A DNA stretch of 64,000 bases from Dimorphilus gyrociliatus (GCA_904063045.1 CAJFCJ010000007.1:3851404-3915403); one strand, 5' to 3'. Positions 1 to 64,000 are shown, counted from the first letter of the stretch. The notes: a model not told the origin generated them from the letters alone. Program-made: numbers and translations.

Positions 1-343
1 ATCTTCACTATTTATCACTCTAAAAGTAAAATATTTAGAATGACTGAGCAATACGGGTATATAAACTATACCAGTTTTCGCAAGAAGCTCGTAGCTCGTT
101 GAGGCCGTGAGCTGACTACTTTTTTAAAATAACTAATGCAGTTTTGACTTATAGTTTGCGTTATAATAATAAATATGATGTATTTTCTATTGTCTTACAT
201 ATGTCTAACAAACAATGAGGTTCATGTACAAAGCATATAGCTTAATTTCAGTGTGATGTAAATTTTACTACAAAGAGGGTACATTAAATTGTTTATGATA
301 CAAATTCAATAGAATAAAACAAAAAATTCGGAAAGTTGACATT

Positions 344-1555
344 TTATTTTAAAATACTCAATTTTTCCTTCAACATTAGTTGAGTCTTCGTTAAGTTTGC
401 CAAATATACTACCATCAACAAATCTTTCATATTAGAATTGACAATTGTATCAAACTCTTCAGCGCTTAACTTTGGTACGCTGTTAATTAATTCTAATAAA
501 CTTCTGCCTACTTTTGGGTTTGCCTCTAATTCTTTTTTAGTAACTTTATCAACATAGTCCTCAACTTTTTCTAACATGGTCTCAATCTGCTCCGAAGCCT
601 TGGCTACTTGTTCCATATCGCTACGAACCGAAACGACTTTACGTGGTAGACTCTTCGCTTGGGAAATAGTGTGAAAAGCAACTCTTTCAGCATCTTGGGC
701 AACAATGTCAATATCTAAAGGCGTAAATATAACACCTTGAGCTTTGCCAGATATTCCAACAGCAGATCCAATGTAGCCTTGAATGTTCATTCTGTTATTC
801 TTTAGAGATGTGTCTACTGTTATATGTATCGGTTGTTTACACTCCAAAGAGTAATATTCGTGAATTAAACGGGAATGGGCAGTAACTTCATTTCCAGTTG
901 AGTACCTATAACACAATGCAATCAAAATTCAGCTATATAGTAAATAACAGACTAGTTACCATCCAACAACAGTTTCCCAAGGGGTTACTCGTTTATATAA
1001 ATCAAACATTCCTTTAGCATATTCAATATCAACTGCAACCTATAAATATTTAACATAAATTAAAACGAGGAAATGTGGTAAATTATGAAATTAGGAAGTA
1101 AAGAATATAGCAAGTATTGAAGTTTCCCTCAACCCATATTCCTTGTATGAAATATTTCCTATCTATTAAAACATATGTATATCTATATGTATTGCAGGAA
1201 GCATATTAATACTGTGTCTAAGTTTATTTCTAAGATAAATATTAAACATCATTCATATTTTGATTTACTATACCTCATCAGCTGATTCATTGTGAGGAAC
1301 TGTAAAACAATTTGTAATTTCTACCACATTCTTGTCAACGATTCCTGTAATAGTTTAATGAGTGATAAATGAGTAGCATGCCGCCGAAAGTATGTTGGAT
1401 AAAATATTTGGAAATAACATAAATTCAATTATAATAGTAATATTACCTAAGAGTGTTCCGATTACCCTCTTTGGGTCTTCACTTCTACGTTCATAAGAAT
1501 CTACGATATTGAATAAAACCAGAGGATGAACCTTTACTTCCAGTGCAGAAGCCAT
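344..1555 (-). CDS. EIF3F: Eukaryotic translation initiation factor 3 subunit F (MPN domain); exons 1555-1447, 1344-1274, 1039-960, 905-344
   Basis: Spliced product [24 protein letters not shown]...[62 protein letters not shown]... matches the eIF3f/Rpn8-type MPN signature. The C-terminal [16 protein letters not shown] is eIF3f-like. All three introns are GT-AG and in phase. Confidence 0.95.
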
Positions 1556-1819
1556 CTTGTAGAAATTTTACGTGAGAGGTGGAAAAATATTAACTGGTAA
1601 TATTTGGCTATTTCGTTACCAGGTTATCGCCACGTGATGAATGTTTTGGGAGAAGCTTGTTCAGCTTTAGTGCACTGAAGTAATTTAAACATATAATTGA
1701 AATATTATATTCTAATAATTTTTTGCTTTCACATAAAGTATGAAACTAACTAACTGATCATTAAGATGAAATACGCATGAAAGCAAAGATTTGATTCAAA
1801 TTCTAATTGCATCAGAAAG
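1556..1819. promoter_or_regulatory. Probable bidirectional promoter between EIF3F and GTF3C1
   Basis: Divergent start codons (1555 minus, 1820 plus) are 264 bp apart. The interval contains an E-box GCCACGTGA (CACGTG at 1631-1636). Function is inferred from geometry only. Confidence 0.55.
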
Positions 1820-4800
1820 ATGGATATCCTTGATTCGACAATTGATGAAGTTGCATTGGAGGGCTTAGATGGTAACACTTTACTGTTAATTAATAATTAT
1901 CAGCCTTTAGGTGAAATTTTCAATTTTTGCACAGGCATAACAATACCATCTCTCTGGATACGCTTGGAAAATCGACGTCCTCCTCTTCAATTCACTCTAG
2001 ATGATAAGGGTAAAAGATTTATATGGAAGTTGTTAGGCCAGAGTGAAGATATTCAATTTTTCAAGTTAAAAAAACCAAGAAGTGATATCAAATATAAAAT
2101 ATTCGGAGAGGACGATGATGAAACTTTAGAGAGAGTTAGTTTTATATTATAGGTTTTTCAATAGCTTTTCATTATATTTCAATATCTTTTAGCAAGTGGA
2201 TGATGAAGACAACATATACTCTTTCAAGCTTATAAGAGATGGGGATGTTGTTGGATCATGTGAAGAGTATCAAATAAGACAAGACATAACTAAGGCAGCC
2301 GGAAAGATACCCCTTGAAAAAGCTCTCAAAACGTACGGGAGGAATTTAGTTATTGTTGCCAGCCAAACTTGCCGTTATAATGTCCTCTTTGGAAAAACAA
2401 TGCGTCATGATTTGGATATAAATGATAAAATGTATTGTTTTCTTGAGCTGATAGGAAGAGGTCGATGGAATGGTGTTGACACTGGTTATTTAGGAAAAGT
2501 AATGAAAGTCGATTCAAAATATACTTTTTATGTCAAAAAACTATTAATAACGTATGGACTTATAAACTCTCAAGTATGGCATGATTCTCAAAAACGAACA
2601 ATGGTCTCCATCCTACAACTTTCAAGATTTCATAGCCTTATGATGTCAAAATTTCAAAGAATTGCCGAAAATATGAGTGATTACCTATTGAGAAAAAAAA
2701 ACAAAAGAGATTCAATGTCAAATGTTATGAATGAATTGGTAAACTAATTAAATTTACGGCTTAATAATCTATAATCCTGATTATGTGTTTTTTTTATCAA
2801 TACTTGCAGGATATTTCATATAGAGATATGAAGAATTTTTTTAGAAACAACGATTTCTCTCAATTTTTTAATAAAAAGTCCATTTCTGTTATAAAATATA
2901 AAGATAGTGAACTAACTGACATTGAATTAAATGCCAGGTTTGTAAAATTAAATTATATAGTATACAATATTTAATTCATTATAAATGCTTTCGTTTCTTT
3001 TGGCTTTCAGTACACCAAATAGAGAAATAAGAATTATTGAACTTAAAAGACCGTTTACTGTTGAAGAATTATTAGAAAAACAAGCAGAGAAAAATAAAAA
3101 CAACGAGGAAGACAATGAGACAAGTTAGTTTAAAGTTTTGTAATAAATCTACTGTCAACTAAATAAATTGTATTTATAGTTGAAGAAAAACCTCTAATTA
3201 TGCGGCAAACTCTTCTGCAACAAATGTTTGACCACGTTGATAGCAAGGAAACTGAAGGAGTATCAACATCAGACTTTATTTGTTTTGGATTTTCAAAATT
3301 GGAATGCAGATCATTATGTTCAAGTTTACATCAGACAGGTTTAGTTGATTGTGTTAAAATCGAAGTTGGAAGACAAAAGAAGGGTCGGTAAGTATCTGTG
3401 TCAGAGGGAGACTTTAAGGTTTCAATAAGATTATATATATCTAATAAGTTAACCTTCTTTCAGGTATATTAGCAAAAGGCATTCGAAACAAGGGTCGAAA
3501 GTAAGTGAATTACGAGAAGAAATGGAAAAAATCTATTTTTATTATAAAGACAAACAAGCTAATAATCCGGCAATAGCTAACATGAAAGAAGAGAATGACT
3601 GTTTAGTTGGAAACTTTTTAAAGAATAGAAACGATCCAAAAAAGCCGCGATATAATAAATTAACTGCCTTAAACGATTCTACAACAAAGACAATAAGAAG
3701 AGCATCTATAGTTCTAGATGCTATTAAAAATGATAAATTGGTAGACGAATTAGCCATCATACAGGTATATTCATAATAATATTTAGTACCACTATAAGTA
3801 TCACAGTTCTATACTTTATTATATTTATTAGACTATAAGAAAAACTGAAAAAGAAGCCGGCTTATCTGGTACTATGGATAAAAAATCATTTCAGAGACTA
3901 TTAAATAAACTAGAGGATTCCGGTTATTTAAAGAAAATTAATATTCATACTAATGACGAAAAGAGTAAAGAAGTCAAACTAGTTTGCCATTACACTGTTC
4001 AAGAACAAGATGAAATTGTTCAGAATTTTACCTGTATGCTGGAAAAGACGAATCTATCGCCGATTAAAAAAGAAGATAGGAAAGATAAATCGTTTTTTAA
4101 CGTTGATATGATTGTTGGAGATGATAGTTCTAGAAGTTTCGAACCAAAATTTTCCCCCGTTTGTATTAATTATAAGAAAATATATCAATTCACATTAAAT
4201 TTATAACAGAATGCTCACGTTCTTTATGGATATAAACCAAAAATGCTTAGATATAAACTATTTCATGAATTCCTCTGGTATTTAACCAGATATAATGGAA
4301 AAAAGGCTGACAATGAACCAGCATGGCGAGATTTCATACCGAAATTAACAGTTAAAAAGTGTATGTTTATAAATTTAATAAAATGCTAGTATTTCATATT
4401 TAAAAAAAATATTTTACAGATGCTGGGGACAAGTCAAACGAAGGATGGTGTTTAAGTGGTGAAGTTTTAACGCTTATTCCTTTAAGTTTACTCTGTAATA
4501 TTTATCAGATAAGATATGAGGTAAGTTTATTTATAATTAATAATGCAAATGCAAGAAAATTCTCAACGTTTTACATTAATTTTATCATAAAGATCGATGA
4601 CTTGGAAATGAATTTAAGAGATTCAAATACAATGTTTACTCCTCTAAAAGATTTACCTTCTGAATTAAAGAACAAATTATGCTATAAAAAAAGATATAAA
4701 CAGTCATTTAAACAGGTAAGTTTTCTATAAATTTATGATTTTTTGATTGTATGTATTGACATTTAGTATATATTATGTTTTTATTATTAGATTCTTTACG

Positions 4801-7800
4801 ATCTCTGCCACCTTGGTCTTATATCTCTAGGTAATAGGCAACAATACCACGAAGCTGAAAGGGTTAGTTGTTAATATTTTTATTGTAAATTCTTTTATAT
4901 ATTATATTTATATTCTCATTTTATAGACATTTATCTACGTACATAAAAAACTAAAGATTATTGATACGAGAGACGAAAATCGCAGAGAGCATTTATTCAC
5001 GCTAAATACTTATGACGATTGGGTTGACTATTGGAAATTTCTTGAGACTGTATGTTTGGAAACAAAACCTCAAAAACATCTAAATAATGCTGGTGCTGGT
5101 CAAAGTAAAAAAATTGTATGTTTCGTTAAAATATTATTATAAATGAATTAATAATTTACGCTTATTTTTACTTTATTTTTTAGAAAGTAGCTAGTTATAA
5201 CTTAAAGAATAGCGAAAAGGGAAAAAGCGATAATGAGGTGCGTATTTTGTTTTTCATAATTTTCTTTGATAATAAGGAAGTGTTTACTTCAATAATAGAT
5301 AATTGATGTTGGTAATATACCGGGAGACGGATCTGGAGCAGGTGGATTCGACAGTCTACTTTATACACACATGACAAGAAATTGGTATCCACCTGATTGT
5401 GTTAAAGAATCAAAAAAGAGAAAACCTATACAAGTAAAAACACCTGCTCCTATTGCAACTAAGAGAGTATCGTCATCTCTCTCAACTCTTAAACGAAGAA
5501 AATATCCAAGGATCCAAAATTCTGTCGTTAGTGCTATCCAAGCAAAAGCTAGAAAAACTCTTAAAAAAGTTATTAAACCGGATAGAAGATTAAGAACAGG
5601 TGAATTTTCTAATCATTCTGTCTTTTTTACCACTCTTTAACATGTTATTATCAATACCTTTTTCCTTAGATGAAACTGATAGAAAGGTCAAAATGCTACT
5701 TAAAATGAGAGATGTTTTAAGAATACGATGGAGTAAAGAAGAAGACGAAATAGTAAATTTTCTTCATAATTTAAACAAAAGCTTCTATAACCCTTTTTGT
5801 TATTCTTCTACAGCTCTTAATGTGCAAAGTAGCTAATAATTTATTAATGAAGAGTTGGGTTTTCAGCATACCTAAACAGGCTGTAAGAGATGCTCTGCAT
5901 AAATATTCACCTGTTAGTAATTTTTTAAAAGACTTCTTTTTTTTATGTAAACAATAAATCGACTTGTATTTCTTTCTAGATATCTAAAAATAAAACATCT
6001 GACGCTTGTCTTAAAAGAATTCACCATATGGGTAGAACTGGAACAACTACTCATAAAAAGATTGCTCTATATGTGAATGAATTTAGAATGAATAGGAATT
6101 TAGTTAAAGAATATTGTTCACTGGAAACTTCCGCCAGTGTTTCATTCCAATTTATAAATTCAGCTTTTAGTAGTTTAATTGAATTCTTAATCGAAAAATT
6201 CAGGTATAAAAATACTAATTTTTATTATTGTTTTTATATAATATGTGTATTTTGTTTTCATGCATAGGCCTAATGAATATTTAACTAATGGTTGTCCTAT
6301 AAACTATCAACTAAAAACTTTAAAAGATTTGAAAAAGAATTTTGAAATTGATAGAAACTATACTAACGAATCAGTAGTAGAAAATCATTCATTAAACACT
6401 AAGGAAGATGCTCATTATCACGTTTTACGAAGTTATATACACGTATGTATTTAATGATTTAAATTTCATTGTTTCTTCTATTATTCACTAATATGTTTGT
6501 TACGATAATAAATAGAGTGCTTTGGTTGCTGGGGATAAGAAGAAAAGGGATACAGAACTTTATAAAGCATTTAAACAATATAGTGATCCTCTTCTTAGAA
6601 AAGTTATCAACGATATGAAAGAAGATGGAATGATAATAAGAGCTAAGAAAGCGGTAAATAAAACTATGTTACTTTATATTCTTTATTTAATCTTGTCTAA
6701 AATTATTACAGCGAACAATATCGTCTAGCTGCACATTATTTACTTATTCATCTATAGGACAATTTCACGTGGCTCAAAGATACGACTATGTATTTTTCTC
6801 AAAATACGATGTCGATTTATGCACCAAAATAGTTGCCTTAATCAATCAATTAAAGAGGGATAAACAATTAAACTTTAACGAGACAAATGAAGCGTCAAGT
6901 GCACTTTGCACATCCTTAATGGCGAACGATAATAGCCACCTAGAGGTATCGTTAAAGAACCGTGAAAAAGAAAGGGCTTATAGAAAAAGAAAAGCTAATT
7001 ATGTAAGCTGGTCAGTTCGATTAGCAATAGAAGATGAACGAATCGAAGAAACCAATACAAACGACATTGCACAGTATAACTATAATAAAAAACTGAGAAT
7101 TCATAAGGATACGGTCGCAGAAGTATTAAGTCTTATGCCCAGAGTTAATCTAACACCACCGAACGTTGAAGAAGCATCTTTAGATCGCCTATCTCGGAAT
7201 ATTTATAAAATTATATTAGAAAAAGATTGGATAGGAGCGGATAAAGATGAACTTAACGTGAGTGATATATTAGGGATTGATCTAAATATATTCATATTTA
7301 TTCGTTTATCTCGACTCTTCATTTCAGCTTAATTATTATTTATTGCTCTCTTTTTAGGCACATCTCAGAAAATCGAGTCCTAAAGATATTCAGAAAAGAG
7401 TTAATGCTTTAATTAAATTGAATTACGTAAGAGTTTATTTGATCAATTGAAGTAATTGGCTATTGTGACTTTTTTTCGTTCTAAAATAGGTTGCTCAAGC
7501 TGGCCGATATAAAATTACATACGTTGCTACGAAATGTATGAGACCGTGGCTGTTAAATGCATCGGAATTGCTTGGTGAAAAGGAAGATAGTCCGCCTGTC
7601 AAAACAACTGAAGAGGAAATGAAGGATAACGATAATTCTATTGACATGAAACCAATTATTACGGACGAAGAAGTTGTGTCGAAAAGATATAGGCAGGTTC
7701 AATTTGCTCCGAGACCTTGGATGACACCCGAAGCGTCGCTAAATAAAGTATCGTTAAAGAGAATGCTTTTTTCCGTCCTCTCAAGAATAACTTGTAATCC

Positions 7801-8068
7801 TGGTGCGACAAAGAAAAAAATATATAATTATTTCCAAAAGAAGTTATGTCCTGTTGAAGTTAGCGAACTACTCGACATCCTCAGAATAATTGGGGCAATT
7901 AAATTCAAATATTTACAAATTCAAGAAAGACCAACGTTATTTTCGAAAAGAAGGAAAATTTCTATTAACGAATCCATTATATTAAATGAAAACAATGACG
8001 AAGTTTATTTAACTGTTAATCCATTGGCGTTTATAAAAGTATCTCAATTTTTTGATGAATTGGGATGA
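1820..8068 (+). CDS. GTF3C1: General transcription factor IIIC subunit 1 (TFIIIC B-box binding subunit), more than 20 exons
   Basis: N-terminus [31 protein letters not shown] matches the GTF3C1 start. Internal motifs include GYKPKMLRYKLFHEFLWYL, GWCLSGEVLTLIPLSL and IPGDGSGAGGFDSLLYTHMTRNW. The C-terminal winged-helix region reads VLSRITCNPG...PVEVSELLDIL. The exons I traced join by short GT-AG introns; not every junction in the 3' third was checked. Confidence 0.92.
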
Positions 8069-8141
8069 ATAAGAAAAATTACTGTTTATTCTGAAAACTT
8101 TGTTAATTAAAAATACATGATTGAACGACTCAGTTCATTAA

Positions 8142-10224
8142 TTACTCCATATCCATTGTCATAAGATCTTCATCAAATGAACTATTCTCTAACTCTTTTT
8201 TTACATTTAAAGGCTGTTTAGAAGTTGTTGGAACCAATTTTGGTTTTACAACCGGTCTTTCCTTCTGTCCTTCAACGACTGTTGGAAGAGTGTATGTTAA
8301 GAAGAAACTTAATAGATTTGTTTATAGAGAGTTACCTTTAGGATTTAAAACATTTCTACTCTCATCGAAATAATGATTTGGGTGATTTGGAGTGAAGCCA
8401 ATATCTTGATTATGTACCATGTCAAAATATTTACCACAAGCTAATTGAGGGTGACCTTTTTTCGAAAATTCTACAATCTATATAGTTAAATAAATAAGAG
8501 GCGGTGTAAAGAATTTCAAAATAGCTCTTACAGTATCAATGCCTTCCCTATTCAGTGACATTCCTTGAAGCCGTTGACGAAGAACAGATGCGTCAGTGTG
8601 TCTGAATGGGCAACCTGTTATAGTATCAATTAAAAAAAAGTTACATATTTTGCCTCAGCCGCTACTAATTTTGTACCGTTGCTTTCACCAGGACCAGGTG
8701 TCATAGAACATATCTTTGAGCATGAGTATGGAGTATAATTAGCCCTCTTACCCTCATGGCCATAATTATGTCTAATATTATACAAGTACTGTTTATCCCA
8801 TTTATCTCCATCCATCTGTTTGCAAAACTCTGTTTTCCAGAATCTAATTGCATCGTTCATGGACAAACCAATTCCTTTTAAGAATAAACCATACTGCATT
8901 CTACCGTTGTGCTTAAGATGATGGTTCGTTTTCAGATTATGATGTAATTGTTGCATACAAGGTGGAAATGATTCTTTAGAAAGTTGATCCAACATTTCCG
9001 GTGTTACTTCCCCGTCTTTTATATTTTTCCTAGTTACATATTCTATACCTATATGACGCTTAGCACAGGCGTCAAGTATTGGACCAAGTCGATCATCTTC
9101 TTCCATAAGCGATAGTGTTTTAGTAGTCAGCTAGCGAACATATGTTTTTTGTTTACAAATATCTTTTTGCGAAATAATATAAACAAATTACACACCACTA
9201 AAGCCGCCGAGATTTTCATTCTAAAATAGTTTTGAATGAGAACAATAACTTCATTGGAGGGTATATATGCTTGACCCTTTTCAATATAAACTTTTCTTGT
9301 TCTTACAAGCTCAATCGCTTCTGTAAAAGGAACCTAGGAAAAGCGAAAACTGAATAATATGCATTGATAAAATTATTAATCAATAAAACCTTATAAAAAT
9401 CAGTATTCAAAGCAAGTGTTGTATTTGATTTATGAATGCTTGGTCTAAAAGTAGATGCAGTCAATTCAGTCAATTTTTCACTCTTTTCACTATCCGAAAT
9501 CTATAAAGGTGAAATATTGTTAAAAATTATAAACTTACGCGATAAACAAATATATTCTTACTGGATTATAATGCATTCGATTTTCTAACATGAATGCTTT
9601 TTGAGCATCGGCAGTCATTAAAGACCATCGAAGCTTGAACAGGTCTAGTTCTTGAGCCAAAAACCATCTTCGTAAATCCTCACTGTATGTCAAAAACAGT
9701 ATTAAAAACTTGAAAATATATTTGTTTAATTAGTATTTAATCTTACGTTCGACAAAACGCTAATCTTAGGATAAAATGAGAAACGTGATCTTTTTTCATG
9801 ACTTTTTCCAAGTTCGCCTCTATGCTATGCTATTTTATGTGAAAAAAATGACTTTTTTATTAATTTGGAAAATAACAGGAAGACTTATGTATTACGTCTT
9901 TTAAACGGAGTGGAAGGCCTTCCAATTTTCCGTTTGCCATTTCCTTTTTGATAGCCATACAGTATTCTTCGCTTCCTTTTACATGCTTTAAGCCAACATT
10001 TTCTACGATCTTTAACACTGAAATGATTATGTTTTATAATTGATGAATTTAAGACCAATTATCTTTAGCTACTTACACTTTATTCTGTCGATAGCATACT
10101 CTTCAAATTCGCTTAAAGATACTTTTTCAGTTGGAGGTTCTTCATATAATTGTAAAATAGAAGAATATCTAAAATTCTTACGAAAGATCTTAGACCTTCT
10201 GGACTTTCCTGAATCGAACTGCAT
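8142..10224 (-). CDS. PRIM2: DNA primase large subunit (p58), multi-exon
   Basis: Starts MQFDSGKSRRSK...LYEEPPTEKVSLSEFEEYAIDRIK (ATG at 10224). Contains KKDHVSHFILRLAFC, SFPPCMQQLH, HHLKHNGRMQYGLFLKGIG, YTPYSCSKI, GCPFRH and HPQLACGKYF (the 4Fe-4S cysteines). Stop TAA at 8144-8142. All introns are GT-AG. Confidence 0.97.
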
Positions 10225-10320
10225 AACTAATTTTAAATTGGGTAGATCTTGGACTGGCTATAAAGAGAGCGATAAAACCGTCATCTACTTTCCCGCGCTA
10301 TTTGTATATAAATAATTTGG

Positions 10321-10328
10321 ACTTCCGG
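10321..10328 (-). promoter_or_regulatory. ETS-family motif CCGGAAGT upstream of PRIM2
   Basis: Exact ACTTCCGG on the plus strand, about 97 bp upstream of the PRIM2 ATG. The same motif lies upstream of INTS1 and PGAP2. Confidence 0.45.
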
Positions 10329-11390
10329 TTAAGAAAGTTTTGCGCTTCTAACAAAAGTGGGAAGTTACAATTTCTTCGAAGAGTCCCAATTCATAACTCA
10401 AAAGTAGGTCAGAAAAATTGTAAGGTCATAAATTATGTAAAACTACAGGCCTATAGTTAAAAGCACACTATTAATAAATAGGGTAGAAATTGAGGTAATT
10501 ATGCAGTATTTTGCCGCTTTTAAGCATGTGCAACGTATCTGGATACATTGTAAAGTAATTTACTAGACGATTAACAGCTTAAATTGACTGTGATATAAAG
10601 GGAGCGTAAATGCAAAACAGCCGATTCTAGATAGTATGTTGGGGCTAACTTCAAGGTAAAGAGGGAGATTAAACTTTATATACATTGACTCTACTTTTTA
10701 TTTAGGTATCGTTTACTTTGAAGTGTTATTTATTTGCGTTCGAAATAAGGTCATTTTCTACTCTTATAGAGATGTTTTCAAATTCGATAATAATAGTTTT
10801 GACCTCGTTTCAACCTGTTCATTTGTGCGTGACATAGTTGAATAGGCCAATCTAATTCTCTTTTCATTAAAATCAACCGTTAGTGTGTCATTTGTCAAAT
10901 CTGATAAAACTTTCAGTTTGACATTTGAAAACAAACGTAAACCTTTAAAATATCTTATAAAAACTTAGTCTGATCGGTTCCTTTATGTTTAACAAATACC
11001 AAACTTTCCTTCTATATAGAGAAAAGAATGGAAACTGTTTAATTTATGCTTAATTTGTTTATTTATAACAGATTTATTGAATATAAAACTCTTGTTATAA
11101 TGATCAGAGAACAAAGAATAGAATATTATAGTTGTCAGAACAATTACAATTTATTAATAAATCTTTTTTATAATGTTCCGTTAAGAGTTGGTTTATATCA
11201 CCACTTTTTATTCTTTCCTTATTTTTACTTTCCCACGTTTAAGCCTATAATACCTTTTGATAAAATATTGTATAATTAAGTTTTTACCTTTCATTCGCCG
11301 CCTTAAAATAAAACATGAGAATTTTTATAAAGAGAATAGAAAACTATCTGAAAATTGTACTTTAATTAAGACGGATTAACTGACAAAATC

Positions 11391-11674
11391 TTACTTTGTT
11401 ACATTTAAGAAATTATAGATGGCGCTTAGAAAACTATTAATATCAAGTGGATTGTGTCTTTCATATTCTTTTTGTAATAATTCAATTCGTTCATTCATAA
11501 ACCTTTCGAAGAGCTCATTCAAACACATTAATCCACCGTATGATACAAAAACGTCTTCGCACATGTCTATTTGATCTAATGAAGCGTTTATTCGGGCTTC
11601 TATCAATATACTTGTTTCACGAATTACAAATATTTGGAAAAGTTCCTTGATTACATATATCTCCCCCCCGACAG
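11391..11674 (-). CDS. Candidate exon of an unidentified gene
   Basis: About 94 open codons after a catatag acceptor: VGGEIYVIKELFQIFVIRETSILIEARINASLDQIDMCEDVFVSYGGLMCLNELFERFMNERIELLQKEYERHNPLDINSFLSAIYNFLNVTK. Composition is protein-like and there are internal donor sites, but I recognise no family and could not build an unambiguous model. Confidence 0.3.
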
Positions 11675-12241
11675 CTATATGTTATACAATTTCCTATAGG
11701 CCTAAGAAAACAACCTGACGAAGCAAATAATTAATATACTTCAGCTCCATCTGTCGTCGACAGGTTAGCATATTCCTAATTACTTGTCAACACTCTTTTA
11801 AAACTTATATTTAGAAAAAAAGTATCAGAGAAGAATAAACTATATTGTTTCTAATAAACTATAGTTTTTTTCTTTAAATTATTTAACAAATATTAAACGA
11901 AGAAATTGTTAAAATGTTGAGCGATAAAGTAGTAGAATAACACTGATGATAGATTGTAACAGGTGCTCGTACGTTATATGAAACATTGCATTATTTGTTT
12001 ACGTGTCATTCGACAAGAGATCTCGGCGGAGAGAGAAACATTCCTCTTCTCCTAGTCGTCATAGATGATTTAGGGTAAGTGTGAATAACCTTAACCCAAA
12101 TAACCAATTCGTGATTCGTTCTTATCAGTTCTAACCTATCAATTGTATAACCTGATCGAAACCATCTTTACCATTTCTGATATTTTATCTTTTTTTTTCT
12201 ATTGTCTATCGCTATTTGAGTTAGGTTTTATTTTCAGTTCC

Positions 12242-12265
12242 ATGATTAAAACTGTTATGGATTAG
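12242..12265 (+). other. 7-codon upstream ORF (MIKTVMD*) in the ARL4 5' UTR
   Basis: ATG ATT AAA ACT GTT ATG GAT TAG ends 2 nt before the ARL4 ATG. It lies just downstream of a predicted 5' UTR intron, 12075-12237 (GTAAGT...TTTTCAG). Confidence 0.55.
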
Positions 12266-12267
12266 AC

Positions 12268-12855
12268 ATGGGGAACGGATTATCCCGAGATAATCCGCGA
12301 CTAGTAATACTCGGCTTGGACTCAGCTGGGAAATCTACTGTTTTATACCGCTTAAAATTTGACCAATACGTTGACAATGTTCCAACTGTAGGATTTAATC
12401 TAGAAAAGATTCGTAGTTCTGCAGGACGGTCCAAGGGTACCGTCTTCCAAGTTTGGGATGTAGGTGGTCAAGAAAAAACAAGATCATTATGGAAAAGTTA
12501 TAGCCGGTCGGCAGACGGTGTTCTTTTTGTTGTCGATTCTGCAGATGAAGAAAGATTGGAGGAGGCTAGGATGGAACTACATAGATTTGCTAATTTAAAG
12601 GAATCTTTAGCCGTCCCAATAATGGTGCTAGCTAATAAACAGGATTTACCATCGGCGTTAAGCGCTGACCAAGTGGGAGAAAAATTGAATCTTAATAGAC
12701 TTCCTCAATCAAAGATCTGCGATATACTAGAAATATGTGCTGTTACAGGCGATGGACTAGAATCTGTGTTTGATGGTATTTTGGAACTAGTAACTAAGAG
12801 ACGTAGGCAATTGAAGCAGAAAAAAGATAAATCGTTTACGACGCTTTTTAGATAG
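12268..12855 (+). CDS. ARL4: ADP-ribosylation factor-like GTPase, ARL4 subfamily; single coding exon, 195 aa
   Basis: Myristoylation start MG, P-loop GLDSAGKS, PTVGFN, WDVGGQEK and NKQD. It has the ARL4-type interswitch insertion (EKIRSSAGRSKGTVFQVW) and a basic C-terminal tail (KRRRQLKQKK). Confidence 0.93.
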   Translation: MGNGLSRDNPRLVILGLDSAGKSTVLYRLKFDQYVDNVPTVGFNLEKIRSSAGRSKGTVFQVWDVGGQEKTRSLWKSYSRSADGVLFVVDSADEERLEEARMELHRFANLKESLAVPIMVLANKQDLPSALSADQVGEKLNLNRLPQSKICDILEICAVTGDGLESVFDGILELVTKRRRQLKQKKDKSFTTLFR

Positions 12856-15706
12856 TATTGAGGCTGTTTTTTCCCTTCTCCCGACCACTACCTGACCTAG
12901 GGGTTATGTCCGGCACTAGTCACGTGGGTTTTACATACCCTTTAGCCGGCAGTTATCTTCCTCATCTTATTATTGCTACTGCTTTTATTTTTAAAACCAA
13001 AGTTCAAGGGAGATGACTGAAAACGTGCCAATTATTTATTCTCGTTTTTACTATATAGGATTAGATCTTTTAATAAGTTGTACAATTTTAAAAATCTCAA
13101 TGTATTTAATAGTCAAAAGTTTTTATGCTTGTTGTTTTCTTTTCTTTTTCTTCTCTCTCTCTCTCTCCATATATATATTAGTATGTATATATATGGCGAA
13201 CTTCCTACCCCCTTCCCTTCTTTCAGTTGTATTTTCTTTCACCTTTCTCTATTGCATACCTCCCCTCCCCGCCTCCCCCTCTATATATACTTTTTCTAAC
13301 CCCTTTTTTCAACTTCTCCCAATAACGCTTCTTTTACTCTTTAACTGATTTGTTAGAGGCGCGTCAAGTCGCGCTCTAATTCTTATAATCAAAAAAAGAG
13401 TGTAATTAAGTGAATTGATACAAGTCTTGGGGTCAGGAAGTGGTCAGCGATCTTCCCATTTTAAAAATTAGAATATGTATAAAATTTCCCTCCACTTTCT
13501 ATGCTTAAGCTTTGAAATGATACCATCTCGGTTTCCTTTTTTCTTTTGATGGTTGCGTAATAAGTTTCTAAGAAAGGCGTTTTTTTTTTATTTATTTTAA
13601 ATAAAAGAGAAGTTTGGGAAGAATAAAGAACAATAAGAAAGGCTTTTATTAGTTTTCTGACGACTAAGTGACTTTTAATGGTAGAAGGGAAAAATGCCTT
13701 CATACATTCCGATAAAAATTGTTCTGCATGGAAATATTGAATTTTTGTTATAAATAATACAACAGATGTTAAAAAAAATTGATGATTCATTATATTCTCT
13801 TTAGGCCTAAAAAATATTGACAAACTGAGGCGGTAGTTTGTTTTGCCCGTCGTCATAGTTAAACTGAGCAAAGAGGGTAGATTATTGTTTTTTTCTTGCT
13901 AATAAAACAATTTTGCCTTAATGCACTTACAAAATAGCAATTGTAGAGTCAGAGATTGCAAGGTGAAGGGCGAAATAGAGGTGCAGGGGAGGAAATATGA
14001 GGGTAAAAGGAAAAATCAATCACGTGACCTTAACTTAATCGTGGGAAAGAAAGAGGAATAGATAGATATATAATTCACGATATCTATCTAAATTTGAATA
14101 GAGACAGACAGTAGATGTTATTTGGAGGAATAGGGACAAAAGAACATTAAATATTTAAGTGAAGAAAATAGTTAACGAAATGTTTATAGGGCGTGAATTT
14201 TTATCGCAAACGTAACCTTATCTGACCAGACTGACGTATCTCGAAGAAAAGAGTTAAAAAAGGCGTGTTAAAGCGGCGGTAAAATTCTATTGTCATTGAT
14301 CGAGTTTTTTTGTATTAAAAGAGTATGCATTTATTTTTGCAGTACATTGAAACGTACTTGTAGACATCTAGGTTAATCCACCGTCGCTTTGAGCTTTAAA
14401 ATATAATGATATGTATAATACAGACTTGCTACAAAGAATTTTGTAGGGATTTTACCTATGTACTCTCATTCTCGTTTTCTATATCTCTCCCTCCTTCACT
14501 TTCACCTACTAATCTTTTATTTAATGATGCGACGAGGATGAGTTTTCACCTGTTTAATTTAATGTGATATATTCATCCTATGCTCTACCATTTCTTCTTA
14601 TTATAACCAATCAATTTACCACACGTATCAATGACCATTGGCTTTTTCTATTCATCAAACTCAAACAAAGCTATTTCCGGTCACTTGTCGCTTTTTATAT
14701 CAATAAGTCATTATGAAGAAAAACATTACATCAGCCAATAGTAATTGTGAAAGCGCTCAAATGGGGTGGAAGAACGGGTGGAATTTAAAGAAACACAGGG
14801 AAAGAGCTTAGAGGGGGGCGGGGGCAGAGGTAAAGAAAAGAGGGGAAGGGGGTAGAAAGAAAAAAGGCAAACAGAGTTAAAAACGGTGGAAACAATTTAG
14901 ACATTTCCGATCAAACGTTTCAATCAAGCATTACATAACTTTCTATTAAGATTTAGAGAAGAATTGGAGCGTAAGTAGATTGCTATTTAATTCCTTTACT
15001 GTTTGTTGTACCTCTTTCTTTTTTATAAACAACACTTAATAACTGCTTGAAAGAGAGAGAGAGAGAGAAATAGAGAGCTACGGCAGAAGAATAATAAAAG
15101 AAAAAGAGACAGAGAAAAGGTCTAGAACTAAGAGAAAAGAATAGATAAATAATAGTAATTAAATTAATAGTTAGATTAGTATTCAGTAAAGCATACATTT
15201 TCGACAATTTGTTAAGAATAATAATGAATTTTAACTCTTTTTATTCCAAATTACACATTATATAAATTATTAATTAGCATACATTTCATTGACTTTATTT
15301 AAATAGATGAGAATAGATGAATGTATATTGAATTAATATATATTTATATATATATATATATATTTCTCTACTTTATACTTGTACTATTGTTCACGTGTAT
15401 TTCATTCTTAAAACTCTATTAAGGATAAATAGACGCATTTATCTTAAGCCTATAATTTGTGATCTATACAATTTACAACAGTGATTCGCACTCGACGCGC
15501 AGTCGTTAGACAATCCTCATATAATACATGGCGCCACCTGTGATTGTTTATGTAATTACTAAGGAAGCATAGAGATAAAAGAAAGTTGATATTGAGATAT
15601 AAGAATTTTATTTGTATATATTTATACGTAAAGTGAAAAGAAGTGTATAAGATATATATATATACTCAACACGAAATAAAATCTATATATTTATTACACA
15701 GATTCT

Positions 15707-18700
15707 TCATTTTTCATATTGCAGGTGGTAACCTGCAATTCAAAACATTAAGCACATCTTTATAAATAAAAAACTTTTTCTTATTATACTTACCAAAAGG
15801 TTTTAATATAGTTAATGTTACAATCTGACCTGATTCCCTAATTAGTTGAATAGTCTAGTTAATTGGGAAAAGGCAATTAGTTTTGCTATACTTTATTAGG
15901 ATTTAATTATGTAATAATTTGTAAATTACTTGATCATGACTCATACTTGAAATCCTAGTGCCATTAATTGCCAAAATTCTATCATTAACTTGTAAATCCT
16001 TTACCTTGTCGGCTGCACTCCCTTTCATGATATAACCTAATTAGAGACAAGACCGAGATAAATTTTTAACAGTTTGATTGTTGTTTGTGAGAGATAACTG
16101 GTATAAACAAATAAATGGTATTGTTTCACGATATATAACTGTAAATAATATTAATCTGTCGGTAAACAAATCAATCATAAAATCCAATTTTAGGGTGAAA
16201 TACTGCTGTTAATCTCTTTGGTAATTTGAGATCGTAAACTCACGATTTCTCGTAGATTAGTTTTGCTCATCTTATCTTTTTAATAGGATTTGTAATTGGG
16301 TGTTAAGGAAATTACTTACCGATTGTAGGTTCAGGGCCTTCCATAGAAGAAATGATAAAACCGAAATTTTTTTCGTTGTTGCCTTTAATAAGAGTTACGT
16401 CATAAGGGTGGTAGTTGTTGTTAGGTAATTGTAAAAGTTGCCTCCGAACTCCAAGTGCCACTCTACCGGCCTTTGAAGCTATAGTCATTAATTCTACAAC
16501 CCTTCTGTGTGAAGCATTGATTACGTTGATTCCATCAACACTTACAATTAAATCTCCTCTTTGTAATCTGTTTCAGAGGTGTTTTTAAGAAAAACAATTA
16601 GATAAGAACAAATAACTTGATGTAATACTTTTGGTCTAAATCGGCAGCTCCGTTTGGAACAATTTGCCCAATTGAAACTTGGGAACCTTCTTCAGAACCT
16701 CCTGAAATTCTGAATCCAAAGCCATTTTCTGTCCTCTTTAGAAAAGCGGTAATCTCGGCGCATCTTTTTCTTCCATATGTTTGTTCCCTGGATAGTTGGA
16801 GTATTGTTTCTTCCTCTTCCATGTCCGGTCCTTCGCCCTTCTTACATTCCTCTGTATCGTTCTTTGAGAATATCCTGTTTGCGTCGGACTCAGTGAAGGG
16901 CATCTCAGAATCGGATCTTGTAGGAGAAGGGATTATACTCGGATTAAATGTCTTGGATTTCGTTTCTTCGCTGTTGTCCCTATTTCGATTGAAGTCGGGT
17001 GCAGCGTCTTCATATGGGATACTATTATTATTAGCATTCTCATATGTCATAGGCCTTTCAATAACAAAAGTAGTGAAATTTTCCTTGGGTTGCTGTTTGA
17101 GAATTGTAACAACTTCAGAATGAGGCAAAGCTTTTACATTGATTTCTCCAACTGCAATTAAAATATCTCCTTCGCTTAAATCTTTGCACCTATCATTATC
17201 GAAAATCTGTTTGATAATTTGTCCAGCAGGCGAATTTCCAACAGTAAAACCAAAACCAACAGGTCCCTTTAATATTTCAACAATAAACAAATTTTTTTCA
17301 ACATCCTGGAAATGATTTGTTTCCGGTTGGAAAACATCAAAACTTTCATCTAATTGATGACTATCTGAACAAATTAAGGGACATCCCCTATAAATATCAA
17401 AAATAACTTTGCCTTCTAGATTTTTTATCATTTCAATGTTTTGCTGATAAGTTCGTCCTAAAACGTAAACGTCGTTGACCTTAAAGATCACGTCTCCTTG
17501 ACGTAAATCACCCTGACGATCGGCTATTCCGTCAGGAACTATATATTTAACTTGAAGGAAATCTTGGGTATTATCATCATCCCCTCCGATTATTGTAAAG
17601 CCAAATTCTTCATTAGACCCTTTAAACAGGGCTATTTGCAGTCGTTGCTTTATTAGTTTATTAATATTATAATTGCCTTGATTTTGTGCGCCTTTGTCAG
17701 GAAAAACGAGGAGAAAAGAATTAATAAATCTTTTCGATGATGTTAATAATACTTATAATTATAACAGTTAATTTACCTGTCGTTTTACAACAATTCCCTC
17801 TATTAGGCTCGACGTCCGGGCCAGAGATTAACAATGAAGAACTTTCCAGTTCGTTGCCTTTGGAAAATGAACGATAAAAAATCAATATAGCCTATTCAAA
17901 TTGCTCAAGATGAATATTAAAATATTTTTAAACAGCCTAATACTTTTAAGACCCATAAAACGTATATAATTATATAGATTTGTCACGATACTTTACTCTT
18001 TGGAAAGGATAAAAATACACCGAGAGGTTTTTTCGATGGAAAGACTGCATGAGTTGAGTTGTAAGGAACACTTACGTCGTTTTCTCCCTTATACACTACA
18101 TCTAATAATATTATTAATTCAACAAAGTTTTTAATGATAACTACTTTTCTTGATAAGACATTAAGTAGTTTCTTCCGGCAAAAGTCAGCTATATCTTCTA
18201 ACATTTTCCCTCCTCATATCTCTTTCTCTGTTTTTGTTTTAAATAATAGTACAGAGAGTCGACCAGAGGGAATGTCACTTTATCCAGAGGAGAGCTATTT
18301 CTTTTTTTTTATCCATACTCGTAAAATATACCATCTGATTAATTAACTTAATATGCTTAGTGATTAACGCATATGAAAGATATAATAAAAAAAAATCTTT
18401 AGAGGTTAATCTTACCTTCATTTCCCAGCCTATTACGATGTACTAGGGATAATTTTGGGTCTACATGATTTTCATTGTGAGTTTCGTGACTGTAAAGATA
18501 TAAATATAAGTCTGTCTAGAATCTATTAATGCAATTTATTTGTCTTTTTTTGAAGGGTATTACTTTGTAGCCTTTGAAAAATCAATTTGTCAAAAGAGTA
18601 AAAATGTTTCGTTTTTCTTCTCTTTGTTAGTTTGTTACTTTGTTAATAGAAAGGGATATCATTAAATTATTTGTTTATCCATTTAACCAATATTCAGTAT

Positions 18701-18970
18701 ATTAATTTTTACCTTAAATAATATACTAATTTCAATTTCAGAGAGAAAGACGAAATACTATAAAAGAATATACTTACTAAGAATACTCCTTCTGGTGATA
18801 ATTTTTATGTAAAGACTTTAATTTCTTCTCTTCTTCGTACTTTTCTCTTTTTTCGTCTTTTCTATCATCGTCTTTTATATTTTCTCTCTCTTTTTTATTG
18901 ATATATTTTGATGAGTTTGCCCTCAAATTGATGGGTTCTTCAAGAATTTTTCCTGACCTTTCTTCATAAG
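15707..18970 (-). CDS. MAGI: MAGI-family scaffold with four PDZ domains; 5' end unresolved. Exons 18970-18778, 18489-18416, 17857-17777, 17691-16629, 16567-16320, 16036-15930, 15854-15794, 15732-15707
   Basis: Four PDZs in MAGI order: FGFTIIGGDD...FLQVKYIV...YRGCPL (PDZ1); KGPVGFGFTVGNSP...RCKDLSEGD (PDZ2); FLKRTENGFGFRISGG...IVPNGAAD (PDZ3); PYDVTLIKGNNEKNFGFII...GSAADK (PDZ4). All exon phases are consistent. Stop TGA at 15709-15707 is followed by AATAAA. Confidence 0.85.
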
Positions 18971-19957
18971 CTGAATGAGAATACAGATGAACAAATAATT
19001 ATATAGTCTTTTTTATATATACAGTACGCATTACGTAAGAGACGGCAAACTTTATATGTTACATTATAGATTGTTAAATTAATGGATGCTGCATTTAGGC
19101 ATGATTTTTTTTCTTTTCAGTTTATTCTCTCTTTGTCTCTTGTTATCCGTATCTTTCGCTTTATCTAAATCTATATTTTTACTACTAGCTTCACTATATC
19201 TTCAGCTTTTTATTGCGAAAAGAAAATGTGATAAAATATGTTACCAGAAAATATGTACAGTATTATAAATAGATAAAAAATAGAGAATTCCTTAGAGAGA
19301 AGTAAGGTATAAGAACTAATAAAAAATACTGTCAAATAGACAAATAGGATTGTTAAATCCTATAAAAGGGGGCTAACTTTTTTACGATCAAAGGCATGAA
19401 GAAATAAAAAAAAAGGTATAAAGAGTGACAATTCAAGAGTTTGACACGAAACGTCTAAAATGGTTTGTTGACAAACAATGAGAACAAGAGATATTTACAT
19501 ATATTTAAGCGTTTCGTTAGCAATTTTGGTGTTTCTATTATTAATTGTTGATTTTATAGAGTTAATAATAACAGAACAGGGAAATATATCATCAAATGAA
19601 TTATCCTTTATAGTTATGGTAAGTGTAATTGTTATTTTAAATATAGCATAGATGAAAAGGGAGGGAGAGGGAGAGAGAAAGAAGGAGAAAAATAGCTTAT
19701 TTCTTGAATTATAGTCAATTATTCGAAGAGTTAATGTAACCATTTAAGCACTTGAAGAAAAGTTTGAAGTGAGAATGCAAATATATAAGATAGCCTTGAG
19801 GGACAGGGTGTAAATTCGAAATTAGGCCTATAACGAAAATAAATATTTTTACGAAATAAGAGAATCCCTGCAATACATGGATGTTGTATTTTTTTTGTAC
19901 AATAACTAAAAATAACTCGTTTGCTAGTTTGAAATATCTATACACATGTTTCACACG

Positions 19958-19979
19958 CACACACACACACACACACACA
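19958..19979. repeat. (CA)11 microsatellite
   Basis: Direct reading of the sequence. Confidence 0.9.
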
Positions 19980-22612
19980 TACAAATATAAATTTATATAT
20001 ACTGCATATATAACACATAAGAAATGAATGTTAATTTAATTACAATTACAAGTTTTTATAGATGTTTTCATTGAAGTCTTATTAATAAATTGACACAAAA
20101 TAATGATATTATTAATGAACATAGCTTATGCACGTATCCGGATTCTATTTGGCAATGTTGGGCTTTATTTATACAACAGAATCAGTTAAGCAATCGAAAT
20201 ATATGCGACGTCTTTCTCTGTGTTCTCAAGGTTAGAAATGAAAGAAGAAAATATTGGATTTGATTTATAAATACTACTGTATTGTGAATTTTTTTCTTAT
20301 CTTAATCCAGTTGTTCATATTCTTCTATTCTTTTGTCGATTTACATTGGAAGTTGTGAGGATATATAAATTAACTATACGATGAAATTAACCTGTCCAAT
20401 TCTTTTCTTTTTATATACAATATAAACTATATAATATGGAATATACAAGACAAAATTGTCGTAAGTAAACAGTTATTTACTGTATATATAAATATATCCG
20501 AACACAAAGTTTAGCGAGAAGCTTTTTCCTTATTTTTCTAGGGGCATATACAGCTCATACAGATGATCCTTTCATAACCTTTTACTAATAAATTGTTGTT
20601 GAAAAAGAAACGTTTCTTTCTGCTCCTTCTAACCTTTCATTCACCTTTTACTAGCTAACTTTTTCTCAACAAAGAATCATATGGGAAGATATCAAGTGAA
20701 CAATAAGAAATAAATTTATTATACATATATAATAAGAAAGAAGTTGTACATAGCTATAATTGGATTGTTTGTGTAAATATAAATATATATATATATGACT
20801 TTCTCTTTTACAAGTAAAAGCATTGATATTCCACGACTATTATGTTTTACATATGCATTTTATACATTAAATAAACCCCATTATATTTAAGGAGTATATA
20901 CAATTACATAGTTTAAGTAATAAATGATATAAGATACTTTATATATGTATGTTAATTATAGAAGTATTGTTATTATATTTTTCTCTCTCTTTGCATCATA
21001 TTTTCTCTATATTTATTGATTCCTGTAGATTTTTACGACTTTTTTAATATAGATAATAAAATGCAAATTAACCTAGGAAATATCTTTAGAATTTACTGTT
21101 CTTTATTACTTTTAATAAGATTTATATATAGAATATACTGTATATACATCTGTGTTCTCTCCAATAAGTGATATCTGACTTTTCGCCAACTGCGTGATCG
21201 ATACCTAAATTTATCAAGGTAAATAGTTAAATGGTCTAGACCACGCCAAGATATATCTAGAAAATACTTAAATTGTGTGGAACATACTGCGAGCCAAATA
21301 GATAATACCTAAATTACTTCTCTATGGATAAACTGTCTATGTAAAGGCAACTGCAAAAGTAGTTGTTTATATATTTATGTGCTGTATATTCGTGGTATTT
21401 GAAATAATACAACAATAGCAGAGGTTTTTAAGTTTCAGAATTTGTATTCTGAAAGAAATTAAGTAGATTTTCTCTTCTTTACAATAATTTGAAACTGATG
21501 CTAATAAATTTTGGTTTGCCATCTGTTTGTCATGTTTGTCTCGCGCAAAATAATTAAAGATTTTCAAATCAATTTTCACTTTATTGTGACAATACTGAAG
21601 ATGATGTGGTGATAATCACAGTTTAAAAACTGTTATATTAGATAGAACTGAATCAGACACACAAACACACAAATACACTCATACACACTAGTCACTTGCG
21701 GCAGTGGCCAAGATAACGGACCACTTGCCAGACAGTTCACCCAATGGATTAACTTACTGACAGTATAAATATACAGTATATATAAATTTATATATATATA
21801 TAGATATATAAAGGTATCAATCAAATAAGAATAAACGGGTAGAACACAGGAAAAAGTAACCAAAATTACTGATCATTATCTTAATCGAACTAAATAATTA
21901 GTCAAAATTTTCTCAGTTCTTTTTGGAATTAAGCCTATAAACTAAAGGAGAATGAAAGCGTCTCACCCTTTTTGTTTCTTCAACACTAAAAAATACATGT
22001 TACTTTTTTTCTTTCTTTTCTACGATCTTATGTAATCAGAGGAGAGGATAGACATTACAGCTGACCTAATTTAGGACAAATTGAAAATATCAATTGGAGA
22101 TTAATTCAAATTCTTTATGGCATCTGCAGAGAAAAGGTGAAACTATATTTTATTACTCTTCGAACAGAATTGAGGAGCATTGGAGCGAGAAGCTTTCCTG
22201 AAAGACGCTTTCTTCACCTTATCCTTGGCTTAATTTATTAATAGTATATTCTACCGTTTTACCTAATTAATAACGTTTAATCTCTTAAAATTCAGTGAAA
22301 AATGTCCAATACACTTCTGTCAGAAAATATTGGAGTATTTGATATAATAGAGATATTTCCAACTTCACTACAGTAGAATATTGAATAATAATAAAAACAC
22401 TAAATTGAAGCCTACCACCCACAAAATATACCTCTTATAGTCTTTTCACGAAGCACTCTTGGCGTCTACGATTACCAATTCAATTCTAAGAAATTGCTCT
22501 GCCCAGTTAAGTGCAGCTAATTTCTTCATTCCTCCTATCCTATTTTCATTTACTCTCACTTATACCAATTCCTAATTAGGTAATAACACAAATACATTTT
22601 ATATAGAAATAC

Positions 22613-22781
22613 CTGGATATTTCACTCTATGCCTCTTCTTTTTCTTCTTTTGCACTGGTGTTATATACAATAAAACGTGTCGAATACTTTCAGATTCCTT
22701 TTCCGGTTGGAAAACCGTTTTTGGTAAAAGTTTGTCAACGGGAAAAGTTTGTACTTTAGCTCCAACCAATCCTCTAACCAT
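22613..22781 (-). CDS. Candidate first coding exon, possibly of the MAGI-like gene
   Basis: ATG with an in-frame stop upstream, 56 codons (MVRGLVGAKVQTFPVDKLL...KKKKKRHRVKYP), ending at a phase-1 donor G|GTATTT that is compatible with the phase-1 acceptor at 18970. No homology recognised. Confidence 0.25.
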
Positions 22782-25207
22782 TCCTGCAGTGCTTTTTTTT
22801 CAACTAAACGTCACGCCGATAACGTCGGTAGCTGATTGGACGCGTTAAAGCGTCTCTTTTTTGTCCTGTAATTTCAGTAACAATATCCGTGAAATAGAAT
22901 CAAAATTTTTTCATATAAATCAGCATGTTATAATAAAAAAAAAACAAGACCACTTTTAAACAGGTTATCTTTCATCTTTCACTTTAAACAAAAAGAAATA
23001 AGTTCTTTGTAAATTTCTGTATTTTTTTTTTTTAAAAAAAAAATTTCTATGATATTTGTTTCTTTTCATTTATTTATTTTACTTATTTTTGTTGTTTTGT
23101 TCAATTTTTTTATCATGTTTTTTACGTTTTGATTTTTTTTATTTTATTAAAAATCACTACCTCTCCTTTTTTTTTAATTCTCGTTTAGTTTAAATAATTA
23201 AGTATCTTCAAGGTCGAATTCTAATTTGAGATTCGATTTTTTTTTTCATCTCTACTTCTTGACTTTCCCCTTTACTTTTCAATTCTCAAAAAAAATCGAT
23301 TATAGTTAATTATGATTAAACGTATTTATATATAACTGTGTATATCAACAAAGGGGTCTAGAAAGAGAATATTTATATATACACAGTATAGTGTATATGG
23401 GTAGGGGAGGAGGTAGAAAGAGAGAGAGTAGATACAGGCCTACAATGAAAAAACTTTGAATTCGACAAGCCTTATCATATTCTCACTCAGCCAATAGATA
23501 AAGGAATTTTTGTTGTAAAACTAGGTCTTAATAACTGATTTAAGTATGGTGAATACATGTCAAAAAAAATCTAAGGCATACGTTATACAATTAAAAAAAT
23601 GAGATAATTTATGGTACGTTATTTAGCTGAAAGAAGTGAACAATATGTATATATATGTAAGTTTTGATATATTCACTATAAAATATCGCTACTATAATAG
23701 CACATGAAACAACGGCAAAATAAAAGAAAAGTCACGCTAAGAGATATTAAGACTTTTCGGTAGCGAGTGAAAACGAAAAAGAGATTGGCTAAAAGTATTT
23801 TACAGAGAAGTGAGCCGGTATCCAGAGTTTTAAACACGAAAGAGCTGATTTCTGAAAGAGAAAGATAAAGAAAACGAGAATAATACGGCGAGTGAGAAAA
23901 AGAGGAGAGGGGGCGAGGGGCAGATAAAAGAAAGAAACGCTTTCTCTTTTCTTATGCAATGCATCAATATTCTTTAATAAAAGTATGTAAAGTTATGATT
24001 ATAATTCTTAAAGCAATTGATTTCAGTTGTTGTTCAAGTAGGGAAATATATGATAGGTCTAAAAGATACCTAATGAAACAGAATGAATGCAAGGCTTAAT
24101 GGAATGTTTTCATTATAAACCTTATATGAAGAATATATATATATATATATGGATTATATAAATTCCCAACTACCACTTGCTTCGAAAACTCGATAACAGA
24201 CACGCCCGATTCTACTAGCGAAAAGATATTTTCCAAATATATTCCCCGTACTATTTTATCAAGTAGGCCTATTGTGTTTTTGTGAATACTAATAAATTTT
24301 ACTATATTTATTTACTATTACTATTATCATACATCGTTATTCAAGTGTAGGTCTACAAAGACTTTTCATCACTTATGGAGTCCCTAGTTGGCAAAGAAAT
24401 ATGGTATAAATATAAATACATATGCATAAATTATTATGCTAGCTTGGATATATAGTATGCTGAAATAGACACAAAGAGGGAGAGCAATAAATAGACAGAG
24501 AGACATTGAAGAGTGGGAAAGAGAGACACCCAAATAGGAAGAAAAGTACAAAGATATAGAGAGCAAAGGGTGACGAATGGGCAGTGGAGGGTTTAGTTAG
24601 TTTTAGTACACAATACTGCTTGTTCTTTTGAACGGTGTGGTAAAACGTTATAACGAGGTGAAATAAAGAAAATATTATTGTTTGTTTATTTCAATAAAGG
24701 AATTATTCGATACGAGACAAAACGTGATCTATAGATATCAAAGATAATTATAGACTGTCCAACCTAATAAATCTTTTAAGAACAGCTCTATGCTCTTTCT
24801 AGATTGTGTGATTATTGAATAAAAATCAAGATATGTATAGAATTCATTAAGAACCTTACATTCATTAATTCATCTAGAAAGGAATAGAGAAAAATATTAA
24901 TATTTCATTGAGAAACTAACTTCGTGAATGAATTAATAAACACTATTCTATAAATATATATATATATGTATTAATACATTACAACGGAATGACTATTATA
25001 GGCCTAGTCGCCTCGTCTATTGTCTAAGTAATTGAGAGAGTAAATTAAATAGGTAGCACACGGTAATTTTACGTAAAAATCCAATTCAATGCTTTGTCCT
25101 AAGTAAATTGTATAGACTTATTACGTCTGCCTTGAAGAATTGGACGTGCTACTACAGTCATAATTAAGCTGCCAAGAGCTCATAAACTTTATATTATTTT
25201 TATAGAT

Positions 25208-25221
25208 ACCAGATGGTGCTA
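25208..25221 (+). promoter_or_regulatory. CTCF-like motif ACCAGATGGTGCTA
   Basis: Close match to the CTCF core CCAC/GCAG(A/G)TGGCGCTA, in intergenic AT-rich DNA. Confidence 0.35.
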
Positions 25222-25529
25222 TTTCATTGACTTATAAATAATATATTCTTCATTATTATATATTATACGTTTTGCATATTAATGATATATTTACACTTGG
25301 AATTAATAAAATATCTTTTATCATCGTTTATAAAATATGAATGCTACCAAAAAAATAGATCTGTTAAAAGGCCTACAATGGATTTCTGGGATATGAAAGA
25401 ATGAATAAGAAAGAGGACAAAGGAATAAAAACGAATAAAATAGGATTTATTTTCCAATCCTTAAATTTAGAAAGTGTAGTTTCGTTTTTTTTGGTAGAAC
25501 TGATTATAGATCTGTTCTTATTCTGTCTA

Positions 25530-25532
<3 letters not shown>

Positions 25533-25574
<42 letters not shown>
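25533..25574. repeat. (CT)21 microsatellite
   Basis: Direct reading of the sequence. Confidence 0.95.
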
Positions 25575-25584
<10 letters not shown>

Positions 25585-25788
25585 CTTACTCACTCTTTCT
25601 CGTAGCATTTCGTGGAAAACATAAAAATAAAGAGAAAAACGAAATCTTCAATCCAATTTTATTTGAAGCCAAAAGTTCTCTCTTCTGCTAATGAACCAAT
25701 TAATTACTTTACTTTAACTCTTACTAACATCAAATAAAATTCTTTAGTGTTTTAAACGTAAGGAAAATATGAAAACTATTTGGTTCTG

Positions 25789-26948
25789 TTATTTGATAGT
25801 ATATATCAAAGAAGCTGCAATTAATAAACTCTTCCACGGAGCAATCAATACCTTAGGAACTGAAAAAACATAAAAGATAACTTTTTTCTTTTTACCTTAT
25901 ACTGAGTAAATACTTAAAATGATAGAAAGTGACATTGAAATGTTTCCATTGATAAAGACATTTTTTCTATTAATAGCCTAATTAGTATTCTTTATGGAGA
26001 AATATTCCGTATAATTACAGCTGCCTAATTCTCTATCTCTTTACGTGCGTTTTGTTAAATATACCTAGCTCAATAGGTATCTTAATCATGAAACTATTCA
26101 ATGTTATTATTTTATATTATAAGATTTAATAAAGAAGAAGCTACACTCAAACAAAATAATTACAAACTGTAAACTAGCTCTTACACGTCATCGTAAATAT
26201 GTCTGTCGTTGTACTCATTTCCCTTAAAATACCTCCATAAATCCTATGAAATTTACCACATTCTATTCCATTAGTATCCCATAGATTAAAGGCTGTCTCA
26301 TATCCGCAACAAACAATACTTTTTAGGTTGAATAGTATTTGATTTGTATTGTTGACAATCGTATAATTTGAATATATAGACAATCTAAATGTTGTATAGT
26401 TTATTGTTATTATTATGGTATAAGTATTAAACAAACAATAGAGACAGACGGGAAAAGAATGAAAGGGGAGTGAGAATGCTTACTTTGGTGGATAAATACA
26501 ACCTATTAGTTCACCAGACTGAGCTAATCTTATTTGCCACGGTTCATAAGATAGTAATAAACGATTTAATTTCAATATTTGAATTACTTCAACACCATCA
26601 ACATCATAGACCCTAATTAGACGATAACGATATTGCGCAACTCCAGAGTTTTCGTCTAAATATATATATATATGTATATATATATAATATATATATATAA
26701 AAGCTAAATGAAAAACAAGCCAATTTTTAAATAGAAGAAATTAATTTACAACCTTCGATAGCATAGAATAAAACTTTGCCTGTGATATCCTTTACAATGA
26801 ATTTCTTAAACTTGCCTAGTGTACTTAAATCTCTATGAACAGCAATTTGATCTATTCCGTTTAAAAGAATACAGACTATTGAATTAGAGTCGTTAATTTG
26901 TATAGTACTTGAGTGTGATGAATTGTTTATCGATGTACTAGACATCAT
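25789..26948 (-). CDS. Phospholipid scramblase-like protein, about 212 aa; exons 26948-26753, 26655-26484, 26384-26185, 25859-25789
   Basis: GKFHRIYGGILREMSTTTDIFTMT-FPKVL...KSLLIAASLI parallels the PLSCR motif [29 protein letters not shown]...KAVMIGACFLI. The N-terminal KFIVKDITGKVLFYAIE is also scramblase-like. Four exons are in phase. Confidence 0.72.
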
Positions 26949-27755
26949 TCTTTGAAATGAACTATAGATTTTAAATTGGAATTGTGATGTAAATATTATT
27001 TTTTAGAAAATTTTTTTTTTAAAAAAAAAATTTGACGGCCAAAAGAAAAGAGAATTAAAAAAAAGCGATATAATAAATAATTCACAAGACTTCCATTGTT
27101 CCGATAATAAATGAGACCTAAATGTCTAATTATTTACCGTTGAGTTGAAAAACAAAGTAATTAATAATGCACAAATTGAAAGTCTATTTTTCTCGTTTTC
27201 TCTTAAACTCTAACTCTCTTTTATTCCTTTTCTCTCTTTCTTAATTTCTTAATTTCGAGGAAATCAATTAAGAAACGGATTTTTGTTTCTCTCGTTGAAA
27301 ATAATTATACTCTTGTTACTTAAAGCGAATAATTAACGAAGAAAAAGTCAATTCAATATGCTACCATTTGTGTTTATCTCTTTGACAGATATACATAAAT
27401 AGATGCATCCATATATATACAGTATATATAAACATATAGAGATATAAAATAAAAACTTACTGGCTATATAATTCAATTAATTCAACATCTGTTCAAGCAA
27501 ATAATTCCATGTTTATAGTAATTACTGACTTTTCGTAACTTTCAAAGTTTTAATAATTGTTGAATATAATATAAAAGGATAATTTATAATCTCTACTCTG
27601 GTAAGATGTATAGTTATCTGATTTGCTTAGAGCTAATTGATAGTTTTGATAGTTTTATTTCGAAGAACTCTAACTGGTTTCCCATTCCAACCATTAAAAT
27701 TTCAGCCAGGAATAGGGGACCACAATTTTGAAGTTTGGTACTTTGAAATTTAATC

Positions 27756-29691
27756 ATGTTTTCCTTAAATATGACACGACAGTTAGGCAATTATGCAAAA
27801 CTTGTTAAAGGAGGTCGTTACTTGAGTAGTAATCAGGGAATTTTCCGTCAAAACGGATTTGGTGCCATATTAAATAATCATTGTCAAAAGAATGAGGCTG
27901 ACTTCCGATCAGCTCTTTTAATCCGCTCTCATCACTCTGGTAATTGGGAAAAAAAATCAAGCTATTTCGGAATCTTCGGAGTTGTTATAGCCGGTGCAAT
28001 TGGTTTGTTGGTTTAATTATATATTATGTTGTTATGATGTTTCTTCGTAAAAGCATCTTGAGTATATAATTAAAGTTGTACTGCATTGTTTTAATTCTTT
28101 TTGAGGCAAATTTTATGTTTTTATTTGAAAAAAACAGGTGGTACATTGCTTTACACTTCCAAAGTATATTCTGCTGAAAAAGTTAATGATAAAGGCGGCG
28201 AAAGGAGACTGGATTTAAGAAACATTCGAATCAACGAAGTGAGAAAGCATAATAGTAAGGAAAATGGTATTTGGGTTATGTATAAACAAGGCGTATACGA
28301 CATCACAAAATTTGTTGATAAGCATCCTGGAGGAGACAAAGTTCTGCTTGCTGCTGGTGGAGAGTTGGAACCGTTTTGGGATATGTACACAATACATAAG
28401 AATCAACATACTTTAGATTGGCTTGAATCGTATAGAATTGGTAATCTTCATCCAGAAGATGTTAAGGAAAGGCAAAAACGACCAGTAGTAAAGCCAGATG
28501 ATCCCTTTGGTTATGAGCCAACACGTCATCCAGCTCTGCGAACGAATTCCTCAAGACCTTTCACAGCCGAACCCCCATTTGAACTCTTGGCCGACAATTT
28601 TGTAACCCCAGCCGAATTATTTTTTGTTAGAAATCATCTTGGGGTTCCAAATGTTGATGTAAACAAATTTAAGCTAGAGATTCAAGGGAAAGGGGTCAAA
28701 AAACCTATTACATTAAGCCTTGATGACTTGAAGAAAAATTTTAAACACCATACAATAACGTCAGCTGTCCAATGCGCTGGAAATCGCCGAGCAGAACTAT
28801 CTGAATACAAGCCAGTTAAAGGAGTCAGCTGGGGTATTGCTGCAATCAGCAATGCAACGTGGACAGGTGTTAAACTAAGCGATGTCCTTACTTCTGCTGG
28901 TGTTTCAGCAGACGATGATTCCGTTCAACACATTCATTTGACGGGTTTAGACAACGATACCAAAAATTTCTACGAAGCCTCTATACCAGCAGCCCAGGCT
29001 CTCGACGGAAACAAAGATGTACTTCTTGCTTGGGATATGAATGGAAAACCTTTGACTCCAGATCATGGATATCCTCTCAGATGTGTTGTTCCAGGTACCA
29101 TCGGAGCAAGACAAGTTAAATGGTTGTATAAAGTCACGGTATCGGATGAAGAATCTAAGTAAATTTTTTAGTAAGGGTATATATGCAAAGAGATTTATGC
29201 TTATCTTTTTTATTTCTAGATCGCATTGGCAACAGAATGATTACAAACAATTTAATCCAACAATTGATTGGGGCACCCTTGATTATAAGAAAGCGGTACC
29301 TATTCAAGAGTATCCCGTTCAGAGCGCAATTTGTGAACCAAAGCCAAATACTGTCGTTGACGATGATGAAATCACGCTTAAAGGATATGCTTATAGTGGA
29401 GGTGGACGGGGTATATTGCGAGTGGATGTATCAATAGATGGTGGAAAGACCTGGCAAGAAGCAGAACTTGAAAATATTAAACGACCAGTCTATAAACAGT
29501 GGGCTTGGACGTTGTGGGAAACAACAATTGAAATACCCCAAGATCTTCAGGGAAAGAAATTCCAAGTTCTTTGTAAAGCAACTGACACTGCTCATAATAC
29601 GCAACCAGAATTTACATCGTCAGTTTGGAATGTTCGTGGCCTAATTAACAATGCTTGGCATCGCGTTGGGGTCTCGCATCAACAATCATAA
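27756..29691 (+). CDS. SUOX: Sulfite oxidase, mitochondrial; exons 27756-28002, 28138-29158, 29220-29691
   Basis: Basic transit-like N-terminus; cytochrome b5 domain (VYDITKFVDKHPGG); Moco domain (FFVRNH, CAGNRR, DHGYPLR, GARQVKWL); SHWQQNDY across intron 2; dimerisation domain (GYAYSGGGRGILRVDVS, WNVRGLINNAWHRV). Confidence 0.97.
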
Positions 29692-30014
29692 CTCTATAAA
29701 TAGCATATTTGATTATTATCAAACATGGAATGTGGAAACTTTCGTTTCGATTACAGATATTATTCTAATTTGCGAGAACTATTTATCTAGAATGTAAACT
29801 GTAGTATATTGTAAGGGTTTAAATATCAGTCATTCTATTCCCTTGTTTTATTCTGTCTTGGAAGGAGGATAGAGACCGAGGAAAAACATGTCCTTTTGCA
29901 ACTATTACTATAAATAAGATTTAGATGTTGAGTTTGGTCAAAGTATTATATTGAGAAAAATAATCTTATCAACAGACAGTTTTTAGGGATCATGAAAGTT
30001 TTAAATAAACTTAT

Positions 30015-33000
30015 CTAATCTTTAGATGCACAAATAGTATCGAGATTCAGAACTCTGAGAGCATCTGTTATAGCTGAAGTCACTTCTGAATTAGACAAAG
30101 AGACGACAAATGCTTTCTTTAAAATTTCGGGGGCATATTCTGAATCATAAAAAAATATATAAAAAGTGTCAAATTCCTATCTGAAATGAGTTCAAAAGTA
30201 TAAAATTACCTTTTGCTAACAAAGCAAACTCCGGTAAATGCTTAACAGCCGACTCTACAATAGACGAACTTTGGTCCAACATATTCAAATAAGGGTTTAC
30301 AAACTCTTCACTCATTCTGTAAATATTATACAAATATTTAATACAAATTGTATGTTATCTTTGAGTTGCCAAAGTACTAACGAAGGATTTTCCCTTAATA
30401 ATTTCATTGCAAGACTTAAAGTAAGATTACGAATAGTTTCTTCTTTGGTAACCATAAGTGTTTTCAATTGATCCTATAGAGAACAGAGATTAAAGAAATC
30501 GCTTAATCGTAATAACCCAAATATTAATAATTATCAATAATAATCTTACTCGAATAGGTATCAGTATGTCTGCACTTAATTTAGAGATATTATCAACGTC
30601 TTTAAGAGCTTCTAATATATCCAATGTACCCGTGTTTTGATTAATTGAATTAACCAAATTCTGTTGGGCAGTAGTTAAACTAACAGGTGATTCGCTGCGA
30701 AGCAGTACGTTTCGTTCCTTTTCGGCTTTGCCTAAAGGTTTAGATAAGGCGGATAAGAGCGTTTGAGTGTCTGGTATTTCTGGATAATCGTTTGATAAAT
30801 TAACTAGAAATTCTTCATAATTTTTCAAAACTTTTCTTGTTGCAGACGGACGATAAGAATGATAAACATCCAAAAATTTTATAAATTTCTTGAGTAATGT
30901 TAACAACGGCGTTTTCATCTCCTCTAAATGTTGTCCAAATAAATCGAAATATCCTGTAATAATTCCATCTAATGACTTTGAATAGCTCATATGAAAAATA
31001 AATGGCTGTAGTAGTTCTAAAAGTCCTAAAACTTGCGCGTATAAAATATGATAATTTTTATGCTTCAATTGTCTAGAAGTAAAAAATGATTTTCCAGCCA
31101 TTTGAGCTTCGAGTAATGGTAGTTGTCTATAAAAAATATATATTTCATGTTATAAGCTAAAGTTTATTTTATTCTAACCTTAATAGTAAAAGTGGGTGAA
31201 GAGTTGCTAATTTTCTACATGCAATATTTGCATCATAACCCGAAGTTTTCTGTCCACCCAAAGCGCTGAGAATGTGATGTGTTGTCTTATCTAATTGGCT
31301 CAACGAATTGATAGTTGGGAAATTTTCAAGTACATAGTCGCAAATTTCTTTATCCAGCTCGGCAATATTTGGTATTTCTACATACATTTCCAAAACTAAA
31401 TGTTTAACAACTGACGCTTTTATGCTATTAATATAGGATACAAAGGTTTTTTCATTATTTTAAAATGATATCAATTGAAAAGAAAACTTACTCGTCAGTT
31501 TTAATAGTTGATTTAAATTCTTTGTGTAATTGACTAAGTATATCACGAATACTGTTCGCTTTGCAACATTTCCATATAACTTTAAATCTTGAGCTAATTT
31601 TTTCTTTAATGTCAAAGGTTAATGTTGAATTTGAACTTGTTAATTTAGCTTCTTCTATTATAAAATTGATTAGTTTGCATGCTTGATGACAGGTTAATGT
31701 TAAGATCTCTTCTTTAGGTGCGTTCTAAGAAAATATAAATCAATTAATTAGAATGTAATGAAAAAAAACATATCATTTAATTACTAACTATTGATTGCCT
31801 CTTTTCTTTCCCTTGCCATACTTTAGGCAATTGTAAGAGTGCTGTAAAGAAATCTAAAATACTCGTTGGATTAGATAATTCTAATCCACCGGATAATAAG
31901 GAGTCTAAGCAGTTGCTTAAAGTATCTAATGAAGAATTATGTATCAATAAACTCAATAATAAATTTGAATGTTGTAAGTTCTTGTTTAATGAAGCAAAAT
32001 GTTGACCAAATATTAATTTATGCTCGTAGGATGGTGAGATATGTGTTAGTTCCGGATCAAGGATTAATAACCAATCAATTAAAAGATTATTCGTCGAAGG
32101 GGCTAATAAATCTCTGTAAATATAAATAAATATACATACAATTAAGCTTAATTCTTCTATTTCACAATATAAATAGTAAATACCTTAATTCTTTATTCAT
32201 AAGAATTCCACAGATTTTTGAAACAGTTTCACTTATATTTCCATTCTCAATACTGTTTAAAATGTTCGCATTTAATTTTTGACCAAAACCGTTTGTTTCA
32301 CTTTCGTTCATTTTTTCTATAAAAACAGATAATAAAATATTAATTACTTAAAAAAGAAAAACTTATTATCTTACCTAAACGATCATTAATGAATTTTACA
32401 ACCAAATTATTCGAATCACTTAGTCCTTCTCGTAAAATTGATGACAATTCATTAAAATTTGTCTCATCTTTATCGAATACTTCTAAAGTTCTTAATAAAT
32501 TTACTAGCACTTTATCTTGTTTTTGAAATCCATCAAAAAATTTACTCTTATGTTGTTCAGCTAACTGTAAGACGAACATGTTGAATTTTAATATTCAAAA
32601 TTGAATATGAAAAAGATATGTTACTGTAATTAGTGTATTTATGACAAGGCAGGCTTGTTCTTTGTTATTGCAGAATTTGATGACGTTCTTAATGGTTTCG
32701 TAAGATGTACCTGAATTGTTGGCTTTGCTATTGACAATAGACTAAAACAAGAAGAAAAAAATTAATTACACACACGTTTTAATTTAGTTTTTTTGTTCAC
32801 CTTATTTAGTTGACTTTTCAGAGTTTTCTTATTAACATTTGAATGAGAGATTTCTTGCATTTCTTCATCTCTTTTCAAAGTTATAGGTACAATGCTTTGC
32901 GATACGGAATCTAGACAATAGTTAAAATAAAACGGATAAAAAAAAGATTGATATTAAATATTCATAAATGAAAAATTTTCTTTTGTTTACTTTTTTTGTC

Positions 33001-36000
33001 AGCAGAGGAGAAACCTAATACTTTATAGGTTTTAGGTGCTTTTATTCCACTACGATAAGCAACGCGTATTTGATTTCTTAATCTATACTTGTTTTCTGAT
33101 AATAGCTCTTCGCCTTCCTCGTCCAAAATAGATTCCAGTTTATGCATTAACTTTTCAACATTTTGAATTGACATACCGAAACTTTGAATGACAGTAATTA
33201 GTTGAGGCATTGTTATATCAGATAAAACTGTTAATTAAAAAAAAATTTAATTTATAAAGGATAAAAATATTGGAATATTTAAATTAAATAATTTTGTCTT
33301 ACCAATATCAACTAATTCTTCAACAGATGATGTAATTAGTCGTATTCTCACCCAATCAGGTAGCAATAAAGCTACCTCCATTGTGTTTAGTTTAAAAGCA
33401 CGTACAACCGTTGATTTATCAGGTAGCAAATAATCAGATAGTTCATCGTAATAAGAATTTAGTCCTGCAAAATGACAAGACTTATATACTCTTAACAGAA
33501 ACTTACAATTTAATAACAAACCTTTAGGTTTACCATAAGATAATAAAATTATCATTGCTTGAACATAATCCATATTCAGAATAGCTTCTGATCCATTTTT
33601 AAACTCTAAACGAATTTTAACATCCGATTCCTTCTTTCAACGAGAAAAAAAAATAAATGACAGTTATACACTAACAAGAAATATTAATATGATATATACC
33701 CATGCGATTTCTTCGTCGTTTGTTACGAATGATGCATGTAATAACGAATACATGAGTTGTATAATTGATTCTTTAGTTAGTGTAGTTCGTTGAACTTCGT
33801 TTTCAGAGTTAGATATAGGAATAAGTAAATGTTTTGCCATACAAACCCGATTGATTAGAATGTCGGAGAGAGCCTATAAAAATAGATATTTAATTATAGA
33901 ATTTCTAGATCTAGATAGATTATTATATTGTGTTTACATCTGCAATTGCTTCAATAACTGGAAAATTCAATTTATAAGACTGAGAAGAGAGGAATACAAT
34001 ATAGGCCGAAACCGTAGTACTATTAGATTCTAATCGAATTGCTTGAACAAGCTCTTCGCAAATTCCTTGTCGCAATTCTTCAAATTTTTGAATCTTAGGT
34101 AATTGTTCAAAAAGCCATCTGTAATTTGGTAGAAGTTTTGACATTGGATTTTTATCATCATTGTCCATTTCACTTTCTTCATCGCTGGAATCAGATGATT
34201 TCCTTGTAATTATTTGCGATAATCCTTTAGTTGCTAGTAATCTGGCAGATTTAGACGGTGAGAGCAATCTTTGTAAAAAAAATTGCAAAATATTCTCTAT
34301 TTGACCAGTCTCACAAGTACCGTTATATAAAAGTCCCTGCAATTGGTCTAATAACAAGGCCTGTTTATCAGATTTCACTTTAATCGATGTCTTTTCCGAA
34401 GTATCTTCAAACCAATCACTAGTTTCCTCTTCTATCGATGTATCATGTAAAAGAAATTCACATAGGCACTGAACAGGTAGGTGATCCAGGGCTCCATTAT
34501 TAGATTCAACAAGTTCAGCCAACCACGGTCGCGACTGTGTTGTACCTTGAGTTTGAATTAATTCTGACAGAAAATCTGGATCTCTGCTTTTACACAACAT
34601 CATGCCTAAATGATACTGGGTAACGAGTCGAGAGATATCATCCAAAACTGCCTGAGGAGGTGCTCTCGCAGGTCCTTTGGATTGTAATAACATAGTCATC
34701 GACAGAAGAAGAGAATTGTCTTTCGTTATAGTTTCAGTAGCCAAATGATTTTCATATTCAAGGATAGTTTCTTGCTCAATGCTCTTTATTTGATTTTCTC
34801 GAGCATAAATCTCTTGTAATTTATTAGCATCAGGTGCCATTGTTGGGGGAGGGAAAGTAATTTGTCGCGTGATAACCATCTCCATAAAACATTTCAATTG
34901 TGGATAATCATACCAGCCCTCCTTCCCTGAGAAAGAAAATAAATTCTTATTTACAGAAATTAGATTGATCAAATATAATTTTTTACCGAAATTTTCAGGA
35001 TTGAAACCGCTCAATATTAAAAGAATTATCCATATTTTCCAATAATTTAGTGTAACAGCCAATTGAGGAGGTGAATAGCTGTAGATAGATAGTATTTAAA
35101 CAATTAAATTGTAATAAACGAAGACTGTTTAATAATTTACTCTTTTGGCATTGCATAACGTTCAGGATGCTTATAAACGCATAATTCAATAAGTAATTTG
35201 ATCAAATCCAATTTCTTAAATTCAAGAATTTTATAATAAGAAGGAATTTTGTGTCTCTCTATTAAAAAAAAATTCAACTTCGTAAAAAATTATTAATAAG
35301 TTTAAAGCTTACGATCAGCGAATAAAAGAGCCGATCTCCTTATCATTCTTTCAGCCAAATCAAGAGCATCAGATGGCGTTAGAGGGTATGAGGCGCCTAA
35401 ACCAAGTAGGAGGGTCCACATTATTGTATCTTCTAGAACAGGAACTTCAGAAACGATTCGCAACATAACGCTAAAATTTGTAAATACAATTGAGAAGAAC
35501 TTGAATAAAAGTAAATAATTAAGATACAGACTTCCTTTCTTGTTCAGGAGGCCAGCCGTCAACTTTACTATAAACATCAAACTTCTCCATAAAGAGAGCT
35601 TTACGTAAACTATAGAAAAATGTCTTTAAACAAAATAGTTCAGTTTGCAGAAAATATAATTACCATCCAATAAATTGATCAGCATTTAAATTACAAACTT
35701 TCTGTATACTATGAAACCATTGCATACAATCACATTGAATTTGAGCTATTGTTTGATGAAATTCGGCAATGACGTTAAAATCTACACGAGATATAAAAAA
35801 ATTGTTGAATAGAAAAAAAATTTCTTGCTTTCTTATTATTAATTTATAGATTAGGAAAGGAATAAAGGAAAACCTTTAAAATCTCCTCTAAAACAGGATC
35901 CAGCTGCCTCTCGTACTGCAGGAGTTATTAGTAATAGGCAGCAATGAGTTATTAAATCAGTGATGCTATGTATGCATCTAATCTATTAAATAGAATAAAG

Positions 36001-39000
36001 TATATTATATTCGTATTGTTGAATACAAAAAATTATTGAATGAGATACCTTAGTTGCTTTTTCTATGTTCGAGTTATTGAATTTCTCCTGTAGCTCAGGA
36101 GTAAAAAAACTACGCACTAATTCCGATAAATTTAAATCTTGCTTTGCCCATCTAACAACCTCCCGTAACAATAGTCTTATAGCTTTCAAAAAATCATCTT
36201 TATGGAAAAAGAAGTCCTGAAAAATAACACCTAAAGCTCTAGGTCCATTTCTACACTCAGCTTGACACATTGCAACCAACAGAGACATATTATTCGGATT
36301 ACGATTTTGTGAGAATTCATTATAAACTGTTTGCGTCATTATCGTATTCAAGTTCTCTGGGTGTTGTTGAACAAGAATCCTAAAATATAGAAAGAATAAA
36401 AAAGTTTTTCTTTTTTAAAAAAACTTTTTATAGCAATATCTTACTGAATCGCAGTTGTGAATGACGATGTAAACGCTTTACTCTTCAAACGTATTCTCAC
36501 TAATGCACTCATGGTATCAACATCAGTTTGAGAAAATTCATTACAATTGTAACAAATACAAAGCATCAAATCTTGCGCGACCTTTAGATATTTCGGATTA
36601 TTTAACCATAAGTCTAACTTTTGTGCTGCAGAAAGTCTAACGCCAGGAACTCCGGAAGCATAACACATTACCTTTGATAGTAAAAAAATTTATAATTCAT
36701 TTATATAAATATACAGTACCGGCGGTAAGTCATTGTTACACCTCAAAAAAATAATATTTTCTTGATTTTTTCTCTTTCCATACTTAAAGAATGAAAATAA
36801 AGGATATTATTATATTTAATAATATTCTTCTTATCATTATAGAGAGAAAATATACATTTTTCATTTCAAATCTCTGAATTATTGATATTTTAATGTGGTA
36901 GGCCTATTTTCAATGGGAGCATAAGTACTTGTTACAATCACAAAAATTAATCTAAAAGAATATTAAAAGTATTTTTTTGTTCTTATTTTGACTGTTATTT
37001 AACATGATATTATATATGTTAATGCCTTAGTATTTTATGTGCATACCCTTAGCTTCTACAATTACCTTAAGCCTTCTTTCTATTGTCTCATATAAGAATT
37101 GAATTTCCAATTCTGAAATTTTAAAAAATTCCTCTCTGAACATCTCCCACAGCTCATCCTTGTTTCTTGGCTTATGTGCCATTAAATATTTTTTGCATAT
37201 GCCCCATATTTGTTCAATAATGTTCAGGTCTGAGCTTTTTCCTGTGTTTCCACTTCCTTTCTCTTGAGATACACTTTTGTTCTGGCTGCTGTATGACAGC
37301 TAGCTCCATCCTGCTGGAAAATTTCCCCTCTCTTATAATTTGGGACAACATGACTGCTCAACCTTTGATTCATCAGAAAAAATTACTTTTTCCAATTTTG
37401 AATCCCCCACTTTTTTCTCTCTCTACAGAACTCTTTCCTACTTATTATCTGCCTCTTAGATAAAGCAGGTTTTTTGTCTGCAATCCTCCCATTTAAATTA
37501 TTTTTCCTTAGTATTTGCTTCACTGTTGTTAGAGACAGAGACATAGGTATGCCAGAGTTATATAATACCTGATGGGCTGTCCACTTTGGTGTCACTTTTT
37601 TTGGTCTATCACTTCTTTCTTTATCTTTGACAGTTTGTAGCTTTTTAAATTTATTTTTTATGTTTTGTACAGTAGTTGGACTACATTTAAAAAGCTTTGC
37701 CACTTTTCAAATATCACATTAAAGTGATCATATTTCTGAGATTTAAAATGAAAAACATATATTTTCTTTCTATAATGATAAGAAGAATATTATTAAATAT
37801 AATAATATCCTTCATTTTCATTCTTTAAGTATGGAAAGAGAAAAAAATCAGGAAAATATTTTTTTTGAGGTGTAACAATGACTTACCGCCGGTACTGTAT
37901 ATTTATATAAATGAATTACAAATTATTATTTAACATTACTTGAATTAGAGATTTTGCATCCGTTTCATACGGATGTCTTTTAGTAAGAACTTCTTTTATG
38001 AATCCATCAACAATATTATTAACAGTACGTTGATCATATCTTGAAAAAGGGTCAAAATCAGGTATGCTAAATACATTCGATTCAGTTGTGTCCATCTTTT
38101 CTTCATTTGACTTTGGACTTGATGCTTAAAAGACGAAAGAATAATATAAATGACTTGTTATATTAATAATACGTATTTATTTTTTGTGGCTAATGAAATA
38201 CAAAAGCTATGTCTTACAGGGAGAAGAGGTTGCGCTAGATACTTTAATACTCTTTACTCTTGACATTTTTCCACTATTACTTTCCTCCAAAACAACTCCC
38301 GGCGGTATTTTCGTACCAAAAGCAGCTTTTAAACTAGCTGAAAATTCAGCGCATTCATTTCTATTAATCCAAAGCTTGTCTCCAATTGCATCATCAAGCC
38401 AAAGCTAAATATAGATGTGAATTCATTTTACGAAATATGAAGTTTTACTTTTAGATATCTAACCTTAATAAACAAATCTGGCCAGGGTTCCTCATTAGAA
38501 TATGAAGTCATAATAATGCTACAAACCATATCAGCTAATTCGCCTCCATGACGAGATTTTAAAGTTTCTTTTCTCAAAACAGTGCATAATGACTAGAATA
38601 GTAATTCAGCAAGTTAATTCTTAAATAATAATTGGTATTAGAATTTGAAAACTTTTTTGCCAACCTCAATGATTCTATTCGAATTAACAAATATTTGTTT
38701 TTGAGTTGATGCCAAAGTGTTTAGAGTAAACACTATATCCTCAGGAAATGTTTCCTTGTTTTTGTGCTATAGAACATTAGAGGGAATTTCGTTTAACATT
38801 GCAGGAAGATTCTGGTAACCAAGAAAATACTAATTCAGGCAAGTACTTACTATTTTAAGGTATTTGATAGCACCACAAATTAGTCCGTCTATTTTGTCTG
38901 AATCATTTTTTTCTAAAGCATCGTTAATATTTGTTGAAAATGTCTCAGGATCAACTAAAATTTAAACTTTTCTATATAAAAGTTTTCTAACATATTTCAG

Positions 39001-39437
39001 ATTACTTACTGTCCTCAGCTATTTTTTCTAAATCTCTAGCTTGGGAATGTGGAGAGGCTCTACCAGGTGGTTCGGCTGAAAGTTTTTGTTTTTTGTGTGA
39101 TATACCAGATGAAGAGCTACCTTCTCTTTTGGATGAACTAGATTTCTTTCCGCTAGAACTCTTCGACTCTGATTTTGAGCTAGAAGACGCCTTCGGAGGC
39201 GGTGGATCACTCTTTGAGGACGAAGATTTGGAGCCTAAATAGTAATTTTTTAATTTCAATTGGTTGATTAGCTTTATACTTTGCTATATTACCTAGCGGT
39301 ATAAAATCTGTCGCCGGGTGATGCACTACGAAATTAAAGATTGTTGCGAATTTAGGTTAAAGTGAAAGATAATGCATTAATATAGTAATACCTTTGCTTT
39401 TAACGCCGCGTTTGCTGGGTTGGTGTTTATTACTCAT
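30015..39437 (-). CDS. INTS1: Integrator complex subunit 1, multi-exon
   Basis: Traced from ATG 39437 (MSNKHQPSKRGVKSK-VHHPATDFIPLG) through KLDLWLNNPK, NRNPNNM, WPPEQERNVMLRIVSEVPVLEDT, HLPVQCLCEFLL, DWLLILDPE, PKVWQG and LATLHPLLLLR to ...DALRVLNLDTICASKD*. Every junction examined is GT-AG and in phase. Confidence 0.95.
36714..37897 (-). mobile_element. Defective Tc1/mariner DNA transposon (1184 bp) in an INTS1 intron
   Basis: Ends CAGTACCGGCGGTAAGTC...GACTTACCGCCGGTACTG flanked by TA on both sides. Imperfect terminal inverted repeats are about 165 bp (36714-36878 and 37734-37897) and enclose transposase remnants. Confidence 0.93.
37027..37703 (-). pseudogene. Tc1-type DDE transposase pseudogene
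   Basis: HTH region (AKLFKCSPTTVQNI...SDRPKK...TTVKQIL...KKPALS), then a frameshift at about 37385 before VIFSDESK, a large internal deletion, then IFQQDGASCH, a second frameshift, and SSDLNIIEQIW...IVEAKGMHIKY*. No intact ATG-initiated ORF. Confidence 0.9.
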
Positions 39438-39509
39438 TGTCTTGTGAATAAGATAAGAACTTTCTTTACCAAATTACACTAAATCATGTAATTAGGGAGA
39501 GAATTCCAT

Positions 39510-39517
39510 CCGGAAGT
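39510..39517 (+). promoter_or_regulatory. ETS-family motif CCGGAAGT upstream of INTS1
   Basis: Exact match 73 bp upstream of the INTS1 ATG. Confidence 0.45.
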
Positions 39518-40449
39518 TTCTTTACGATCAAACACAATATAGTTCAGATCGAATTTGCGTCGAGAAACGATGTCCACACTTCGCGCAATTAAATATATTT
39601 AATTCATTTTATTTCTTTACTCTTACATTTTATTGCGTGAAAAAGTAGTTGAAAAGTTCCTCTAGCATATATACTCAATATAGTTTACTTAATTAAAAAA
39701 TTCCCATAACTTTTTAAATATTTTAATTGATGTTACTAATTCAACTGGAATGTCATGGGTGTCACTGCATATCTCTTACGAGTTAAAAAAGATATCATAG
39801 TTATTTGTTTATCTAATAAACATTTTCGTAAAAATAAAACAAAAAAGACATTCTTATAAGATGAGAGAATATGAATTTATTAGCACCAAACGTAATTTTT
39901 TCCGAATAAATAGAACAGAAGAAGGAAGCAAAAAGACAAATCATGTTTCAGTCATCAAGAAAAAAGACTTAAAAACAAATAATAACGCAAAAGAGAGAAA
40001 AATAAGATATATATATAGATAAATATGACTTTACAATAAAAACATCCAATAAATAATATTCAATACGAAACTAAATAGCAAGCTACTTGTCCAACTGGTT
40101 TGTAACAGTATTATAAAAAGATATATATATATATATATGTATAAGTAGATATACATATAAATAAAGTCAAATAAACTATTTCCCTCTAAAAATGAATAAT
40201 TAAAAAGCCTCTTAGGTAATTTTCGTTTTGCCACTTTCAAGAAAAGTTCTGAAGGTAATTCAATCATTTTTTCAAGGTTTTTTTTCGATTCAGCCTAAAT
40301 TTTCTGTTTAGACATAGAAGTGTAGCGCAATTGTGTTTTTTTTTTTACGAAAAATATCATAGATATGATAGTTATAAATGAAAGCATAATATCACTTTTT
40401 CGATCATTTTTTTTCGATATAAGTTCAACTACTGTCATTTTCGAATAAA

Positions 40450-43400
40450 TCAAGAAAGTACATTATGTAAAGGCACATTCAATGAATGCAATAATTCCTT
40501 AATTTCAGCTTTAAATTGACCCCAATAGCATAAAGAATCAGCAACATTTATCCCAGGATTAGCAGGATCTTGAATTAAAGGATATGGAGGATCAAACTCA
40601 ACTTCAAATTTTCCAGGGAGATAATATTTACTCCACGTTATGCTAAATTGTAAATAAATATGACTTAGTTCCTCGATATTTAAATGGATTCTACAAGTTT
40701 TAAGAAAGACAACTAACCTAGTTTCGGGATTAAAAATATATTGCCCCAATTTCGTAGCCACCTTTGTCAAATCAGTAGATTTTGTCTCTTCGCAAGACTT
40801 TATAACGAGGAGTGACAGAAGATAACTATCAGGCCTGTATTTAGTTTTACGCCATTGAATAGAATTCCTCCAATGCTTAAGGATTTTTATAACATCTTTG
40901 ACCTTCAGATAAGGAGAATGAAGGGGAGATAATAGAGCAATAAATTATAGAATTTTATGATGTTTGTGTTTATTCTTCTTACCTCTTTTCTTTGCTCATT
41001 GATAAACTTTCTCTGTAAACGTACGCTGGCAACCGAGAACCTATTATTAACGTTTAAAGAATAAATTCACAATTAAGATTTACTTAGTTAATTTTTTAAA
41101 TGATCTAGAATACATTACCAGTATTTTTGAAACTTTTCAGTTTCGGAACAAGTCCATTTATATAACTCGCTATATGTTGAACCTTTTTCCCAATCGTATG
41201 AGTAGAATATATCAATATCAACACCAGAACATGTAAATTGAACGGTTGATAATGAAGTTTTTATTTCTGGATAAGAAAACATAAATTATAAATGCAAAAT
41301 ACTTTTCAAGAAGTAACTAGAATAAAACCTGAGCATTTTGGTAAAGGTCTATAAGGGTCAACGTTTTGGTTAGAATAGTGCAGTAATTCCTTTGTCGCCT
41401 GTATGACTGGTATCATCCAACTTTCTTGCCCAGTTTTTGGCAAATCTGTTCAGTCATATTATAATAAATGAATATTTCATATATATATAACTTTATAATT
41501 ACGAATATAGTTTTTTGATCAAATAGCTGACTAATCCGATTATATATATATATATATATCAACGGTCATTGATATATCCCATTTTTAATTGTATTATTAA
41601 TTTCTAACCTGTGCTTAATATAATTAAATCAACATCTGCTCTTGATTTGGTTACGCAATCAGTTCCAATTGATCCCATTTGTACAATTTCTGTTATATTT
41701 ATAGGTAGTTTCTCCTGTTAGTGACAGGAAAACATAAACTTAAAATTGTTGCTCAATTATTATTGAAGTTAGTTAGTAAAACCTGTAGATATTGAATTAC
41801 GGCTGTTATAACGTCTCTTTGCCTCGTTAAATCGTGTTGAGAAGGCACAACATCATCGTGAAAAGAGAGATCACTGCCCAAACCACTTTCGGTCGCGTCG
41901 TCTTTGAAATTTCCCATATCCTTTCTAGTTCTACTAAATTCTTTGTTGATTGTCTTGACATCTCCATTGTTGTTGATAATTTGATAATTAATAAGATTTT
42001 TACAAAATACTCTTGTCATTTCAGCTTGTTGATCATTAAGGGATGACTAATTAAATGAAAATGTATAAAAGTTATTTTATGTATTCAAAATGTAATAGTC
42101 ATAGTTACGTCAATATTTTTTTCCAAAGGTTTAGGCTGTAGACCATTATCCATGTCGTATAGATCCATGAAAGAGCCAACTGCAGAGCCGTCTTTGCTGC
42201 ATGTAGAATTTAAATCTCCTAAAGAGACTTGAGAAGCCGATAATTCTTTCATATCTTCCAGTCGTCTATTTTTCTCCATTACACTTTGCCTTTTTATAAG
42301 GTTAATTAATGTTAAATATTAAAGAAAACAAGTATTTAATTTATTTTTGAAATCTTACCTTGCTCTAATTAATTGTTTGCTTTGATAATCAAATTTAGGG
42401 TAAGATTTCATAGCAACTGGCAAAGTTTGAATCGAAATCATATTAACACGAATAATAACGTTACCATTATCGGTAAATGCTGTTGATTGATCTTTTAACT
42501 GTAAATAATGATGGAAAGGGAAAAAAATGAGTTTTTAACCTAAATTTATTATTAATCAATAATCAATTGAAAACGAGCACGTACTTCTGAAATTTCTATT
42601 GGAAAAGAAGCTAAAAGACCGCAATCGTCTAAAAAATTTGAAAAGTATCCAGTAATACAATCGCCTAACATTTCAACGTCTTTAAACTTTTGCTGAATTT
42701 GTGATCGTAACGTTGCTTTCCAACAAAGCAATTTAGTTTTATTTTGTTGATAGTGGTGAACGCCTTTATCCAATTGACAAGTAAGGTATTTATAATTATT
42801 ATCAATGAACAGTTTCCATAAATTTCCGTCATTGTCTTGAAATGGATCAGCTGATACTGAAGGATCTTGGTGTTTAGATAGAGATGTAATAGGTAATTGT
42901 AAATCTTTGGTAATATTCAATTGTAATATTTCGATACCAACAGATATCGTTTCCACTTTTTGATTAACTGGTAGAATATTATTTAAAGTTCTGCCAAAAC
43001 CATCAAATCTAGCTCCGTGACCGTAGCTATAGAATAATATCTCACTAGATTCACTTTCTAGGTATAGTCTAAATTTTGTTTCAAGCACGAGACCTTTAGA
43101 TTTAGTTGCAAGATATAGATAGGATGCTGGTAAACCATTAGAGTTTAATTTTGTAGGATAAATTCTAAGATACCATCTATTTGCGTATGCAACAAATGTT
43201 GGCGTATCAAAATAATATCCGTTTGTATTTTTCTTTGTTCTTGCTGAACTACTAATATCTATACTCTTTGTAAACGTTAGACTACAATTTGATAACGTTA
43301 ATTCCATAACCAATCGTTTTCCTGTATGGTCTAGAAAACCTTTGCCAATATCTAATAGATCTCTAAACGTTATAAATTTCGATCTTCCTAGGACTGTCTG

Positions 43401-43736
43401 ACCTATTCGAAACTTTTGAGTTGTACTAAAATGCTTATTTAAACCATAGTCCGATCTATTGACAAGACCTAAGATGTACTTTAATTTGACGCTAACGTAT
43501 GGTAATGATGGGGCATCTGAATATTTCCATTTTAGATAAACACCCATGTATTCTTCTTTTTTCATTACAACTATAGACCATTTTTGTCCACAGTAACTAC
43601 ATTCTGAACTCTCGATACTTTTTACTTCGCCTGAAACCAGTTTATAGGGATTTTCAAAAACGAAGGTGAACACGTGAGTATTTTCATTGTACTGGTCGTC
43701 GGCCAGAACACCAAATCTTTGCAAGTGTATTGACAT
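40450..43736 (-). CDS. Triple-MATH-domain / 2'-5'-oligoadenylate-synthetase-like nucleotidyltransferase fusion, predicted 847 aa. Exons 43736-42585, 42498-42359, 42289-42109, 42046-41783, 41714-41609, 41445-41329, 41266-41119, 41040-40983, 40902-40718, 40642-40450
   Basis: Ten exons joined by nine GT-AG introns give one 2544-nt frame. About aa 20-405 holds three MATH-like repeats (F-x-x-x-G-x-x-W-x-L/I cores; GRSKFITFRDLL..KGFLD; LKDQSTAFTDNGNVIIRV). About aa 550-847 is OAS-like: MGSIGTDCVTKSRADVDLII (hG[GS]x11DhDh), VDIDIF, FSVASVRLQRKFI, VKDVIKILKHW, PDSYLLSLL, SITWSKYY, PLIQDPANPGINVA. Confidence 0.85.
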
Positions 43737-44168
43737 TTAAGCTGTAAAAATAAATTTGTGTTGACTATATTTTATAAGGGAAAAAAGTGTGTAGTGAACA
43801 TGTTATGAATAGTTAAGCAGTGAGACAAAGTTTCCCTTATATAAAAATCTGTTTACACTCTCTATTGTTAATTATAAATAGTCCTAGAAAGCCTAGAAAA
43901 ACGGCTCATTCAACTTTTTTATCTTTTGATCTCACTTTCATACATACTCATATGCTCGCAAAGGGTTAAGTCATATAGTGTAAACAATACAATTGATTTA
44001 TTACCTTTACATAAAAAATAATATTCCATTAATATTTTTAACTGATTTAGTTATCATAAACAAAATACAATGTAAATAGACGTACCATCTGCTACCAACT
44101 GTCAAATGATATAAAAACTGAATTTTGCCAGCTATTACAGGTGTTGCCTCACCTTTAACTGACTAAAA

Positions 44169-44182
44169 GCACCATCTAGTGG
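44169..44182 (-). promoter_or_regulatory. CTCF-like motif CCACTAGATGGTGC
   Basis: 13/14 match to CCACTAGATGGCGC, lying between the MATH-OAS gene and IQCG. Confidence 0.45.
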
Positions 44183-45083
44183 TTTGCAGAACAGATGGAT
44201 AGCTATTCCACTTTTTATATATACTTGCATTTTATAAACGGAATACGTACCACTCTTGCCAACTAGAGTGATCTTACCGAAAAAATTAAACAACAGCCAT
44301 AATAGGGATTTACTTTATAGATATACGTTAAAAGATTATTCCTTTCATTGAAATTTTATCACCTATGCTCAATATTTTAAAAAAACTTCACATCGAACCC
44401 GTTTCGTTTACGCGGTTTAATTTGAAAACATTCCTTAAAAATTTTTCCATTGAACTGTCAAACTCATGCTAATAAATCACTCGTTCTAATTCAAACTTAG
44501 ATCGGATAAAAAAAACCCCTTCATATTTCAATAGAATAATTTTGACCTAAACCTATATTGCTTTTTATCTCTCCCCGCTTCCCCTCTCTTCTCTTTCTTT
44601 AAATGTATATTTCTTTACCTTTAAATCGTATAATTAAGCATTGAAAGAATATTTGGAAGATATATCTTTAGTATTTCTTTTATAGCTTTTTAATTGAAAT
44701 AAAAAAGGAAATACAGTAAAAAAAATATCTGAGATTTTATTTTTTTTTAATAAAAAAAAAATACTTCTTTATACTTTTGATATTGTAGCAAATTTTTTCA
44801 TTAAAACTTGAATATATATTTATATATTTGAATAGGCTGTTAACAACTTGAAAAGAGAACATTGAAAGAGTGTAGAGAGAAGGAGAGAAAGAGTTTATTA
44901 TGTATTAAAATGGAATATTTTCTACACCTGTTGTAATTTTACTTTGTTACATTCAACATATTTTTTTAACTTATTTGTATTAGAATTAATAATTAAATAG
45001 TTAAAAAGCTATTATTTAATACTTAAAGCGGCTAATATCGGCAATAAGCACCTAAAATAATTGACTCTATTTAGATGCTTTGT

Positions 45084-46929
45084 TTATTTCTTTCCTTTTT
45101 TTCCCTTTTTTCCTTTCTTTCCTTTTTTGCCCTTCTTTCCCTTCTTTTGCCTAAATGGACCAAGACATCTTCTAACCATCACACCTCTGAACCATGCTTG
45201 TATTTTAATTGCGGATTTTAGTTCGTTCTCTTCTTGTTCATCTTTTCTCTTTTGTTTTTCCTTTTTTACTCTATCCTCAACAACAACTTGTTCGTATTCC
45301 TTATACTGTTATTAATGATCATCTTAAGTAGTTGATACATTTTAAACGCTTGCATACATACCAATTTTGTTAATTCGTCCAATCGTTCAAGATCTTTGGC
45401 TTTTGAAACTTGTAAAACTTCTAAATCATGATCTAATTTGGCCACGTCAACATCGTGTCTATTTATCCAATCATCTAATTTTTTTTGTAGATCATATATA
45501 TGCTTTTCCAAGAAAACGCAAGTTTCTGCGTGAACTCTTGACTCTTCGTCCATCTTTAGTCGGTAGAGATCTTTTGTATCCTCTAAATCTCTCTCTGATA
45601 TATTACACCTAAAGGTTGTAAAGATTTGCTATTGTAATTTATTCTTGTCGAGCATAAAATTAATTATAATAACCTTTTCTGACTTTCGGCAACTTGAACT
45701 TCGGCACATTTACGAATATATTTACCTTCCATATGTGTTTTTGCCTTCATCTCTTGTAATTGGTCTTTTAGATGAGCAATCATCTGATTTCTTTCCGATA
45801 CTTCAACTTCCCTTTCTCTCTTAACTTCAACTATTCTCTTTTGCAGCATTTTAATTCTCTTCCTAGATTCTTCTTCTTTTAAAATAATATTCATTAACCG
45901 AGCTTTCTTTTTCTGTTCCTCAGTGACCGCCTTTATTAATTTACTGAAGGAATGAGGTCCGCAAATCTCACTTAGAGTCTCATTTAAGATTCCTTCTAAG
46001 TATGTTCTATCTTCTTGAACCTTCTGCAGGTTATCAGGAGCCAATGGATTCTGTCGTAGACCTTGTCCGAACAAAAATGTTTGATCTTTTAACTGTTTTC
46101 CGAATTTTGCCACATTCTTTAAAGCCTCTTCCCTACCCTCTTTTAAATTTTTGAAACCAGCCGTTAAAGTATCCTTTTGTTTTAGAGCCTTATTAAATTG
46201 TTCTTCGTGAGTCGTTTGATCGTCTCTTAAACCATTTAAATCATCTTGAAGCAATTCGTCATTTTCTTCTGAATCAGCAACTGCGGCTGGCATAATCTTT
46301 CCTAAGACGGCTAATTGATCAATTGCATCTTCAAGAACCACTGAAACGTGAAGGCAATCGATCGGCTTGAGATAGCTGTTAAAAAAGGATTTTTCTCCAT
46401 TTTAATTAGTTGTTAAATCGTCAGAAAGTTTAATTTCAAAATGAAATAACCCTTTAAACAATTATTTTGCGATTATCCTCGTTATTACACGAAATATAAG
46501 CCGTTAATAGGTAATATAGAGGAGAAATTGCTAGTTCGTCCTCTCAGCTTTTATACTTAATCCTAGTTGACAACCCTTAATCAAGCCTAAATAATCGCCT
46601 AATAAAAGAAAAGGTGTAAACAAATAGATGAGATCAATTTTGAACAATTCGCTTAAATAATATCCTACTTTTACCTTTGATATTGTTAGTTTTTTCGTGT
46701 TTGAAGTAAGAAATTGTCAATTATTTAATGTAAACAAAAGGATTCTATGCAAATTATTTATATAGATAAATTAGAGTTTACCGTCGTCTATGTTATTTGC
46801 AAAGTAAACTTTTCTGTTATTAACCCAATAGGTTTTGTCAATAGTTTTAAATGTATTAGTCTATTAGTTTATACTTTATACTAAAACAAACTTGTATTAA
46901 CATCCGTACCATTTTTCACTTTCATTCAT
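45084..46929 (-). CDS. IQCG: IQ motif-containing protein G / dynein regulatory complex subunit 9; first exon uncertain
   Basis: VSVVLEDAIDQLAVLGKIMP, QKVQEDR, HLKDQLQEMK, an IQ motif AIKIQAWFRGVMVRRCLGPF and a KKG-repeat tail. Exons about 46375-45674, 45608-45369 and 45312-45084 (the last two approximate). The best in-phase first exon is 46929-46910 (MNESEK). Confidence 0.9.
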
Positions 46930-46965
46930 TTCCACCTTCTTTCCTTGACGTTCATACACAGTATA

Positions 46966-46978
46966 GTTGCTCGGCAAC
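46966..46978. promoter_or_regulatory. RFX X-box-like motif GTTGCTCGGCAAC
   Basis: Near-palindromic match to GTNRCY-N(0-3)-RGYAAC, about 37 bp upstream of the candidate IQCG ATG. Confidence 0.55.
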
Positions 46979-47633
46979 AACTAATTTGAACAGGAAACGG
47001 TTTGTTAATAGGTGGCGCCTGGTCACTTTTAATAGAAAGTGTCAATAGTTAATAGCGTAGCTAATCAGAGTAGCCTGGACTTAATTCCAGATCGAACAAT
47101 TCTTTTGTAGAGCAATTACGTTGTGAACATAGATAAATACATATAGATTAATGGATAAGTGTACAACTGTACATGATTCTATATGACTATATACATCAAA
47201 TCAATATAAAATGCGTCTGATTTATTGATACTGTTTTAACGGATACTATCTCAGTTGTCGGATCATATATAACTTTACGATAATTGTTAGAGTTTTCTTT
47301 TGCACTTAATGCATAGTATAAACACTATTTTTAATATATTACATTGAATAATATACTATTAGATGCTAGTGATGTTGTCAACCTGTTTAGAATGATTTCT
47401 AGTTTTTTTCTTACATTTTTTTTACAACTTTTTAGATTCTTACGTAACTTTCAGAGCGAAAAAAAGAGAATTTGACTTTTCAACCTAGTTATAGTGATAA
47501 TTATTGTATTGATTAACTATGTTAATGGTAAATTCATATAATTTATTCAAGGAAACTTATATCTTTTTACATGTGTATGCATGAACATTTTTAAAACTTA
47601 TAGAAAGACATGCAAAATATATTGTTGTTAGCT

Positions 47634-47646
47634 GTTGCTAAGAGAC
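47634..47646. promoter_or_regulatory. RFX X-box-like motif (GTCTCTTAGCAAC on the minus strand)
   Basis: Matches the X-box consensus, about 190 bp upstream of the FAM184A ATG. Confidence 0.4.
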
Positions 47647-47833
47647 TTGAGTTGTTCGTCTTCAACGAAATACACCTTGCCTTCAGAACACTTTTTATAA
47701 TTTTTAATGCGTAGAAACAATAAAGATATGCTTAATGTTTTTCAAACTGTTACTTTTATCTTGAATAAAGCCTTAAATACTGAGAAAAAGTGTTGAAAAA
47801 CTCGAACTATTTTACTACGAAGGGATAACAAAA

Positions 47834-50800
47834 ATGGCGGCAGGTGGGACGGGACTGTCTTTCAACTTTCCTAAGAACAAAAATATAGTAAACATGGCGG
47901 GCGAAATATCACAAGATATGCATTTAAAAATGTCCAAAAAAATTGCTCAATTAACAAAAGTTAGTTACATTTTATTTTTATATGCCAAATCGATGGCTAA
48001 AGCGAATTATTTTGATTTATGCATTTTTTAGGTTATTTATGCATTAAATACTAAAAATGATGAACATGAAGCAATAATGGCAACGACGAAAGAGCAATAT
48101 GAAGAAGAAGTTCAAAAGATACTCGAGGATACAAAATTGAAAATTGAATCGTACAAGGACATTATGAAAGAAGACACAAATCAAAGGAAGTTGATAGAGA
48201 ATCTTGAAAAAAGGATATCTCAACATGAAAAAGAGAAAGTCGATGCTCAAGAAACGTTTCAAAAATATAAGGAAATTATGGCCGAGAAAATATCGGAGAT
48301 GAAAACATCCCACTCAGAGAAGTTGATTTCATTATCTAATGAAGTTCTCAATATCAAAAAAGACTTTGAATCTCAATTGGAAAAGTTATTAGAAGCAAAA
48401 AGAGAAATAGAAGAGGAAAAGGAAAAAATGATTGACGAATTAAAAAAGTCTTACGAAATTAAAGCAGAAGAATTAAAATTAGGATTATCCTCAAAAGAGA
48501 AGAATAATGAAATATATCAGAATCAGGTGGAAACTTTAGAGAGCGAGTGTAAGCAGTTAAGACTTGATAAGGATAAATTACGAGAGGAGTTTGAGAATAG
48601 ATTGAGGGAGGAGAGGGCATCACACGAAAAGGAATTGGAATCTTTGAATACTTCCCAAAACTCCGCTCACGAAGAGCACATGAAAAGATTACAAGAAGAC
48701 TACGATAAGCTTCTCAAAGTTCATGAAGATATGAACGTTGATAATTTGCAAAAAATCCAAGAACTATTAACAAAACAAAGCGAAGTGGAGGCGGAAGCCG
48801 ATAATTTTAAAAGGATGTTAGAAGAGTTACAAAATTCAATGAAGGGTATGAACTCAACAACAGCATCCTTATCTCAACAACTCTCAACTACTCAGGAAGA
48901 ACTCTCAAATAGTATTTCTATCAATAAGCAACTCGAAGGTGAAATAAAAGCGATCAATGATCGATGCGAAAAGCAATCGACTGAACTCATCGATAAGTCC
49001 TGTATGATATTGCTATGATAATATTCATTTATTGTATTATTTATGTTATTCTATTTTATCTTATCTTTTTTCCTCCAGCTACAATTGGTAAACTGGAAGC
49101 TGTAAAGATTCAAGTGGATTCCCAATTAAAAGAAAGTCTCGGCGAATTGAATAAGGTAAAAGATAAACTCAAATGGCTAGAAGATGAGAGAAAATCGATG
49201 GAAGAAAAAGGACAATCCCAAATGACAGAGCAATCTAAACAATTAAAATCATTAGAAAAAAGTTTAGAGAGTTTATCAGCCGAAAAGCAAGAACTTCAGC
49301 AAAAATATGATAGAGATATGGAATCACTGAAACAGTCTTCCGATGAAAGAGAGAAAACATCCGATAAAAAATGGAAAACGAAGCTGGAAGAAATGGAAGC
49401 AAAGTTCACAAAAGAGATTGAAGAACACAGGCGCTTGGCGGAAGAAAGTTATGCAAAGCTAAAAAATGATCTTGAAGGTCAATTGGGGAATGAAAAAGAG
49501 AATTTAATGGATTGCAATAAGCGTATAGAAGAACTATCGAAAGAAAAAGAGGATTATCAGAATACACTTCAAAATGCTCGACTAGAGGTAAGTTCATCTG
49601 TAAAAGAGAGCTCTCTTTTTTTATGAAAACGATAGAATATCTATCTGTTAACCAAAGCACGCACGCAAGGTTGAAAAGAATTATTACAGGCCTATAATTT
49701 TCTTTTACTCCAACAATAATCTATTTGCCAATATTTTAAAATTTATAAATCCCTAATGCTAAAATGAACAAATATGATTGTTGAATTACTTTAGTTTGTT
49801 TAGTCCAAATAATAGATACTAGGTGGAGCTATAGATAATTATTTTTTCGTTCTAGATCGAAGGATTACAAAAGAGTTTACAAGAGAGGGATGCTAATTTA
49901 GGTGGTGCAACGAGTGATTTAGAGGGTTTAAAGAACAAATGCAAGAGTTTAGAAGAAGAATTAGAAGAAAGTCATGATCAATTACGCAATTTAAAGACCC
50001 AATTTAATAGTATTAAAAATGAGTTAGAAAACTCTAAAAAAACTAATGAAAAGCTTATAAAAGATAATGAAGAGAGATTAAGGAAAGAATTAGATAAGCT
50101 ATCTAAGGACTTAGATGAAAAATGGATGCTTAGGTTAAGAACTGAAACTGAAAAAGTATTAACAGAACAAGAAAAGAAGTCCTCAGAAGATAAAAAATCT
50201 GCAATAGATGAATTGCTAAAATTACACGGTGAAGAATTGTCTTCAGAGAGGTCATCGTGGGATGAACGAGTTCAGAATCTTTTAAAAGAAATAGCATCAT
50301 TAAAGTCAGCATTAGATTCTAAATCAATAGAAAATCAAGAGATAATTAACAGGATTAAGAGAGAAGCTGAAGAAGAGAATAATATATTGAGAAAGGACAT
50401 GTTAGCAGCTGCTAATGAATTTAAGGATAACATAGATGAATTAGATAAAAAACATGCAAGTGAGATTTTAGTGTTAGAGCAGAGGAATGACGAAAAGTTA
50501 AAAGAATTTGAAATTAATTTAAAAAAGAAACATGTAGATGACATGAAAGCTCAGTTGACAGCTCATAATAGTACGGTCGAGATGATTAAAGAGAATTGCG
50601 AGAAAGACAAACAAAAATCACTAGAAGACTTACGTAAAAAGAATCTAGAAAAAATAGGTACTCTCAGTATATTCCCTTTTCAACCTATATAGTATTTAAC
50701 ATTTACACTTTCTCCTTTTTCTTTTTATAGCAATCATCAGATCTGATTTAGAACAGGCTCATGCCCTAGATATGGAACAACGCGAAAGACAGCATGATCA

Positions 50801-51734
50801 ACAAATGGCTGCAGCTAGGTTAGAATTAGACAGAAGTCTTGAAGTTATCCAACAAAAGGATTCTGAATACGCTATCAAGTTGTCAGAGTTAGAATCAGAT
50901 GCCAATTCAAAACTTACTTTAATTAATGAATTAGAGAAGGAAGTTAGTATATTACAAACTGGTGTACAAGAAATGTCAAAAGAATTAGAAGCCAAAGGAC
51001 AAGAGGTGCTAAGGGTTCGCAGTGAAATGATAAAATCTTCAAAGTACACATTCCTTTCTTCACTAATATCTAGTACAAAAATATTCTTATCACTTAATTA
51101 TGTTTATTTTAGGGCTAAAGAAGATAAATTGAAGAATGAATATGAGCTATCTATTCTAAATTTGAAAAATGATCATCATAAAGAAATTGATGGAATGTTA
51201 GAAGACTTTAATAAAGCTCAAGAATTATTAAAAGATAAAATCAATACATTAACTATACTACTAGAAGAAGCTGAGGAAAAATATGAAAATCGCGAGTCCA
51301 GAGAAGAAGACTTATTAGAAATTAAAAGATTGCAACAATCAGTTGTCGATAGAGAAGATGCTATTAAGAAACTTATCGTTAGTAAATTATTTATGTTATG
51401 TTAACTTTTAACTAATATTTAATTGATGGTCTACTTTTAGGATGATAAAAAATACTATCAACTTGAACTAGTAAATCGTGAAACGAACTTTAATAAAGTG
51501 TTCAGTTCTTCCCCGAACGTTGGCGTTATCAATCCTCTTGTTAAGGTTGAGTACTAAAACTTTCAAGAAAGACAGGTTCTTTATGTTTTTCTTTTTTAGC
51601 AAAAGAACAGTGGCAAAAGTGATAGCTCCAGAAAACAATCCAAATTAGATCCACTTCCTAACTCGAGCATTATTCATTCAGATAATTTAAATGGAAAAGT
51701 TCCTCTTCCAAATCCGAAGAAATTCGTAAAATAA
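47834..51734 (+). CDS. FAM184A: FAM184-family long coiled-coil protein, multi-exon
   Basis: [30 protein letters not shown] at the N-terminus and YYQLELVNRETNFNKVFSSSPNVGVINPL near the C-terminus are FAM184 signatures. The intervening E/K-rich coiled coil is split by in-phase GT-AG introns. Stop at 51732-51734. Confidence 0.9.
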
Positions 51735-51956
51735 TTTGAAAATCTCTAGTGCCAAAGAAAGAAAGAAAAACAAGATAATATAACTATAGCATTATTATAA
51801 AATGGTTTTCCAAGACAATTTCATACTGTATTTCAATATTTTTACTTGATTTACAACAGTTTTTTTTAACTTTGTTTTTTTTTTTTAAAAAGAAAAAAAC
51901 TTCTATTAACTTAGCAAAAAAGCTAAAAAAAAAAGGTGTCTTTCTTCTCTCTCCTG

Positions 51957-52778
51957 TCAACTCTTTAAACCAAGATTCTTTCTACTAGATAAAAGCAATT
52001 CTTTCGTCACTTCCGGTATTGTCTTAATATTGTGATAATTACTTTCAGCTAAATAGACCAAATAATTGCGCCAAATTGTATATATATTTGCCAATGTATA
52101 GAGGAATGCTTCAGAGAATAGGTTTGACGATAATTTACTATCAATATTCATTTGTTCATTTATTGATTGAACAATTTCATTCGATAAACTAGTTTGAATT
52201 ATTGGCTGTATTGAACTGTTAAGGAATCGTTCAACGATTATTTCTGCTTTTTTTTTTATTAACTGCTTTAAAGGTGACCTTCGACCTTGTTCAAAATCAA
52301 GGGCTGACCATAAATAATAATACCTGTAGACTTCTCCTAAAAAGAAAATATCGTTGGCCAACATCAACATACGGGAATTTGGACTTTTCTTTCGGATAAA
52401 AAACTTTCCAGTTTGAGAAAAGTCTATTGTTAAATATTGTATAAACTGCATTCGTCGTCCATATTCATTCAGAGTTCTGGAAAAGTCGATAAGGTATTTA
52501 ACGGCCCTTCGAAATCTATATATAGGCTTTATCCTATTCTTTTTATATCTTATAGAAAGTGTAACAAGAATTCCAGATGTTGGAGAGTTTTGAGTACTTC
52601 CTGCAAAGGAAAAAAATAGGCCTATAGTTCAACTAATTAAAACTGAAAGATTATACTATGTGCATACCATTCTCTTCAATTGAAGAATTAGAAATTTTAC
52701 TCTGAATTTTTCCATTGAGGAAAGGTTCGGCTCTAATGATACCATGATTTCTTGAGGTAATCATGCGTTCATAATTAA
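51957..52778 (-). CDS. RGS22-like RGS-domain protein; exons 52778-52668 and 52600-51957; 5' end unresolved (in-frame ATG at 52764 gives 246 aa)
   Basis: IDFSRTLNEYGRRMQFIQYL...NDIFFLGEVYRY...KKAEIIVERFLNSSIQPIIQTSLS...LFSEAFLY...WRNY parallels the last RGS-like domain of RGS22 (INFTKALL..RQFQRFV..N.LLFWQEVQKY..IINCFINSSIPPALQIDIP..VFREAQ..FWPQF). Confidence 0.65.
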
Positions 52779-52874
52779 CTATCGTATTATAGATATTTTC
52801 TAAAGATATTGAAAACTTACCTCCTCATTTCCTCAACTCGTAAGGAGTCTCCTATTTAAAAAAAAAGGAAGAGT

Positions 52875-52877
<3 letters not shown>

Positions 52878-52907
<30 letters not shown>
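52878..52907. repeat. (AG)15 microsatellite
   Basis: Direct reading of the sequence. Confidence 0.95.
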
Positions 52908-52908
<1 letters not shown>

Positions 52909-55602
52909 AAAATCACAAATATATACAGTATATATTGTATTTATCTTATATATAAAAAATATGTTATTGTCTTTCATACCTTTCTTGTTTAAAAACCAAT
53001 TTAATCAGTATAATCCAACTAGAGAGGTTGCATATTTCGTTTAATTTTTCTGTTTTTTGTTTTGCTACTACCTCCAATAATTTGGATTATTTTCTGAAGG
53101 CCAATAACCAAGTCCAACCGATCGAAGTAGGACTTCCACCCCCTCCTTTTTCTGTTAAATTAATTATCATTTTATTTACATCTTTCAGAGAACCTTTCAT
53201 TTATATTATTCAAAATCAGTGGGTAACGATTTGGATCGTTCCAGACTGCCAATTTACTAATTAATTGAAAAGTATTAAAAAGATTAACTATAAACATATC
53301 TATATAAAATATATGTAATATTTATTCACTCTGTTTATGATAATAAACTATAGAGAAATCTCTAGTTCTTACTATATCTATGCTTTTCGCTGCCTATATT
53401 GCGAATAGGAAAAGTTATGATTACTCTCCTAACCACTTGTAAGAAGTTAGGGATGCGAACATTTTGACGTATAAACAATATGCTTTGAGCATGAATTATT
53501 CAGAAGATATATAGAGTATAAATCAAGTAAATTATATAAGTTACTAGATGTAATAAATCATAGCTGTATAAGAAATATTTGGTTGCAATATTTTTCGTAC
53601 TTTTCTATGAATAAAGATAAAAATAGCAGAAAATACTTTTGAATTATAGATCTCTAATTAAAAAATACTCTCTCACATCGTTTTCGGATAGTCTCATCTT
53701 ACAGAAAAAGTTACAGTCATACCTAGGTAAAGAATTAAAACACTGAACAAATTAACGACGAAACAGGAGGCCTTCTTACCTATAATCTAGAAATCCTAAT
53801 AAACTAATCTCATCAATTCAATTAGATGTTAGTTAATTAATATTAAATTATTTGCAGTTAAGGATGCAATAATATATTCTTATTAGCAATGGAGAAACGA
53901 ACTTTTGAAAAGAAACTAACAAAATATAATAGTAACATTTGTAATTAATCTTACATATAAAAGAAGAAATTGAAATGAAGATCAACTGGCATTGGCATTT
54001 ATCAGAGAAATTCCATACCAAAACACACTACAAAGCAATTCTTTATAAATGGCCTATTCATTCAAACAAACAAAAATTTAAAGATGTACGTGACTATCGG
54101 TTCAAAAAGATTCTATTGGTTTTGGATAATGATGCATCGCATGATTTAAATAAAGCTATTGATTTATATTTTTAACTACAGACTTGTTAATTAACGTTTG
54201 AAAACTAGGGCAATAAAAATCTTAAGCTCTATATATCAGGTGTACAGTAATAGGAATTTTATGCTATTAGTAGACTAATAATTAGGATTTATTGACCAAC
54301 AGTTTTTTTTATTTATTACTCTGTAAATGAATGAGGTATATTATAAAGATACGGATTTTTTGAGACCGACAAAAAAGAGTTGATGACTTTCAAGAAGATA
54401 TTTTATTTTTGTGTCTGTAACGCTGTAGGCCGATAGCTCTATCTTCCCTCCCATTATAAACCCCACCTCTCTCCCTTCTCTCCCTTTATCTCTCTAGAGT
54501 TTCTATTTTTTGTAACACTCTTGAGACTCGCTTCCCCGCCCGATAAGAAATGATAGGATTCCTATCCTTGCATATATACAAGAAAAGCCTGCATGTGTCT
54601 TAATGAAATAATCATTAGCCCTCCAACCTGAATTATTAATTGAAATATAATAAATGATAGCTAATGATTGAAGAGATAAATTGGCTTATTGCGGATGAAA
54701 ACGTAGACAGTTTATTGATCTTATTCAAATAATTAGTCTCCTAGTTTTCTCTTTTTTTGTAAAGATAAATCACTTATTATTTATCACTTTATAACGATAA
54801 CAAAATATATATATATTCTATAATAATTATTAAGGAGTTAGCAGAACAATTTCAGGGGAATGATTGCAAACAATCACCTAAAGCGTAATGCAACGATAAA
54901 TTGCAAATGAATCAATTCTTCTTCTTTGATTCAATAAATTCGATTTATAATAGGTATCTATTTAGTAAAATTAAACAATATTCCTATTATATAAATAATT
55001 AATTAGCAAATTTGAAGAGCACCCACTGTTGGCATGAAGAATACGAAAAATTTCTCTTTTTGTGGAGTATATTATACATTCAAAAGAGGAATATAAAGCT
55101 AAACTGTACCCTAGATCTTAGTCTATTTTTATACTGAAGTATTGAAAAACAACTATATAAAAGACGATAAGATCTGAAGTATGTAATATAATTAATGAAC
55201 TTTGAAAGAGAGGTGGAAAACTATCTATAAAAAGTATATATAATGTAACATATTTATATATATAAATAGTGTAAATATAGATTATAGATATACAGTATAA
55301 TGTGTGTACATTAGTAAAATTTTACTTGTATATGTTCCATTTATAGAACAATAAGTATGTTTTATCCATTATAGTATTTATTATAATTCCGTCATATTAC
55401 AATTCTTAAAAGAGAAAAATTGATAAATATTCAATTGTTAATTGATGCTGCAGCATTGTAATGTATCACAAGACATAAACAAAATCGCGTAAAATTGTAG
55501 AAGGGCTCTTATGGATCAAAAATCACAGTCTTAATATCGGTGGTACGATAAACTTTTCTATTAAACAAAACTTTATACGCAACGAGGGAAGTTTTCCTTT
55601 TA

Positions 55603-58600
55603 TTAGTTCGCTTGATTCTTAAGATGGCAGTTAATTGCCAATAGGCGTTCTTTGGCTGGTATAAATCTTTTTTGGAGGGATAGTGTTGAGAGGAGAAATA
55701 ATCTAGCTGTTTTATAATTTTTCTATATGGAAAGAGAACATTATCAAAATAAATTATATGAAAAATTATTGAAAAAACATACTTGAGATGCTAAAAGGTT
55801 AGCAGCAACAAAGTGTGTAGCAACTAAAGGTGTTTCGGTATCTAGGGCCTTGTCTAACACAACGATCGCTTCATTTATACGATTCGATCTATGAAGAATA
55901 TCGACCATACTTAATAAAGAAATATCTTTCGCTTGTTCCGGAGCAAAACTATAAGAAACCAGGGCACATTTTACAGCTTCCATACCTACACCCCTAACTC
56001 TCCAATATAAAGTAGCTAAACTAGCTAGAATCCACGAAGTACTGTTCATTTTTAACGCAAGGCCAATTCTTGTACCAACTTCCTCTATTGTTTTGGTTCT
56101 TTCACCTGGTCCGATATCGAGTAACAAATCTTTTAAGCCAATTTCAGCAGAATATGTCAACTCTTCAGCCTTTTTAATACCATCAATTTCATCAAATAAA
56201 GAAGCTTTCTTAGCCAGACGAATATCGCAATACGGATGTATTTCATCAATATCATCTAAAGCTATATTAAAGTCTATATAATCTTCATTGACAATACCCT
56301 TTGTTGATAGGGAAATCCACGTGCTAGCAAATGTTATACTAGGTTTGTCTGTTTGACTTTGGCACTCTTCCGCAGTTGGCATGGTAACATATTTATAACT
56401 TCTAATATGTCGTTCTAATTCAACTTTTCTACGCGATTTTGTAGCATCAGTCTGAAATATTTGTTAAAGTATTACATTAACAAAATATAATAAGGAAAAT
56501 ATAAAAATATTCCTCTAATAGGCGATTTATCTACTACTTACTACATAAGCAAAAAAGATGAGGGGCCTATCTGCTCCCACCCCAAAACTGCACCATAAGC
56601 AAAACAATTGAAATTTTAATTAGTAATTAATTCTCTTTAAAATTAATATAGAACAGAGACCAGGTGTGTTAATAGATTAATTGATGGTAAATACACAGCA
56701 TAGAGAGAAGAAAAGAATGTACAGTATAACAGTTTGTATAGGGTGCTAATTTTTCATTATCGATACGTTGTGAATTATCATAAGTTATGAAAAAAATGAT
56801 AATAGTAATAAAAAATAATAAGAGAATATGTGATATTAATGCTGTGAAATGAAACTTTCGGCTACTATTTAAAAACATAGGCTTTTAGTTAAGAATAAGA
56901 ACATTTAGGGAGAAGAAAAAAACAAATGGGAAGGATTATAAATAGATTAATTTAAAACGATAGCATTTAATGGAAAGGTTAAAGTATTTAAGAAGAAAGG
57001 AAAAGCTTAGGCGATAGATAATATATTTTTATACTTACGTAATACTTAAAGTGGTCTAAATTGCAACCTTCGCTTTTTGATCCGTCGTTAAATATAACAC
57101 AATCATTCGGCGATATTTGCAGGTTTCCTTCACCTATAAATAGTTTTCGATGTATTATTCCCGAAGAAAGTTCCAACTTAATGTGTGGACGCCTTTTCTA
57201 CAAATTAAGAGTATAAAATAAATTTTACTAATCAAATTGGGAAAAGTATCATAAAAACTTACTCCGGAAATAATTTCATTGCAGTCATTTCCCTCGCACA
57301 AGATTTTTACTAAAAGGAAAAGAAAATATATACAACTATATAAGAATATTAAAAAATAAAATATTGATAAAACAGAATAACAAACATTTTTCGGTATCCG
57401 GCTTGTAGCAATTGCCTGTTGCTTCAAAAACACAATTCTCAAAACCTTCACTATCTTTCCGACAAAAGATAGTTGGAGCATTTTCAACTGCTTTTTTCAT
57501 TATCATTGTAGCTACTGGGGCACTGCTCTGAGCAGCTCTATGAAACTTTATGTAACAATTCAAAGCTCTAAGCATAGTCAGGGCTTGCTGATGATCGGGT
57601 TGTTGATGAAGACATTCCTCATAATGGTAAATTGCTCCAGAAGTGTTTCCCTTTGCAGCTAATAGATTAGCAAGCATGAAATGAGTTTCGGGTTCCATAG
57701 AATTTATACTTGATGCCTCTCGAATGAGAATAATCGCCTCATCAACTCTCCCCCACTTATAAAGAATATTAGCAAGATTTACCAAGGGAACATCTCGATA
57801 CTTTGTGGGTACCAAATACAAAGAACGTCTTAAACATTCAATTGAATGGTAGTTGTTCCCAATCACTCGCCAATATAAACCGGCAACGTTGTAAAGCAGC
57901 CAAGCTGGTCCAACTTGAGATTTTAGAGCAGTTAGGATACGTTGACCTATTTCTTCTTCAGTGGCATCTGGCACCAAAGACTGAAGAAGAGGTCTCATAT
58001 ACGAATCATAGAGTTTCAGTGGTACTTCTGTCCTCTTCTTAATAGCTTCCAGGTGATCGTAGGATTGAGTTCCTTCTGGAATGTTATCAAGATTAACACA
58101 GACAGGTGGATACCAAGGTAAATCATGACCAACTCCGTCAGTTAATCCAAGACCCGCAGATAAGATGGTTCGTACGTCGAAACCTTTATTTTCCGGTGGT
58201 AAATATGTCGTTGGAAAATCATTCCAAGCCGGTATTTTCTGAACATATGTATCACATTCTTGTTTATCAGGCCAATTCTTTTGTTTGTAAACAAATCTGC
58301 TAAGTTCTTCTTTTGTATATTCTTCTCTTTTAACATAGCGTGACTCCTTAACAGGGTTCAAATATTCTCTTGGTGTCTTAGATCCAAAATTGTTTACTTC
58401 ATCGCCATCCCAAACCTCGGTGTACGGTGGCCAGTTGGGGAAAACATCCCTGAATTTTTTAACATTATTAAAACTAAGTTTAGAAAGCTTCTTCGGATGC
58501 CATTCACAAGCATTATCATTGCACAACTCTTCTTGTTCTAGCATCTTTTTAGCTAATTTACTATTTTCGTAACTCTGTTGCTGTATTTCCTTTTCAGAAT

Positions 58601-60358
58601 CTAATGCTTTTTCGGTATTTAGCACAAAGCGTTCCTTTTCAAAAAGTTCATGGCGTTTTTGATAAGAACGCAGCTCATTTAAAGTTTTTTGTAGGGTTTT
58701 ATGCTGAGCTTCTAATGCAGTCTCTATCTTATGGTGACATTTTACAGCGTGTTTTCGCCTGTAGGCCGCTTCAAAATCTTTCTGCATTATCAATGTATTT
58801 TCGAAGCATATAACTGATTTATTGTAATCTCCCAAAACAGCGTATATATTTCCCAGAGTAAAGTGATTAACATTTAGATCGCTATTGATATCGATAGCTG
58901 CGTGGAGAAGAACTGCAGCTTCTTTTGATCTTTTAGCTCTATGTAAAATGTTGGCAAGACTTATCAAAGCTACGTCTTTATGTTGTCTCGGAGAAAAGTG
59001 CAATGCCCTTCGGAGACATTCAACAACATTGAACGCATTCCCTTTGATTCTCCAATAAAACGCCGCCATATTGTATAGCACCCACGACGTATTATTACGC
59101 TTTAATGCATCACTTATTCTGCTACCATAATCGTTGACATTTTCATCAGGACAGACTGCGTTAATTAGGCCTAATTCGGCGGCAGCTGTCAAATTTTTAC
59201 GTAATCTAACACCATGCAGATGATCAAAAGAGTGCATTGAAAAAGGTAAATCATACGCAGATATGCAATCGGGTGGAATATTATTTAAGGTAGATGGTTC
59301 GAGAAAATCTTCTCCACTGTCAATTATAAAAGAGTTATTAAATAAGCAAACCTGTTAAAATATGTATGCTATTTTACTTGATATTTTTATTTTGCAGTGG
59401 AAGGACTGTGCTAATGTACAGATCATACTCAGTTAGTGGTTTGCCCGCTATGATACAATCTGAATCTTCTTTATAATATCTCTCTTCTAAACCTGGCTCA
59501 TCTTTATCGTTTTGATCTATGTCTTTCTTTTTCTTAACAAGCTCATCTTGTAAATTTTGTAATAAATAAGCCCTTCCTTCTTGTCTTAACAACGCCAAAA
59601 GGTCATAGGGACGGTGTAAATTAAATACAGAATCAACCTGAAAAAAAAGCAACATTGATTGGTAAGCAAAAGAATACATTAGATTATCAAAATTTAATGC
59701 ATTATCTCAATGAAGAATACGAATATTAATATTGATCCTGGGAGCGAGAGTTCAAAATGAATTGAACAATAGAAATGACTCGGGTAATATATTTCTCGTT
59801 AAAGTCACAATTATCAAATAGCTTATAATTTTAAAGAGAAAAATGACCTCGCTTTGGGACATTACACTTGAATAACTTTTTTACTAAGACAAGCCTTCAT
59901 ATACCAAATTAATTTACTATTGAGATTTTTAATGAGCATCATAAAATTGAGTACACACAAAACACGTTTTATTGTAATCTCTACTTCTAAATTGTGATAA
60001 GCAGTTGTAACTTTAGCAGACGACAAGTTTAAATAGTTTTTCTTTGACTGACCGCAATCGCCTCTTTTGTTACGTTCAGAAGAATTCGAAAGTAACCCTT
60101 AGTAAAACTTAAAGTTCTTAATCACAGTTTATTAAATTTTTAATCAGCCTAACTTCTGATAATCGAAGAGACGTCAATCGAGTAAGATATGTCTTGAAAA
60201 TTGCGTACGAGTTAATAAAAAAAATAGACATCAGTCTTTAATCGTACCTGGGCCTGAAGTTTACCACCTTCAGTTACAATCCAATGTGTAGAGGCATCGG
60301 AAATTGTAGAACACAACAAAAGTACAAAGCTAAACACCTCAACCAACAACACCGCCAT
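55603..60358 (-). CDS. TTC17: Tetratricopeptide repeat protein 17, multi-exon
   Basis: Signal peptide followed by STHWIVTEGGKLQAQ-VDSVFNLHRPYDLLALLRQE. Three TPR modules each begin with SW/AW..A..YWR. C-terminus LSTLSLQKRFIPAKERLLAINCHL; stop at 55605-55603. Confidence 0.95.
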
Positions 60359-61200
60359 TTTGTCATTATTAATTTAAAATAAGTAACCCAAGACTGGTTA
60401 CATGTTCCTTTTTTTGTTCATGGTTACCAACTCTGATCGAATTTTTCGCATGACAATAGTTTATAAATACTGAACTAATGTTCTTGTTTAAAATTAACGA
60501 TTTCTGAGCCCTAGAACTCTAAACAATAAATACCTAATATACCTAATTGCTCTTATATTTTGAAATAAAGAAGTATATAGATTTTAATTGTTTTCTAGCG
60601 ATATCTAAAATCATGTTGAAAAAATTGCTTAAAAAAGTTTGTATTTTGCAGATACAATTAATCTGTATATATGATTATAAAACTATAGTTCAAAGTTTAT
60701 TGAAGAATAATGACCGTATCTCAACCATGAATGTTTAACAAGAATGTCACTGAAATCCATAAATAACGTGAAACGCTTTGAATTTCATACTTTATTATGA
60801 AAGCTAATAAATAAGGATAATAAAGCATATACAAAGAATAATATAAAAATCAATCAACTTTTGAATGACTTATGGTGGGCCATTATTATAAATTATTAAT
60901 CTTTAAGACAGTAAAAAGTAATAATTATTAAAAATACTATTCAACTATTTCACATGACCATGAAATGTAATGTTAAATGTCAAAGAATGTAAATAGATTG
61001 AAATATATTGACATATTGATAGATTATTAATTTCAGTTTGCAATTTACAGAAACTGCTTGAAAAAGACTTTAAAATAATTTAATCTCTTTCGAATACAGA
61101 TATTCAAATATGTAGATCCAGATTATTTAAGCGATAATCCTAGGCTGAAAGAACGCCCTACTCGTAGTAGAATATAGTTATACCCCTTATTGGTTGCAAA

Positions 61201-61208
61201 CCGGAAGT
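61201..61208 (+). promoter_or_regulatory. ETS-family motif CCGGAAGT upstream of PGAP2
   Basis: Exact match ending 117 bp upstream of the PGAP2 ATG. Confidence 0.45.
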
Positions 61209-61324
61209 TTATCATGCCTTCATACACCCTCATCGCACTTAAACCATTTTTTATCGTCTCAAGTAATTATTCAAAGTCAAGTTCAACAGAAACTCGATAA
61301 ACTTGTAAAACACAACCATAAAAA

Positions 61325-62469
61325 ATGTCACAAATTGAAAAAAGCCAAGTCATTCTGAAGAATCCAATTCTTAGGATTCCTTTCAGCATATTTGCTCCAG
61401 TAACTGTTTCTTTCCCCTTATTCTCTCTAATATTTTGTTTTGTTACTGCCTTTGTTTTCCAATTCAATCAAGTGAATAATACAGTTTGCAATGTAAGTAC
61501 TTAATTATTCATCAATAAACTAAACGTATAACATCTTTTATATTTTTCTGATATTCGAAAAAATAAAAATTAAGGTAAAAAATGTTATACCCTCAATAAG
61601 TGCTATTACTGGAATTCAACCGCAACGTTATGTTTGGCGAGTTTGTATTGCATTGCATTCAACACCAAGATTTCTTATCGGTTTGATGTATGTCAGCTAC
61701 TACATGCAAAAGATAACAGTGCGATAATACTCTTTTAATAAAGTTTATTAATTGTTTTAATATCATTATTTTTTTTATATTTTATAGTTTATTGCAAACA
61801 AACGTAAAAGTATATTCAAGAAATTGGTCTGGTTCAATTTTATTATTTACACAATAGAAAATTCTTGTTTGACACTTGTCAGTTATATAGCTAATGTTGA
61901 AAATTACCGTATGCATTAAACCTCATTATATTTGATAACAAACAATAATAATATCGTTCCCTTTCTTTTTATTTTTAGCTTTACACGAAAAAATCTTTAT
62001 TGTTTTCATGTTTACTTCTTTAATTCATGAATTCGTTTCGCTGTTTTTATTTCAGTGGTGCAATTCAAAAGTAATAACAGAAAAGGTAGTAAAATCAATT
62101 ATTCTTTATTTTTAGTAAGTAGAATTATGAATATATCGCTTTATAAATTACTAAAATAGATAAGATGGTCTTTAAAATGGAAGAAAAGATTATTCGTTCT
62201 TAATATGTCATTTACTGCTGGATTATTGTTCTTCTTCATTCGTCATCGTTTCTATTGTGTAACTAATGGTAACGTATAATTTTTTATAAATCCATCGTTT
62301 TATTAAAATGATTATTATTGTTTCTTTAATTGTAGCTTTTAGTTACTTTTCTGCTTTTGAATATGGAATTGCGCTTACAAATATTGCATTTCATTACACT
62401 GCGGTAATAGACTTAGAGGGAAACTGTTTCTATGTTGGTTTACCCATACTTCAATCGAAGGCACATTGA
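61325..62469 (+). CDS. PGAP2: Post-GPI attachment to proteins factor 2 (Frag1/DRAM/Sfk1 family), 260 aa; exons 61325-61492, 61575-61718, 61788-61908, 61979-62085, 62160-62268, 62336-62469
   Basis: Not in the ORF track because every exon is short. The spliced product has LRIPF...VTVSFPL, C-N-V-K-N-V-I-P-S-I-S-A, PQRYVWRVCIALHSTPRF, LHEKIFIVF, SLKWKKRLF, FFIRHRFYC and FEYGIALTNIAFHYTA, all PGAP2 motifs. Five GT-AG introns are in phase. Confidence 0.93.
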
Positions 62470-62805
62470 ATTTGTTGTACTATATACATATAACTGCATA
62501 TATGCTTTTCTATACTGTGACTATGTATAGTCAATAGTTTCTATAAATATTGTGCATATGTATCGATATGAAGTATTTCCGTTCCCTGCTATAAAGGAAG
62601 TTATTATCTTTAATACTCTGCCTTTTGTCTTGAGTTGTTTAACATTGACAAATAAAATTGGTCACAGTCTTCTGCATTTTTTCGGTTTTCTAAGCTGCCT
62701 AATTTTTTTATTACTAAAAAGTAATCAATGTAATTATCAATGAAATAATAAAAAGGATAGTGAAACAATCAACTACTCAATCTAAATTTGTCTTTTACCG
62801 CCAAA

Positions 62806-62815
62806 ATGACGTCAT
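62806..62815. promoter_or_regulatory. Perfect CRE palindrome ATGACGTCAT upstream of TRAM1
   Basis: 10-bp palindrome about 340 bp upstream of the TRAM1 ATG. bZIP binding is inferred, not shown. Confidence 0.35.
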
Positions 62816-63049
62816 TCCGCCATGTAATTTGTTGCAGTTAAAACTTTTTCAAAGTTTGTGTACGCTCAGGTTTTACCCGTTTATATTTTGCAGATACTTA
62901 AAAGAGTTAATATTCCCTTATATTCATACGTGTTATTATTATTATGAGTCATCTGTTCCTCGAATACATGATTATTCTTATAAGGGATTTGTATAACAGA
63001 GTCCTGGCCCTTTAAGCCTAGAAATGAAACTAAAACTGACTATGAATAA

Positions 63050-63647
<598 letters not shown>

Positions 63648-64000
63648 GTAAGTATATTTCTAACAATCACAACTATATGTAACAAACGAAAGATAAGTGT
63701 TTAAGAAAAAGCTCAAAGGTGATTTACTAAAAGACAAAATCTATCCCTACCAAATCAATAATGCGGTTGTAATATAAACTTATTTTTTTAAGGTCATTTG
63801 ATATTAAATTCATAGCATAAATTGAAATCTACGAGCATTCTTATTTACTGTAAATAGTCAAGCAAGGTTGAATAAGGAATTTGAAAGTGAATTAGAAATA
63901 ATCTTATTTAATTATATATTCTTTTAGATTTTTATTTTTTATATTATTCTATGCCACGAAAAGACAAAAAAGATAAAACCTTTAAATTTAAACTCAAATG

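What the first reader, a model, noticed from the sequence alone, without database searches (positions are those of the whole stretch)
40450..43736. Triple-MATH / OAS-like nucleotidyltransferase fusion: candidate new innate-immune signalling gene
Seen: the ORF track shows four unrelated-looking fragments, but they splice through nine canonical introns into one 847-aa frame. It comprises three tandem MATH-like repeats, a roughly 145-aa Ser/Asp/Asn-rich linker and a complete OAS-type fold, from the N-terminal helix (SFHDDVVPS...ITAVIQYLQ) to the OAS1_C motifs (LQRKF, LKHW, SYLLSLL, WSKYY, LIQDPANP). Known: OAS enzymes belong to the cGAS/OAS/CD-NTase superfamily and make 2'-5'-linked second messengers on sensing nucleic acid. 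MATH domains are the peptide-binding adaptor modules of TRAFs, SPOP and USP7. Inference: I know of no described MATH-OAS architecture. It could be a sensor or synthase activated by, or signalling through, protein partners instead of (or as well as) dsRNA, in an animal group where RNase L is not generally reported.
Basis: partly seen in the sequence, partly recalled or inferred. Interest (0 to 1): 0.92.

Follow-up and report, generated by a model that had tools for sequence, protein, structure and literature searches.

The report
Annelid OAS enzyme with three MATH domains
This is a real, expressed, single gene that joins three peptide-binding MATH domains to an apparently active OAS-type antiviral nucleotidyltransferase; the design is conserved among annelid worms, sits unnamed in databases, and has not been studied.

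Summary
On the minus strand, ten coding exons (43736-40450) with nine GT-AG introns splice into one 847-aa frame. A 3,051-nt transcript contig identical to the window crosses all nine junctions exactly as modelled. A contig from a roughly 92%-identical relative does the same and adds a 5' non-coding exon (about 44148-44086).

The protein has three MATH/TRAF-C beta-sandwiches, a conserved helix, a poorly conserved Ser/Asp/Asn-rich linker and an OAS-family nucleotidyltransferase. The OAS1 G-S loop, the three catalytic Asp and the KHW lysine are all present.

The same collinear architecture occurs in Helobdella robusta XP_009029399.1 (an unnamed "MATH domain-containing protein"), in two other transcriptome contigs and in one further genomic contig. 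Of 27 listed coding differences to the close relative, 25 are synonymous.

So the architecture is not unique to this genome and is already in public databases. I found no paper describing it. Function is inferred. Most likely it is an active 2'-5' nucleotidyltransferase whose MATH module supplies protein or peptide recognition, for targeting or activation.

Verdict: a new variant of a known kind, of moderate to high interest. The scan had already flagged the OAS part of this stretch (s1-084783).

The parts
44086..44148 (-). 5' non-coding exon (its upstream end is a minimum). It is spliced to 43741 across a 344-nt GT-AG intron (44085-43742).
   Evidence: The loose end of the X2 contig matches window 44087-44116 with one mismatch, where 0 matches are expected by chance. 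The joint 43741/44086 with CT..AC ends is seen in X2 and X4. The sequence was read. This is seen only in the ~92%-identical relatives. The window species' contig ends at 43678.
42585..43736 (-). Coding exon 1, from the ATG at 43736 (aa 1-384). It holds MATH1 (43736-43254), MATH2 (43253-42882) and most of MATH3 (from 42854).
   Evidence: ORF and model. Pfam MATH_2 at 1e-10. The profile of repeat 1 hits the USP7 TRAF-like domain at 2.6e-7 and SPOP at 4e-5 in the PDB. Repeats 1 and 2 compare by hhalign at 92% probability, E 5e-7. On models of the 44%-identical homologue, VIA gives repeat 1 Z 16.9 to USP7, repeat 2 Z 8.7 to SPOP MATH, and repeat 3 Z 10.6 to USP7.
42359..42498 (-). Coding exon 2 (aa 385-431). 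It holds the last strands of MATH3 and the start of a conserved helix.
   Evidence: The junctions are seen in X5, X2 and X4. The homologue model has strands 413-426 and helix 436-470.
42109..42289 (-). Coding exon 3 (aa 431-491). It holds the conserved helix with the motif RLEDMKELSASQVSL (aa 440-454), then the start of the low-complexity linker.
   Evidence: Alignment. The motif is also present in L002. The homologue model is helical and then disordered here.
41783..42046 (-). Coding exon 4 (aa 492-579). It holds the rest of the Asp/Ser/Asn-rich linker and the N-terminal helix of the OAS domain (SFHDD...ITAVIQYLQ).
   Evidence: composition D16 S15 N12 over aa 431-565. Linker identity is only 27% to P0065 and 15% to Helobdella, against 33-55% in the domains. 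pLDDT is below 50 in the homologue model.
41609..41714 (-). Coding exon 5 (aa 580-614). This is the NTase P-loop and metal site: G593-S594 (41675-41670), D606 (41636-41634) and D608 (41630-41628).
   Evidence: These align to human OAS1 G62-S63, D75 and D77 through P0065. Pfam NTP_transf_2 is 2.8e-8 on P0065 and weak (0.051) on this exon alone.
41329..41445 (-). Coding exon 6 (aa 615-653), NTase N-lobe.
   Evidence: Junctions in X1, X5, X2 and X4. Alignment.
41119..41266 (-). Coding exon 7 (aa 654-702). It holds the third catalytic Asp, D672 (41213-41211), in GVDIDIF.
   Evidence: It aligns to OAS1 D148 in GVEFDVL through P0065.
40983..41040 (-). Coding exon 8 (aa 703-722). It holds the LQRKF helix, which corresponds to OAS1 LQRDF with R195.
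   Evidence: The joint is seen in X5.
40718..40902 (-). Coding exon 9 (aa 723-783). This is OAS1_C, with LKHW (the OAS1 K213 equivalent) and RPDSYLLSLL.
   Evidence: Pfam OAS1_C at 5e-8. All 9 listed differences to X2 in this exon are synonymous.
40450..40642 (-). Coding exon 10 (aa 784-847 plus the TGA stop at 40452-40450). It holds WSKYY and LIQDPANPGINV.
   Evidence: Of 15 listed differences to X2, 13 are synonymous.
40200..40449 (-). 3' UTR (minimum extent).
   Evidence: The X5 contig runs unbroken from 40642 to at least 40200 and over the end of the laid stretch.

Best explanation
SHOWN. This is one expressed gene of an AT-rich, short-intron animal genome, probably the annelid Dimorphilus gyrociliatus. 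It has 11 exons, 10 of them coding, and encodes 847 aa. From N to C the protein carries:
- three MATH/TRAF-C-type beta-sandwich domains (aa 1-161, 162-285, about 295-416);
- a conserved helix of about 35 aa with a Ser-rich motif;
- a fast-evolving, disordered Asp/Ser/Asn-rich linker of about 100 aa;
- a complete OAS-family nucleotidyltransferase domain (aa about 549-847).
The OAS domain keeps the G-S loop, the catalytic Asp triad (D606, D608, D672), the KHW lysine and the DP.NP motif. The whole architecture is collinear in Helobdella robusta and in at least three other sequences. It is under purifying selection.

INFERRED. The C-terminal domain is a working 2'-5' nucleotidyltransferase that makes oligoadenylate-like second messengers, as other invertebrate OAS enzymes do. 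The MATH module, whose best-matching solved relatives (USP7, SPOP, TRAF2) bind short peptide motifs, gives the enzyme a protein or peptide recognition function. My split for the role of the MATH module is:
- about 45%: it recruits or concentrates the synthase at a signalling complex or a bound target protein, and RNA may still be the activator;
- about 25%: ligand binding by the MATH module itself switches the synthase on. This would resemble peptide-binding HORMA proteins activating CdnC, a bacterial enzyme of the CD-NTase clade within which the OAS superfamily falls;
- the remainder: other roles such as oligomerisation or stability.
The flexible linker would let the two halves act on the same complex. 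An innate-immune role is assumed from the families involved and is not shown.
For: Single mRNA:
- The X5 contig, identical to the window, crosses all nine junctions. X2 and X4 orthologue contigs do the same.
- P0065 is one uninterrupted 870-aa ORF on a 3,438-nt transcriptome contig, with an in-frame stop upstream of its ATG.
- The P0066 transcript contig is open into MATH3 at its 5' end.
- Genomic locus L002 has the MATH exon followed by OAS exons on the same strand.

OAS identity:
- Pfam OAS1_C on the window and on homologues.
- A family profile against the PDB gives OAS2 8.8e-30, OAS1 3e-22, OASL 1e-13, OAS3-DI 3e-11 and CdnC 4e-6. Every other chain listed at E<=1 is a weak MDM2 match (E>=0.13), which I read as chance.
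- Foldseek on the homologue model gives OAS1 at 1e-7 with probability 1.0, plus OAS2, OAS3, OASL and CdnC.
- The Atlas feature score is 0.97 to OAS clusters.

Active site: it is conserved in the window, P0065, P0066, Helobdella and L002.

MATH identity.

Constraint:
- 25 of 27 listed coding differences to the ~92% orthologue are synonymous.
- The domains are 33-55% identical across family members, against 15-27% in the linker.

Module shuffling: relatives of the triple-MATH module carry other C-termini, including a U-box E3 ligase domain (P0036). This fits an adaptor or recognition cassette.

Precedents:
- The OAS superfamily nests within bacterial clade C CD-NTases (PMC10732462).
- A Geodia sponge OAS is reported not to need dsRNA. 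I know this only from the title of Lopp et al. 2002 in the reference list of PMC6307210. I did not read that paper.
Against: - There is no biochemical, expression-response or interaction data for any family member.
- The structural evidence for the OAS domain and for MATH repeats 2 and 3 comes from AlphaFold models of a 44%-identical homologue (P0065) built on shallow alignments of 15-21 rows. The C-lobe of the OAS model is poorly confident (pLDDT below 50 at 803-846). Foldseek TM-scores to OAS1 are low (0.32-0.34) even though the E-values are good.
- Some residues that I recall as dsRNA contacts of OAS1 are changed: the K60 equivalent is Met, K199 is Asn and K204 is Glu. R195 is kept (alignment and my own mapping). 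This neither proves nor excludes RNA activation.
- Peptide-groove residues of the MATH domains were not analysed.
- No RNase L or other 2-5A receptor was looked for in this genome.
- The synonymous/non-synonymous count uses only the 40 differences the tool listed out of 172, mostly in exons 9-10.
Confidence: 0.6

Rival explanations
1. It is an ordinary dsRNA-activated OAS. The MATH domains are a passive add-on for stability, oligomerisation or subcellular anchoring, with no sensing or signalling role.
For: The OAS1 R195 equivalent (LQRKF) and the overall OAS1 architecture are retained. A conserved helix after MATH3 could be a coiled coil for self-association. Vertebrate OAS2 and OAS3 also gained extra, non-catalytic domains.
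Against: Three MATH domains have been kept collinear and at 37-55% identity across sequences that are only 34-44% identical overall. The best solved structural matches are all peptide-binding MATH domains. Several basic residues that I recall as RNA contacts are replaced (mapping).
Confidence: 0.25
2. The OAS-like domain is a catalytically silent scaffold or RNA binder, as in human OASL. The protein then acts purely as an adaptor.
For: Human OASL (PDB 4xq7) is among the matches.
Against: The G-S loop, all three catalytic Asp and the KHW Lys are conserved in every family member examined, namely the window, P0065, P0066, Helobdella and L002. From my own knowledge, not tested here, OASL has lost its catalytic residues.
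Confidence: 0.08
3. It is a gene-model artefact: two neighbouring genes (a MATH gene and an OAS gene) joined by a permissive splice model or by chimeric assembly.
For: The tool warns that a contig across two genes does not prove one transcript. Prokaryote-style gene calls in public collections list the MATH exon alone (P0001, P0002).
Against: Every exon pair is joined at an exact GT-AG intron in three independent runs from three organism labels. P0065 is one ORF without stops on an independent transcriptome contig. The reading frame is continuous across all junctions. The NCBI Helobdella model has the same architecture.
Confidence: 0.02
4. It is an active nucleotidyltransferase, but its product or substrate is not 2'-5' oligoadenylate. 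For example it could make a different linear or cyclic oligonucleotide, or nucleotidylate a protein held by the MATH module.
For: The OAS domain is a divergent subfamily. Word-indexed profile searches of 5.8 billion proteins returned only fragments of the same family, with no ordinary OAS1-sized protein at E<=1e-3. The OAS1 Q229 equivalent is Ser (mapping). Natural 2',5'-linked heteronucleotides are reported from sponges (title and abstract of PMC2852836).
Against: The best matches by sequence and fold are all bona fide OAS enzymes. No data point to another chemistry.
Confidence: 0.1

Closest known systems
Vertebrate OAS1/OAS2 (2'-5'-oligoadenylate synthetases; PDB 4ig8, 1px5, 9h1z)
   Same: The C-terminal ~300 aa match along the full OAS1 length (profile E 3e-22 to OAS1, 9e-30 to OAS2). 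The match includes the N-terminal helix, the G-S loop, the Asp triad, the KHW lysine, the LQR.F helix and the DP.NP motif. Pfam OAS1_C scores above its cutoff.
   Different: There are about 550 extra N-terminal residues (three MATH domains, a helix and a linker). Pairwise identity is only about 20%. Several basic residues that I recall as dsRNA contacts are substituted. No RNase L partner is known in this animal group; I did not search for one here.
Helobdella robusta XP_009029399.1 / UniProt T1FGW8 ('MATH domain-containing protein', uncharacterised)
   Same: The architecture is collinear end to end at 34% identity. It has Pfam MATH_2 + OAS1_C and the same catalytic motifs.
   Different: It is longer (979 aa), with longer low-complexity linkers. 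It comes from a distant annelid lineage, the leeches. It has no functional annotation or literature.
MATH/TRAF-C domains of USP7, SPOP and TRAF2
   Same: Repeat 1 has sequence-level similarity (USP7 2.6e-7, SPOP 4e-5). All three repeats match the fold in models (Z 16.9, 8.7 and 10.6).
   Different: Pfam reported no RING, TRAF zinc-finger, BTB or USP catalytic domain on exon 1 or on the full-length homologues P0003 and P0065. Three MATH domains sit in tandem in one chain. Repeats 2 and 3 are too diverged for sequence searches.
TRADD-N-OAS and other adaptor-OAS fusions of invertebrates (Kaur, Iyer, Burroughs & Aravind 2021, PMC8195603)
   Same: An OAS domain is fused to an immune or apoptosis adaptor module in invertebrates. 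This is the same logic of domain shuffling.
   Different: That paper lists TRADD-N fusions, not MATH fusions. TRADD-N is itself the known ligand of the TRAF2 MATH domain. Here the MATH side of such an interaction is what is fused to OAS.
Bacterial CBASS CdnC with HORMA/TRIP13 (PDB 6p80, 6u7b)
   Same: CdnC is the only non-OAS nucleotidyltransferase matched by sequence (4e-6) and it is also matched by fold. It is an NTase switched on by a separate peptide-binding protein, which is a functional analogy for a MATH-regulated OAS.
   Different: The regulator is HORMA rather than MATH and is a separate polypeptide. The system is bacterial. The analogy is my inference only.

Membership tests
OAS family (2'-5'-oligoadenylate synthetases, OAS superfamily of CD-NTases) | OAS1_C domain (Pfam PF10421) above the gathering score | tested here: met
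   The window read-through 40453-40944 scores 33.2 bits against a cutoff of 19.9. The homologues score 36-48 bits.
OAS family (2'-5'-oligoadenylate synthetases, OAS superfamily of CD-NTases) | Pol-beta-type NTase core with a G-S loop and three catalytic Asp (OAS1 S63, D75, D77, D148) | tested here: met
   The window has G593-S594, D606, D608 and D672. These align through P0065 to human OAS1. They are conserved in all five family sequences.
OAS family (2'-5'-oligoadenylate synthetases, OAS superfamily of CD-NTases) | Closest solved relatives are OAS enzymes rather than cGAS/Mab21, poly(A) polymerase, TUTase or CCA-adding enzymes | tested here: met
   The profile against the PDB gives OAS2, OAS1, OASL and OAS3, then CdnC. 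No other NTase class appears at E<=1. The Foldseek top 50 contains OAS1/2/3/L and CdnC as its only nucleotidyltransferases. This fold test was done on the homologue P0065, not on the window protein.
OAS family (2'-5'-oligoadenylate synthetases, OAS superfamily of CD-NTases) | Basic dsRNA-binding surface (residues recalled from memory: OAS1 K42, K60, R195, K199, K204) | tested here: inconclusive
   The R195 equivalent is kept (R in LQRKF). The K60 equivalent is M, K199 is N and K204 is E, by my mapping of the alignment through. The residue list is from memory.
OAS family (2'-5'-oligoadenylate synthetases, OAS superfamily of CD-NTases) | Synthesis of 2'-5'-linked oligoadenylates | not testable with these tools
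   This needs an enzyme assay.
OAS family (2'-5'-oligoadenylate synthetases, OAS superfamily of CD-NTases) | Coupling to RNase L or another 2-5A receptor | not tested
MATH / TRAF-C domain superfamily | Pfam MATH or MATH_2 above the gathering score | tested here: met
   Exon 1 gives MATH_2 at 42.4 bits (cutoff 32) and MATH at 21.7 bits (cutoff 21.2), with the best stretch at aa 36-135, which is repeat 1.
MATH / TRAF-C domain superfamily | Eight-stranded antiparallel beta-sandwich superposable on TRAF2, USP7 or SPOP, for each of the three repeats | tested here: met
   On homologue models, repeat 1 gives Z 16.9, rmsd 2.0 A and 132/138 residues to USP7. Repeat 3 gives Z 10.6 with 126/137 residues to USP7. 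Repeat 2 gives Z 8.7 with 105 residues at 22% identity to SPOP. The values for repeats 2 and 3 are near the tool's stated noise level of Z 7-8, but all 50 top rows are MATH domains.
MATH / TRAF-C domain superfamily | Peptide-binding groove residues | not tested
   I did not attempt a residue-level comparison of the grooves.
TRAF proteins proper | N-terminal RING and TRAF zinc fingers, with a coiled coil preceding a single C-terminal MATH | tested here: not met
   Pfam finds no RING or zf-TRAF in exon 1 or in the full-length homologues. The MATH domains are N-terminal and triplicated. This is not a TRAF.
cGAS-like receptors (cGLR / Mab21) | Mab21 domain (PF03281) and cGAS-type fold | tested here: not met
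   Pfam gives no Mab21 hit. No cGAS chain appears at E<=1 in the PDB profile search.

The most novel reading that the evidence does not exclude
The triple-MATH module is the sensor. Binding of a host danger-signal protein or a pathogen peptide by the MATH domains allosterically switches on the fused OAS domain. This would make the family a protein-sensing, not nucleic-acid-sensing, OAS-type pattern-recognition receptor. It would be an animal counterpart, fused in cis, of the HORMA-CdnC logic of bacterial CBASS. It would also offer a handle on what invertebrate OAS enzymes do without a known RNase L.
Probability: 0.2. Interest if true: 0.85.

Novelty: new variant of a known kind. Interest (0 to 1): 0.6.

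Why it matters
OAS enzymes are widespread in invertebrates, but how they are activated there and what their products act on remain open questions. To my knowledge RNase L is not generally reported outside vertebrates, and the title of Lopp et al. 2002 (seen in a reference list) reports a sponge OAS that does not need dsRNA.

A family that hard-wires a peptide-recognition module onto an apparently active OAS gives a concrete, testable hypothesis for protein-directed control of a second-messenger synthase in animals. The family is conserved between a dinophilid-like worm and a leech. Laboratory annelids would make tractable systems for testing it.

It also adds MATH to the list of adaptor domains recombined with OAS during invertebrate immune-gene evolution.

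Tried and rejected
1. The spliced window protein could not be given to the structure or homology tools. I used the 44%-identical full-length homologue P0065 as a proxy and mapped residues through a local MAFFT alignment.
2. The window's own protein is not in the protein collections. The best hit to exon 1 was 48% identical.
3. Searches with the OAS part alone and with a family profile returned only fragments of the same family. No ordinary OAS1-sized relatives came back, so I could not build a tree to date the fusion.
4. P0103 (961 aa) appeared in a cluster with a family fragment, but it is a kinase-TPR protein and irrelevant.
5. In the first big alignment (A1) two short window exon fragments were misplaced into the MATH region. 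I rebuilt it as A2 without them.
6. Sequence profiles of MATH repeats 2 and 3 found no MATH chain in the PDB. The hhalign comparison of repeat 1 with repeat 3 gave only 14% probability. The evidence for repeat 3 is therefore structural only.
7. The C-terminal regions of other triple-MATH proteins gave no Pfam domain. These were from Owenia, sea urchin, crinoid, Intoshia and a damselfly.
8. There are no paralogues of either half elsewhere in the 64-kb window.
9. Model coordinates are not exposed to scripts. I could not examine inter-domain geometry or a possible pseudo-trimer of the three MATH domains.
10. Literature searches for the Helobdella accession and for MATH together with OAS found nothing specific.
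Full report
**1. The observation**

The window is AT-rich (about 30% GC). The minus strand between 43736 and 40450 holds one long ORF of 394 aa and several shorter ORF pieces. I joined them at GT-AG sites. This gives ten coding exons: 43736-42585, 42498-42359, 42289-42109, 42046-41783, 41714-41609, 41445-41329, 41266-41119, 41040-40983, 40902-40718 and 40642-40450. The nine introns are 62-163 nt long. The CDS is 2,544 nt and encodes 847 aa.

Public transcript assemblies confirm the model.
- Run X5 is 100% identical to the window. Its 3,051-nt contig (word depth 259) covers 43678 to 40200 and skips precisely the nine modelled introns.
- Runs X2 and X4 carry other organism labels and are about 92% identical. 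Their 3,037-nt and 2,011-nt contigs show the same joints.
- A low-depth coral-reef metatranscriptome (X1) shows four of the joints.

Every neighbouring exon pair is joined at a canonical intron, and the frame is continuous. This is therefore one mRNA and not two genes.

The X2 and X4 contigs also reveal a non-coding 5' exon at about 44148-44086. It is spliced to 43741 across a 344-nt GT-AG intron. The gene therefore starts upstream of the reported interval.

**2. What the protein is**

Pfam places MATH_2 (1e-10) and MATH on exon 1, and OAS1_C (5e-8) on exons 9-10.

I could not submit the spliced window protein as a whole, so I looked for full-length relatives. An exhaustive HMMER scan with exon 1 found only 61 proteins at E<=1e-3 among 1.8 billion cluster representatives. 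One of them, P0003 (979 aa), carries both MATH_2 and OAS1_C. It is Helobdella robusta XP_009029399.1 / UniProt T1FGW8, an unnamed "MATH domain-containing protein".

Searching with P0003 found P0065. P0065 is 870 aa and is encoded as a single uninterrupted ORF on a 3,438-nt transcriptome contig, with an in-frame stop upstream of its ATG. The window protein aligns collinearly end to end with both, at 44% identity to P0065 and 34% to Helobdella.

Two further members have the same design.
- P0066 is a 5'-truncated transcript whose open frame continues into MATH3.
- L002 is a genomic contig with the MATH exon followed on the same strand by OAS exons.

A family-profile search also recovered about ten exon-sized fragments from other genomic contigs.

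**3. The OAS half**

A profile of the family's C-terminal domain was searched against all PDB sequences. It scores OAS2 at 8.8e-30 (both OAS2 domains), porcine OAS1 at 3e-22, human OAS1 at 1e-20, OASL at 1e-13, OAS3 domain I at 3e-11 and the bacterial CD-NTase CdnC at 4e-6. No cGAS, poly(A) polymerase, TUTase or CCA-adding enzyme appears at E<=1.

Foldseek on an AlphaFold model of P0065 gives the same set, with OAS1 at 1e-7 and probability 1.0. TM-scores are low (about 0.33) because the C-lobe of the model is poorly confident.

I mapped residues through the HMMER alignment to human OAS1 and my alignment.
- The window has G593-S594 (OAS1 G62-S63), D606 and D608 (D75, D77), and D672 (D148).
- It has the KHW lysine (K213), Y in RPDSY (Y230) and DPANP (DPADP).
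- The same residues are present in P0065, P0066, Helobdella and L002.
- Of the basic residues I recall as dsRNA contacts, R195 is kept (LQRKF). The equivalents of K60, K199 and K204 are M, N and E.

This agrees with the earlier first-stage note s1-084783 on the same stretch. RNA activation remains an open question.

That criterion is not met, so the OAS assignment stands.

**4. The MATH half**

*Repeat 1.* It is a bona fide MATH domain by sequence. Its family profile hits the USP7 TRAF-like domain at 2.6e-7 and SPOP at 4e-5. By model it gives Z 16.9, rmsd 2.0 A and 132 of 138 residues aligned.

*Repeat 2.* It is related to repeat 1 by profile-profile comparison (92% probability, E 5e-7). In a dedicated model of repeats 2 and 3 (pLDDT 80, pTM 0.76) it superposes on SPOP MATH with Z 8.7 and 22% identity.

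*Repeat 3.* It spans the exon 1/exon 2 junction and has no detectable sequence similarity to other MATH domains. Its model superposes on USP7 with Z 10.6 and 126 of 137 residues aligned, and on SPOP and TRAF2 at about Z 9. All 50 top rows are MATH domains.

"Three tandem MATH-like repeats" is therefore supported, with decreasing certainty from repeat 1 to repeat 3. It rests on a homologue's model for repeats 2 and 3.

There is no RING, TRAF zinc finger, BTB or protease domain, so this is not a TRAF, SPOP or USP7 orthologue.

After MATH3 comes a conserved helix (window aa ~420-454). It carries the motif RLEDMKELSASQVSL, which is recognisable in all members and even in Intoshia and sea-urchin triple-MATH proteins. 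A disordered linker follows. It is rich in D, S and N and is only 15-27% identical between members, against 33-55% for the domains.

**5. Constraint and range**

Of the 40 window-versus-X2 differences the tool listed, 13 lie in the 3' UTR. Of the 27 that are coding, 25 are synonymous. Most lie in exons 9-10, so purifying selection is documented directly only for the OAS C-lobe. The MATH domains are shown to be constrained by their cross-species conservation.

Named relatives of the triple-MATH module come from annelids (Helobdella, Owenia), the annelid-derived Intoshia, echinoderms, crabs and a damselfly. Outside the MATH-OAS family they carry other C-termini or unrecognised ones, and one carries a U-box. 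The module behaves like a cassette recombined with different effector domains.

Earlier follow-up notes of this scan name the genome as Dimorphilus gyrociliatus. I did not verify that directly. The short introns here fit the published median of 66 bp for that species (PMC7854359), and the closest named full-length relative is an annelid.

**6. How it most likely works**

The following is shown.
- The gene is a single expressed transcript.
- The architecture is conserved across at least five sequences.
- The active-site residues are intact.
- The MATH folds are of the peptide-binding type.

The following is inferred.
- The OAS domain synthesises 2'-5'-linked oligonucleotides.
- The MATH module provides protein or peptide recognition. 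It either recruits the synthase to a complex (my preferred reading) or acts as the activating sensor itself.
- The second option has a functional precedent in CBASS. There, peptide-binding HORMA proteins activate CdnC. CdnC is the only non-OAS nucleotidyltransferase that this domain matches. The OAS superfamily is reported to nest within bacterial clade C CD-NTases (PMC10732462).

The rival explanations are a canonical dsRNA-activated OAS with a passive MATH add-on, an OASL-like inactive scaffold, a different nucleotidyl-transfer chemistry, and a model artefact. They are weighed in the report sections. The artefact reading is essentially excluded.

**7. Novelty**

I found no paper that mentions a MATH-OAS protein or the Helobdella accession. 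Kaur et al. 2021 (PMC8195603) list OAS among the domains fused to TRADD-N in invertebrates. OAS fusions to adaptor modules are therefore known in principle. TRADD-N is itself a known MATH ligand, which makes the MATH-OAS version a natural but undescribed counterpart.

The architecture is already deposited, unannotated, in NCBI and UniProt. I rate it a new variant of a known kind: a previously uncharacterised, conserved, probably annelid-wide OAS subfamily with an N-terminal triple-MATH module. It is not categorically new.

Interest is moderate to high (0.6). It would rise sharply if the MATH module proves to be the activating sensor.

Noticed in passing
window 44086/43741 junction, running to about 43620 (minus strand): Splicing of the 5' non-coding exon to exon 1 creates an upstream ATG (...GCAGATG|CTTAAATG...) 8 nt before the main start and out of frame with it. 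It opens a 40-codon uORF that overlaps the main ATG. The same junction sequence is present in the ~92%-identical orthologue contigs. It may act as a translational brake on this gene.
   Followed up: partly
window about 42264-42220 (aa 440-454); also P0065 455-469, L002 6947-7030 and P0012: A conserved helix after MATH3 ends in a Ser-rich motif, L-[ED]-D-M-[KR]-[ED]-[LM]-[SA]-A-S-x-x-S-L. It is kept across all MATH-OAS members and is recognisable in Intoshia triple-MATH proteins. It could be a coiled-coil or phosphorylation site.
   Followed up: no
window 40643-40717 (intron 9, minus strand): Intron 9 (75 nt) is in frame and has no stop codon. The ORF track therefore reads straight through exons 9 and 10. 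Retention of this intron would insert 25 aa into the OAS C-lobe without truncating the protein.
   Followed up: no
window 41533-41567 (intron 5): There is a (TA)n microsatellite inside the longest intron (163 nt). The read-laying tool skipped it as a repeat.
   Followed up: no
P0036, P0030, P0041, P0016, P0012 (proteins): Relatives of the triple-MATH module occur with other C-termini. One metagenomic protein has a U-box E3 ligase domain. Owenia, Strongylocentrotus, Anneissia and Intoshia have long regions without any Pfam match. The module seems to be a shuffled cassette.
   Followed up: partly
window 28101-29691 (+), 33923-35062 (-), 48077-49018 (+), 57336-59237 (-): The neighbouring ORFs are ordinary animal genes. 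They include sulfite oxidase (Cyt-b5 + Oxidored_molyb + Mo-co_dimer), an Integrator subunit 1 fragment, a FAM184-like coiled-coil protein and a TPR protein. There is no immune gene cluster around the MATH-OAS gene and no paralogue in the window.
   Followed up: partly
window 44363-44575: A separate low-depth X5 contig (213 nt, depth 3.1) lies about 200 nt upstream of the 5' exon. This could be an upstream transcript, an alternative start or genomic carry-over.
   Followed up: no
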